IMG/VR virus record: IMGVR_UViG_3300025806_000014
Coordinates: 1-64,000 of that record
Length of the DNA stretch: 64,000 nt
Source: a virus
Reading direction: 5' to 3' (one strand)
Made by a program: the position numbers and the translations under genes. The notes beneath the pieces are model-generated. The model did not search any database, had not been told where the DNA came from, and worked only from the letters and a program-made list of their open reading frames with translations. Of the stretch, positions 1 through 64,000 are shown in pieces (positions within the stretch are counted from its first letter, which is position 1; each line of letters begins with the position of its first letter).

Positions 1-3000
1 GCTCCTTGAGTTCCTACAGCTCCTTGTTTACCTACTTCTCCTGTTGCACCCTGTAAACCAATTGCACCTTGATTACCTGCAGCACCTTGATTACCTACAG
101 CACCTTGATTACCAATTGCACCAGTTGCTCCTTGTAAACCTACAGCACCTTGATTACCAGTTTTACCTTGTTCACCAGCTGCACCTTGAGTTCCAGCTGC
201 ACCTTGATTACCTGCAGCTCCTTGATTACCAATTGCACCAGTTGCTCCTTGTAAACCAACGGCTCCTTGATTACCTCTTGCACCTTGATTACCTATGGCT
301 CCTTGTTTACCGACTTCTCCAGTTGCACCTTGCAATCCAATTGCACCTTGATTACCAATTGCACCTTGTTCACCTACTGCTCCTTGATTACCTGCTGCTC
401 CTTGGCCTCCAGTTTTACCTTGTTGACCTGTTGCTCCTTGATTACCTATGGCTCCTTGTTTACCAACTTCACCAGTTGCTCCTTGTAAACCGATTGCTCC
501 TTGTTGACCAACGGCTCCTTGATTACCTACAGCACCTTGATTACCTAAAGCACCAATCTTACCTTGTGTACCTGTAGCTCCTTGTAAACCTACAGCACCT
601 TGTTCGCCTACTGCACCTTGATTACCTGCTGCACCTTGAGTTCCAACTGCACCTTGATTACCTATGGCTCCTTGTTTACCAACTTCTCCTCTATCACCAG
701 TTGCTCCTTGTAAACCAATTGCTCCTTGTGTACCTGTAGCTCCTTGTAAACCTATAGCACCTTGTTCACCTGCTGCTCCTTGATTACCTGCAGCACCTTG
801 ATTACCTATAGCTCCTTGTTTACCGACTTCTCCAGTTGCGCCTTGCAATCCAATTGCACCTTGATTACCTGCTACACCTTGTGTACCTGTAGCTCCTTGT
901 AAACCAGCAGCTCCTCTTAATCCCGTTGCTCCTTGATTACCTATAGCTCCTTGTTTACCAACTTCACCTGTTGCACCTTGTAAACCGACAGCACCTTGAT
1001 TACCTATTGCACCAGTTGCTCCTTGTTCACCAATTGCTCCTTGATTACCTAGTGCACCAATCTTACCTTGTGTTCCTGTTGCTCCTTGAGTTCCAACCGC
1101 TCCTTGTTTACCAACTTCTCCTGTTGCACCTTGTAAACCGATTGATCCTTGATTACCTACAGCACCTTGATTACCAATTGCACCTTGATTACCTATAGCA
1201 CCAGTAGATCCTTGTAAACCTACAGCACCTTGTTCACCTATAGCTCCTTGTTTACCTACTGCACCAATTTCTCCTGTTGCACCTTGTAAACCGATTGATC
1301 CTTGATTACCTATTGCACCTTGATTACCTGCTGCACCTTGGCCTCCAGTTTTACCTTGTTGACCTGTTGCTCCTTGAGTTCCAACTGCACCTTGTTTACC
1401 AACTTCTCCTGTTGCACCTTGTAATCCAATTGCACCTTGATTACCAATTGCTCCTTGATTACCTACAGCACCTTGTTCACCTGCTGCACCTTGTGTACCA
1501 GTAGAACCAGTAAATCCTCTATCACCTTGTGATCCAGTAGAACCTTGTAAACCTACAGCACCTTGGCCTCCAGTTTTACCTTGTTGGCCTGTTGCTCCTT
1601 GAGTTCCAACTGCACCTTGTTTACCAACTTCACCAGTTGCACCTTGTAAACCAATTGCTCCTTGATTACCTATTGCACCTTGATTACCTACAGCACCTTG
1701 ATTACCTAATGCACCAATCTTACCTTGTGTACCTGTTGCTCCTTGTTCACCTGCAGAACCTTGTTTACCAACTTCACCAGTTGCTCCTTGTAAACCGATT
1801 GCACCTTGATTACCAATTGCACCTTGATTACCTACAGCACCTTGTTCACCTACAGCACCTTGTTCACCTGCTGCACCTTGTTCACCTACAGCACCAGTTG
1901 CTCCTTGTAAACCTACTGCTCCTTGGCCTCCAGTTTTACCTTGTTGACCTGTTGCTCCTTGAGTTCCTACAGCTCCTTGTTTGCCTACTTCTCCTGTTGC
2001 ACCTTGTAAACCGATTGATCCTTGATTACCAATTGCACCTTGATTACCTACAGCACCTTGTTCACCTGCTGCACCTTGTTCACCTGCTGCACCTTGTTCA
2101 CCTACAGCACCAGTTGCTCCTTGTAAACCTACAGCACCTTGGCCTCCAGTTTTACCTTGTGTACCAGTTGCTCCTTGTTCACCTGCAGAACCTTGTTTAC
2201 CAACTTCTCCTGTTGCACCTTGCAATCCAATTGCACCTTGATTACCAATTGCACCTTGATTACCAACGGCACCTTGATTACCATCGGCACCAATCTTACC
2301 TTGTGTTCCTGTTGCTCCTTGTTCACCTATAGCTCCTTGTTTACCTACTGCACCAATTTCTCCTGTTGCACCTTGTAATCCAATTGCACCTTGATTACCT
2401 GTAGCTCCTTGTAAACCTATAGCACCTTGGCCTCCAGTTTTACCTTGTGTACCAGTTGCTCCTTGTTCACCTATAGCTCCTTGTTTACCTACTGCACCAA
2501 TTTCTCCTGTTGCACCTTGTAATCCAATTGCACCTTGATTACCTATTGCACCTTGTTCTCCTGCTGCACCTTGGCCTCCAGTTTTACCTTGTTGACCTGT
2601 TGCTCCTTGAGTTCCAACTGCACCTTGTTTACCAACTTCACCAGTTGCACCTTGTAAACCGATTGCTCCTTGGTTACCTGTAGCACCTTGTGTACCTGTA
2701 GCTCCTTGTAAACCAGCAGCTCCTCTTAATCCCGTTGCACCTTGTTTACCTACAGCACCAGTAGATCCTTGTAAACCAATTGCTCCTTGATTACCTATTG
2801 CACCTTGATTACCAATTGCACCAGTTGCTCCTTGTTCACCAATTGCTCCTTGATTACCTAATGCACCAATCTTACCTTGTGTACCTGTTGCTCCTTGTTC
2901 ACCTGCAGAACCTTGTTTACCAACTTCACCAGTTGCTCCTTGTAAACCGATTGCACCTTGATTACCTTGTGCTCCTTGATTACCTACAGCACCTTGTTCA

Positions 3001-6000
3001 CCTGCTGCACCTTGTGTACCAGTAGAACCAGTAAATCCTCTATCACCTTGTGATCCAGTAGAACCCTGTAATCCAATTGCACCTTGATTACCTACAGCAC
3101 CTTGATTACCTGCAGCTCCTTGTGTTCCTGTTTTACCAACTTCACCAGTTGCTCCTTGTAAACCGATTGCACCTTGATTACCAACGGCTCCTTGATTACC
3201 AATTGCACCTTGATTACCTACAGCACCAATCTTACCTTGTGTTCCTGTTGCTCCTTGTTCACCTGCAGAACCTTGTTTGCCTACTTCTCCTGTTGCACCT
3301 TGTAAACCGATTGCTCCTTGATTACCTATTGCACCAGTTGCTCCTTGATTACCTACAGCACCATCTTCACCTTGCGTTCCTGTTGCTCCTTGAGTTCCAG
3401 TTACACCTTTATCTCCAGTTGCTCCTTGTAATCCTATAGCACCTTGGTTACCTATTGCACCAGTAGAACCTTGTAAACCGACAGCACCTTGATTACCTAC
3501 AGCACCTTGGTTACCGTCAGCACCAATCTTACCTTGTGTTCCTGTTGCTCCTTGAGTTCCAACTGATCCTTGTTTGCCAACTTCACCAGTAGCTCCTTGT
3601 AAACCGATAGCACCTTGATTACCTACAGCACCTTGTGTTCCTGTTTTTCCAACTTCTCCTGTTGCACCTTGTAAACCGATTGCTCCTTGTTCACCTGCTG
3701 CACCTTGTGATCCAGTAGAACCCTGTAATCCAATTGCACCTTGATTACCTATTGCTCCTTGTTCACCTGCAGCTCCTTGTTTACCTACTGCACCAATTTC
3801 TCCTGTTGCACCTTGTAAACCGATTGATCCTTGATTACCTATTGCACCTTGGTTACCTATTGCACCTTGGTTACCATCAGCACCAATCTTACCTTGTGTA
3901 CCAGTTGCTCCCTGAGTTCCAACTGCTCCTTGTTTACCAACTTCACCAGTTGCTCCTTGTAAACCTACAGCACCTTGATTACCTATAGCACCTTGTTCGC
4001 CTGCTGCACCTTGTTCACCTGCTGCACCTTGTGTACCAGTAGAACCAGTAAATCCTCTATCACCTTGTGATCCAGTAGAACCTTGTAAACCAACGGCTCC
4101 TTGATTACCTATTGCTCCTTGTTCACCTGCAGCTCCTTGTTTACCTACTGCACCAATTTCTCCTGTTGCACCTTGTAAACCGATTGCACCTTGATTACCT
4201 ATTGCACCTTGGTTACCTATTGCACCTTGGTTACCATCAGCACCAATCTTACCTTGTGTACCAGTTGCTCCTTGTTCACCTGCAGAACCTTGTTTGCCTA
4301 CTTCTCCAGTTGCTCCTTGTAAACCGATTGCACCTTGGTTACCATCAGCACCTTGATTACCAATTGCACCTTGGTTACCATCAGCACCAATCTTACCTTG
4401 TGTACCAGTTGATCCTTGTAAACCTATAGCTCCTTGTTCACCATCAGCACCTTGTGATCCGCTTGCACCCTGTAATCCAATTGCACCTTGTGTTCCTGTT
4501 TTTCCAACTTCTCCTGTTGCACCTTGTAAACCTATAGCACCTTGTTTACCTATTGCACCAGTTGCTCCTTGATTACCAATTACACCACCTTCTCCAGTTG
4601 CTCCTTGTAAACCGATTGCACCTTGGTTACCATCTGCACCTTGTGTTCCTGTTTTACCAACTTCTCCTGTTGCACCTTGTAAACCTATAGCTCCTTGTTC
4701 GCCGTCAGCACCCTGAGATCCAGTAGAACCAGTAAATCCTCTATCACCTTGTGATCCAGTAGAACCTTGTAATCCAATTGCACCTTGTGTTCCTGTTTTT
4801 CCAACTTCTCCTGTTGCTCCTTGTAAACCGATTGCTCCTTGTTTACCAATATCTCCAGTTGCTCCTTGGTTACCAATTACACCGCCTTCTCCAGTTGCTC
4901 CTTGTAAACCGATTGCACCTTGGTTACCATCAGCACCTTGTGATCCAGTAGAACCTTGTAATCCAATTGCACCAATCTTACCTTGTGTACCAGTTGATCC
5001 TTGTAAACCTATAGCTCCTTGTTCACCATCAGCACCTTGTGATCCAGTAGAACCTTGTAATCCAATTGCACCTTGTGTTCCTGTTTTTCCAACTTCTCCT
5101 GTTGCACCTTGTAATCCAATTGCACCTTGTTTACCTATTGCTCCAGTTGCTCCTTGGTTACCAATTACACCACCTTCTCCAGTTGCACCCTGTAAACCAA
5201 TTGCACCTTGATTACCAATTGCTCCTTGATTACCTATTGCACCTTGGTTACCATCAGCACCAATCTTACCTTGTGTTCCTGTTGCTCCTTGTTCACCTAT
5301 AGCACCACCTTCTCCTGTTGCACCTTGTAATCCAATTGCTCCTTGGTTACCATCTGCACCTTGTGTTCCTGTTTTTCCAACTTCTCCTGTTGCACCTTGT
5401 AAACCGATTGCTCCTTGTTTACCAATATCTCCAGTTGCTCCTTGGTTACCTATTGCACCACCTTCTCCAGTAGCACCTTGTAAACCTATAGATCCTTGTG
5501 ATCCGCTTGCACCTTGGCCTCCAGTTTTACCTGCTTCTCCCGTTGCACCTTGTAAACCGATTGCTCCTTGTTTACCAATATCTCCCGTTGCTCCTTGGTT
5601 ACCAATTGCACCACCTTCTCCAGTTGCTCCTTGTAAACCTATAGCTCCTTGTTCACCATCAGCTCCTTGTGATCCACTTGCACCTTGTAAACCAATTGCT
5701 CCTTGTTTACCAATATCTCCAGTTGCTCCTTGTGTACCTATTGCACCACCTTCTCCAGTTGCTCCTTGTAAACCTATAGCTCCTTGGGTACCTGCAGCAC
5801 CCTGAGATCCAGTTGATCCGATTGCGCCACCTTCACCCTGTTCTCCTGTTGCTCCTTGAGTTCCAACCAGTCCTTTATCACCAGTTGCTCCTTGTAATCC
5901 TGTTTTACCAACTTCTCCTGTTGCACCTTGTAAACCTATAGCTCCTTGGGTACCTGCAGCCCCTTGTGATCCGCTTGCTCCTTGTAAACCAACTTCACCT

Positions 6001-6962
6001 TGTTTACCTGAAGCTCCTTGTGATCCAGTAGAACCAATTGTACCTCCTTCTCCAGTTGCTCCTTGTAAACCTATAGCTCCTTGTGTACCTGCAGCTCCTT
6101 GTGTTCCAGTAGAACCAATTGTACCACCTTCTCCTTGTGTTCCTGTTGCTCCTTGGGTTCCAGTTACACCTTTATCTCCAGTTGCTCCTTGTAAACCAAT
6201 TTCACCGGCTTCTCCTGTAGCACCTTGTAAACCAATTGCTCCTTGTGATCCAGTAGAACCTATTGCTCCGCCTTCACCAGTTGCTCCTTGTAAACCTATA
6301 GCACCTTGTTTACCAATATCCCCAGTTGCTCCTTGGTTACCAATTACACCACCTTCACCAGTTGCTCCTTGTAATCCAATTGCTCCTTGTTCACCTGCAG
6401 CTCCTTGTGACCCAGTAGAACCAATTGTACCACCTTCTCCAGTAGCACCTTGTAATCCAATTGCTCCTTGTTCACCTGCAGCTCCTTGTGTTCCTGTTTT
6501 ACCTACTTCTCCTGTTGCTCCTTGTAATCCAATTGCTCCTTGTTCACCTGCAGCTCCTTGTGACCCAGTAGAACCAATTGTACCACCTTCCCCAGTAGCA
6601 CCTTGTAAACCTGCAGCTCCTTGTGATCCAGTAGAACCTATTGCACCGCCTTCTCCAGTAGCACCTTGTAAACCTACAGCTCCTTGTTCACCCGCAGCCC
6701 CCTGTGATCCAGTAGAACCTATTGCACCACCTTCTCCAGTAGCACCTTGTAAACCTACAGCTCCTTGTTCACCTGCAGCTCCTTGTGATCCAGTAGAACC
6801 AATTGTACCTCCTTCTCCTGTTGCTCCTTGTAAACCTATAGATCCTTGTGATCCAGTAGAACCAATTGTACCGCCTTCACCAGTTGCTCCTTGTAATCCA
6901 ATTGCACCTTGTGATCCGCTTGCACCCTGAGCACCAGTAGCACCAGCAGAACCAGCACCACC
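1..6962 (-). repeat. Collagen 9-bp/18-bp tandem repeat with higher-order blocks
   Basis: Recurring plus-strand units such as gcaccttgattacc and gctccttgtaaacc, encoding [18 protein letters not shown], etc. Confidence 0.97.
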
Positions 6963-7592
6963 ACCGCCACCGGTTGTACCTACATATCTAAATCCTGTTA
7001 CATATAATTCAAATCCTCCACTATAATTACCGCCGGCATTTGATGATATTGCACTTACTAAATCATTTGCTAGGAATAAAACTCCCATATCATAATTCCA
7101 TACCCAACCGACATAACCTGGATTATTATCTTGTTCAGCAGAAGTAAATATTTGATTGAATGTTCCAGCTGCACCATTTGGATCACCACTCCATAATATA
7201 ATACCATAACCACCTGATCCTGCACCAGATGCTTGTGGGACTGACGGTGGAGCAATCCAATTTTGTTTAACACCGGAAGATGGTGTATCTAAAGTATTAT
7301 AAGCTATCCATGTATTATCAGCTCCACTTGTAACTCTACTTAATCGCACTGCACTTGTTGCAGCAGAAAGATTCTCTATATTAGTAGGATCGGCAGCCGC
7401 ATTAGCTACAGCATCAGATAAAACATTTGCAGTAGGAATTAAATTATAATTTGTTAATATTCTAGAAGGTAAGACCTTAGGACTAAAGGCTAGTCTAGCT
7501 TCATACCATCTTGATCCTGAGTCAGCATCAATAACACCACCTGCCTGTACCTTAAAGGTTAACTTATTTACTTCTGTAGTACTAAATCCCAT
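3..7592 (-). CDS. Giant collagen-like fibre protein (>2530 aa, 3' end beyond the window); ~210-aa globular N-domain followed by ~773 Gly-X-Y triplets
   Basis: ATG at 7592-7590 ([31 protein letters not shown]...), translated by hand without a stop into the repeat. Gly codons stay at positions 3 mod 9 at 3, 3000, 4800, 6906 and 6960. Absent from the ORF track, presumably because its stop lies outside the window. Confidence 0.93.
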
Positions 7593-7621
7593 TTGTCTTT
7601 ATTCTCTTTTTATATTTATTC

Positions 7622-10255
7622 TTAACCTTGAACAACAGTTCCGTTAGCATAAATTAATTTTATAATTATTTGGTTAATACGAACCGCTGCATTAACAATT
7701 TGTAATTCCATATAAAAACCTTCCGTTGCGTTAAATCCTCCAAATGTACCGGAGATTGTATTATTTGGACCAGATACAGTTGTTCTACATGCAGCTGAAG
7801 CTGTATCAACACCACTAGGTGGATCCAATATTGTAGTAAAAGGTGCCGAACCATGTAATGATAAAGGAACTGCACTATAACCAGTATTTCCACCACCACC
7901 TGATTGATTTTCTTTTCTTATGTAAATCTTAATATTTTCATTAACTAAATCTTCATATGCAGATGCACCAACAAAATCACCATTAAATTCAAATTCAAAA
8001 GATGCAATAGGATCTGTTAAACTTCCTGTTGTATGAAATAACCTATGATAAGTAGAAGTTACTTGATACCCTGCACCACTATAGTCAGGATTAGTTCCTG
8101 ATTTATCTGGTTTATATGAAGCTAATGAACCAGTTAATTGACCATAAGATGGACTATCACCGTTATCTTTAAAGAATTTATGTGGTTGAACAACATTACT
8201 TCCTACTGTACATGCTTGGCAGAATGGAGAAGAAGAACCTGTTTGGTTTGCTAATCCTGTTGCAGTTAATGTTGCCGCTGGATTAAATGCTGAATAACTA
8301 CCTGTTCTTTCTAATCTATATTGCTCATCATCAAACCTTTCTCTTAAAGTATTTGAATTCCCTGTTGTAGAATAAGTATCAACTAGAATGCTAGCTCCAG
8401 TAGAGTTTACTGTATTACCAACGTCCCATGGGTCATAAACATTAGCCTGCGCAAATGCATCAGTATTTCTAAATCTATAGTTAGTATTATTTATAGCCCA
8501 TGTATCATATATGAAAGCTACATTTTGCACATCAAATTGATTTGTCCATGCTGGCATACTACCATAAGCTAAATTCCATGCCTCTAATTGTCTAGTAGGT
8601 AAACCATAATCTTGTCCTTGTATTCTAAAATTCCAAACAGCAGCTGTACTTCGACCTTGAGTATTAGCATTAAAATTATCAATATCAGTAACATCTAATT
8701 CAAATTGTGAATTAAGTATATAATATTCTACTCCACTTAAATGTTTTGTTAATATACTAGTTGGTGTAGTAGATTCTATTATAGCTGTAGTACCATTAAT
8801 ATTTGGCGTAGATGGGTCTGTATCAAAAAATACATCGTTAGTTTCACCATTATAAGATGTTGATGAATTTCCGTTTGGTCCAAAATATGTGTATGTATTA
8901 CCACCATCAGTTGTAGTATCTGTTGTCATTTGAAAAGAAACATGATAACGCCCACCAGTAAAACCATTTGCAGCAAGAATAGTTCCAGCATCTACTGTGA
9001 TTGTAACACTAGCTTTAAATTTAGTTGGTAAATCGGCTCCGTAATTTGAAACTTGAAGTGTTATACCTGTACCGTTTGTAAATGTTTGATTTTGATATAA
9101 TGCATTAGTTGCAGAAGTATCTAAAGTACCACCCGTTAAAATATTAATACCATCTGCTTGATATACTCTAACTATAATTTTGGCATCACCTGTTGCATCT
9201 GCACTAAAACCTGTACATGGATTTAAAGTATTGTATATGATTCTTCCTGTTGTTACGGGAGTATCATATGTAGCTTTATTTGAACCTGCCCACGGAGTAT
9301 TGCCTCCACTACCAGTTTGGAACGGATTACCTTCAGCTGTTGGAGAACTAATTCTAGGAGAAGTAAAAGATTTATTTCCATCCACACTAGCATCATTAGT
9401 CCCATCTGTTGTATTAAAGTGAGATAAGAAAGTTGGCGTTGGTATATAAACATTTACTTGGCCAGGAGTTCCACTATCTTCTGCCAATACATCGGTACCA
9501 ACAAAGTTCATTGTGGTATATCCAGTTGCACCTACTTGTACACCTTCATCTTTTACTATAAGACTTCCACCACCTGCAGAAGAACCTGTTGCACCAGTTA
9601 ATCCTATAGAACCTTGAGCTCCACTAGCACCTATTTCACCAGCAGCACCTTGTGCACCACTTGCACCTATTTCACCAACACCCGTTGCTCCACTAGCACC
9701 TATTTCACCAGCAGAACCTTGAGCTCCACTAGCACCTATTTCACCAGCAGCACCTTGTGCACCACTTGCACCTATTTCACCAGCAGAACCTTGAGCTCCA
9801 GTTGCACCAACACCAGTTGCACCAATTCCACCAGCAGCACCCTGTGCACCACTTGCACCAATTCCACCTGCAGCACCTTGAGCACCAGTTGCACCAATTC
9901 CACCGGCTGCACCTTGAGCACCACTTGCACCTATTTCACCAGCAGCACCTTGAGCCCCAGTTGCACCTGGATTACCAGCACCACCGCTACCTACAAACTT
10001 CCAATTATTAATATTTGTATAACCTGCAACATTTAATAAAATATAAACGCCATTATTTGCAGGTGTAGAATCTTCTGCAACAGTTACAGTCATACCTACA
10101 TAAATATAAGTACCACCGTCATTGGCTTCCCATGTTGTAGCTAAAAGTAAATCAGCTTGAGTAGGTACAACAGCTCTTGCATCAAATGCACCAGCTACTT
10201 GCGGTTCAAAATTTGCCGATATTCCTAAAATTCCATTTGTTCTATTTCCTGCCAT
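7622..10255 (-). CDS. Collagen-containing virion fibre/adaptor protein (877 aa)
   Basis: N-terminal NFEPQ..DARAVV domain, about 44 Gly-X-Y triplets with two GV interruptions, and a Thr/Gly/Asn-rich beta-type C-terminal region. Confidence 0.75.
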   Translation of the reverse strand: MAGNRTNGILGISANFEPQVAGAFDARAVVPTQADLLLATTWEANDGGTYIYVGMTVTVAEDSTPANNGVYILLNVAGYTNINNWKFVGSGGAGNPGATGAQGAAGEIGASGAQGAAGGIGATGAQGAAGGIGASGAQGAAGGIGATGVGATGAQGSAGEIGASGAQGAAGEIGASGAQGSAGEIGASGATGVGEIGASGAQGAAGEIGASGAQGSIGLTGATGSSAGGGSLIVKDEGVQVGATGYTTMNFVGTDVLAEDSGTPGQVNVYIPTPTFLSHFNTTDGTNDASVDGNKSFTSPRISSPTAEGNPFQTGSGGNTPWAGSNKATYDTPVTTGRIIYNTLNPCTGFSADATGDAKIIVRVYQADGINILTGGTLDTSATNALYQNQTFTNGTGITLQVSNYGADLPTKFKASVTITVDAGTILAANGFTGGRYHVSFQMTTDTTTDGGNTYTYFGPNGNSSTSYNGETNDVFFDTDPSTPNINGTTAIIESTTPTSILTKHLSGVEYYILNSQFELDVTDIDNFNANTQGRSTAAVWNFRIQGQDYGLPTRQLEAWNLAYGSMPAWTNQFDVQNVAFIYDTWAINNTNYRFRNTDAFAQANVYDPWDVGNTVNSTGASILVDTYSTTGNSNTLRERFDDEQYRLERTGSYSAFNPAATLTATGLANQTGSSSPFCQACTVGSNVVQPHKFFKDNGDSPSYGQLTGSLASYKPDKSGTNPDYSGAGYQVTSTYHRLFHTTGSLTDPIASFEFEFNGDFVGASAYEDLVNENIKIYIRKENQSGGGGNTGYSAVPLSLHGSAPFTTILDPPSGVDTASAACRTTVSGPNNTISGTFGGFNATEGFYMELQIVNAAVRINQIIIKLIYANGTVVQG
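9580..9978 (-). repeat. 36-bp collagen repeat (GAQGAAGEIGAS)
   Basis: Visible in the translation and as near-identical 36-nt DNA units. Confidence 0.9.
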
Positions 10256-10264
10256 TTTATATTA

Positions 10265-11395
10265 TTATGTTGTAAATCTTAATTGTCTTGCACCTATAGT
10301 AGCACCATTGTGTGTATATCTTGTATAATTAACAGATAGGCCCTGTATAGTTTGTTGAACTGCTGACTGTGTAAATGTTGATAAATTAATAGTATCCCAT
10401 GTCTGACTTAATGTATTAAATTGTTGTAAACCTGTAATAGTTGACCATGCATTTGGAATATCTATTTTTTGTTTTGCGCCACCTCCACCAGATTCAGTAA
10501 CCATTGGTACTTGTACATAAGTAGTCATTAATTGTAAACTTTGCTTAGTCATAACACCTAAACTAAATGTGGTTGCAAAAGCAGGATATACTCCTGTTAT
10601 AGTTCTTGTAATTGCAGAAGTAGTTCCTGCCGGTAAAGGAGAATTAAAATTACCTCCTACACTATCTTTAGGTTGAACACCTGCATCGTATGAAACAGAC
10701 CCAGTCCAACTTTGAGAACCTTGTAATACTGTATATGCCGCAACAGTTTCAGAATCAGATAAACTTGTACTTGCATTATTTGATACACCAGTACCTGTAT
10801 AATTATAAGTATTAGGTAATCCACTTCTCTTGTTACTCGCGGATGTATATTGTGGATTAATTGATCCTTGATTAAATGTGGAACTAAAACTTAAAGCAGT
10901 AGTTTCATTTATCTCTCTAAATCCTGATTGTGACAATACGAAGGCAGAAGAAGGGTTAGTTAATGTTGGATTTAATGTTGGATATAACATCTTATTCATC
11001 ATTTCTTCAAATGTTTGATTTGTAAACGTCGACCCTGCTGCTATATTATCAAAGGGTGAATTTCCAGGGAATGGCTGTGGTGTTGGTGTTGCATTTGTAT
11101 ATGTACTACCTGCACCTGCACTATAAATTGGAATATTTAAAATTCCAGCATTTAATGTTGCTGCACCACTAGTTCCTGTTGTTGTTAAGCTAGTTACTAC
11201 ACCAGAACCACCGCCTTGTGCATTAACTGTAATAGTAGTTCCTGATGGAGTTACTACACTATTAAGAGTTATATTTGTACCTGCAACTAATGTTGGGTTG
11301 TATGTAGCATCAATTAAATCATACAATGTTGTTTGTGTGATTAAATCTCCTGATTCGAATAATAGCTTTAATTGAAACTTAGGTAATACAGCCAT
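10265..11395 (-). CDS. Putative virion fibre-associated structural protein (376 aa)
   Basis: Thr/Ser/Gly-rich and charge-poor; N-terminal LKLLFESGDLIT..LID resembles fibre attachment motifs; directly upstream of two collagen genes. Confidence 0.6.
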   Translation of the reverse strand: MAVLPKFQLKLLFESGDLITQTTLYDLIDATYNPTLVAGTNITLNSVVTPSGTTITVNAQGGGSGVVTSLTTTGTSGAATLNAGILNIPIYSAGAGSTYTNATPTPQPFPGNSPFDNIAAGSTFTNQTFEEMMNKMLYPTLNPTLTNPSSAFVLSQSGFREINETTALSFSSTFNQGSINPQYTSASNKRSGLPNTYNYTGTGVSNNASTSLSDSETVAAYTVLQGSQSWTGSVSYDAGVQPKDSVGGNFNSPLPAGTTSAITRTITGVYPAFATTFSLGVMTKQSLQLMTTYVQVPMVTESGGGGAKQKIDIPNAWSTITGLQQFNTLSQTWDTINLSTFTQSAVQQTIQGLSVNYTRYTHNGATIGARQLRFTT

Positions 11396-11422
11396 AGCAG
11401 TTAATAGTCTTTGTTTTATTTA

Positions 11423-11815
11423 TCAACCCTTCATGATATTTAAAAACTTGTCAAATGATACTAGGTGCTTTTTCTTCTTTTTCTTTTTCTTCTTTTTTAT
11501 AGGCTCCAATAAATCACCGCTTCCGGTTTGTTGGCTACTAAAAGAATTTGCAGAACCTGGATTTCCAGGAAGTGTAGCATTACCCATACTCTGAACATTC
11601 ATGTTCGGATTAAGGTTTACCGTACCGGACTCGTTTTCTCCTATCTTGTTAGGTATTTCTTTTTCGTCAGTTTTAACAAAATCTTCTAATGTTTTAACTG
11701 GCAATTTTGACAACTCTTTAACCTCATCTGAAACATCAGAGGATTTAAGTTCTCCTTTCTTATATTGTAATGCTAATGCAAAAAATCTTCTTTGCGCTTT
11801 TGATTGAGCTGGCAT
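11423..11815 (-). CDS. DUF3008-like small basic protein with a poly-Lys tract
   Basis: MPAQSKAQRRFFALALQYKKGE...LEDFVKT matches the DUF3008 pattern as I recall it; K10 run near the C-terminus. Confidence 0.65.
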   Translation of the reverse strand: MPAQSKAQRRFFALALQYKKGELKSSDVSDEVKELSKLPVKTLEDFVKTDEKEIPNKIGENESGTVNLNPNMNVQSMGNATLPGNPGSANSFSSQQTGSGDLLEPIKKKKKKKKKKHLVSFDKFLNIMKG

Positions 11816-21512: not shown

Positions 21513-21961
21513 TAGTATTCTTTATCGTCTAAACTTATTCTATTACGAATAGCAAATGCTAAGTTATCACATGTCTTTATGCATTCTTGGTAATAGTCCA
21601 TATGAGATTGTAGCATTTCCATTTGTGTTCTTAAATGAGATAAGTCAGCTTTAATAAAAGCAACCTTTTCACCACTTGTTAATTTAACATCATAATCAAT
21701 TGAATATTCTCTATACTTGATTTTATAGTATCTGTCATATGCACCTTGTCTTTTTTGTTTTGTAGTTTTAAAATCAGTAATTTTATCCAATAGGATTTGT
21801 CTATAAGATAACATATTTACTTGGCACTCGGATAAATTGCGAACTTCTTTTAGTAAACCAACCAAGTGGCTTATCTTTTCTTTCCAATCATCTCTATCTT
21901 TAGCTAATCTTTTTGCTAATTCTTCATTAGCCTCACCTGTTGCCATGTCATTATACTCCAT
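21512..21961 (-). CDS. uvsY: UvsY-like recombination mediator
   Basis: Helical 149-aa protein with FIKADL...DNLAFAIRNRI, adjacent to uvsW as in T4-like phages. Confidence 0.65.
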   Translation of the reverse strand: MEYNDMATGEANEELAKRLAKDRDDWKEKISHLVGLLKEVRNLSECQVNMLSYRQILLDKITDFKTTKQKRQGAYDRYYKIKYREYSIDYDVKLTSGEKVAFIKADLSHLRTQMEMLQSHMDYYQECIKTCDNLAFAIRNRISLDDKEY

Positions 21962-22183
21962 TTAAAATATACCTTTATCTTTATTAATCTTTTTAAAACC
22001 CTTTACTTTAGGCTGAAACTTCTTTTTAGGTGCTGGTATAGAAAAATTAGTTTTAACTTCATCTAATTCAGATTTACCAAATGTAGAAAAAAGTTTTAGT
22101 CTTTTACTATTACTTTCTAAATCTTTATAAAAGTCATCTATTTCTTCATTCACAAAATTATTATAATTTTTTAAACTCATCAT
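21962..22183 (-). CDS. Hypothetical protein (73 aa)
   Basis: Fills the gap between primase and uvsY; starts MMSLKNYNNFVNEE. Confidence 0.6.
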   Translation of the reverse strand: MMSLKNYNNFVNEEIDDFYKDLESNSKRLKLFSTFGKSELDEVKTNFSIPAPKKKFQPKVKGFKKINKDKGIF

Positions 22184-23253
22184 ATAAAAATAATATCTAA
22201 TGAATCCTTTGTAAAATATTTATCCAGGTCACCTAAGCACCCAGATCTATTACTGTATTCCCATTTAACTAAATCATTTAAATCTTTAACCTTTCTTGAT
22301 GGAATGTCAAAATCCTTTAAAAACTTATCCCACATAAATACAGTTTGACCACCCTTAAGTTTTTCAATCATTCTTGTTTTACCTTCTAAATCATTATCAA
22401 AGAAATATCTTGCTGTAGGTATTTCATTAAATTCAATAATTTGTTTTTTAACTCCAGTTAAACCAATAGAGTTATTCATAAACATTGCATCAATAGGACC
22501 TTCAAATATTGAAAAATCTCGAGACATATCAACAGTTAAGATTCCAAATAACATTGATATCTTATTTAGGTTATCTAATTCTTCTTCGGTAACTTTTAAT
22601 GGTAATTTTAATCTGTCATAAATTCTTTCTATATTCCAAGTTTTATATTTAGGACCACCACTACCACCTAAGTCTCTAGTTTGGAATCCTAATATTTTAC
22701 CTTCAGGTGTTAAATTAAAAACATATAGTTCTCTACGCCTTGGGTCAAAACCAAACCTTTCAGTTTTATGATGGAGAAGCCTACTCTTTAAATAAGGATA
22801 TGCTTGGTATGTTAAAGTATTAATTGGATATACATTAAAACCTAAAGCTATTTCATCAAAAGTTAATGCTAATTCTTTTGCTTTATCAAAAAGATAAAAA
22901 TCTAAATTTTCTCCTAATGAAAAATGTTTACGATTTTCCTTAATATAATTAATAACATTAATTCTATCATCGCCTTCGAAGTTTTCATTATGTTCTGCTA
23001 AGAATACATCTAAGGAAGCATGAGCTGAACAATTATAACAATGAAAGTATAAATCATTCCAATAAATATTTCCTCTCTTTTTTCTTGGTGTATCATGAGA
23101 ATCACCACAGTAAGGGCATGCAAAATTTAACCTACCTTTACTCTCCAATATTCTTCTCTTCTCTGGATGAGTATGATTAGTATGAAGAACTCGGACTACC
23201 TTATCGATAATCCGAGCTTTCATTTCAGAAGATATTATTACTTCCTCTGCCAT
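22180..23253 (-). CDS. gp61: T4 gp61-like DNA primase
   Basis: Zn ribbon CPYCGDS...HCYNC; TOPRIM FEGPIDAMF, FFDND, KDLND. Confidence 0.93.
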   Translation of the reverse strand: MAEEVIISSEMKARIIDKVVRVLHTNHTHPEKRRILESKGRLNFACPYCGDSHDTPRKKRGNIYWNDLYFHCYNCSAHASLDVFLAEHNENFEGDDRINVINYIKENRKHFSLGENLDFYLFDKAKELALTFDEIALGFNVYPINTLTYQAYPYLKSRLLHHKTERFGFDPRRRELYVFNLTPEGKILGFQTRDLGGSGGPKYKTWNIERIYDRLKLPLKVTEEELDNLNKISMLFGILTVDMSRDFSIFEGPIDAMFMNNSIGLTGVKKQIIEFNEIPTARYFFDNDLEGKTRMIEKLKGGQTVFMWDKFLKDFDIPSRKVKDLNDLVKWEYSNRSGCLGDLDKYFTKDSLDIIFI

Positions 23254-23258
23254 ACTTA

Positions 23259-24182
23259 TTAAAGATCTAAACCATTAATGAAATCATCAAAGTCATCTTT
23301 CTTTTCTTCACCTTTTACAGGTTCAGCCTTAGGAGTTTCCTTTGTTTCAGTTGTTGCTTTAGTTGCAGCAGCTTCAGTAGCTTGTGTATTTACTGGTGCC
23401 GGTTTTGATCTTGTGATGTTTTGAATTGAATCACCTGGTGATGTGAATTGAGATAATACATTCATTACCTTTCCTCTTACTATATCATCCCATGCTTTAT
23501 AACCCCATGTTGATAAATCTGGTGCAGTACCTAACAACTCTAAAATTGCCTTACGGCTTTCATCACTGTTTGTAACCGCTTCACCTTCAATTGTCATTGG
23601 AGATTTATTTCCGTGGAATTTACTAGAATCATAATTTGGAAAACCACCTTTCTTTGAAATTACTAATTCAAAATTCTTGCCTTCAAAAGGATCGAATACT
23701 TGAGTAGGTTCATCAAATTGTGGATTCAGTTCTTCATCAATTTTAGTTTTGATTTTATAACCAAACTTCATGATTTTAACCTGCCCTTCAAGATCTCTGT
23801 TTTGTGGATCTTTTATGATTTGTACCAATGCATAGAATACTTCTCTACGCTTTAAACCTTCTGACATCTTTTTGTCTACAGCAGATTCAGAGTTTCTTAG
23901 TTTAAAGAACATATCCTGTACAGGACATTTTTCTCCAACCGTTGATGGTGAATCAGCATAAAAGCCGTTTCCCTCTCTGTCTTCTAACCAGTAGACATAC
24001 TTTCTTTCAAATGGTTTTCTTGGGTTTTTAGCATTAGGTAGAAACCTAATTAAAGAACGGTAAGTTCCGTCCTGTCCTTGATCTGGTTTAGGTGAATAAA
24101 GATCACTCCCTGCGGAAGATGGTCTTTCACCAGTGTCTAAATCTTTTACACTTACGTTAAAAATGTCGAATTCATTTGCCAT
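23259..24182 (-). CDS. gp32: T4 gp32-like single-stranded DNA-binding protein
   Basis: LIRFLP, GEKCPV, FGYKI, FDPFEGKNF, NYDSSKF and an acidic tail (DDFDDFINGLDL). Confidence 0.92.
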   Translation of the reverse strand: MANEFDIFNVSVKDLDTGERPSSAGSDLYSPKPDQGQDGTYRSLIRFLPNAKNPRKPFERKYVYWLEDREGNGFYADSPSTVGEKCPVQDMFFKLRNSESAVDKKMSEGLKRREVFYALVQIIKDPQNRDLEGQVKIMKFGYKIKTKIDEELNPQFDEPTQVFDPFEGKNFELVISKKGGFPNYDSSKFHGNKSPMTIEGEAVTNSDESRKAILELLGTAPDLSTWGYKAWDDIVRGKVMNVLSQFTSPGDSIQNITRSKPAPVNTQATEAAATKATTETKETPKAEPVKGEEKKDDFDDFINGLDL

Positions 24183-24321
24183 GTTAATTGCCTTTTTTTG
24201 TTATTATTAATTTATGATAACAAACTCCGTATCTAAACGCCTTTTAATTTTTTATTGCCTATTTACTTCGCCTTGTTATCGCCTTTTAAAAAGTACCAAT
24301 ACTTTATTGATTCCTTTGTTT

Positions 24322-24351
24322 ATTATATATCCCCTAAGTCAGTTTGTTTCA
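24322..24351 (-). promoter_or_regulatory. Putative promoter TGAAAC-N18-TATAAT for gp32
   Basis: Minus strand CTGAAACAAACTGACTTAGGGGATATATAAT. Confidence 0.55.
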
Positions 24352-24633
24352 GACTATTTTAACATTTTTATCTATTATTGCAGTTACATCACGTTCTCTT
24401 ATACTTAATACTGTTTCTCCTTTATATTTAAATTCACTACCAGCTAAATCATGAAAAAGTATTTTAATTCCTATTTTAAAATCTTTATCTTCTACCCCAT
24501 CTCCTACTCCAGTGATTGTACCTGAATACGGAGGTGCAAACATCCCTTCTTTTTTTAGTAAAATTATACTGCCTTGCTTCTCTGGTTGCTCATCTTTTTT
24601 TAAAAATATTCTATTTCCTAAAGGTTTTATCAT
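24349..24633 (-). CDS. groES: GroES/Cpn10-like co-chaperonin
   Basis: MIKPLGNRIFLK...GTITGVGDG...RERDVTAII. Confidence 0.9.
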   Translation of the reverse strand: MIKPLGNRIFLKKDEQPEKQGSIILLKKEGMFAPPYSGTITGVGDGVEDKDFKIGIKILFHDLAGSEFKYKGETVLSIRERDVTAIIDKNVKIV

Positions 24634-24660
24634 TTTATTTTAATTTTTTTTATAGAAAGC

Positions 24661-24690
24661 TGAAACAATGTTAACATGTTGCAATATAAT
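24661..24690 (+). promoter_or_regulatory. Putative plus-strand promoter TGAAAC-N18-TATAAT, antisense to the RuvC-like gene
   Basis: tgaaacaatgttaacatgttgcaatataat; same boxes and spacing as the gp32 promoter. Confidence 0.45.
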
Positions 24691-24718
24691 TTTTAACTAT
24701 TCAGAGTAAGAAAAGTAT

Positions 24719-25378
24719 CTAATTGTTAGCCTTCAGGGCTTTAAGTATAAAGTAGGCATCAACGATGTCATCGATAGGTTTAGGTATTTTAATGCTGAAG
24801 TCTTTTCCTTGAGTCCATTTCCAAAGTTTAGTGCTCCTTAAGTTCTTATCATTAAGGACATCATCTTGGAATGCTTTAGCCATATAATGTTTATTTGCAT
24901 TTCCTTTCCCAGCAAGTTTCTTAACATGAGATGGTTGAAAGACAGATAAATTTTCTATAGAATACTTATCTATTAATTCTTTTCTTAAAAAAGTATTGTA
25001 CTGAATAATGTCTATAAATGAATTACCCTTGGAGCCATAAGAAAATCCTTCTAATGCAACTGCTACCTTATCACCTTCAAATAAGGTTGAAAATATATTA
25101 ACCATAAGTGAGCTAATATTTCCTGCATCCTCTAACTTCTGTCTCTCTCTAGGTAAAAACTCTTTACTTGTAACTTCTCTATTATAAGGAAATCCTAATA
25201 AAGCATTATCATCCATTAATTCTTTGTGTACACTGAATGCTTTAGGTATTTTTCTACCTTCTTCATCCCATATACGATTTCCGTAATTAAAAAAAGTTAT
25301 AAAGTGATATTTGCCATCGGCTGTTTCAACGCAGGCACCAGGACTATTTAATGAAAAGTCAATTCCTATGTGAATCAT
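24719..25378 (-). CDS. RuvC-like Holliday junction resolvase (RNase H fold)
   Basis: IGIDFSLNSPG, ALEGFSYGS, PSHVKKLAGKGNANK, DDIVDAY. Confidence 0.85.
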   Translation of the reverse strand: MIHIGIDFSLNSPGACVETADGKYHFITFFNYGNRIWDEEGRKIPKAFSVHKELMDDNALLGFPYNREVTSKEFLPRERQKLEDAGNISSLMVNIFSTLFEGDKVAVALEGFSYGSKGNSFIDIIQYNTFLRKELIDKYSIENLSVFQPSHVKKLAGKGNANKHYMAKAFQDDVLNDKNLRSTKLWKWTQGKDFSIKIPKPIDDIVDAYFILKALKANN

Positions 25379-25383
25379 TCTAA

Positions 25384-25740
25384 TTATATTCTCTTGCCGA
25401 TAACTGCACCTAGCGCAGCACCTACAAGACGTGAGGTTAATAAATCATACAGAACACCTTTAGTAACACCTAATACTTTAGCCACAGCTTTACCTATAGT
25501 TTTTCCTAATGCAAAACCAGTTAAACCACCAAATATACTTCCTAATAAACCTTCATTGATTATCTCCTCAACACAGTCTTCTAAATTCTTACCTTCTTTT
25601 TGAGCTTCAAGAATTCGTTCTACTGCCATATCAATTGCAGCATCTTGTTCTTCTGTTAAATCATGAGATTCATTTAATAAATCTTCTATGTTTAAAGAAT
25701 CTTCTTTATTTTCAATTAGGTAATCTTTAAATGTTTTCAT
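25384..25740 (-). CDS. Glycine-zipper protein with an acidic propeptide, probable internal virion protein
   Basis: MKTFKDYLIE start; acidic half ends at INE, followed by GLLGSIFGGLTGFALG...LVGAALGAVIG. Confidence 0.65.
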   Translation of the reverse strand: MKTFKDYLIENKEDSLNIEDLLNESHDLTEEQDAAIDMAVERILEAQKEGKNLEDCVEEIINEGLLGSIFGGLTGFALGKTIGKAVAKVLGVTKGVLYDLLTSRLVGAALGAVIGKRI

Positions 25741-25764
25741 TGGTGTTCTTTATTTGTTTATATA

Positions 25765-26319
25765 TTAGTCTATGTTAACTACGACATCTAATACATTATA
25801 TCCAAATGTTATATCAAAGGTTTGAAATTCTATCGTGTTACTTGAAAAATTTAAATCTAATGCACCTACTTCAGAGATAAACATATCTTTTAATTGCACA
25901 GTAACAAATATAGTTCCATCAGCATCTAACATTTGAACGCCTACACCTTCTGGTAAATATGGATGTTTTCCACTTAACTTATAGTAATAGTCAAACATTT
26001 CAATTGCCATCCAATAATTTACATAGCCATCAAATGCTTGCATAGTAACTGTCATTGTTTTATCAAATAATTGTTGCTTAGGTATACTTGATCTAAATGC
26101 ACGTTGATTTCCTGGGTAATCTACTTGGGTAACTGCATCAAAAGAAGGTCCTGGTAAATTAAGAGATTGAATTCCATAATTCCAATAATCTATAGGTTCT
26201 TTGATTATTCCGCCAGGTATTCTTGTAAGAAAAGGTTTATACTTTTTAGCAATTGGCTCAGGTATAAAATTTCTAGGGAAATCAAATTTAAATTGATTAT
26301 TTCTTGCGCTTAATATCAT
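25765..26319 (-). CDS. Tail tube-fold protein, gp3-like tail completion protein
   Basis: IQSLNLPGPS, LKDMFISEVGALDLNF, FDITFGY pattern of the gp3/gp19 family. Confidence 0.65.
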   Translation of the reverse strand: MILSARNNQFKFDFPRNFIPEPIAKKYKPFLTRIPGGIIKEPIDYWNYGIQSLNLPGPSFDAVTQVDYPGNQRAFRSSIPKQQLFDKTMTVTMQAFDGYVNYWMAIEMFDYYYKLSGKHPYLPEGVGVQMLDADGTIFVTVQLKDMFISEVGALDLNFSSNTIEFQTFDITFGYNVLDVVVNID

Positions 26320-26328
26320 GATTAATTG

Positions 26329-27327
26329 TTAATATGTATTTCTATCTGGATCAAATCCATTTCCTGGTCTACCATCAAATAAGTCAGGCTTAATCATAGA
26401 TCCAACTGAAGTTCTTCCAATAGTAAAATTCTGTAAATTCTTAGCTGCATTTCTAAAAAAGAATCTCTGTTTAGATTTAGTTTGTGCAACTATTGCTTTC
26501 TTCTTTGAAGCCATTATTTGTTGCTTTCTTAGTTTTTGTCTATTAGCAGCTGCTTGTGCCTCTTTGGCTCTACGGTTGATTAATTCTATAGTAGTGGACT
26601 TTAAGTCTTTAGATAATTCTGCTATTTCATTTGTTAATTCTTCATTACTATTTTGTAATCTTATTATAGTAGCATCATCTTCTTCACCTGAATTAATTAA
26701 TTCAGCATTTTCTGCTTTTAATCTAGTGTTTTCATCTTGTAACTTTGCTAATAATATACTATATTCTACTCTCATTTCCTCAATCTGTCTAGTAAGAGAT
26801 ATTCTATTTGCATCATCTACAGCTAGCCATATACCTTGATATAAAACTGATTCATCAGATGTAGATCCATCTTCACGATCAACCATTCTTGTAGATATGT
26901 AAAAATTATTGTTAGATAATGCTAGTATTTTTTTACTATCTGACCTAGTAATTCTAAAAAGTACCTCGCCTTTTGATAAATCTATTTCATCAACTTGAGT
27001 ATGGTTAAGTATATCAATTTCATCCTCTTCACCAATAAAGTTTAAATATAAATCACCTACATTACTTAAATCAATAGGAGTGTCCTCGCCATCAACTTCA
27101 TCAAACATTGTAAAAAGATAATAATCATCGAATAAAGATATTCTAATTGTACCATCACCTGAAGGTAAAGGCATTTCATTAACTGAAAGATTAACAAATT
27201 TTTGATAAAATTCCTTTTCAGTTTTAGTTAATGATATATTAGTTCTTACACCACCAACTACCTGTTTAGTTTTAGCTTTCTTTTGTATTTGTTCTGCTTG
27301 TGATAATTTACTCTGTCTCGCTGCCAT
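26329..27327 (-). CDS. Hypothetical protein with a C-terminal coiled coil (332 aa)
   Basis: Long ORF with a heptad-rich C-half; overlaps the upstream gene by 20 nt. Confidence 0.7.
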   Translation of the reverse strand: MAARQSKLSQAEQIQKKAKTKQVVGGVRTNISLTKTEKEFYQKFVNLSVNEMPLPSGDGTIRISLFDDYYLFTMFDEVDGEDTPIDLSNVGDLYLNFIGEEDEIDILNHTQVDEIDLSKGEVLFRITRSDSKKILALSNNNFYISTRMVDREDGSTSDESVLYQGIWLAVDDANRISLTRQIEEMRVEYSILLAKLQDENTRLKAENAELINSGEEDDATIIRLQNSNEELTNEIAELSKDLKSTTIELINRRAKEAQAAANRQKLRKQQIMASKKKAIVAQTKSKQRFFFRNAAKNLQNFTIGRTSVGSMIKPDLFDGRPGNGFDPDRNTY

Positions 27328-28690
27328 TGGTTTGTGTTATTGTTTGAATTTTAACTGGAGAAATTGCAGCTTTAACTTTTATTCTATCCCTAAAGGTAGT
27401 TACATAACTAGTTTTTACTACTAATTTCTCTACAATTTGCTCAGTGGTATCTACATTAAGTGTTTCTGCACCACTACCACCACCGACTACAATTTGTTTT
27501 CCCGTATCATTATTAATTCTATTATATACATTAGCAACCGTTGGTACTACTCCTAAGTTAACTTGTATCATATTAGGTCCATAAATCTGTGGTTCAAATG
27601 ATGTTAGCTTAGCATTTTTAATTATCTGTGTAGCATCAGCTTTATTGTATAATCTTAATACATAATTTATAGAAAATGAAACGGCTTTATTTGCATTCTT
27701 AATAATAGGCCTAAATAATACAGGTTCATCAAATTCAGTATCTTGAGTTATAACTTGAAAACTAGTCTGTGTAAATACTTGCCCAACCTGTTCTGTAACA
27801 CTTATTTCATGAAATACTACATACTGTCCACCGGAAGAATTTAACTGTGCAATAAAATTACTAAAGGTAGATCCTGTTACTTGCCCTGATAATTCAAAGT
27901 AATCACCATTATCTGATTGAATTACTTGTGCATATAAATTATCATAGATATCTCTACTTAATATGGAAACCGAATTGATTTCTTGCATTTCATAAAAGCT
28001 ATACGCGTTTTCAACGATAGTTTGATAAATACCGGTTGCTCTTAGTGTAATTGGTGGAGTACTTAAAAATCCTTGTCCTTCAGTTATTTTATAAGCTACT
28101 CCATTAGGTTGAGATGCACTAAATAAATTATTCATAAAATATAGTGAAGGTACTCGCCATTCAATATAAGTAGCATAAAGCTTATCAGCTAATAAGAGTG
28201 GTTCTGGGCTAAACGTTGGTGTATCGGTTTTAAGAAAATTAATCGATGCCAGGTTTAACATAACATTATCTCTCCTAGGAGCTAATGCTTCAAATACAAT
28301 ACCATCAAATCCTTCAAAATTAAATCCAGCTACAAAATGTATTTTTATTTTATCATAAGCTACATCTAATTCTGGACTAAATGTTTGTAAAAGATCTGCA
28401 CTATCAGTTAATGCTGAACTAAAATCATTATAAGGAACACCAATGTCTGTGTCCAATGAAACATACTGAGTTTTAGTAGCATTGTTAGATGCAGCTGATA
28501 TATCTCTATAATTACCCATCACAGCAGAAACACTATCTGTATTAAAGAAATAAGTTCCTTTAGTATTAGTATCTCTCATAAGCTCAATAGGGTACGATGC
28601 TGTATTAAACGTAGTAGGCGTTGCCTGACTAGTATACACATACTCTATAAGTATTTGCTCAGATATTTGTATAAACCTTGATGATTCCAT
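27308..28690 (-). CDS. Hypothetical, probably structural protein (460 aa)
   Basis: Long ORF, beta-rich composition, preceded by an AATAAATA box. Confidence 0.7.
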   Translation of the reverse strand: MESSRFIQISEQILIEYVYTSQATPTTFNTASYPIELMRDTNTKGTYFFNTDSVSAVMGNYRDISAASNNATKTQYVSLDTDIGVPYNDFSSALTDSADLLQTFSPELDVAYDKIKIHFVAGFNFEGFDGIVFEALAPRRDNVMLNLASINFLKTDTPTFSPEPLLLADKLYATYIEWRVPSLYFMNNLFSASQPNGVAYKITEGQGFLSTPPITLRATGIYQTIVENAYSFYEMQEINSVSILSRDIYDNLYAQVIQSDNGDYFELSGQVTGSTFSNFIAQLNSSGGQYVVFHEISVTEQVGQVFTQTSFQVITQDTEFDEPVLFRPIIKNANKAVSFSINYVLRLYNKADATQIIKNAKLTSFEPQIYGPNMIQVNLGVVPTVANVYNRINNDTGKQIVVGGGSGAETLNVDTTEQIVEKLVVKTSYVTTFRDRIKVKAAISPVKIQTITQTNGSETE

Positions 28691-28704
28691 TCTATTCTAT
28701 TTAT

Positions 28705-29490
28705 TTACCATTGCAAAAGCTTTGGGTTCCAAGAAATTCCTATTCCGATGTATGGTCCAAAATTACCATCACCAGTAATTCCCATTCCCATATTAACACC
28801 TAATCCAAAAGGTTTTCTATTTTTCATTTGTATACTTTTAAACTCAGGACTATTTTGATCAATCATAATTCCCTGAGTATTATTAAATGTTGTACCAGGA
28901 TAATCAGAAGTTAATTTAATAAAAACTTCCTTTGTATTTAAGTCCTGTGACAGCGTAGCATCTAACCATATATTTTGTTTCAATCCTATGGTAGCAGAAC
29001 CGAACATTAAACTATCAGTAAATGTATAAGGTAAAGATACATCAATTAATCTTGAGCTTTTTTCCCAATCACTTTTAGAATTAAAACTTAATACCGATTT
29101 AAACTCCACACCATCTTGTTTAACAACAGTGTCTTTTGATTTGACTGGAACTTCTACTATTCTTTCTTCTACGATTGTTTTGTATTTTACAATTGTTATA
29201 GGAGGTCTATTCTTTTCAAATTCTAAACTATCTCTTAATTCTTCTAAGGATAAATTAAGACCTTTTATTTCACCAACTGATTCTCCATTTTCATTTACAT
29301 AATTACGAATGGTATCATTAGCTGCCTCAAGATTATTTTGAAACCTAGTAACTTCACCCTTTGCCTGTTCAGTTTCATTGCATTGCCTAACTAGTAAAAA
29401 TAATAACACTATGATTCCTCCCAATAAAAACATCCTAGTGTTCTTTGGGTCTGTTAGAATACCAAGAATATTTTTAATAATTAAAATCAT
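28705..29490 (-). CDS. Putative spanin-like envelope protein
   Basis: N-terminal hydrophobic helix ending in QC, a coiled coil, and C-terminal FGLGVNMGMG...PYIGIGISWN beta-hairpin. Confidence 0.5.
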   Translation of the reverse strand: MILIIKNILGILTDPKNTRMFLLGGIIVLLFLLVRQCNETEQAKGEVTRFQNNLEAANDTIRNYVNENGESVGEIKGLNLSLEELRDSLEFEKNRPPITIVKYKTIVEERIVEVPVKSKDTVVKQDGVEFKSVLSFNSKSDWEKSSRLIDVSLPYTFTDSLMFGSATIGLKQNIWLDATLSQDLNTKEVFIKLTSDYPGTTFNNTQGIMIDQNSPEFKSIQMKNRKPFGLGVNMGMGITGDGNFGPYIGIGISWNPKLLQW

Positions 29491-29720
29491 TTTATATACT
29501 TCATTAACTTATTAGGTGTTACTTCAGTAGCTCCATATTTTTTTGCAATTTTATCAATAAACTTTTTTTCTTTAAGTTTCATTCCGTCTACTTCTTCAAA
29601 TAGACCATCTCTTTTCTTTGCTAAACTCTCAATACTTTTTTGCATTAAGTCTAAGGAAAGTTGAATTTCCCTGTACCTACTTACATATCCATTAAGTTCT
29701 TTTATTTCTTTCTTTGTCAT
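29487..29720 (-). CDS. Small coiled-coil hypothetical protein
   Basis: 77-aa helical ORF with ATGA overlap to the downstream gene. Confidence 0.65.
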   Translation of the reverse strand: MTKKEIKELNGYVSRYREIQLSLDLMQKSIESLAKKRDGLFEEVDGMKLKEKKFIDKIAKKYGATEVTPNKLMKYIK

Positions 29721-29737
29721 TTTAAGTTAATTAATTA

Positions 29738-32700
29738 TTAATTTCCTCCTTTGTTATGTACCAATATTTCATTTGTATAATAGTTATGATTACCACTAAC
29801 ATTGGTTATATTGTAAACAGTATATAAACCTTGCTCCTCTTTTGTAGATACTACTTTAGCCTTTTCTCCATTTAATTGATATACTTCAAAACCTTCTCTT
29901 AATTCAGCTGCATCTATTAGACCTACATTTTCACCATCTATATGATAGAATGGGTGATGTTCAGTTACCTTAAGAGTAGATCCATTGTCAAAGTCTAATA
30001 CAATTACCATACCTACATTTTCTATTACATCTAATCCACCTACGGTACCTACCTCAGTTGTTTGTTTTGATTCATTCCATGTTATTAACTCTTCACCTGA
30101 AATAATATCTTCAATATTTTTTGTATCTCCATTCGCTAAAGCTATTTCAGTCCCGGCTACAAAACACCCTGGTGAATTATCATAACCACTAATTGTTATT
30201 CTATTATTGTTAGTAGAGCCAATAGAAGATGACAGTATAGACCAGCCATGTTGTACTAGTGTTGAGAATGCATTAGCATCAGCAAAATTTACCTCAGCAC
30301 CCTGTTGTTGTACTTCTTTGCCATCCCAAAACATATCAATCATTTTATATCTACCGATCCCATCACCAGCATCAGTTGAATCTGTTGATACTGTTATTAC
30401 TTGATAACCATCAATAACCTGTGCAGAGCTACCACTACTGCTTGCTGCTGCCCACCAAGAGGTCCAGTTTCCTGTTGATGTAGGCGACTTAATTCTAAAC
30501 ATTGGTATCCTTAGATCAACCGACCCATAATTGCTAACAGAAAGTGTACCTCCTTGTTTAGTAGCCGAGTTGTACGCTAATGCCTGTACGTATAGTTTAA
30601 CTAATAACCTTTGCCCAGGGTATCCACCAATAGGAAAAGTAACTTTATAATCATAGCCCGGGTTCGATTGGCTAAATGCCGGCGACGGCTGAATAGATGG
30701 GTCAGCAGTAAAACCATAACCCGGTCCAAAGTTAAGAGAAATATACGGAACTGTTAATTCTAGAGTTGTTGGCATTCCTAAAGAAGGATATTGACCACTA
30801 GGTGTTAGACTTTGTGGTGTTCCAATCTGTCGTGTATTCCACCCATAATTCATAGGAGCGGACTGAGTTGAGCCCGGTGAATAAATTACTGAAGGGGTGT
30901 TATTAATAGATGAGTTTCTACCAGTTGCTCTTTTTAATACCCACGGTGATGCAAATGCAATTTTATTTTTACTTGCAGTAAAGTATTCATTATTATTACC
31001 ACTGTCTCTTACAGAAAATCCTAATGTATTATCCCACATAAAATTTATCGGAGCTACCGGACTCTGTGGTCCTTCGCTTCCCATTGCTATAGCTAATAAA
31101 CCTGCATCTAAACCGGTAGCCGTTTGAGTTCCACCAGTCCATGCTTGTAACATTGCACCTGGGGCTAAATCAGTAACACCATTATTTCCAGTTAATTCAA
31201 ATATATTAGTTGAACCGCTAGCATAACCAGTAGGATCTTTATATATAAGAGTCTGAAATGATTGTGGAGGGTATGATGCAATAAACCCTGCTATTGTTTG
31301 TGGTCCTACAAACCTTGTATGAGGTTGAGGAAGGTTCGTTGTAGGATTAACTCTTCCATAATCAATAACTATACTACAATTATTTAATGCAGTCTGAGTA
31401 GTTTTCTTTAAAATAATTTGACTATTTCCTTGTATATAAATATCACCTCCTATTACAGTGTTAGGGGCCTGTGAAAGGTTTTCAATAACAATATCCCCAG
31501 TGTTTGAAGTACTAGAATTAGATTGTTGAATATTAATATTTCCTGTACTGTTTGTATCTAATGAAATTCCACCACTTCCCGAGTTTAATGATATTGTACC
31601 TGCTGGATTTGAACCAGTTCTTGTATTTAATTTTAATTGACCACCTGAGTATAATTGTATATTTTGATTAGTTGAAGAAGTTAATTGAATTAAACCTGCT
31701 CTTATTTGTGCTACACCTACTTGTGCTGTTTGTTGTAATACAACTGGAAAGCCTGCACCTAATTCCATAAGAGTTGAACCTGCAGTACCTGCTGTAGTTA
31801 AACTAAACTTATTTCCACCTGGAGCGGAACCAACACCTACATTAATTGTAAAATCAGAATTCTCTCCGGAAAAATCCTGTGTAGTTCTTTGTCCTGTTTG
31901 AAATCCTATTGCTTTACCTGCAGTAAAACTTTGAGACTTTGCAGGGGTATTAAGTTGAATTCCTATTAAATCATCTGAGGTAGTTGGTGTCGTAGCTACT
32001 TTAGGCACATCTAAAATTAGACGGTCATCTTGTCCAATTTTAATATTGGATAAATTAGTCATTTCACTATTTACACCAGGCTGCCCTTGCCAATATTTTT
32101 CACCAGGAATTGCTCCTCCTCCTTGAAAAACAATAGCCTTACCACCAGAATCTTTTTGATGAATGAGTAAAGAAACATTATTACTCTGTGCACCAATTGC
32201 TATTTCATTAGGAATTATATAAGCATTTGTTAAAGGAATACCAGTCAGAGCAGTAGTCGTCGTAACAGCACCACCAATCATAACAGTAGGAATTCCTTCA
32301 TTAGTAGTGGTAGCACCTTGCCCACTACCAATAGGACCATTATAAATTGCAGTTTCTTGGTTTATTGATATAGGTCCACCAAATAAATCTCCCATACCAC
32401 CACCTGGTCCTTGTGGGCCCATTGGCCCTTCTAAATCAATAGTAGTCTGAGACCATGTTAATCCAGTATATTCCCAAACAACTCCATTAAATTGTAAATA
32501 ATAATCACCTTCTAATGGCGTACTAGTAGGTGGCACTGCAATTGGTGTGACCCCAGGTGCGGTTGTAGAAGTATCTTCATACCAGGTAGTTCCTTTAGGT
32601 CCTCTTCCACCAGCAGGCCCTACTGGTCCTATTGGCCCGGCTGGTCCTGCAGGCCCTCCACCATTAAGTAACAATTGGTCAAAATTAAAATTTGTTTTAT

Positions 32701-32755
32701 CGACCAGTTGTGAAATAGTATCTGATGCTATTATTTCTTGTATAGTGATTGGCAT
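29738..32755 (-). CDS. Tail fibre/baseplate-attached protein with short collagen segments and a C-terminal Hint domain (1005 aa)
   Basis: ASDTISQLVDKTNFNFDQL (gp9/gp10-like N-terminus), GPAGPAGPIG, C-terminal CFVAGT...VTEHHPF...VYNI...LVHN. Confidence 0.8.
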   Translation of the reverse strand: MPITIQEIIASDTISQLVDKTNFNFDQLLLNGGGPAGPAGPIGPVGPAGGRGPKGTTWYEDTSTTAPGVTPIAVPPTSTPLEGDYYLQFNGVVWEYTGLTWSQTTIDLEGPMGPQGPGGGMGDLFGGPISINQETAIYNGPIGSGQGATTTNEGIPTVMIGGAVTTTTALTGIPLTNAYIIPNEIAIGAQSNNVSLLIHQKDSGGKAIVFQGGGAIPGEKYWQGQPGVNSEMTNLSNIKIGQDDRLILDVPKVATTPTTSDDLIGIQLNTPAKSQSFTAGKAIGFQTGQRTTQDFSGENSDFTINVGVGSAPGGNKFSLTTAGTAGSTLMELGAGFPVVLQQTAQVGVAQIRAGLIQLTSSTNQNIQLYSGGQLKLNTRTGSNPAGTISLNSGSGGISLDTNSTGNINIQQSNSSTSNTGDIVIENLSQAPNTVIGGDIYIQGNSQIILKKTTQTALNNCSIVIDYGRVNPTTNLPQPHTRFVGPQTIAGFIASYPPQSFQTLIYKDPTGYASGSTNIFELTGNNGVTDLAPGAMLQAWTGGTQTATGLDAGLLAIAMGSEGPQSPVAPINFMWDNTLGFSVRDSGNNNEYFTASKNKIAFASPWVLKRATGRNSSINNTPSVIYSPGSTQSAPMNYGWNTRQIGTPQSLTPSGQYPSLGMPTTLELTVPYISLNFGPGYGFTADPSIQPSPAFSQSNPGYDYKVTFPIGGYPGQRLLVKLYVQALAYNSATKQGGTLSVSNYGSVDLRIPMFRIKSPTSTGNWTSWWAAASSSGSSAQVIDGYQVITVSTDSTDAGDGIGRYKMIDMFWDGKEVQQQGAEVNFADANAFSTLVQHGWSILSSSIGSTNNNRITISGYDNSPGCFVAGTEIALANGDTKNIEDIISGEELITWNESKQTTEVGTVGGLDVIENVGMVIVLDFDNGSTLKVTEHHPFYHIDGENVGLIDAAELREGFEVYQLNGEKAKVVSTKEEQGLYTVYNITNVSGNHNYYTNEILVHNKGGN
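29753..30166 (-). other. Hint (intein-like/BIL) autoprocessing domain
   Basis: Block A CFVAGT, block B TEHHPF, terminal HN followed only by KGGN-stop; no homing endonuclease. Confidence 0.88.
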
Positions 32756-32765
32756 TTCTTTTTTA

Positions 32766-35700
32766 TTATTTTTTAACTATCGTGACACTGAACCCATATG
32801 ATTCAGAGAAACCTGTTCTTTTATTATATATTAGCCTTAAATCAAATGGATTTGTATTTAAGGTTTTAGATGCTACATTATTATTAATAGTTAACCCTTT
32901 ACTAATCTTTTCCTCATTAGTTAATTCGGCTGTAGTATATGTAGATCCACCTTTAGTTCTACTTGCTAATGTATAAAAATCAACCTTTTCTATTTTATAT
33001 AACTTTAAAATATTTTCTTTTATGTATTGATTTACATCATCATCTAATGTTTCTAAATCACCATAACCAAATTCATCTTTTATATAAAGTAAAAACTGCT
33101 CTTTTATTGGAGTAAACAAATATTCCATTAATCTTTTTTGATTAAACAAATAAAATGTTTCTACTGGTGCAGATTGTTTTTTCTTAATAGCTCTAGTATT
33201 TAAAACGCCTTCTGACTTAATAGACCTTTTACTGATTGACACTGCAGGTTGATCCTGGTACATAAATGTTCCACTTATTAAACTCGGTTGTCTAATAGCG
33301 GCTTTTATAAAAGGGTCAGGTTTAAATGTTTCTAATACAATCGTTTCTGGAACTTTAAGATATTTGGATCCAAAAAATGATTTTCTTTCAAACATTGATC
33401 TTGTACCTATAACTTTTTCTATTGCTGATTTATCAATACTCTTTATAAAATAAGAAGGTTCCCAGTTAGAAGAAAACATATAAAAATCTCTATAATCAAT
33501 TCCTATTTCATTAATAAGAGGATATAAACTATTAAACGCGCTTTCTCTAGATAATTCTAAAACAGTAGATGGATCTTGTTCATTTACTTTATGATAAAAG
33601 AAATTTTGAATTTGTCCAAATTCTGGATCGGAACTATTAAACTGTGCATTCTTATATTTACATAACTCCATTACTTTTATTTTATATGCTGCATCTGGAA
33701 TAAGTACACTACCTGTCCCACCTGTAACTTCTTCAAAATCTAAATTTTGATAAGGGTCTCTAAATGATAATAAAGGTAATGCGTAAGGTTCATAATAACC
33801 AGCATGCCTAGCTATAGGAGTTATTCTTGGTGTCTTTTGCAAAGATAAATCATATCCTATTACATCAGCCAAGTTAAAGGCTGTTGGTTTTGCAGGATCT
33901 GGTAATACACCAACATAAATAGATTTTAAAATATCAGACTGTGCGCGTAATTCAATACCAAAGGTTTGCGCTAAACTTCCGTCTTTATTTTTAATTTGGC
34001 TACCATCGGCTGCAATTGTTTCATATATAATGCTAGGATTACCTTGATTAACAGAATCAAAAATATTACCGAAAGCAGCAGCAGTTAACCTATTATCAAA
34101 TTGTTGATAACCACCTTGGCTAATGTCATATTGAGCCGATCTTAACGCGTTGTTTGGTGGAGATCCAATAGGAAGGCTAACGTTAGTTGTAACACCACCT
34201 TCAGTTTTAGTAACGGTAGTAGCCGTAAGTGTGCTATTATCAATTACACCTTGGATTCCTTTAATTTCAAAACTTTGCTGCGCCGGTGTACCGATTCCAA
34301 TCCTCCATTTAATACTTCCGTATGAACCATCTTCTAATATTCTAACATCATTAACTAATTCAGGTAATGTACCGTCAAGGGCTGGCTGAAACCTAATTGT
34401 AAAGATACCATTTGAATCTTGTGTAGAAGTAGCAAATGAAACTGCCCCTCTTAGACTTGTTTTCTCATAATCATATTTACCATTACTTAATATTCTAGGG
34501 GAACAATCACTAAGAGTTACATATGAACTATTTAAAGAATATAAAGTTGTTCTATCTATAATAGAAGTACTATTAATATCTGGTTGCAAACATTTATCTA
34601 TGTAAGCCATAGAAATTAACATAACAACAGTTTTCCATTTTTCATTTTTTATAAATTTAACTTGAAATTCTGGTATGTTAGGATCTGGTGTTCTACCATC
34701 TGAGTTTAAATTAGGAACTAACATTACCGAAAATCTATAATCATTAAATTCACCATCTCTGACATAAGATAATGATCTTGCATTAAAATCAGCTTTCTCT
34801 GTACCTATTGCTTTATTTTTTGCTATAATTCTAACCCCTCTTAAAAATGTTTCTGAAAAATTCTTTTCATCACCACCATTTAATCTACCATACCTTAACT
34901 GCCTATCTATTTCAGTAATGCCTCTGGTTGTAAACTTTTGAACTACAAAGTAATCATTAAAATAATCTTTAATAACATTTTGAAATGTTCCTGGGACAAA
35001 TGCTTGCCCTGTTGCGAAATTAGCTTGTGTGTTATCTCTAGGCGCCTTATCTATATAACTCCAGGATTTTTCAATAGCATCTTTTGTAAAATAATTTGGA
35101 AATTCTGATAAGTAATACCATTCATGAGTATAACCACTAGCTTCTTGGATCTTATCCCATTTAGATGGTGCAAAATTATTTAAGCCAAATGCCTCGTTTG
35201 CATTTAGTCTATATGGATGGTTTCTAACATCTTTACCATTATTAACCCATGCCCATTTATTAATATATGGAGCAATTCTTGAAATAGCAGCTTGAGAAGT
35301 TAAAAAGTTTTCCTCTAATCTAACATATTCACTTTTAATATATTGTTCATCAGGGTTTTGTTTTTCGGCATCACCTACTAAACCGATAAGGTTATAAAAA
35401 CCACCATTATCATAAAAGCTTCTAATTTCAGGATTACTACTTACACCTTCATATTTAAGTGGCACTGCTCCTGCGACTGTTTGATTATATTCATTATATT
35501 CAAAATCTAATTCGCCTTCTTGGCTATATAAAGTACTATAAAAATCAAAATCAAAATCTTTAACTTCAAAAAATGAAAATCTACCAAACGAAGGTTTGTA
35601 ATCTGAGTATAAGGCCACTTGCCCAGATCGCGTTACCATTATTTGATTATCATTACATGTAATAATTGCGTACTTATCAATATCAGTATATCCAATAATT

Positions 35701-37520
35701 TCTCGTAAGCCATTATAAATAGGTTCATCAGTATAAGGAACCCAGTCACCTATAACCGCATAATTACCAGTAGTTTGTACATAATCACCTTTGGTAAATC
35801 TATCTTGGTCACCTAATGTAACTTTTAATAAACTATTTTTTACATCATTTCCACCAACAAAGTGTCCATCCAATTTTACTTCAGATGTTAAAGGATATGT
35901 TTCTGTTTGATCAAAAAATTCAGGATATTGATTATCTAATTTAAAATTTAATCTATTAAACCTAGATCCACTAAACCTTGATTTAACATAAACTGTACTA
36001 TCATTACAGGTAGCAACAAAAAATCTATCATTTTCACTAATACCTTTATTAATTGCAGATGCTATAGATTGAGCTACTTCTTGTATGGTTCCGTTTGGAT
36101 TAAAGAATCGTTCAAAGGATTTGCCAGGCGTTGGTGCTAATGTACTATTGGCAAAAATTTGACCAGTAAATTCGCTACCATCATAAAAAGCAATAGAGCT
36201 ACCATCTTGTACATTGTCTAATATCTTAATATACATTTGCGCTACACCTGCACGACTAATAATACTTGCATTAGCAAAAGTATCAGGCTCCTTATATCCA
36301 GTAAATAAAGATATGTCTACTTCAGTATCAAATAATCTTATCTGATCTTTATCCCAAGTTGATCCTTTTTTAATAGTATGAAAATCATCTTCTTTATCTT
36401 TAACATAAAATATAGACTCTACTTCATTAACTCTCTCCGGTGTTGGTAAGCCTGTTATAACTTCAGTTTTATCAGGATCTAAATAAAGTAATATACCATT
36501 TTCATTTGTTAACTTAAATGGAGTATTTAAAAATTGGGAAACTTCTGTTATAGAAGTTATAGTAGGCTGTTGTGATTTCTCAATATTTGTTCCTTTGTAA
36601 AAAGCCTCACCGGATATATCAAACTTACCTTCTTCAATATCATTAACATACATACCAAAATATCTATTAATAGAATAATCTTTAGCAGTAGGATCGTCAA
36701 ACAAAAATTCCATGTTTAAAAGATTTGCTAAAAGTATGCCATTATTCTGAAATCCTTGTGTAAATAAGTATTCATCTTGTATAATAGTTGAATCTTTTGT
36801 AACCATATCTTCATATGCAAAATTACCTGAACTTGTAAAACCTCCATTACTATATGATATTCCATTCCACAACATAGGCTCATCCCTTCTCCAAGTCATA
36901 TTTAATGGAACTTCTGGAAAGTTTTCTTGATTTCTATAATTTCTAATATAAGACCCTAATGCAGTACCTTGTGTTAAATCAAAAGTTTTAATTGCTGTGC
37001 AATTCTCCAAAACATTTTTATTAAAATTAACTGAGGTTTGCGCATTCGCCGTATCGGCATTTTCTGTTGCGGCTCTAAAGTTGTTGACAGCTGCTGGATT
37101 ATCTAATCTAAAAATTACAAAATAATTTGGTATTTGTTCATTTAACCAAAGTGGTGCAAAAGTACCTAGGCTTTGGGAATAGCTTTCTGATGCTACAGAT
37201 CTGGTACCAGCACAATAAAACATTTCATATTGATTACGATAATTGGAAAGTACAGCATCATCCTCATATTCTTGGAATATCTCATATGCGGCTTCTTTAG
37301 GAAACTTGCCATTATCAAAAAATTTAAAAACATCCTGGTCATAAGTACTAGTACCGTCGACTTTAAATGCTTTAAATTTCTGAGATGATAGTCGAGTATT
37401 AGCACTAAATGATTCTAGATAGATGTCTATACCATCAGACACAATCTTAACATTACCCGTTAACTTAGGGTTTGTTCTAATTAAACTATAGGATGCTTTA
37501 TCGAGCAGGTTTTCAGCCAT
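32766..37520 (-). CDS. Large putative structural protein (1584 aa)
   Basis: Long ORF in the tail/baseplate module, preceded by an AATATATA box; no family recognised. Confidence 0.65.
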   Translation of the reverse strand: MAENLLDKASYSLIRTNPKLTGNVKIVSDGIDIYLESFSANTRLSSQKFKAFKVDGTSTYDQDVFKFFDNGKFPKEAAYEIFQEYEDDAVLSNYRNQYEMFYCAGTRSVASESYSQSLGTFAPLWLNEQIPNYFVIFRLDNPAAVNNFRAATENADTANAQTSVNFNKNVLENCTAIKTFDLTQGTALGSYIRNYRNQENFPEVPLNMTWRRDEPMLWNGISYSNGGFTSSGNFAYEDMVTKDSTIIQDEYLFTQGFQNNGILLANLLNMEFLFDDPTAKDYSINRYFGMYVNDIEEGKFDISGEAFYKGTNIEKSQQPTITSITEVSQFLNTPFKLTNENGILLYLDPDKTEVITGLPTPERVNEVESIFYVKDKEDDFHTIKKGSTWDKDQIRLFDTEVDISLFTGYKEPDTFANASIISRAGVAQMYIKILDNVQDGSSIAFYDGSEFTGQIFANSTLAPTPGKSFERFFNPNGTIQEVAQSIASAINKGISENDRFFVATCNDSTVYVKSRFSGSRFNRLNFKLDNQYPEFFDQTETYPLTSEVKLDGHFVGGNDVKNSLLKVTLGDQDRFTKGDYVQTTGNYAVIGDWVPYTDEPIYNGLREIIGYTDIDKYAIITCNDNQIMVTRSGQVALYSDYKPSFGRFSFFEVKDFDFDFYSTLYSQEGELDFEYNEYNQTVAGAVPLKYEGVSSNPEIRSFYDNGGFYNLIGLVGDAEKQNPDEQYIKSEYVRLEENFLTSQAAISRIAPYINKWAWVNNGKDVRNHPYRLNANEAFGLNNFAPSKWDKIQEASGYTHEWYYLSEFPNYFTKDAIEKSWSYIDKAPRDNTQANFATGQAFVPGTFQNVIKDYFNDYFVVQKFTTRGITEIDRQLRYGRLNGGDEKNFSETFLRGVRIIAKNKAIGTEKADFNARSLSYVRDGEFNDYRFSVMLVPNLNSDGRTPDPNIPEFQVKFIKNEKWKTVVMLISMAYIDKCLQPDINSTSIIDRTTLYSLNSSYVTLSDCSPRILSNGKYDYEKTSLRGAVSFATSTQDSNGIFTIRFQPALDGTLPELVNDVRILEDGSYGSIKWRIGIGTPAQQSFEIKGIQGVIDNSTLTATTVTKTEGGVTTNVSLPIGSPPNNALRSAQYDISQGGYQQFDNRLTAAAFGNIFDSVNQGNPSIIYETIAADGSQIKNKDGSLAQTFGIELRAQSDILKSIYVGVLPDPAKPTAFNLADVIGYDLSLQKTPRITPIARHAGYYEPYALPLLSFRDPYQNLDFEEVTGGTGSVLIPDAAYKIKVMELCKYKNAQFNSSDPEFGQIQNFFYHKVNEQDPSTVLELSRESAFNSLYPLINEIGIDYRDFYMFSSNWEPSYFIKSIDKSAIEKVIGTRSMFERKSFFGSKYLKVPETIVLETFKPDPFIKAAIRQPSLISGTFMYQDQPAVSISKRSIKSEGVLNTRAIKKKQSAPVETFYLFNQKRLMEYLFTPIKEQFLLYIKDEFGYGDLETLDDDVNQYIKENILKLYKIEKVDFYTLASRTKGGSTYTTAELTNEEKISKGLTINNNVASKTLNTNPFDLRLIYNKRTGFSESYGFSVTIVKK

Positions 37521-37537
37521 GTATCTTTCACTTTTTT

Positions 37538-37545
37538 TATATATT
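37538..37545 (-). promoter_or_regulatory. Representative late-promoter-like box RATAWATA (18 copies upstream of genes listed in findings)
   Basis: AATATATA 17 nt upstream of the ATG at 37520; resembles the T4 late promoter TATAAATA. Confidence 0.55.
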
Positions 37546-37571
37546 CACCAAAAGATATAGCAATGGTTAAA

Positions 37572-40500
37572 TTACAGGTCTGCTTCCCCAATGAAAGTAT
37601 TAGCTCCACTTCTTCCTCCTCCGCCGCCACCTGACCTAGTACTTACGGCAGTTTGTGTTAATGAAGGTCTTAATGCTGATACAACTTTTTCTAAATCACT
37701 TAAGCCTTTAGTTACTGTTGCTTTAGGGAATACATCTATACTTAATCTATCAGATCTATAATTAGCAGAAACTTCAATATCAAATTGAACTACATCTGAA
37801 TTATTTGGATATAAATCAAACCCAATTCTTTTAGTATATGTTAAGTTAACAGTAGAACCTGTTTCATCACCACCAATATTACCTAAACCTGTACCTGATG
37901 TAGTTCCAAAATAATCAGTCATTCTATATTGGAATACCAAAGGAACACTAACAGCATTCTGTTGGCCAAACTGTATTACTTCTCTAGATTGTATAGAATC
38001 TCCATCTACTTGAATATTCAAATGATTATCAGAAGATATAAACAGATAAGATCCACAAGACTGCCTTCCTAAAGTATATTGGTCAAAACCTTCAAATGAA
38101 TTTTTAGCATTTCTAGAATAACCACCAGTAATATAACCAGCAGCAGTAGTATCCCACAGATTTACTAAAGCAGCCGACGATAATGATGGGCTAGGCTGAA
38201 GTACTTGTCCAGTATCAAAAGTAAGCCCTGCGTATGGCGCGCCTGTTGCGGTTGACAAATTATACAAGTCGGTAACATTTTCATTTAAATAAATTCCTTG
38301 TTGTTTTCCGTAAGGAGAATCAGAAGTTAACGGTGAAAACTTAGACTGTCTAAATAATACAGCAGCTGTACCATTACCGGCAACAGTACAATCTATTCCT
38401 CCACCTGGAATAATTACTGGCAATGTATTAATATCACCAGTTAAAGATTCATAAGCAGCTTTATATGCAGTGTAATTAGTTAAAAACGGGTGTGCAATTG
38501 AAACTGATACTAAATTATCAGCAGGTGTTTGCGAACCTGGATAAGAAGCTGTTGTAGTAGGAAGCCCAGTATCTAAAAATCCACCACCCCAAATAAATTG
38601 TGTTGTCGGATCAGAAACTGTAGTTGCAGCTGGTGCATTATAAAAATTTTCTAATGTATCTAAATTAAAAGTATAACCATTTGTTGGTAAATCTGCATTA
38701 AGATAACTATAAAAATTACCTTCGGCAGATACATCAGCAAATCTACTATAAATAAACTGATTCTTATTTTGTGTAGACTGAAATGGTGGTTGAGAAACCA
38801 TTTGCCCATACTTTGTGCTGGCAGTAACATCAGGATTTGTTAAAAGAATTGGTGATAGATCATATTTTCTAATCGTATTATAATCAGCATCATCACCCCT
38901 GTATGTAGCCCTATCATTTGACTGATTATCTTTACTATTATCTAGCCATGAATATGTTGCTGGTAAAATAACCGAACCATTTATTATACTTCCAGTGTTA
39001 GTTGGCGAATATAAGCCAGGGTTTTCAGATTGTTTTACCATCCTACTTCTATTACCAGTAATTCTAGCTATTAACTGTAAAGCAGTTTGTGATCTATTTG
39101 CAATGTTAATAAAATAAGTCTTTGAAACAATAGCACCTCTAGGATCATCCAATCCATCAACTTCTTGTGAATAGAATCCAGCAAATACTTTTGTAGTTGC
39201 ATTTCTTCTTAAATTAAATGTATTACCAGTATCATCAACTAAAGTAGTTACTAGTTCACCTTGTGCACTGCTTAGTATTTCTGAAAACAGATCCAATTGA
39301 TTTTGCATATCTTGTAATTTTGTAAACAAATCAATTGGTGTTTGATTCTCGGATAGAAAACCAGAAGCAATTACTGGAGATGAATGAGCAAAATATGTTT
39401 CATTAGCAGTAAAAGAACTGCTTAAGTGAGTAGGTAACCCAATAGATTCTAAATTTTCATTTAATGAAACTAGCGCTAAGTCTTCTTGGTTTTGAGTCAA
39501 TATAGATTCAAGAGCACTATCAGAACTTAAATCAGCTGGAAATTCTACTCTTATAGCTGTACTCCATTCACTTTCTAATGGATTAGCTGGCCACCCTGCT
39601 TCAGAAATAGATTTAACTTGTATTTCTACTTGTTCACCTTTTCTAATTGGAATGTCTAATTGATTAATATTTACTGCATCTGCATTATCATCATTAATAG
39701 CAACCCATTCATATAAACCAGTTATAGTATTTTTAACCCTAGGTCTTAATACACTATCCACTATTACATAATTAGAAAATGCACCTTGGCTAGTACCAGA
39801 CCCGTCAGTATAAGTAAATTGATCTACTGCATTAGCAGCACCGTCCGACGAAAGATACCTGTAACGATATTTAAATTTTATTATATCCTGTACACCTGTT
39901 TCAGGAGCTGATTTTTCTTGTGGCATTGCCCAGAATCCTCTTACTCTATATTTAGGAGTTATACTACTTACAGAATTATCAGATGCAAAAGAATCAATTT
40001 CGGTAACTACAGATGAATATAATTTAGCCTGTGATGCTCTTTCAGTAATTAAACCTTGTAACGCATTTTTATCTGAATCCCTTTCAACTTCAGTAGTATA
40101 ATTAGTTGTTTGTATTTTTGCTCTACTTTGAGAAATAGCAACATCTAATTCACTAAGTGTTGCTTGTATTGTACTCTTTTGATTATTTAAGTCTTTAAGC
40201 TGAACAATAGAATCTGAATTACTAACCTGGCCATTTATTAAAGCCACACTAAAATCCTCAGAAGTTAAAACTGGAGCATTAGGTGTTAAACCTTCCCTAC
40301 TTGTTGGCATCTTGTCTTGTGCAAACGATAAAAGATATCTACCAAAATCAACAGCATTCTGTTGATAATAATCTGCTAAAGTCTGCTGAGTACCAGCAGC
40401 ATTAATAGTTGTTAAATTATTTGTATAAAATCCACTACCCGGTGACCAATTAACAGCAGGTATTTTTGAATCTGGATCAATAGGTTTAATAAAGGTTACA

Positions 40501-41483
40501 CATCTTTCATTAAATCCAACAGTAACGTCTACCTCTAAAGTATCACTTAATGAAGATCCTATTTTTAAAACATCAGCACCTATACTTATAGTCCTAGAAC
40601 CTTCCTGTAATCTTACTGTAACGGAATTAGTACTAGCATCAATCTGTGTTACTGTGTATCGAGTATCAATTGGTGTAGATACTACTTCTAAACTATCTCC
40701 TACTTTAAGTTGTACAGTATCAGCAAAATCAGCCTCCGAATCTGTATAAAATATTTTATTTAACTTATATAATTTTTGAACAGTTGTTTGCTCTACACCA
40801 TTTACAGTTTCAGTAACACTTTCCTCTCCAATTCTAATTACACTAAAGTTACCAGAGTATCTCTTATCTCTTGGTGGTAAATCTACTACAGCCTCGTCTA
40901 ATACATAAGCTATATTCTTTTCTACAATTTGTTGTAAAAAAGTATCATAATCTATTACTGCATTCCCATTATAATTTGATTCAAAGTAATTAATTTTACT
41001 TTGTGAGTTTGTATCTAAAATGTATCTTTGTACAATAGCCCTTTCAGTATCAATAGGAGCCTGCCCTGTAATATCAAATGCTACAAATAATAATGGATTT
41101 ATTAATTCCTCAAAAAACCAATTAGGTTTAATATCAAATTCATTAATGGAATTTAATGAAGTAAGATCTTGTGCCTCGGTTGGTAATTTAGCTAAAACTA
41201 ATTTTCTAAATGTACCATCAGCTAATCTTATAGAACTATTACCGTCATTAAAGTTAGTAATAGTATTAATGTTTGTATTTAATCTGTCTACCGAATTTTT
41301 AAGAAAACCAAAACTTGGAATAGTAATCCTAGAATTTGTACCATCATTATTCTGAATGTTAACAGTTACAGAATCTCTACTTGATGTAATCGCTTGATTT
41401 ACTTTCTCAAAGCTCTCCAGTGAATTGTTAAAAAGTCTTAACAGTTCCGGAAGCATTGTTTGTATTGAATTATTTTCAGCCAT
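37572..41483 (-). CDS. Large putative structural protein (1303 aa)
   Basis: Long ORF with coiled-coil and beta segments in the structural module. Confidence 0.65.
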   Translation of the reverse strand: MAENNSIQTMLPELLRLFNNSLESFEKVNQAITSSRDSVTVNIQNNDGTNSRITIPSFGFLKNSVDRLNTNINTITNFNDGNSSIRLADGTFRKLVLAKLPTEAQDLTSLNSINEFDIKPNWFFEELINPLLFVAFDITGQAPIDTERAIVQRYILDTNSQSKINYFESNYNGNAVIDYDTFLQQIVEKNIAYVLDEAVVDLPPRDKRYSGNFSVIRIGEESVTETVNGVEQTTVQKLYKLNKIFYTDSEADFADTVQLKVGDSLEVVSTPIDTRYTVTQIDASTNSVTVRLQEGSRTISIGADVLKIGSSLSDTLEVDVTVGFNERCVTFIKPIDPDSKIPAVNWSPGSGFYTNNLTTINAAGTQQTLADYYQQNAVDFGRYLLSFAQDKMPTSREGLTPNAPVLTSEDFSVALINGQVSNSDSIVQLKDLNNQKSTIQATLSELDVAISQSRAKIQTTNYTTEVERDSDKNALQGLITERASQAKLYSSVVTEIDSFASDNSVSSITPKYRVRGFWAMPQEKSAPETGVQDIIKFKYRYRYLSSDGAANAVDQFTYTDGSGTSQGAFSNYVIVDSVLRPRVKNTITGLYEWVAINDDNADAVNINQLDIPIRKGEQVEIQVKSISEAGWPANPLESEWSTAIRVEFPADLSSDSALESILTQNQEDLALVSLNENLESIGLPTHLSSSFTANETYFAHSSPVIASGFLSENQTPIDLFTKLQDMQNQLDLFSEILSSAQGELVTTLVDDTGNTFNLRRNATTKVFAGFYSQEVDGLDDPRGAIVSKTYFINIANRSQTALQLIARITGNRSRMVKQSENPGLYSPTNTGSIINGSVILPATYSWLDNSKDNQSNDRATYRGDDADYNTIRKYDLSPILLTNPDVTASTKYGQMVSQPPFQSTQNKNQFIYSRFADVSAEGNFYSYLNADLPTNGYTFNLDTLENFYNAPAATTVSDPTTQFIWGGGFLDTGLPTTTASYPGSQTPADNLVSVSIAHPFLTNYTAYKAAYESLTGDINTLPVIIPGGGIDCTVAGNGTAAVLFRQSKFSPLTSDSPYGKQQGIYLNENVTDLYNLSTATGAPYAGLTFDTGQVLQPSPSLSSAALVNLWDTTAAGYITGGYSRNAKNSFEGFDQYTLGRQSCGSYLFISSDNHLNIQVDGDSIQSREVIQFGQQNAVSVPLVFQYRMTDYFGTTSGTGLGNIGGDETGSTVNLTYTKRIGFDLYPNNSDVVQFDIEVSANYRSDRLSIDVFPKATVTKGLSDLEKVVSALRPSLTQTAVSTRSGGGGGGRSGANTFIGEADL

Positions 41484-41506
41484 TATCTAGGTTTCAATTT
41501 TATTAT

Positions 41507-43669
41507 TTATTTGATGCAATCATATACAAAACTTAACACTCCTTGCTCTGTACAAATTAGATCAATTATTGGAATGTTAGTATTGCTTAATTTAGCATTA
41601 GGTATAGTTGCAGCCAATTTTCCAAATGAACCAGTATTAAGTCTACTTGGAGAATCGGTATATATTTTTATATCACGAGATCCCATAAGAGGAATGTTGT
41701 TAAATGTTAGTCTTACTGTTTGTCCAGTTCTCCACTGAATATCAGTATCATCAATATAAATAGCTAAATCACCAGCAGCTGTATTTATAGTATCTAGTCT
41801 TAACATATTTGTATATGTTCCTAAATCTACAAATACCCTAGGATCAACTACATTTAAGTTTAATGGTGCAACTGTAGTAATTGGAACATTACCAGCATCT
41901 ACTGGTACCATTAAATTATATGCTTGCACATTATTAGATATTTGAATTTGATTAGGTGTGTTAGTGTTAACTGTTATACCTGTTCCTTGTCTAACAACTT
42001 CAGTGTTATATTGTAAAGTAGTAGCAACCTCACCGTTAGCTAATGCTTGAATTTCATCAGAGTTTTTAGCAATTAAATCTAACAATGTAGTACTACTTGC
42101 AAAAGCCAATGAAGCATTATCAATTTGTGTTTGTAAACTATTAATTTGCGACTGTAAGAATGCAGATGTACTAACTGAATTAAGAGTATTCTCAACAGCA
42201 GCTAATCTTAATTCCATGTCAGCTATCTCTAATTGCTGTCTTTGGAATATTTGAGCCGATGCTTGTAACTGCGCAGATGCATCTGAAAATAATCCCATTG
42301 AAAAAGTATTATAATCATTTACAATTGTATCAATACCTGCAGTACCAGGAGAAGCATCAAATCTTAAATTAATTTTAAATCCATAACTATTACCATTTTG
42401 GCCAGTTGTAAGATTAGGTTTATATTTCGGGTATCTTTGAATATATCCTCCATCAGTTGTAGGAGTTATATTGTCTAAAATTAAAATACCGTATAAGTTT
42501 GTTTTAGTTTTGCTAGAATCACTTAAGTCTACCATATCATAGTAAACCGCAACTGCATTAAATTCAAATGATTCAGCTAAGTCAGTTCCATTAAATTGTG
42601 GAATAGTACTTATTGTAGCATCTTGTACAATTTGTTGATAATCATTAGGATTAAAATCTACAGATATGCCATCAAGCTCAGATCTTACATATGCAGATCC
42701 GGTAAACCCAGTAGGATTATTATAATCTGCTGGATATTTTCTAATGTTAGCATTAAGAACACTTTCAAATGTAGTTGGTTCTGTGAAGTAAGCATCTACA
42801 GTATTAGGAGGTGTTGTTTCATCCATCCAGTTACCACCAGAAATTGGTAGTGCTGGGTCTGTTATTGAAGCCGTAGCATAAGGTAAAGTATACCCAGCAG
42901 GTCCTGCACCTTGTAAAGGTTGGTCATAATCATAATAAGCAAATATGTCTAATCCTTGTGGGTGGACTGTTGCTGAATTCCTTCCCATTATATACTCGCT
43001 TGTACCTTGGATTTTTAATGATGGTTGATAGTTATTATCAGATACTGAATCAAAGAGGATTGTAGGTGTTCTACCCACCTCTGTCGGTACATTAATATAT
43101 AATTCCGTATAAGCTTCTCCGGCTTTATCTACATTATTTACAATATCAATTTCACCAATATATCTAACTACTCTTCTATACTGTCGAGTCCCAGATAAAA
43201 CTTCATCTTCTTCAACAAATCTTTTATCTGTAATACTACTTGCTTTCTCTAATGCAGTAGCTTCTCTAAATCGCATAGCACCAGTTTCCTTTAACCATTT
43301 AAAGAATACTCTTTCTGTAACTGTTAGGTTAGTTGTGTTATCATATGTTGCATCACTGATAATAAGTTCTTCTAAATTCAGCGCGTAGTTTTGAAGACTT
43401 TCAGTAAAATTAACATTAGGATCACCTTTTAAGCCACCACTCCATATTGCACCATCTATTGTATCAAACTGCATATAGTTCTGAAAATTACTAAATGTGG
43501 TTGGATCTAATCTATCCATATCAGGTAGATTAAGAAGCACAAACTTAGAAAAGACTAACTTTAACTCATCATTATTGAGAGTTCTAGATAAGTCTTTAGC
43601 AGAGGAAGAGAACGTGTAAAATGTTCCCCCGTCTGCTTGCGGAGTTCTGATTAAGGGCGTTGTTGCCAT
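41507..43669 (-). CDS. Putative structural protein with a coiled coil (720 aa)
   Basis: Long ORF; heptad segment LQASAQIFQRQQLEIADMELRLAAVENTL. Confidence 0.65.
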   Translation of the reverse strand: MATTPLIRTPQADGGTFYTFSSSAKDLSRTLNNDELKLVFSKFVLLNLPDMDRLDPTTFSNFQNYMQFDTIDGAIWSGGLKGDPNVNFTESLQNYALNLEELIISDATYDNTTNLTVTERVFFKWLKETGAMRFREATALEKASSITDKRFVEEDEVLSGTRQYRRVVRYIGEIDIVNNVDKAGEAYTELYINVPTEVGRTPTILFDSVSDNNYQPSLKIQGTSEYIMGRNSATVHPQGLDIFAYYDYDQPLQGAGPAGYTLPYATASITDPALPISGGNWMDETTPPNTVDAYFTEPTTFESVLNANIRKYPADYNNPTGFTGSAYVRSELDGISVDFNPNDYQQIVQDATISTIPQFNGTDLAESFEFNAVAVYYDMVDLSDSSKTKTNLYGILILDNITPTTDGGYIQRYPKYKPNLTTGQNGNSYGFKINLRFDASPGTAGIDTIVNDYNTFSMGLFSDASAQLQASAQIFQRQQLEIADMELRLAAVENTLNSVSTSAFLQSQINSLQTQIDNASLAFASSTTLLDLIAKNSDEIQALANGEVATTLQYNTEVVRQGTGITVNTNTPNQIQISNNVQAYNLMVPVDAGNVPITTVAPLNLNVVDPRVFVDLGTYTNMLRLDTINTAAGDLAIYIDDTDIQWRTGQTVRLTFNNIPLMGSRDIKIYTDSPSRLNTGSFGKLAATIPNAKLSNTNIPIIDLICTEQGVLSFVYDCIK

Positions 43670-43691
43670 GTATTTTTTCTTTCTTTAATTA

Positions 43692-44336
43692 TTATGATAG
43701 TACATATCCTTGTCCACCAACTATGTACCAAACTGGAACGCCTGATCCATTGTCAATTGCCAAAAGATGTACACTTTCTCCTACTGCATTTAAAGTAATG
43801 TAATCATTAGTACCTGTTGTAACTAAGTTACTTGAGATACCTTGGATTTGTACACTACCGCTACCTTCGGTGCAAATAAAGAAAATTTCTTGTCCTATAC
43901 TTCCACTATATAAAGTAAGTGCTAATGTATTTGTAATATCTGTATTACCACACCTATTAATTGAATAAGGTGGAATTGCAGTACTATTACCAACATTAAT
44001 TGCCATACCTGCTCCAGCTGTGGTATCATTAAGAGGTGTAGGGTTTGTATCATTTCTGAATATAGCACCACCATTTAAATTTAAATTACCAGTCATTTTG
44101 ACATTTGTTAAAATATCAAAAGTACTAGCATTAATATCAAGTAGTATTGTACTAAGCCCAACTCTCAATGCCTCAGTTGAAAGATTGTTTAAATTAGTGA
44201 TTGTACCTGCGGTTGGAGCAAAGTATGTCTCCATCGCATTAATTTCACTAGCAAGAACATTAAAGTTATCATTAATTACTAACCTCGATCCTGATAAAGA
44301 ATCGGTTCCTAAAATTTCTGTTACGCTGATTGCCAT
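43692..44336 (-). CDS. Short fibre/baseplate protein with a gp9/gp10-like N-terminus
   Basis: GTDSLSGSRLVINDNFNVL, similar to the N-terminus of 29738..32755. Confidence 0.6.
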   Translation of the reverse strand: MAISVTEILGTDSLSGSRLVINDNFNVLASEINAMETYFAPTAGTITNLNNLSTEALRVGLSTILLDINASTFDILTNVKMTGNLNLNGGAIFRNDTNPTPLNDTTAGAGMAINVGNSTAIPPYSINRCGNTDITNTLALTLYSGSIGQEIFFICTEGSGSVQIQGISSNLVTTGTNDYITLNAVGESVHLLAIDNGSGVPVWYIVGGQGYVLS

Positions 44337-44337
44337 T

Positions 44338-47300
44338 TTATTTTGTTTGTTTTATATTTAAGATATTTCTACCTTTTTTATATTTATTCCCATTCGTATC
44401 TGTAAGTTCTAATGTTATCATATACTTTCCTGGGTCTTTAAAAAGATATGTTAGATACTTGCTTTCAAAATATATATCAGCCACTGATGAGTTAGTAGTA
44501 TTGGAGATGGTCCATCTAGGAGCATCCTTTCCAACTATTCTACATTTATCATAGACAAACATGGCCCATGACATCGGTGGTAATACTTTTCCATCATTAA
44601 TAAACTTAGCAGTTCCCCATGTAGGATTGCTAGTTATACTTTGGCTTGATTTATAAATTCTACTTAAACAATCTACATTTCCACCCGATGGTAATCTTTC
44701 AAATGGTACATAACCAGATGGATTACTCGGTAGTGCAAATATTGAATTTAATGTAGTAGTGTTAGGCTTTACTAATAGCTTACTTATATAATTTGTATAT
44801 AGAGCATGACCTAACGGATTGTTTGATTCAACTAATATAGGAGTATCGGCAGTCCATTCAGGTGCTAAAGTTCCACCACTTACATAAGTAGTAATAAAAT
44901 CCCACTCTGCATAAATTAACAAGTATAAATACTCTCTCATTAATAATGCATTAAATTCATCTAGCGACTGCCCAGGCTGCTGTGTGTAGCCTGATGTATC
45001 AAATACACCGTTTGAAATTGCTTCGGCCATTGCTGTATAGGTTGGCCCATATGCTGATGTTTGATTAAATACATTAGGATATGCACCAGGCAAACCAAAT
45101 GTTGTTATAGTATGAAGCAAATGTTCTAATACTTCTGTAATTTGGGCCTGCGGTGTAAGACCGTCATTTTGCCAAATAAAATCAACGTTTGCATTATTAT
45201 CATTAGTTTGATCCCACCCTGCTAAATCCTCTAAAGCTGGTGTATATGAACCCATCCCAATATAACCTATTCTTTGAATTGTTTTTAGTGATTGCATTTT
45301 TGCCAATACTGCTGCTTGTTTATTATAAATTATTCCAGCACTATCAGGATTTAATATCATTTCAGCACACCTTGCAATTTTTTCTACAAAAGCATCCTTA
45401 ACAGCCGGTGCTCCACTTATTGCACCTACTGAAAGTAAAGTCATTCCATTTATTGGTAATGCTTTAGCAAAAGGTGGGTATACTGTTGTTGCTGCTATTG
45501 GCCCACCAACATAATCTGTAGAATTACCAGTACCACTTGCACAAACTCTAAGTCCATTTGAATCTACAATATCTACTGATTTAAAATCTCCATGTTTGCC
45601 ATAATATCTAGAAACTGCTTGAACAAACATTTCACTATTAATAGAATTTAAAACTAAGTTATAAACATATTTATTAATAATAGGATTAGTGCTAACATTA
45701 AGCTGACTAACAGCATCTCCTAATGTAAGAGTTGATGCATCAAAGAAATGAGTACCTACTGTATTATCAAGCTCTGTAATTTGCAAATAAGTATTAGGCT
45801 TCATTTCACTAAACTGAAAAAATGCAGGAGTGTCACCAGTTGTAGCAGTCATTTCCCACCATAAGTGATAAGCATTATTCCAAGTACATAATGGACGATT
45901 TAAATTTTTCCATTGATAAGGGCCACTAAAACTAGCCTTACCATCATCTTGATAATTTAATAATTGAAAGTCTGTTGATGTTCCGATACCAAAAGTATTT
46001 AATATAGCATTAACTCTATCAAGAGAATCATATAAGCTTGGTGTTTCTTCATCCCATGTTACTGTAGGTGATTGTGGTAAATTCCATAAAGATCCATAAT
46101 TTTTCCATGTATATTTTCCTTCACTACTCCATGTATATCTTTCCTTTCTTCCTTGATACCATCCTGAATATTCTACTTCTCTAGCATCTACACAAATTGC
46201 ATCATGTTTTACTGATGATGAAATATTATTATATAAATCAAATAATTTCATTTCAACATTATAACTACCAACATAAGGTAAGGTTAAAGGGAGAGTTCCG
46301 TATTGTCCTATAGTTCCTCTTATTTGAAAAAAGTATGCAGGTGAAACATCAGATGCATCTTTATAAATTGTCCATTCTATTTCTGCAAAATTACCTGATT
46401 CTAAACCATCCCACGTAAATAAAGTTTCACCAGGTAATTGAATATCAGTAAACTGCCCACCGCTCGCAGGGTTTGCTAAAGTAGCGCTTGCAACAAATCG
46501 ATTAACATCGTTTCCATAACCTCTAATACATGGACCTATTTCATTAGTAACCTGTGACCAATCAAACCATAACCACGGATCAACTTGTGCCGTTTTAAAC
46601 GCAGCTACTTGATTAAATATCGAAGTTGTAATTGTCTGTATAGTATCTCCTGCAACTACTGTATGTGTTGCAGAGGTTCCTGTCGCAGGATCGCTTAATT
46701 TATAAACATCACCAACAGCTGCACCTTGAACATTAAAATCAAAAGTAAAAAAATCATTAGCATTTGTTAACTGTTCCCAAGTGCTATCAATATTATCCCA
46801 TGTTAAATTATTAAAGCTATCATTAGTTAAAGTAATTAATGCACCGGCTTTAGCACCAGGTTGATCTGGTAAATATTCAGAAGAATACCCTTGCTTATAA
46901 TCTAAACCTGCCACTTTATTTAAGTTAGGTGCATATCTTGCAAAATAAGCAGCATAGACACCAGCAACGTCTTTTAGCTGTACATTACCACCATTCTGTA
47001 AAGCACCTAGTACACTATTAGGATCAGGCCCAATTGGTGGTGGTGGTAAAATTTGACCAGGAGTATAATTCATTAACATATTTTGCCCTACTGAAGCGGC
47101 ACCTGCAGATAGTGGCGCAATATAAGCATTACAATAATTAATTATAGCCTGCCCCACAACAGCGGCTTCATCTAAACAAAATGAATCAAAAGTTCTTAAG
47201 TCTTCTATATAAGTACATGCAGCTGGAAAAACTTTAAAATCAGTATTAATACCAGCTTTTATAGTATTTGTATCATTTCTACTTATAGTGTTGGTAACCT

Positions 47301-48468
47301 CTAATAATCCAAAGAAATCAGCTTCTGCCGTAATACCTTTAATACGAGCATTAAGAGGAAGGTATTCATTTTCTAATTTTCTTTTTAAACCAAATAGTTT
47401 AATTAAGATTTCCTCAATAGTAAAATCTTGCAATTCTTCTGTTACTGGTAAATCCTCATCTGTAAATTTCCCAGGGACTATTTTATTAATTCTATAAATA
47501 AGACTAAATAAACTAGTCTTTCTAAAGTTTTTGTTTGGTAATGTTATTTGCTTATCATCAAACTGAGCAGTAGGAGAAAATAAATCTATTGAATTGCTTT
47601 GTATGTATTTTCCAAATTGTGGAGAATTAGCATTTACATTTCTCCAAAATTCTTTAAGCTTTAAATTATCATAACCAAAAAACTTAATAGCATTTATTAA
47701 ACCTTTATAAGAACCGATAAAAGGATATATGTTATTTCCTTCCATCATAATTTCTTTACGCTTAAGATTAATCTCTACATAATCAGGTAATGCTTCTTTT
47801 ATATTAGTTTCTCTAAAAACAGTACTATCAGATGCAATAACATTATAACCCATGTTTTGAGTCATAACTCTTAATCTCTCATCTTCTTCAATACTTTCAG
47901 CATACACCATAAATTCACCTACAATAGTGTTAGAACATTTATCAGTTATGATTAGTTTTCTCCTATAAGTATTTTCAAATTCAGATGAAAATGTTATATC
48001 AACCTGTAATGCTTCAGATTTAATTTGATCTGTTATAATAAAACCTGCAGCATTTGTAGTTTGATCAGGATCGTATTGCAAAGGTGCAACTAATTTATCA
48101 ACCTTTATTAATGGCGGGCCATCAGGTTCTTGTACTAATGCTGATTGTGTACCTGTATTAAAATCTTTGTTAAATTGAAATAAAAATATTTGATTAGGCT
48201 TTGTGGTTTTCCAACTTACTTCCCAATCACAAGTACTGCCTGTAGGATCAGGCTGGTTGTAACCATGTGGATAACCAAATTTAAAAGTACCACTATCCTT
48301 GTCTATCATTTTTTGCAAAATGAATATTTGGTTTACTTCAAATAAATCAATAGAAACTTGTGGCAAGAAAATGTCACCAGTCCACTTGTCAGTAGAACTG
48401 TCATATGCCATATTGTAATTCTTCCCATACTTATCGAAGAAATATAAATGTTGCCAATTTTTGGTCAC
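44338..48468 (-). CDS. Baseplate wedge gp7-like protein with Ig/PKD-like modules and an inserted zincin-like domain (1376 aa, GTG start)
   Basis: YPFIGSYKGLINAIKFFGY resembles the gp7/P2 gpI motif; near gp6; GSYNVEMKLFD and GKYMITLELTD strands; EVLEHLLHT...REYLY. Confidence 0.6.
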   Translation of the reverse strand: MTKNWQHLYFFDKYGKNYNMAYDSSTDKWTGDIFLPQVSIDLFEVNQIFILQKMIDKDSGTFKFGYPHGYNQPDPTGSTCDWEVSWKTTKPNQIFLFQFNKDFNTGTQSALVQEPDGPPLIKVDKLVAPLQYDPDQTTNAAGFIITDQIKSEALQVDITFSSEFENTYRRKLIITDKCSNTIVGEFMVYAESIEEDERLRVMTQNMGYNVIASDSTVFRETNIKEALPDYVEINLKRKEIMMEGNNIYPFIGSYKGLINAIKFFGYDNLKLKEFWRNVNANSPQFGKYIQSNSIDLFSPTAQFDDKQITLPNKNFRKTSLFSLIYRINKIVPGKFTDEDLPVTEELQDFTIEEILIKLFGLKRKLENEYLPLNARIKGITAEADFFGLLEVTNTISRNDTNTIKAGINTDFKVFPAACTYIEDLRTFDSFCLDEAAVVGQAIINYCNAYIAPLSAGAASVGQNMLMNYTPGQILPPPPIGPDPNSVLGALQNGGNVQLKDVAGVYAAYFARYAPNLNKVAGLDYKQGYSSEYLPDQPGAKAGALITLTNDSFNNLTWDNIDSTWEQLTNANDFFTFDFNVQGAAVGDVYKLSDPATGTSATHTVVAGDTIQTITTSIFNQVAAFKTAQVDPWLWFDWSQVTNEIGPCIRGYGNDVNRFVASATLANPASGGQFTDIQLPGETLFTWDGLESGNFAEIEWTIYKDASDVSPAYFFQIRGTIGQYGTLPLTLPYVGSYNVEMKLFDLYNNISSSVKHDAICVDAREVEYSGWYQGRKERYTWSSEGKYTWKNYGSLWNLPQSPTVTWDEETPSLYDSLDRVNAILNTFGIGTSTDFQLLNYQDDGKASFSGPYQWKNLNRPLCTWNNAYHLWWEMTATTGDTPAFFQFSEMKPNTYLQITELDNTVGTHFFDASTLTLGDAVSQLNVSTNPIINKYVYNLVLNSINSEMFVQAVSRYYGKHGDFKSVDIVDSNGLRVCASGTGNSTDYVGGPIAATTVYPPFAKALPINGMTLLSVGAISGAPAVKDAFVEKIARCAEMILNPDSAGIIYNKQAAVLAKMQSLKTIQRIGYIGMGSYTPALEDLAGWDQTNDNNANVDFIWQNDGLTPQAQITEVLEHLLHTITTFGLPGAYPNVFNQTSAYGPTYTAMAEAISNGVFDTSGYTQQPGQSLDEFNALLMREYLYLLIYAEWDFITTYVSGGTLAPEWTADTPILVESNNPLGHALYTNYISKLLVKPNTTTLNSIFALPSNPSGYVPFERLPSGGNVDCLSRIYKSSQSITSNPTWGTAKFINDGKVLPPMSWAMFVYDKCRIVGKDAPRWTISNTTNSSVADIYFESKYLTYLFKDPGKYMITLELTDTNGNKYKKGRNILNIKQTK

Positions 48469-48474
48469 TATCTT

Positions 48475-48744
48475 TTAATTTATTTTTTGATACCACTTAG
48501 GAACTGCAAAATTAAAATAAATTCTCAAGTATTTAACCCTGTTAATATAAAAGACCATAATAGGATTTAAGTAATCGGTTAAGAACTTACTAAGATGCCT
48601 ATTTCTAAACATATAAGAAGACATAGAATTTTTTAATAAATCAGGAGCATAATTATATCCTGTGTTTTTTAAATCCCATCCATTTTCATATGTAGCTCTA
48701 TATAAGCTAGGGAATCCTGTACTATCGTTTTTAACTGTTGCCAT
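48475..48744 (-). CDS. Small hypothetical baseplate-region protein
   Basis: 89-aa ORF filling the gap between the gp6-like and gp7-like genes. Confidence 0.6.
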   Translation of the reverse strand: MATVKNDSTGFPSLYRATYENGWDLKNTGYNYAPDLLKNSMSSYMFRNRHLSKFLTDYLNPIMVFYINRVKYLRIYFNFAVPKWYQKIN

Positions 48745-48745
48745 A

Positions 48746-50602
48746 TTATTCTCCTTTTAATGCTTTTAGTGTTGGTGTATTTTGCAACCTACCTGTATTT
48801 AATCCTGCTGCATTTGTACCAGTTGCTATTGTTGTACCTCTATTTCTTTTAGTGCTATTATATTTTTCTTGCTGTATTTTATTATAAAGATTATTTGCAA
48901 TTGCTTCTTTATAGAATACATTAAGAGAACTAATTTTATTAGCTTCTGGTGTAGGCTCATAAAAAGTACCATTTCTATCTTTCCATCCACCTCTAATAAT
49001 AGCTATGTCATTATTTTCAATAATGATATCTCCAAAACTATCTAAACCTAATTGTGGATCTTCACCTTTCTTTAATACAATTTTTTTATTTTCTATTAGA
49101 ACTCTTTGATCAGTTACAGGATCTGTCCCATAAACTGGAATAAAGTAAAAACCATCTCTTATTGCTTTTTCATTCAACTCAGATATAAAGAATACATTTA
49201 CAGAATCAATACCTTCTACATTTTCAATTATAGAAATAATATCAGATCTTGGAATCCTATCTCTTCTATTTACATTTAAGAAATATTCATCTAAATTTTT
49301 TCTAATTTCAATTCTTATAGAATCTTTATCATAATTATCAAACCATCTTACTACAATATTAAGAGCATATTTTTTAACAACTGGATCTACTATTCTAGTT
49401 TCAGCAGTAACAACCTGTCTTCCGCTCTTATTTAAAATTTCATAAGTCATTTCCTTTTCTTGTGTAGTCATAGTAAACTCTACTTCAGGTACACTAAAAT
49501 AATCTAAATCACTTGTTAACTTTTTCTTTACATCTGGAATTAAGAATAGGTAAATAATATTGTCATCATCTAAGTATTCATCATTCTTAGTATTATAAGC
49601 ATCTATAAAAGACCAAAAATCATACTTACTTAAATAGTAAATATAATTATTAGGATTTGCTAATACAAATGAATTACTTGCATAAGGTGCAATCAACCTA
49701 GTAAATTGTGGATCTTCAGAATCAGATCCAAACATTGGATTTCTTGTAATGTTTATAGAAAGAATTTCATTTAAATCAGCCTGTTCTCCAGATGAATCTG
49801 TTCCTGGGTCTATAAATTTAATATCTAATTGTTTACCTCCAATATTTCCAGCCACACCCCTAGTCTTAACATATGTAACTCTAATTCTAGAACCTAATGC
49901 AGGCGGTTCTCCAAATTGATTATTTCCAAAAAATACACTTAATCCACCATTAACACTAGTTTTAACCATCGCGCATTTCTCTCCGTTATTCATGTCATAT
50001 ATTGAATCAACTAATTTCCATAATTTTCCGTCAACAAAAACCTCAACTAAATATTGATCAGTAGGGTCCTTAGTAGTTAAGTTATAACTTTGTAATGGAT
50101 TACCTGTACCAGTAAAGGCTTGATCTTCTTTTTCACCTTGAACAATTTCAACATTAACAAATGATTTGGTAGTTTTATCTAGTCTAATAAAATCGCTATT
50201 AAACTTTAAAAAGTAAGTTAAACTATTTTGCCCTACTTGAAAACTTGCACCATTCATAATTTGTACATAGTCACCATTAAGGAGGGTAGATGCACTTGTG
50301 TTTAAACGTAATCCAATAATACCTCTTGCAGATATACCTCTTGTAGGGTCATGACCGGTTAATCTAGATAAACCGTAGATAGATTCAATGTTTCGTGCGC
50401 GAGATATATTCAGCTCTGTGGCAATTGCTTCTATATAGAAAAATATCAACTCCCCTAAGTTAGACACAACAGTTAATATCTGGCCAAATGGTGAAGCCGG
50501 GGTAAATGTTTCTATGGCTTGATCGTAGGTACGCTGTAGGTATTCAAATGAATCTTCAAATAACTCAGTGGCTTTTAATCTTGTTTTACTAAAAAATGAC
50601 AT
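48746..50602 (-). CDS. gp6: Baseplate wedge subunit gp6-like
   Basis: SPFGQIL, ELNISRARNIESIYGLSRLTGHDPTRGISA, VFFGNNQFG, YVKTRGVAGN. Confidence 0.85.
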   Translation of the reverse strand: MSFFSKTRLKATELFEDSFEYLQRTYDQAIETFTPASPFGQILTVVSNLGELIFFYIEAIATELNISRARNIESIYGLSRLTGHDPTRGISARGIIGLRLNTSASTLLNGDYVQIMNGASFQVGQNSLTYFLKFNSDFIRLDKTTKSFVNVEIVQGEKEDQAFTGTGNPLQSYNLTTKDPTDQYLVEVFVDGKLWKLVDSIYDMNNGEKCAMVKTSVNGGLSVFFGNNQFGEPPALGSRIRVTYVKTRGVAGNIGGKQLDIKFIDPGTDSSGEQADLNEILSINITRNPMFGSDSEDPQFTRLIAPYASNSFVLANPNNYIYYLSKYDFWSFIDAYNTKNDEYLDDDNIIYLFLIPDVKKKLTSDLDYFSVPEVEFTMTTQEKEMTYEILNKSGRQVVTAETRIVDPVVKKYALNIVVRWFDNYDKDSIRIEIRKNLDEYFLNVNRRDRIPRSDIISIIENVEGIDSVNVFFISELNEKAIRDGFYFIPVYGTDPVTDQRVLIENKKIVLKKGEDPQLGLDSFGDIIIENNDIAIIRGGWKDRNGTFYEPTPEANKISSLNVFYKEAIANNLYNKIQQEKYNSTKRNRGTTIATGTNAAGLNTGRLQNTPTLKALKGE

Positions 50603-50615
50603 TCATTCTATTATT

Positions 50616-50978
50616 TTAAAAAAGAGCTCCTAAAACTCTTTCTTCATTTACAAAAATATCTACTAAACAACCATCTCTCTCCAATGTTGAAAAGAAACTT
50701 ACTTTAGTATCTACACTAAAGCCAGCAATATCTGGTAAACAGTATGCAGTTATCTGGCTATTAATATTGTTCTGTATAGTATTCTCACTTAATACCAATG
50801 AAAATATTAATTCATCTAGATTAGCTCCCATACCAGGTGAACCTAAAACATCACCCTTTGTTGTAAATAGGCAGTTTTCTATCTTAATAATTAATTGAGA
50901 TAAAGTATCACTAACCTCTAAAGTATTATCATTAAACTTTGGGGCTAATGCATCTCTGCTATAAATATCTCTAATCAT
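50616..50978 (-). CDS. gp25: Baseplate wedge gp25-like sheath initiator
   Basis: IENCLFTTKGDVLGSPGMGANLDELIF; directly upstream of gp6. Confidence 0.8.
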   Translation of the reverse strand: MIRDIYSRDALAPKFNDNTLEVSDTLSQLIIKIENCLFTTKGDVLGSPGMGANLDELIFSLVLSENTIQNNINSQITAYCLPDIAGFSVDTKVSFFSTLERDGCLVDIFVNEERVLGALF

Positions 50979-51038
50979 AAAAGAATACTAATTTTTTATT
51001 ATATATTCTCTTTTAATTTAATAGCTTTCAGATTATAA

Positions 51039-51902
51039 TTATCCTGTGAAAAAATAATCAACACCTTCATCGCCTTTTATTTCTTCAACTACTCGATCTA
51101 CTTCTTCTCTTCCTTCAGATGAAATCATATCATAATTAATTGTAATGTTACCTGGAAGATTAAATGAGAAGGTTCCTAAGATTCTAGATAATTGAATTTT
51201 AGCTTGCCCTATAACATATCTTTGGAATGCCTCATCTTCAAATAAAGCACAATCAGAAATGGTAGAAAATATTTCAAATATAACAGCACCTTTAGGAAGT
51301 TCTCCTTGAAATCTAAATTTCTTTGTTAATCTATTAAACGTATATGATATTTGTGGTAAAAGAACTTGTCTTGCATTATCCATGAATAATGAATTAACAA
51401 CATAGTACATTAAATTCTCACTACCAATACCTGCGCCATAAACATCATCATAAATAAATTTATCAATAGAGAAATCTACATCGTCTGCATTAAAGCTCAT
51501 ACTACCGAATCCACCATCTTCTCCACTGAATCCACCAATTTCAAATACATCATTAACTGAATAAACTCTTGAAGGCATTTTAACTATACCCCTAGGATTA
51601 TCAATATTAGCTTTATTAGTTATAACTTGTTTATCTTGCCCAGTTCCATAAGGTACACCTTGTTTAAATGCTGGTACTTGTAGAGCCCCTGCCGGTAAAG
51701 CAATATACATTTGCTCTACACTATCTTCATAAATTTTATAAAAATATTTTTTTGCTCTTTGTATAATATTATTTAATTCCTTCTTAGGAACTGTGAATGG
51801 GATTTGACAAGCGATAGTAAGATCATCATTAATTAATTTAATTAATTCATCTAAACACGCTGCATCCTCCGGATCATTACAATAAGTATTCTTATTAGCC
51901 AT
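51039..51902 (-). CDS. gp13: Neck protein gp13-like
   Basis: FQRYVIGQAKIQLSRILGTFSFNLPGNITINYD...GREE matches the gp13 C-terminal motif. Confidence 0.75.
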   Translation of the reverse strand: MANKNTYCNDPEDAACLDELIKLINDDLTIACQIPFTVPKKELNNIIQRAKKYFYKIYEDSVEQMYIALPAGALQVPAFKQGVPYGTGQDKQVITNKANIDNPRGIVKMPSRVYSVNDVFEIGGFSGEDGGFGSMSFNADDVDFSIDKFIYDDVYGAGIGSENLMYYVVNSLFMDNARQVLLPQISYTFNRLTKKFRFQGELPKGAVIFEIFSTISDCALFEDEAFQRYVIGQAKIQLSRILGTFSFNLPGNITINYDMISSEGREEVDRVVEEIKGDEGVDYFFTG

Positions 51903-51909
51903 ACTTTGT

Positions 51910-53202
51910 TTATATTTTTTCTATTTCAATTATTTCAGTATTTTCAAACTTAGCCATTTTAGTTGCTCTACCTTTTCTAAAAATACCACCTTCCATTTCT
52001 CCACTGAATACACCTCTCACTCCAAATACATATGAATCTTTACACATTACATTTTTACTAACATAAGAATCTTCTATTTTAGAATCAGCAACATCACTAG
52101 CCCCAAAAAGATTACTTTCAAATAATGAAGAATTTATTATTTCAGAACTAAATATATCACAATTTAAAATATTACCTTGAACTTTGCAATCTACAATATC
52201 GATTCCTTTTATTTCAAAGCATCTCATTAATTCAGCATTCTTTAATTGTATTCTTCCAGTATCAGCATCATAATTAACCAAACCTTCGTTAAGCCCTGCT
52301 TTAGTTAAAAGATTAAATAACTCTTCTCTCATCTTAGGATAAAATGTTTCTACTATTTGGTCATAAGTTTTGAGATCAACCATTAATTGAATTTTAGGAA
52401 ATTTCTTTTTAAATGTTTGATAATCTTTATAAGATTCTACAATACCACTATGCTTTTCTAAAATGCGATCTAATTTTTCAATGTCTTGTTGATTATAAAT
52501 AGGATCAGTTAAAGTTTCATATAATGATAAAACAAAATGTTCTGTTAAATCCATTATGGTATTATACTTCTTTTCATAATCCTTTCCACCAAGATATCTA
52601 AATTCAATATAATTCTTAGGTAACTTAGAAAAGTTTACACCGTAATACTTTTCGGATACAAACATGTAGTTCTTCCATGAAATTCTTTCAGGTGAAGGTT
52701 GAGTCATTCCACTTAAAGGAACAATAAATTTTATTGACTTAGCATAAACAGAATCTTTTCTGTTAGGAAATGCTTCATAAATTTTATCCTCATTAAAATT
52801 TAATACAAATTTTCCAATATCTAATGATGATACATTTGTAGGTGTTCCTAATTTTTTTCCATCAAAGGCTACATTAACATGAATAGAGCATCGTTCATTA
52901 GTAGACCCATTTTCACGGATCCATTTTAAAGTTTTTGCAATAATAAGTTTTGATTCAACAAACGGCATTGGTCCAGTGACCAATTCAATCATTCCAGTTC
53001 CACCAGAATTATCGGGCTCTAATTTAAAAATCTCATCAGAAGGAGTAAAATCACTATGGGCCTTTTCCTCTATTCTTATTTGTTTATTTAAAACATTAGA
53101 AAGGCTTCTTTTAACCTCATCTAATCCTTCATTAGCAAAGAATTCAAATTCTAATCCAATCTTGGATGCATATATAGCATTTAGTTGTTCGTTAGTGTAC
53201 AT
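51910..53202 (-). CDS. Putative amidoligase (COOH-NH2 ligase, glutamine synthetase-like fold) with a C-terminal beta-helix-like repeat
   Basis: IGLEFEF, EPDNS, IELVT, CSIHVNV, KYYGVN, IEFRY. Confidence 0.8.
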   Translation of the reverse strand: MYTNEQLNAIYASKIGLEFEFFANEGLDEVKRSLSNVLNKQIRIEEKAHSDFTPSDEIFKLEPDNSGGTGMIELVTGPMPFVESKLIIAKTLKWIRENGSTNERCSIHVNVAFDGKKLGTPTNVSSLDIGKFVLNFNEDKIYEAFPNRKDSVYAKSIKFIVPLSGMTQPSPERISWKNYMFVSEKYYGVNFSKLPKNYIEFRYLGGKDYEKKYNTIMDLTEHFVLSLYETLTDPIYNQQDIEKLDRILEKHSGIVESYKDYQTFKKKFPKIQLMVDLKTYDQIVETFYPKMREELFNLLTKAGLNEGLVNYDADTGRIQLKNAELMRCFEIKGIDIVDCKVQGNILNCDIFSSEIINSSLFESNLFGASDVADSKIEDSYVSKNVMCKDSYVFGVRGVFSGEMEGGIFRKGRATKMAKFENTEIIEIEKI

Positions 53203-53242
53203 GTAGTTCCTGATTTGTTTATATATTCAAACCAGGAATAGG

Positions 53243-54385
53243 TTATGCTATGTTCATTGTAATCTTACGATCGCTAACATTCACACTACCAATTTTTACA
53301 TTTATAGTATCACCTTTAGATAAATCAGCACCTTTTAATTTTGATTTATGAATTAATCCACTGATTCCTTTTTCCAATTCAACAAATGCACCGTATGAAG
53401 TTATTTTAGTTACCTTACCTTCAGTGATCATCATAGGTTTATATTTCTCATCAACACCATCCCATAAATCAATCTTAGGTCCTAATTGGCTAAGTATAAT
53501 TTTTCTATCTGATATAACTTCTTTAGCCCAGAATTTTATTTCATCACCAGGTTTAATATTTCTATCATCTAAAGCTTTTTGGAATTCCTCACTCAATTCA
53601 GCCTTAGGAATTAATCCTGTTAGGCATTCATCAAATTCTGCAAATACACCAAACTTAGTAGTACCTGTTACAAAACCAGTTCTAGGTTCTTTTATAGTTT
53701 CATTTAATTTTTCAATTGTGCTTGGAATCATTGTTCTTAAATATTCTCTATGAGATACTACAATAGTATCCTTATCTTTAGAAAATGTAATTGGCATAAC
53801 AACAATTTCTTTACCAACAATAGCATTAAAATCATGTAATTTATTTAGCCCTCCTAAAGAACCTGGCATAAAACATTTAATGCCTGCAACATCTACCCAA
53901 TAACCTCCATGAATTAATTCTTTAACTCTAGCAGTAAAGCCAACAGTAGCATTTCCAATTGCCTCTTTAATTTCTTTTAGTTTAACTTCTTTTATTGCGT
54001 CAGATATAGAAGCAATAACATCTCCAGTTTTTGGATTAGTTTTTATCTTAACATCAATCTCCATACCAACCTCTAGTTGTTCTACAATATAGTCAGGTTC
54101 TTTATCTAAAATACAGTAAGCAGTATATTTAGATTCAATATCAATAAGAGCTCTTTCTCCATCTTTAGACATAAATGAAATTTCGCCTCTTGTTATATAG
54201 CCTACACCATCTTCTATGAGTTGAGTTTTCTTTGCCTGGTGATCTGTAATTCCATATAAAGATAACGCATCAGCAGCATATGCTTCATTACACATTAATT
54301 TTGTACCTTCAGGAACTTGGACTTTTACTTTTTTTGTATCAAATGGATCATCACTTAATTGAATTGTGATTTCTTGTTCTGTCAT
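53243..54385 (-). CDS. rpsA: Phage-encoded ribosomal protein bS1 homolog (four S1 domains)
   Basis: GGYWVDVAGIKCFMPGS, IVVSHR, KFGVFAEF..LTGLIP, SYGAFVELEKGISGLIHKS. Confidence 0.88.
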   Translation of the reverse strand: MTEQEITIQLSDDPFDTKKVKVQVPEGTKLMCNEAYAADALSLYGITDHQAKKTQLIEDGVGYITRGEISFMSKDGERALIDIESKYTAYCILDKEPDYIVEQLEVGMEIDVKIKTNPKTGDVIASISDAIKEVKLKEIKEAIGNATVGFTARVKELIHGGYWVDVAGIKCFMPGSLGGLNKLHDFNAIVGKEIVVMPITFSKDKDTIVVSHREYLRTMIPSTIEKLNETIKEPRTGFVTGTTKFGVFAEFDECLTGLIPKAELSEEFQKALDDRNIKPGDEIKFWAKEVISDRKIILSQLGPKIDLWDGVDEKYKPMMITEGKVTKITSYGAFVELEKGISGLIHKSKLKGADLSKGDTINVKIGSVNVSDRKITMNIA

Positions 54386-54444
54386 TATTTATTTTTTATG
54401 AGGTTATTATAGATTATATATTACTCTTTATGTATCTGATATTA

Positions 54445-54473
54445 GTTATACATATAGGTTAGCAAATTGTTTA
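54445..54473 (-). promoter_or_regulatory. Putative promoter TAAAC-N18-TATAAC for the bS1 gene
   Basis: Minus strand CTTAAACAATTTGCTAACCTATATGTATAAC. Confidence 0.5.
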
Positions 54474-54480
54474 AGATTGT

Positions 54481-54759
54481 TTAAGTTATAACCCCCGGCC
54501 CAGTAGTTGCGCCAGTTTGAGCAGCAGGAGAACCTGCAGTTGCAACGGTGATTCCAGGTAGTACTGTTGCAGATTTTATATATGCAGTTATAGCTGGACC
54601 AGCTACACCAGCAAATGCGGCAGCGCCTGCAGCAATTACAGCATCTTTACTATTATCTTGAGTTCCTTCTGCACCAGTTGAATATGCAGCCATAGCTTCC
54701 ATTCCTGCTACAAAAGCAGCATCCATTGCAGAGTTAATTACGGGTGGTACTAAAGGCAT
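54481..54759 (-). CDS. Small Ala/Gly-rich protein, putative spike-tip protein
   Basis: Directly downstream of the gp5-like spike; ITAYIKSATV...TAGSPAAQTG. Confidence 0.5.
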   Translation of the reverse strand: MPLVPPVINSAMDAAFVAGMEAMAAYSTGAEGTQDNSKDAVIAAGAAAFAGVAGPAITAYIKSATVLPGITVATAGSPAAQTGATTGPGVIT

Positions 54760-54789
54760 AATTTATTGTTTTAATTTATAGTTTATATA

Positions 54790-55707
54790 TTAGTCAGTTG
54801 TATTCTTTGTACTTAATGCAGGATTTCCCGGTGACAACGGTGGGCTCACGGGAGCTCCTAAATTTCCAATATGAGTATGATTATTATAAAGATCATTAAT
54901 AAACTGAGTACCTTTAAGTACAGCATCAGTACCAGTCTCTCCTAAAATAATCTTAGGAGAATTGACGTGAGTTTTACCAGTAGCAGTTATAACAGCATCA
55001 ACACAATTAATAAGACAATTAGTATCGGCATTAATTACAGTATCAGCTCCACTATTAATTGTAAATTGAGCAGAGTGAGTAAATGTTATATTTCCATCAT
55101 TAAGCATTACTATAGAATCTCCGTTTGCATTTATTATTTCAACAGAGTTATCTGGCTTTACATTTACTGTAGTTGGACCTTCAGTAGTTGTATAATCCAT
55201 CATTAGCCCTTTTTCTTCTGTAAAGAAAACTTTAATATGCTCACCTTCTCTTTCATTAGTTGCTTCAGATACACCATCCTCTAATGTACCGGTTAAACCA
55301 AATGCAGTATCATAAATTAATACGTGAGAATTTTGATATGAAGGCTCTACTTCAGCTTTAGTTTCATCTGAAGGATAAATATTTTCATGATAAACTGGTT
55401 GATAAAAATTTCCATTATCAAATGTTATTCTAACAATAGATCCTAATTTAGGAATTTCAAATTTACCACTACCAGTATTACTTCCACCATACATTAACTG
55501 ATGCGGTCTAGACCAAGGTAAAGAAACGGTAGGAATCTTATATGCGCTCTCAGGATCTTCAGGATCTACGCGATCATCCATTTTTCCATATACTCTTATC
55601 TTACATCTCCCTTCAAAGATATCATCATTGCTATCCTCAACGATACCTACCCACTGTGTAGTTCTTAAATCGTCCGCATTAAAATTTGTTGGATTTGGTT
55701 TTCCCAT
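54790..55707 (-). CDS. gp5: Baseplate central spike, gp5/gpV-like (OB fold and beta-helix, no lysozyme domain)
   Basis: WVGIVED..D..GRCKIRVYG, LPWSRP, PKLGSIVRITFDNGN..PVY; C-terminal NNHTH metal-binding motif. Confidence 0.85.
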   Translation of the reverse strand: MGKPNPTNFNADDLRTTQWVGIVEDSNDDIFEGRCKIRVYGKMDDRVDPEDPESAYKIPTVSLPWSRPHQLMYGGSNTGSGKFEIPKLGSIVRITFDNGNFYQPVYHENIYPSDETKAEVEPSYQNSHVLIYDTAFGLTGTLEDGVSEATNEREGEHIKVFFTEEKGLMMDYTTTEGPTTVNVKPDNSVEIINANGDSIVMLNDGNITFTHSAQFTINSGADTVINADTNCLINCVDAVITATGKTHVNSPKIILGETGTDAVLKGTQFINDLYNNHTHIGNLGAPVSPPLSPGNPALSTKNTTD

Positions 55708-57191
55708 TAGTCAAATATATTATCGTTACTTATAGTAGAATTGCTTGGTGGACCTGAAGGACCAAATGCATTGATTGAACTTAATCCCTCTCCTACTGGC
55801 GCAGCAGGATCAAATACTTGGTTGGCATCTAAGCTACCACCAGCTGGTCCAGCTGGATCAAATGCTTTAGTTGGATTAAATGGTGCAGGATCATTTGGTA
55901 CACCTAATGGATTATCACCAATATTTCTAACGGCGCTGTCATTTCCAAATGTTTGCAAGCCACCATCATTTCCTTGTATAGCAGCACCTGCAGCAGCATT
56001 AATTAAAGCTTGTGGATTTGATATTGCACCAAGTAAACTATTTCTTAATCCAAATACATTTCCTAAAGTAATACCTTGTATTGCGCTTGACACAGTTCTC
56101 CCTACAGCATTAACAGCACCAGCAGCTGCATTGGCTAATTGATCTTTTCCAAATTGTTTTAGCTTATCTTTAAATCCAGGATTAGTATTGGCAGGAATTT
56201 TACTTTCGTCTAGCTTATCATTATATCCAGAGAATTGTGAAACATTCTCCATTCCACCATAATTAAATTTCATTTGTGTAGTAGCAATTTCCCCACCCGT
56301 ATTAGTTACGCCTTCAAATACATTTCCACTGGCAGCAGGATCAAACATACACTCAGTAAATTTAAAACCAACCTGTGAAGTATTTTGATTTATAAGTTTT
56401 AATGCCTCATCATCGTCTTTTTCTTTTCTAAAGACATTAAGCCAATTTCTTACTGTTTTAAATTTTCTAATTTCTTGTACGTAAATGTACACATCAAATC
56501 TTAATAAGTTTTTAGGAACAATAAATCTTTTATATCTTACATCATAAACAGCCATTTTATATAAACTAAACAATGCCGTAAGTTTTAAATCTAATGCTTC
56601 TAAACAACCTATAGTTATTCCTTCTTCTCCAGTAGTTCCAGTATAAGGATCAATCTCAAATTTTGTAGATTTATTCCAAGCTTCAATTAATCCATCAATT
56701 GTTTGCCAATAATATGGTCGTGTTTTATTAATTTCCTGCAATCCTTGTATAAATGCTTTTAAGTATTCAACTCTATTACTTTCTCCAATTTTTGCTAAGT
56801 AAGCTACTGCTGAAGGTATTGAAGGATAATTATCATTTGATCTACCATCTCTCTGTGTAGGGCCTTGTGCTAGGCTAACTTGTAAATTTCCGGCAATATC
56901 AGCAGCAGGATTTACTTCCGGTGCAGGAATGCCTTGATTACCTTCTACAGCACCTGCAAATAAAGGTGAAGTAATATCAAACATTAAACTAAAACCAAGA
57001 AAGGTAGGGTCATCTAGTGATGTTACTCCATTAGTACCTGAACCATAAGCAGTGGTAGCATTAGACACAAACCTTTTTGCAAAAGAGTAACTTTGTGGAA
57101 AACTCCCACTTCCTAAATATGAACCAAATGGTCCAGCTAATTGAGCTAGTGCATCACTACCTGCGGGGTTTGCTAAATCTACTAAAGGCAT
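55707..57191 (-). CDS. Putative baseplate/tail-tube initiator protein (494 aa)
   Basis: Between the hub and spike genes; tube-fold-like central region and a low-complexity tail. Confidence 0.45.
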   Translation of the reverse strand: MPLVDLANPAGSDALAQLAGPFGSYLGSGSFPQSYSFAKRFVSNATTAYGSGTNGVTSLDDPTFLGFSLMFDITSPLFAGAVEGNQGIPAPEVNPAADIAGNLQVSLAQGPTQRDGRSNDNYPSIPSAVAYLAKIGESNRVEYLKAFIQGLQEINKTRPYYWQTIDGLIEAWNKSTKFEIDPYTGTTGEEGITIGCLEALDLKLTALFSLYKMAVYDVRYKRFIVPKNLLRFDVYIYVQEIRKFKTVRNWLNVFRKEKDDDEALKLINQNTSQVGFKFTECMFDPAASGNVFEGVTNTGGEIATTQMKFNYGGMENVSQFSGYNDKLDESKIPANTNPGFKDKLKQFGKDQLANAAAGAVNAVGRTVSSAIQGITLGNVFGLRNSLLGAISNPQALINAAAGAAIQGNDGGLQTFGNDSAVRNIGDNPLGVPNDPAPFNPTKAFDPAGPAGGSLDANQVFDPAAPVGEGLSSINAFGPSGPPSNSTISNDNIFD

Positions 57192-57213
57192 ATCTTTCTT
57201 CTTTTTATATTTA

Positions 57214-58698
57214 TTAGGTCGTAGGAGTGAACTCTCGACGCACTAATTCTAATTTCATTCTAATAGGACCTGGTTTAGTTAATAACCATTCAACTCCTTT
57301 AATAACATAAAATCCTGTTAAGTATTCATTTACAATACCCTGTTGAGACTTAGGATCATTTTCATCTGTACCTCCACTTCTTTGTTGAGGCTCTTCTTCT
57401 CCTTCTATTTCATCTTGTTGTGTGGCTAATAAAGTATTTGGTATTGCGCTTCCAAATTCTAAAATTTGACAATAAATTCTACTATATCTTACAAGAGCAG
57501 GATTTACAGTATCTAATTCAATTGTCATTCCCATTTTATTAATCTCTGTAAGATTCTGATAATTCTGAACCGTTGCATATGTAAATTCAGGATGCACATT
57601 ATCACCTTGGGTACCTAAAAATTTATATTTAACTTGATCATTTCTAGGACCTTCTACTTCACCGTCTACTATTCTACCTTTTGTTGCAGGAATCATTCCT
57701 GGTGTATCATTGGTAAGAGGGTCTACAAATTCACTAACCCATTCTTTTGCATTAAGATCCCAATATTGAGTATATCTTTTATAACCGTTTGCCTTACTAA
57801 TTTCGCCACTCTTGTTAACCATTTGGTGTTTAGAAATATATCTAGCACCTCCTTGAAGATTTAACATATTACTTAAATAATTAGGAATTCCATCAACTTG
57901 ACCTTCTGTACCTTCTGCACCCATAGTATCACCAGCATTTGTAGTAAAACTTTCACTAGCTTCAATTGCACCTTCTTGACTAAATAATCTATTAACATCA
58001 ACCATAGTTAAGTAATAATATGGATCAATGTAACTAGTGAAAAATGTTTCATCACTTAAATAACTATTTGCTACAATATCCTGAATCCATGTTTCATAAG
58101 TATCATTAGGATTAGTCCAAGTCATAGTATCACTAGTTTCTTCTACATTAGATGCATAACCTAGTCCTAGTTTTTCTGAAATATTTAATAAAGCATCCCA
58201 GCTTGTAACTTCTTCCTCATATTCAACATTCTCTGTAAATAAATTTGGAACAAACATTCTACCTATTACTAAAAATTCACTTGCAGATTTTCCACCTCCA
58301 CCACCAATAGGCTTACAATCAACAACAGTAAAATCTATTCTTATCGGTTTAAATGTAGTCTCATCACCTTGTGATCTAATGTTAACTTGAATTAAGTCAC
58401 CATCTTTAGGATAAAACCTAGCACTAAACATTCCATCTACATCAGCAAATTGAATTCGACAAGTAGGGTAAAATGCATTATTTTTTAAACAAAAATAATT
58501 TAGCCTATCCATTTGGACATCATATCCATTAATTCTGATAACAGGAACAACAGAGGAAAACTTAGAAGGTTTTTCTTTTAAAGTTGAATCATCAGAATTA
58601 TCAGATCCACTTTCAACATCTAAGATTTCTAAAGGATCTAATAATATGGCAGGTTCTATGACTGTTAATATATTTCTTTCAACAATACTTTCTGACAT
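57214..58698 (-). CDS. Putative baseplate hub gp27-like protein
   Basis: Position near the spike; YLTGFYVIKGVEW...MKLELVRRE C-terminal hub motif. Confidence 0.6.
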   Translation of the reverse strand: MSESIVERNILTVIEPAILLDPLEILDVESGSDNSDDSTLKEKPSKFSSVVPVIRINGYDVQMDRLNYFCLKNNAFYPTCRIQFADVDGMFSARFYPKDGDLIQVNIRSQGDETTFKPIRIDFTVVDCKPIGGGGGKSASEFLVIGRMFVPNLFTENVEYEEEVTSWDALLNISEKLGLGYASNVEETSDTMTWTNPNDTYETWIQDIVANSYLSDETFFTSYIDPYYYLTMVDVNRLFSQEGAIEASESFTTNAGDTMGAEGTEGQVDGIPNYLSNMLNLQGGARYISKHQMVNKSGEISKANGYKRYTQYWDLNAKEWVSEFVDPLTNDTPGMIPATKGRIVDGEVEGPRNDQVKYKFLGTQGDNVHPEFTYATVQNYQNLTEINKMGMTIELDTVNPALVRYSRIYCQILEFGSAIPNTLLATQQDEIEGEEEPQQRSGGTDENDPKSQQGIVNEYLTGFYVIKGVEWLLTKPGPIRMKLELVRREFTPTT

Positions 58699-58700
58699 AT

Positions 58701-59246
58701 CTATTGATTTATATTTGTACTATTTCTTGATGGTAAGTTTGCTCCTAGTTTAATTTTACCACCTTCGAATACTTTAGCAGCTTGTCCTTGCTGCAACATA
58801 TTTGGTGGAATTGGTGCCTTAACACCAGTCTTTTTTGTTTTAGCCTTTTGAATTAATCTCTGTATTCTGGATTGATCAATTTCACTCTGCCTTCCAGTAT
58901 CTACATACTGAGCTAAACTTGCACTTGGTCTTGTTGCAGTCTTTGGTCTTGCATATACTAAGTTTTCATCTTTTAATTGCGGTATAGCTAATATGTCTCC
59001 TTCTTGGATAACAAACGGATTAAAAATATTATTAATTACACATATAGCATCAACAAATTGTGTAGACCCAAAATATGTAGTTGATATTTTATCAATTCTA
59101 CCAACCTGATCTTGTGTAACATAATGTAATGCTTTAACACCTAACTCTCTTTTATATTTAAATGATGCAGCAGTTAAGTCATAATACTGTTCACCAGTTT
59201 TATCATCAGTTAATTTATTCTTTAATGTAAGAGATCTAATATTCAT
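58701..59246 (-). CDS. gp53/LysM-like baseplate wedge protein
   Basis: HYVTQDQVGRIDKISTTYFGS....DAICVINNIFNPF.IQEGDILAIP. Confidence 0.75.
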   Translation of the reverse strand: MNIRSLTLKNKLTDDKTGEQYYDLTAASFKYKRELGVKALHYVTQDQVGRIDKISTTYFGSTQFVDAICVINNIFNPFVIQEGDILAIPQLKDENLVYARPKTATRPSASLAQYVDTGRQSEIDQSRIQRLIQKAKTKKTGVKAPIPPNMLQQGQAAKVFEGGKIKLGANLPSRNSTNINQ

Positions 59247-59260
59247 ATTTAATTATTCTT

Positions 59261-61078
59261 TTATGAGTCTATTAACATAGCAGTTAAGTTAGAAACATAT
59301 TCACTGTTTGTAGTCTGTGCTATTGAATTTTCAGCAGCTGGTCTATTTTTAAGATTAGATATTTGTTCATTTGTAAATCCACTAGGTGCAGCGGCTACAT
59401 TAGCAGACGTTTGTAAATTACTAGTTCCAGCATCTGGTATTGAACCATAAGTTGCAACTTCTTTTCCTGCTAAATTTAAAACATCTTCAACATTTGCGGC
59501 AGATGCATATATTCTACCTTGGCCAGCATTAAACATATTTTCTATATCACCTTTATCTCTTGGCTTACCGTGTTTTAGATCTACCTCAAATTTAACCTCC
59601 ATTGGAAAATCATCATAACCTAAACCTTGCCCTAATGTCATTTTAGTATTATCACATATCATATTACCCATCATAACAATTGGATTTAATGGATTACCAA
59701 CAGTAACATGCCAATCTCCAGTAGGTTCACCACTAATAAATGTTTTGGTAGCCTGAGTACCACTCGGTCCACCAACCTGGCTACCTAAAAATCCACCAAG
59801 CATATTACCTAGTAAATTTTTACCTACTTTCTTTAAACCATCTACAACACTATTTGCATCAAAGTTTCCATTTGAATCTCCAAATAAACCTTTAAATCCT
59901 GTCTCCACATCATTAACCACACTTCCCATATAACCTGAAAAGTTACCATTTCTTAACATACTAATATCACCGAATTGACTAGCAACATAACCACTACTTC
60001 CGTAATACCTATGACCGCCCCCAAAGAACTGAGCATTATTAGTAGTCATAGTTAACATATTACTAATAACATCAATCATTGCTATTTTAGGATTAACATA
60101 GCTTAAAGATCTAAGTTCATATTCAAATGTTAATGTCATATCATTTGCATATTTTAATCCTCTATCTCTAATCATTGTTTTATTCACAACATTTACTGGA
60201 CCTAATACAAAGTTTGCATAAGTAGTACCTAATCTGTCAGCCGTAGAACTTCCTGCTCCATTTTGTGCTCTAAATTTGGAACCTGCAGTTTGGCCCTTTG
60301 CAGCATCTGTAATTGCTCTACCTATTCCACCAAGCTTATTATAAAATGGTTGCTGTGTATAACCACCGCCAGCACTTCCTGTATCAACGGCTTCCATATC
60401 AGCAGTTAGTTCTTTATAATTTAATCCAAATGACATGCTCAATAAATCCTCTAACTTATTACCTGCAGTCTCACCTAAATAAGTTATTGCAGTTACACCT
60501 GCAACCTGTGTAGCATCTTGTCCTCCACCATCACCAGATTCTTTACCTTTCATCTTAACATTATAATGATAAACGTTATCAGGAACAGCTGTTGGAAATC
60601 TTCTTAAAGTTACCAAATGATTAACTGGAATTCTTTTGTAATATTTAGAATATAAAAAATCCGATGGCTTATAACCTATTTTAGGATAATTTTTTTCAAA
60701 GTAATTTATGATTCTAGGTAATGAAACATTAGTAGCACCAACCCCACCCATTAAAGGATTTTCTGCAGAATCTATATAATTTTCTTTTGAATTTTTAGTA
60801 AGAGAACCGTGAAATCCTTGAAAATTAAATAAAGCATATTTATTTGCTATTGAAGATGCAATAGGTTTACCTGACATACCAGCAGAGACTGTTGCTGCAT
60901 CAGCGGCTGTTCCGGAACCACCATAAAAGTTTTTGCTATATAATTCAGCAACACCTTTAGCAAAACCAGAAGCTTCTCCACCAAATGCACTAACTCTGTT
61001 TGAATTTGTTTTGGCCTCCATATCAGGAGTCATTGCATCATTAAGTGATTGAATTTTATCAGATAAGTTAAAGCCCAT
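59261..61078 (-). CDS. Putative baseplate tail-tube junction protein (gp48/gp54-like, 605 aa)
   Basis: WHVTVGNPLNPIVMMGNMICD...DDFPMEVKFEVDLKHGKPRD; upstream of the gp53-like gene. Confidence 0.5.
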   Translation of the reverse strand: MGFNLSDKIQSLNDAMTPDMEAKTNSNRVSAFGGEASGFAKGVAELYSKNFYGGSGTAADAATVSAGMSGKPIASSIANKYALFNFQGFHGSLTKNSKENYIDSAENPLMGGVGATNVSLPRIINYFEKNYPKIGYKPSDFLYSKYYKRIPVNHLVTLRRFPTAVPDNVYHYNVKMKGKESGDGGGQDATQVAGVTAITYLGETAGNKLEDLLSMSFGLNYKELTADMEAVDTGSAGGGYTQQPFYNKLGGIGRAITDAAKGQTAGSKFRAQNGAGSSTADRLGTTYANFVLGPVNVVNKTMIRDRGLKYANDMTLTFEYELRSLSYVNPKIAMIDVISNMLTMTTNNAQFFGGGHRYYGSSGYVASQFGDISMLRNGNFSGYMGSVVNDVETGFKGLFGDSNGNFDANSVVDGLKKVGKNLLGNMLGGFLGSQVGGPSGTQATKTFISGEPTGDWHVTVGNPLNPIVMMGNMICDNTKMTLGQGLGYDDFPMEVKFEVDLKHGKPRDKGDIENMFNAGQGRIYASAANVEDVLNLAGKEVATYGSIPDAGTSNLQTSANVAAAPSGFTNEQISNLKNRPAAENSIAQTTNSEYVSNLTAMLIDS

Positions 61079-61104
61079 ATAAGAAAGGTATTTTTATTAT
61101 ATAT

Positions 61105-61668
61105 TTAACCTAAGCTGTTAAGATACTTATCAATGCTTAAGCTACTTTTTTCAAATTTATCTGCCCATCCTTTTTTATATCTAGCATCAAATTCTCTTAC
61201 ACTATCTATGGAGAGTGGTCCTTTAAAAAATGGCCTAGATGATATATCTCTAATCTCTTTTAAGTTTTTGGAAATCATATATAGTTGAACCTTTTCAAAT
61301 AGTTCTGATAATCCAACTTTTGTTTTGGTACACATAACCGATTCTATAACTACATAAAATCTTTCTCTATCTTTTTCATTTAATCTATCTTCTAAAGCTT
61401 TAGCAGTTTTAAAGTCTTCAGCCTTAAGAATCATTTTCCTTGCTCTATTTTCAAACATATGTCTAAAATTCATATCAAAGAAATGCTGTTTAAGAAATCT
61501 CATATTATCATAAAACTTAATAATACGAATTTGATAAAGAGGATTTACCGGATCCCATTTGGAATCTAAGATTTTACCTTTAACTGGTAAAAGTATGTTA
61601 GGATTAGTATGAGATGCTAAAAGGCAGTATACATTTTGTCCTTTGTTAAATATCCTATGTGTTTTCAT
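61105..61668 (-). CDS. Hypothetical protein (187 aa)
   Basis: ORF overlapping the upstream gene by 4 nt; basic. Confidence 0.7.
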   Translation of the reverse strand: MKTHRIFNKGQNVYCLLASHTNPNILLPVKGKILDSKWDPVNPLYQIRIIKFYDNMRFLKQHFFDMNFRHMFENRARKMILKAEDFKTAKALEDRLNEKDRERFYVVIESVMCTKTKVGLSELFEKVQLYMISKNLKEIRDISSRPFFKGPLSIDSVREFDARYKKGWADKFEKSSLSIDKYLNSLG

Positions 61669-62054
61669 TCAAATTCTATTATGTCATCGAATAGCTCAGC
61701 AGTGCCGTTGACAGTAATATCAGGTGAATGATAAATTTTATAAGTAATAGGTTTATCAGATAATGATTCTACGTATGTTTGTATTCCGCCAACCGTTTCT
61801 TTATTAAGATTTCCTAAAACATAAAATATTGTTGTAGAAATATTACGACCTATTGCATTTTGTAACTGTCTCATTAAATAAGATGATACTACTGCATCTG
61901 AAGGTTCGTATTGATAAAAATCATTTTTTGTAAGTTTGTTAAATATATCCATATAATTTATACACTCAATACTTCTAGGAACATTACCTAAAAAAGTTTT
62001 GACGCGTAATGCATCATTAGAGTATATGAAATTAAATTCTATATGTTCTTCCAT
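61665..62054 (-). CDS. Hypothetical protein (129 aa)
   Basis: ORF overlapping both neighbours; alpha/beta pattern. Confidence 0.7.
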   Translation of the reverse strand: MEEHIEFNFIYSNDALRVKTFLGNVPRSIECINYMDIFNKLTKNDFYQYEPSDAVVSSYLMRQLQNAIGRNISTTIFYVLGNLNKETVGGIQTYVESLSDKPITYKIYHSPDITVNGTAELFDDIIEFE

Positions 62055-62368
62055 TCTTCTAATTCCTTAAGCTCACTCTTAAGTTTCTTTATTTTAAATT
62101 CAATATCTTTAGGAGTAGGTTCAAAGTGAGTACCCCATTTTGTATTAATATCTAATACAGTTTTATCAAATTTACTACCAACCTCTAAACCGAGATCATC
62201 GCATAAATCAAAAAAGAATCTTTTTACATAACTGTATTGATTCTTATCATTTTCATTTGATTCATAAACATCAGTTGAGGTAAAATGTTCTCGCCCTCCA
62301 CCATGATTATCATCAATTACTTTTTTGATTACACCATTTCTGGCAGGTTCTAAAATTATCTTAATCAT
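62039..62368 (-). CDS. Hypothetical protein (109 aa)
   Basis: ORF abutting the upstream gene. Confidence 0.7.
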   Translation of the reverse strand: MIKIILEPARNGVIKKVIDDNHGGGREHFTSTDVYESNENDKNQYSYVKRFFFDLCDDLGLEVGSKFDKTVLDINTKWGTHFEPTPKDIEFKIKKLKSELKELEEWKNI

Positions 62369-62755
62369 TTACGATTTTCTTTTGTATAAGTTTTCTCTTA
62401 GTTCTTTGAAGACTTTTCTTGCCTCTTTCTTATCTTTATGCCAAGTAGACTTATCTTTAATTGTAATAAGAGCTAATGCATCTCTTAACTTTTCTATTTC
62501 TTTATCTGTATAACCTTGTTCTTTCCAATATGCTATCTTATTATTTTCAACTTGTTCTAATTTGGCATATATAGATTTTTCAGCAGCTTCAACATTAGCT
62601 TCATGTATCTCTTTGCCTTTTTCTCTAGTTTGTTTACAGATTTCTAACCAGTCTTTAAATGATAATTTATTTTTCATTTTTAGAATTCCTTGGTGTTTCA
62701 TAGCCGCTCTTCTTTGGCGACGGTTAGGTATAGTTTGATTTGCAGTCTCGCTCAT
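62369..62755 (-). CDS. Basic helical hypothetical protein (128 aa)
   Basis: PNRRQRRA motif, Lys-rich; AATATATA box upstream. Confidence 0.7.
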   Translation of the reverse strand: MSETANQTIPNRRQRRAAMKHQGILKMKNKLSFKDWLEICKQTREKGKEIHEANVEAAEKSIYAKLEQVENNKIAYWKEQGYTDKEIEKLRDALALITIKDKSTWHKDKKEARKVFKELRENLYKRKS

Positions 62756-62794
62756 ATGATTAATTTTATTATATATTACTAGCTATTAAGTGTG

Positions 62795-63352
62795 CTATTC
62801 GCCTTTGTACTTGCTCTCGATTAATGATTGTACACTGTTGTGTAAACAGTCTAATATTTCATCTTCAGATAATTGATCTAAAATAAATGATTGTAATTGT
62901 TCATTAACTTCTTCTTTATCAAATGATGTACTCATTAATTCATAAACACCTTTAGTAGGAATGTTTACAGGAAATTCTAAAAGAAGCTTTACTTTATTAT
63001 TTTTCTTTTGTTTATCAAATAAAACTCTAATAGGTGATGGTGTAGTATCTAAAGCAGGAATAATAGGATCGCTCTTGGTAATTGGATCTACTGGTGTAGC
63101 ACTTTGGTTTAAAGGATCAACAGTTGAATTTGGGGTGTTTATAAATTCACCAGCTATATCCGCATCTAATTCTTGTATAAATTCAGATCTCAATTCTGTT
63201 GATAATCTACCACCTTCATTAAATGTTATCCAATCAGGACCTTCTTCTTTGATAGTAACTACTGAACCAGATTGGTCTCCCTTAATCCACTGGTAATATT
63301 TAAGCTCCTGCACTTCTTCTTGTGGAGTTTCCTCAATGTTATCTTTTTGCAT
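62795..63352 (-). CDS. Hypothetical protein (185 aa)
   Basis: ORF with its own promoter-like motif upstream. Confidence 0.7.
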   Translation of the reverse strand: MQKDNIEETPQEEVQELKYYQWIKGDQSGSVVTIKEEGPDWITFNEGGRLSTELRSEFIQELDADIAGEFINTPNSTVDPLNQSATPVDPITKSDPIIPALDTTPSPIRVLFDKQKKNNKVKLLLEFPVNIPTKGVYELMSTSFDKEEVNEQLQSFILDQLSEDEILDCLHNSVQSLIESKYKGE

Positions 63353-63368
63353 TTGTTGTCTATTTATT

Positions 63369-63396
63369 ATTATACTTTAAATATAATAATTGTTTA
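63369..63396 (-). promoter_or_regulatory. Putative promoter TAAAC-N17-TATAAT
   Basis: Minus strand CTTAAACAATTATTATATTTAAAGTATAAT. Confidence 0.55.
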
Positions 63397-63403
63397 AGAT
63401 ATG

Positions 63404-64000
63404 TTAAGATTTGTAAACTTGGTAAGTCATAGAACATGGTTGGTTAAAGTAACTTGCTTCACCACTTAAATTTTCAACAGACCATCCAAAGTAAATTAAA
63501 TCACCAACAGTCATTTGTAAAGCTGCATCACATACCATTTCATGTGCAAATATACATGTACTACCATTTGCTCCTGTTTGAACCTGGTGAGATGCTGTAT
63601 TAGTTGTTCCTGGGAAAGGTATTAATGTTTGTGTTGCATTTGCAGGATCCCATGTACCATTTACATTAATATAAGATGCCGTTGTTCGTAAAGCAGATAA
63701 GTTGGTAACTGTTCCAACTGCTGTTCTATTAAACCATAATACTCCACGAATGGTAATTGTATCACCAATTCCAAAGTTTTGATTTACTCTATAACCTGCA
63801 TTCATATTATAAGTATTTAGAGCACCTGAACCAGATAAAACTATAGCTGTTTGGTTTTGACTAAATCCTGGGCTTGATGGTAAAGATGCACCGGTGCTTT
63901 GACCGAAGCTATAAAGACCTGCACCATATTCAGGAATAAATGCCCTATATTGTCTATTTCCTGCCCAGAGTAATGTTTCACCACTACCACTACCACCAGA
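63404..64000 (-). CDS. C-terminal part of a probable fibre/structural protein (5' end outside the window)
   Basis: The frame stays open from 64000 (SGGSGSGETLLWAGNRQYRAF...) through the Met at 63805 used by the ORF track. Confidence 0.8.
   Translation of the reverse strand, partial: SGGSGSGETLLWAGNRQYRAFIPEYGAGLYSFGQSTGASLPSSPGFSQNQTAIVLSGSGALNTYNMNAGYRVNQNFGIGDTITIRGVLWFNRTAVGTVTNLSALRTTASYINVNGTWDPANATQTLIPFPGTTNTASHQVQTGANGSTCIFAHEMVCDAALQMTVGDLIYFGWSVENLSGEASYFNQPCSMTYQVYKS

Follow-up and report, generated by a model that had tools for sequence, protein, structure and literature searches.

Collagen-like stalks have been described in phages before. EPclA and EPclB are collagen-like prophage tail-fibre proteins of E. 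coli O157:H7, and the portions of PMC3368898 that deal with them describe EPclA as a triple helix, by CD, that forms without hydroxyproline. A report entitled 'Bacteriophage collagen' (Smith et al. 1998) is cited in the relevant part of PMC1079782. For bacterial collagens, the sections on stability in PMC8968730, PMC3368898 and PMC7824840 name Pro and KGE/KGD pairs as the stabilisers, and the section in PMC7824840 describes imino-acid-free stretches in collagen models as locally unstable. Large phages also carry long accessory filaments, including the ~200 nm head filament of phiCbK, for which the Gly-rich, 2,799-aa gp76 is the candidate (PMC3556154, in which the word 'collagen' has 0 occurrences). 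'Hairy whiskers' are described for Atu_ph07 and vB_PcaM_CBB (PMC6102473), and Tenacibaculum phages PTm1 and PTm5 bear head-fibre-like appendages (Kawato 2020, as cited in a passage of PMC8643167). Our search of the literature found no experimental case of a Pro-free triple helix and no paper on a Pro-free or giant collagen-like phage fibre.

We analysed a window of 64,000 nt (record IMGVR_UViG_3300025806_000014), the first base of which is also base 1 of the record's sole contig of 83,616 nt. The main observation of an initial annotation of this window, a real and very long Pro-free Gly-X-Y gene in a phage, was confirmed. The minus-strand ORF 3..7592 runs, as described there, from the ATG at 7592 to the window edge, where it is still open after 2,530 codons free of in-frame stops. 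Translating this frame and counting its triplets, interruptions and Pro residues placed Gly at 776 of 776 third positions from residue 205 (nt 6980-6978) to the edge, with 0 interruptions; the constant Gly phase held, and the earlier figure of ~773 triplets from 6960 became 776 from 6980. Neither of the two other phases of the ORF contained a Gly run of at least 5. Chance cannot account for an unbroken run of Gly this long.

Table 1. Features of the window discussed in the text, in window coordinates.
Feature	Position	Strand	Remarks
N-terminal globular domain, residues 1-204	6981..7592	-	phrog_33494 family; always N-terminal in relatives
Collagen-like array, residues 205-2530	3..6980	-	776 uninterrupted Gly-X-Y triplets, 0 Pro; ended by contig edge
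Upstream neighbour, 877 aa	7622..10255	-	Collagen-like segment (46 triplets, 1 Pro); matches tail-fibre PHROGs
3' part of 1,639-aa protein (contig 63,404-68,323)	63404..64000	-	Collagen-like runs of 77, 13 and 10 triplets

The composition of the array is narrow. Pro was absent from all 2,326 array residues, at X and Y alike as the annotation had stated, against 10 Pro in the 204-residue N-domain. The X position is led by Ala (302), followed by Glu (94), Asn (81), Leu (80), Lys (62), Ser (61) and Thr (55), and the Y position by Gln (315), Thr (146), Ile (139), Val (78) and Ala (42). The 41 kinds of triplet are headed by GAI (100), GAT (95), GNQ (81) and GLQ (77), with GAV (48), GTQ (48), GEQ (39), GAA (32) and GKQ (32) next, in agreement with the triplets listed in the annotation. 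Among the 776 triplets there were 0 KGE/KGD pairs, so that, as had been suggested, neither the Pro nor the charge pairs used by bacterial collagens occur. The Pfam Collagen family (PF01391) matched 7 stretches with 993.4 bits, well above the gathering cut-off of 27.2; imino-acid or KGE/KGD stabilisation, which is typical of studied collagens and is not in the Pfam definition, is absent from the array. The top PDB matches of 396 array residues (8zxl 'spindlefibril/axialfibril', with GAPGSQGAPGLQ repeats containing Pro, and collagen I) were rejected as composition-driven. With the collagen rise taken as 0.286 nm per residue, and assuming a collagen-like fold, the 2,326 residues span 665 nm. If folded like collagen, the array would thus be a thread of more than 0.65 micrometres without both of the usual collagen stabilisers. 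Collagen I is not the longest helix known; annelid cuticle collagens are longer.

The surrounding genes are those of a phage. The contig, with a CheckV completeness of 32%, encodes baseplate wedge and hub proteins, an Ad2-like adaptor, helicase, primase, SSB and ligase. A 1,303-aa protein matched 31 phage records, of which 23 are phages of Prevotella, Tenacibaculum, Chryseobacterium or Flavobacterium. A replication and enzyme block (helicase, primase, SSB, adenylyltransferase-like) precedes the giant gene, which is not part of the baseplate block. The collagen-like runs of the 1,639-aa protein have 3 Pro in 300 residues and share units with the giant array. The T4 late-promoter octamer occurred 11 times in the window against 14.6 expected, with no exact copy before the giant gene. 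Glycosyltransferase families PF00535 and PF00534 had no match in the contig, a 32%-complete fragment that allows no conclusion on the phage. We considered whether the gene continues round a circular genome and rejected this: a collagen frame is lacking at the opposite contig end, the two ends share no terminal repeat of at least 30 nt, and the gene is therefore cut by the contig end. An attempt to extend the contig with the window's first 50 nt gave no exact match in IMG/VR.

Comparison with relatives placed the gene in a family of variable stalk length. Complete orthologues (972-1,261 aa; the L004-L013 type) consist of the N-domain, 0-100 triplets and a conserved ~650-aa C-domain ending ...IRLDQIQY.... 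In two of them, L006 and L010, the gene order is also kept (an 877- or 749-aa fibre-like gene plus 442-, 942- and 449-aa genes), with neighbours 46-84% identical, and the gene preceding the fibre gene is 46-49% identical to the 877-aa neighbour seen here; both loci carry tandem paralogues with a common N-domain. These features support assignment of the gene, by sequence, to a fibre-type family with an N-terminal docking domain, a stalk of variable length and a distal domain.

Arrays of at least 200 triplets were found in 11 of 68 metagenome loci, none of which has a visible stop, and each of the 27 genes with a stop has at most 100 triplets. In the N-domain tree, all 8 giants fell in one clade of 16 rows (support 97/92). 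The gene is complete, with a visible stop, in 0 of the 16 contigs of this clade; giant fibre genes systematically break assemblies and are therefore under-reported. Unbroken runs in relatives reach 1,104 and 1,086 triplets. One array is 100% identical along ~10 kb in three assemblies (L043, L045 and L046), with which L044 agrees over 8.4 kb and L042 over 3.7 kb. Judged by these arrays, great length is not unique to our assembly. In L043, the single giant relative whose array end is visible, a 1,070-triplet run belongs to an array that is bounded by non-collagen sequence. This post-array tail is unrelated to the C-domain of the short orthologues, has no relatives in IMG/VR and no Pfam family, and is not similar to the bead within the L006 paralogue; the C-domain of the short orthologues may thus not be the end of the giant versions.

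Searches for full-length giants, which scored only word-sharing candidates and are weak for that reason, gave no match for the N-domain region among proteins of 1,391-4,428 aa and none for the L043 tail among proteins of 1,944-6,188 aa; the C-domain profile, searched with the same weakness against proteins of 1,139-3,250 aa, matched 4, all of 1,154-1,226 aa. C-domain scans of IMG/VR returned just the known short genes, and the ESM Atlas gave no usable match for this domain. Its AF2 model, built from 18 sequences, had a pLDDT of 46.9 and was therefore not used for a fold search.

The contig has a single copy of the N-domain (E 5e-78 with the A1 profile). It matches positions 1-205 of phrog_33494 (E 5.7e-27) and, at E<=1e-3, 194 cluster representatives, with the match beginning at the first residues in almost every case. 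Pfam assigned no family to it, Collagen being the only family in the visible 2,530 residues; Foldseek against the PDB gave no match at E<=1e-3, and a PDB profile search nothing meaningful (E 0.33). The best match of a wider structural search (VIA wide), an 89-residue Ig-like part of the YSD1 tail protein, was set aside at Z 5.2, below the level that exceeds a common arrangement. No solved structural relative places the N-domain on a virion. Among predicted models, 9 look-alikes at E<=1e-3 were found in BFVD, all phage proteins, among them proteins of Atu_ph07, CcrColossus and, with a weak match (TMq 0.42), PTm1. In the literature examined, the appendages of phiCbK, Atu_ph07, vB_PcaM_CBB, PTm1 and PTm5 are not linked to the look-alike proteins or to collagen. 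Homologues encoded by Shewanella phage 1/4 and Vibrio phage 1.121.O map to the structural block, ~5 kb downstream of the major capsid gene.

We modelled three copies of residues 1-325 with ESMFold2. The score was 0.53, compared with 0.00 for the best of 3 controls; the calibration behind it was done with two copies instead of three, and solved structures include many collagen helices, so that the pass may reflect likeness. Of the proteins solved as one-chain pairs, 21 of 30 reached the same mark; of those solved as single chains, 0 of 23 did. The trimer runs had at least 73% of their contacts in common, with a partner pLDDT of at least 58. Confident contacts involved residues 2-17 and 34-50 and the Gly positions 208, 214, 217, 220, ... 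235, ending at ~residue 235, and the mean pLDDT was 58-60. The model thus supports a predicted trimer with contacts on Gly positions.

A long repetitive array at a contig end invites the question of whether the gene is real and its array mis-assembled, with blocks shuffled or strain variants concatenated, so that 776 triplets would be overstated or misordered. The contig does end inside the array, which contains exact repeats of up to 119 nt and in which 40% of 31-mer positions are repeated; the other 60% are unique, and all of these need a place in the gene. Close strains break at 242 (L001), 51 (L002) and 32 (L028) triplets. L001, with an N-domain 99% identical, keeps colinearity over only ~1,230 nt of the gene, and divergence starts earlier still in L032 and L031; an independent replicate of the repeat order in this contig thus extends over only ~1.2 kb of the gene in these alignments. 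L031 and L033, with arrays of equal length, disagree within them (95.5% identity, 160 gap openings), which suggests a repeat order either unstable in nature or unreliably assembled. Read data from Logan cover 30 of 30 array bins in 4 of 4 runs; among these, X12 is an 834-Mb run of a 2024 seawater sample, with a k-mer depth of ~2,350 for this phage. Many Logan contig joints connect array positions, and the array unitigs are shorter than 300 nt and therefore cannot show repeat order; summed depth in the array bins, 2-13 times that of the flank, is unreadable as copy number because 157-1,641 contigs per run fit two places. The listed unique unitigs deep in the array, however, have the depth of the single-copy flank in X1 (21.2-22.8 vs 21.5), X12 (1,901-2,238 vs 2,346) and X15 (11.4-11.6 vs 11.7), and roughly so in X2 (45-63 vs 58.7), which argues against concatenated strain variants. 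Misjoined in-phase repeats would alter the order of the array, not its amount of unique sequence, and relatives contain 1,070-1,104 triplets, one array being identical in three to five assemblies. We regard an array inflated or misordered by assembly as unlikely.

Granted a real array, its fold and its place could still differ from those of a virion-borne triple helix. The sequence might form a flexible, hydrated and largely disordered or polyglycine-II-type tether, an entropic bristle that is trimeric only at its ends. The lack of Pro and of KGE/KGD pairs would fit such a tether, as would the modest confidence of the trimer model, whose confident contacts reach no further than ~residue 235, and the weight that the review sections cited above give to imino acids or charge pairs plus hydration, with imino-free stretches unstable. 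A disordered linker, however, has no need of 776 Gly in 776 triplets with bulky Gln, Ile, Leu, Lys and Glu at X and Y, a constraint expected of a triple helix. Periodic turn motifs are also absent, GLQG[AS]TG motifs being spaced by a variable 4 to 19 triplets, and the modelled contacts fall on Gly positions. On the host-guest scale of Persikov, Ala, Glu, Lys and Leu at X and Gln, Ile, Thr and Val at Y are reportedly among the better non-imino residues, and the source waters were probably cool. A tether of this kind strikes us as improbable. Alternatively, the protein could be no part of the virion and be released or displayed during infection, for example as a matrix, aggregation or decoy fibre. 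The position of the gene outside the baseplate block is compatible with this, and the N-domain has no solved virion homologue. Against it, the adjoining gene encodes a tail-fibre-like collagen protein, the Shewanella and Vibrio phage homologues sit in the structural block near the major capsid gene, and all 9 BFVD look-alikes are phage proteins, including those of phages or groups for which whiskers, a head filament or head-fibre-like appendages are reported. We consider a non-virion protein very unlikely.

We favour, as fairly probable, the reading that the gene is real, that its 5' 7.6 kb lie in the window, and that it encodes a giant collagen-like virion fibre made of three identical chains, in a large marine myovirus that probably infects Bacteroidota and has a genome of ~260 kb. 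The interpretation given in the initial annotation is partly supported, by the gene itself, its chemistry, the fibre-type family, the collagen-like and tail-fibre-like neighbour and the trimer model; triple-helix folding, a head or tail location on the virion and a host-capture role of the fibre are what we infer from these. In the mechanism we propose, the conserved 204-residue N-domain would trimerise, set the chain register and dock the fibre to the particle. The Pro-free Gly-X-Y array would fold into a thin triple-helical stalk no shorter than 0.66 micrometres, presumably held by the backbone ladder of Gly N-H...O=C bonds, by hydration and by side-chain contacts of Gln, Thr, Ala, Ile and Val, rather than by imino acids and Lys-Gly-Glu/Asp salt bridges. 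Because the contig breaks off within the array, it does not include the distal end of the fibre; judging from relatives, that end would be a non-collagen domain with a binding target on the host or in its surroundings. Stalk length would be a trait that evolves by repeat expansion, from 0-100 triplets in most of the family to more than 1,000 in the giant clade, and a long flexible stalk might let the virion reach further when it first meets cells or particles in dilute water.

A stronger generalisation seems possible to us, and we offer it tentatively: that marine phages of one clade, probably infecting Bacteroidota, make homotrimeric collagen helices of micrometre length that are free of imino acids and classical salt bridges and are stabilised by Gln/Thr hydration and beta-branched residues alone. 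Their length, tuned from 0 to more than 1,100 triplets through repeat expansion, would make them an evolvable 'fishing line' and determine the encounter radius of the virion. If true, collagen stability would have a third chemistry, so far undescribed, and these would be the longest uninterrupted triple helices of any virus. For collagen biophysics, these genes offer natural uninterrupted Gly-X-Y sequences of more than 2,300 residues (more than 3,200 in relatives) without proline or KGE/KGD. A Pro-free array of this kind puts the minimal needs of a triple helix directly to the test and might serve as a template for recombinant collagen materials that are free of hydroxylation. Fibres several times the length of the particle would alter adsorption models for dilute water, and the giant fibre gene would supply a gene for the 'hairs', whiskers and head fibres of large phages.

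The proposed fibre can be compared with several described systems. As in EPclA and EPclB, a phage Gly-X-Y stalk is placed next to globular or trimerising domains and prefers Gln and Thr at Y; the EPclPs, as portrayed in parts of PMC3368898, have Pro in about half of their X positions, frequent charged residues (GPK, GPQ, GPA, GER, GET) and short collagen domains, whereas the giant array has 0 Pro, 0 KGE/KGD and at least 776 triplets. Of the EPclP flanking domains (PfN, PCoil, PfC) Pfam reports none in the visible 2,530 residues, where it gives Collagen only, although the C-terminus lies beyond the contig and Pfam may lack those models. Scl1 and Scl2 of Streptococcus pyogenes and other bacterial collagen-like proteins combine non-hydroxylated helices, nucleation by globular trimerising domains and hydration of polar residues, as proposed here, but according to the sections concerned in PMC8968730 and PMC7824840 they have Pro at ~19-31% of X, charged residues and helices of 75-237 residues, compared with 0 Pro, few charges and more than 2,300 residues in the giant array. 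The cyanomyovirus P-SSM2 is likewise a marine T4-type phage, and its orf028 has extended Gly-X-Y runs read as a trimeric fibre; in the pertinent part of PMC1079782, no micrometre-scale array is described for it or for 'Bacteriophage collagen'. The accessory filaments of large phages are long, thin and flexible and are thought to make the first host contact, as we propose for this fibre, and Atu_ph07, CcrColossus (a phiCbK relative) and PTm1 encode predicted structural look-alikes of its N-domain.

The initial annotation had proposed a very long proline-free Gly-X-Y gene at the start of the window, and translation bore this out. The first 204 residues (the N-domain) are globular and unremarkable in sequence, with 10 Pro among them; starting at residue 205 (nt 6980) and continuing to the window edge, Gly occupies every third position for 776 consecutive triplets with 0 Pro, and the remaining two phases hold no run of five or more. 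His, Trp, Tyr, Cys and Met are likewise absent from the array. Ala is the commonest residue at X (302), followed by Glu, Asn, Leu, Lys, Ser and Thr; Gln is the commonest at Y (315), followed by Thr, Ile and Val. There are no KGE or KGD pairs in the array. The visible protein (227.6 kDa, pI 4.5) scored 993 bits against Pfam Collagen. Collagen rises 0.286 nm per residue, which would make the array 665 nm long. Its 74 GLQG[AS]TG motifs are spaced at 4-19 triplets, and the array is more irregular than a plain tandem repeat: its repeat copies are 60-90% alike at the DNA level, no exact repeat exceeds 119 nt, and 31-mers are unique at 60% of positions. The window opens at base 1 of the sole contig (83,616 nt). 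Because the far end of that contig carries neither a collagen frame nor a terminal repeat, we conclude that the gene is truncated where the contig ends.

Coordinates of the giant gene and two other genes in the window
Feature	Position	Strand	Remarks
Giant collagen-like ORF	3..7592	minus	ATG 7592; 2,530 codons, no stop
442-aa protein	11815-13143	minus	cytidylyltransferase-like domain (E 7.1e-07)
1,005-aa protein	29738-32755	minus	eight Pro-rich triplets in one short collagen run (GPAGPAGPIGPVGPAGGRGPKG)

Repeats of this kind can be inflated by assembly, and public sequencing runs were compared with window positions 1-9000. Part of this stretch was present in 20/24 listed runs, from 14 studies, and 17 of those 20 contained half or more of its sampled words; four runs mapped onto it covered 30/30 bins each. 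Listed unitigs inside the array had the depth of the single-copy flank, which speaks against inflation by concatenated strains; these unitigs are shorter than 300 nt, so that the order of repeats is beyond their reach. In the nearest strains, colinearity with the window extends over no more than ~1.2 kb of the gene. L031 (WLWG01000221.1) and L033 (WLWF01000057.1), which are two assemblies of one phage, have identical flanks and arrays of equal length that differ internally (95.5% identity, 160 gap openings), reflecting either exchange of repeat blocks between strains or unstable assembly. On this evidence, we regard an array of at least about 776 triplets as sound and its exact repeat order as provisional.

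Three of the four mapped runs, labeled seawater (2018), freshwater (2017) and an unnamed organism (2025), had no differences listed against the 9-kb stretch. Such uniformity across labels and years is unusual for an environmental phage, and may reflect one sampling campaign or a widespread clonal lineage. The virus contig, an IMG/VR record, is 32% complete by CheckV, implying a genome of ~260 kb. In a 2024 seawater metagenome (run X12, study P11; 834 million letters), k-mer depth in the single-copy flank of the gene was ~2,350 and seven flank positions differed from the window; a ~260-kb phage this deeply covered would account for most of the run, and an isolate, enrichment or bloom sample therefore probably exists.

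The N-domain matches phrog_33494 and, at E<=1e-3, 194 cluster representatives, almost always from the first residue; among the best 150 of these, only six carried at least 10 triplets, with a largest total of 106. Related loci numbered 13 in IMG/VR and 68 in the JGI metagenome collection, with a visible stop in 7/13 and 27/68, respectively, the seven including one gene (L009) ended early by a frameshift. At 3114-4466 of that locus the array drops out of the Gly-X-Y frame, reads WFRNSRYSRYYWFTR... repeats and then stops, a frameshift inside the repeat from sequencing or assembly error or from a broken gene. Genes with a visible stop were mostly 972-1,261 aa. Complete orthologues consist of the N-domain, 0-100 triplets (Pro-free or Pro-rich, depending on the lineage) and a conserved C-domain. 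This C-domain, ~650 aa long and beta-rich, has no match among known families. The genes upstream of orthologues are syntenic with those of the window. In loci L006 (13426-16569) and L010 (12945-18110), two or three paralogues sharing this N-domain lie in tandem, and a long Pro-free array in the last of them runs off the contig. A globular "bead" of ~110 residues is set into the collagen of the second L006 gene.

Giant length is a property of a whole clade. At least 200 triplets were found in 11/68 metagenome loci, none of the 11 with a visible stop. L031 and L033 (N-domain 89% identical to the window's) show 3,535 aa and a run of 1,104 triplets, lengths that are lower bounds since each locus is cut at the 10-kb flank limit and its contig continues; L030 has 1,086 triplets, and L043-L046 (N-domain 71% identical) have runs of 993-1,070. 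A maximum-likelihood N-domain tree of the window and 49/81 loci placed all eight giants in a single clade of 16 rows (support 97/92); contig ends truncate the genes of the other eight rows early, and no complete gene occurs in the clade. In the same tree, the sister group comprises complete genes that are short and Pro-rich. This sister clade (L003, L035-L037, L040; N-domains 75-79% identical) has short Pro-rich stalks and the standard C-domain, as in L036, with 42 Pro in 85 triplets. Both the length and the chemistry of the stalk switch between closely related lineages. The array is identical base for base across ~10 kb in L043, L045 and L046, and agrees with this type over 8.4 kb in L044 and 3.7 kb in L042, these being five JGI assemblies, not necessarily five separate samples. 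In L043 the 1,070-triplet run ends and ~100 non-collagen residues follow to the locus end; therefore at least one array, which would span ~0.92 micrometres, is bounded on both sides.

The AF2 model of the N-domain (pLDDT 86.9; residues 1-40 of lower confidence) is a beta-sandwich with an N-terminal helix. No solved fold matched it convincingly; nine predicted viral proteins did at E<=1e-3, among them proteins of Caulobacter phage CcrColossus, Agrobacterium phage Atu_ph07 (two) and Tenacibaculum phage PTm1. Passages of PMC3556154, PMC6102473 and PMC8643167 describe a head filament, capsid-associated "hairy whiskers" or head-fibre-like appendages in these phages or their groups. Because those passages tie the appendages to none of the look-alike proteins, the predicted fold likeness bears only circumstantially on the giant N-domain. 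Three copies of residues 1-325 gave an ipSAE of 0.53, whereas the highest of three controls reached 0.00; the ipSAE mark, reached by 21/30 solved one-chain pairs and 0/23 single chains, was calibrated with two copies and applied here to three. At least 73% of contacts were common to the runs, with partner pLDDT of at least 58. Confident contacts fell at residues 2-17, 34-50 and 164-177, and at 208, 214, 217, ... 235, the latter being Gly positions. In the model, this pattern corresponds to a triple helix in register, with nucleation by the N-domain, and may be due in part to the model's memory of collagen.

All large ORFs lie on the minus strand; among them are those for a baseplate wedge, a baseplate hub, an Ad2-like adaptor, helicase, primase, SSB and DNA ligase. 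A 1,303-aa protein had matches in 31 phage records, from phages of Prevotella (15), Tenacibaculum (5), Chryseobacterium (2) and Flavobacterium (1), phage PAU (2) and uncultured huge phages (6). Directly upstream of the giant gene lies an 877-aa collagen-like gene matching tail-fibre PHROGs. The cytidylyltransferase-like gene, three genes upstream of the giant gene, is conserved in L006 and L010 (59% identity). Two further proteins carry Gly-X-Y runs: one of 1,639 aa, with the same units as the giant array, and the 1,005-aa protein, which has no PHROG match and whose Pro-rich run indicates that this phage uses Pro-containing triplets elsewhere.

With the array sequence, family architecture, clade-wide giant length and modelled trimer in hand, we lean towards a micrometre-scale collagen-like phage fibre as the best supported reading. 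The array would form a triple helix and the protein would be part of the virion, where the fibre could act in capture, as the initial annotation had suggested. We found no description in the literature of such a giant Pro-free collagen-like phage protein. According to PMC8968730 and PMC7824840, bacterial collagens lack hydroxyproline and depend on Pro at X, Thr or Gln at Y, charged residues and hydration, KGE/KGD pairs adding 15-17 C in host-guest peptides; imino-free stretches are described as locally unstable (PMC7824840). In EPclA of E. coli prophages (PMC3368898), about half of the X positions are Pro and the melting temperature is 42 C, and PMC1079782 presents P-SSM2 orf028 as a candidate Gly-X-Y tail fibre with Pro, Ser and Thr. 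Like these collagens, the giant array favours Gln and Thr at Y; it lacks both Pro and ion pairs, and exceeds them in length by an order of magnitude. The giant gene would belong with the phage collagen-like fibres, a kind already known.
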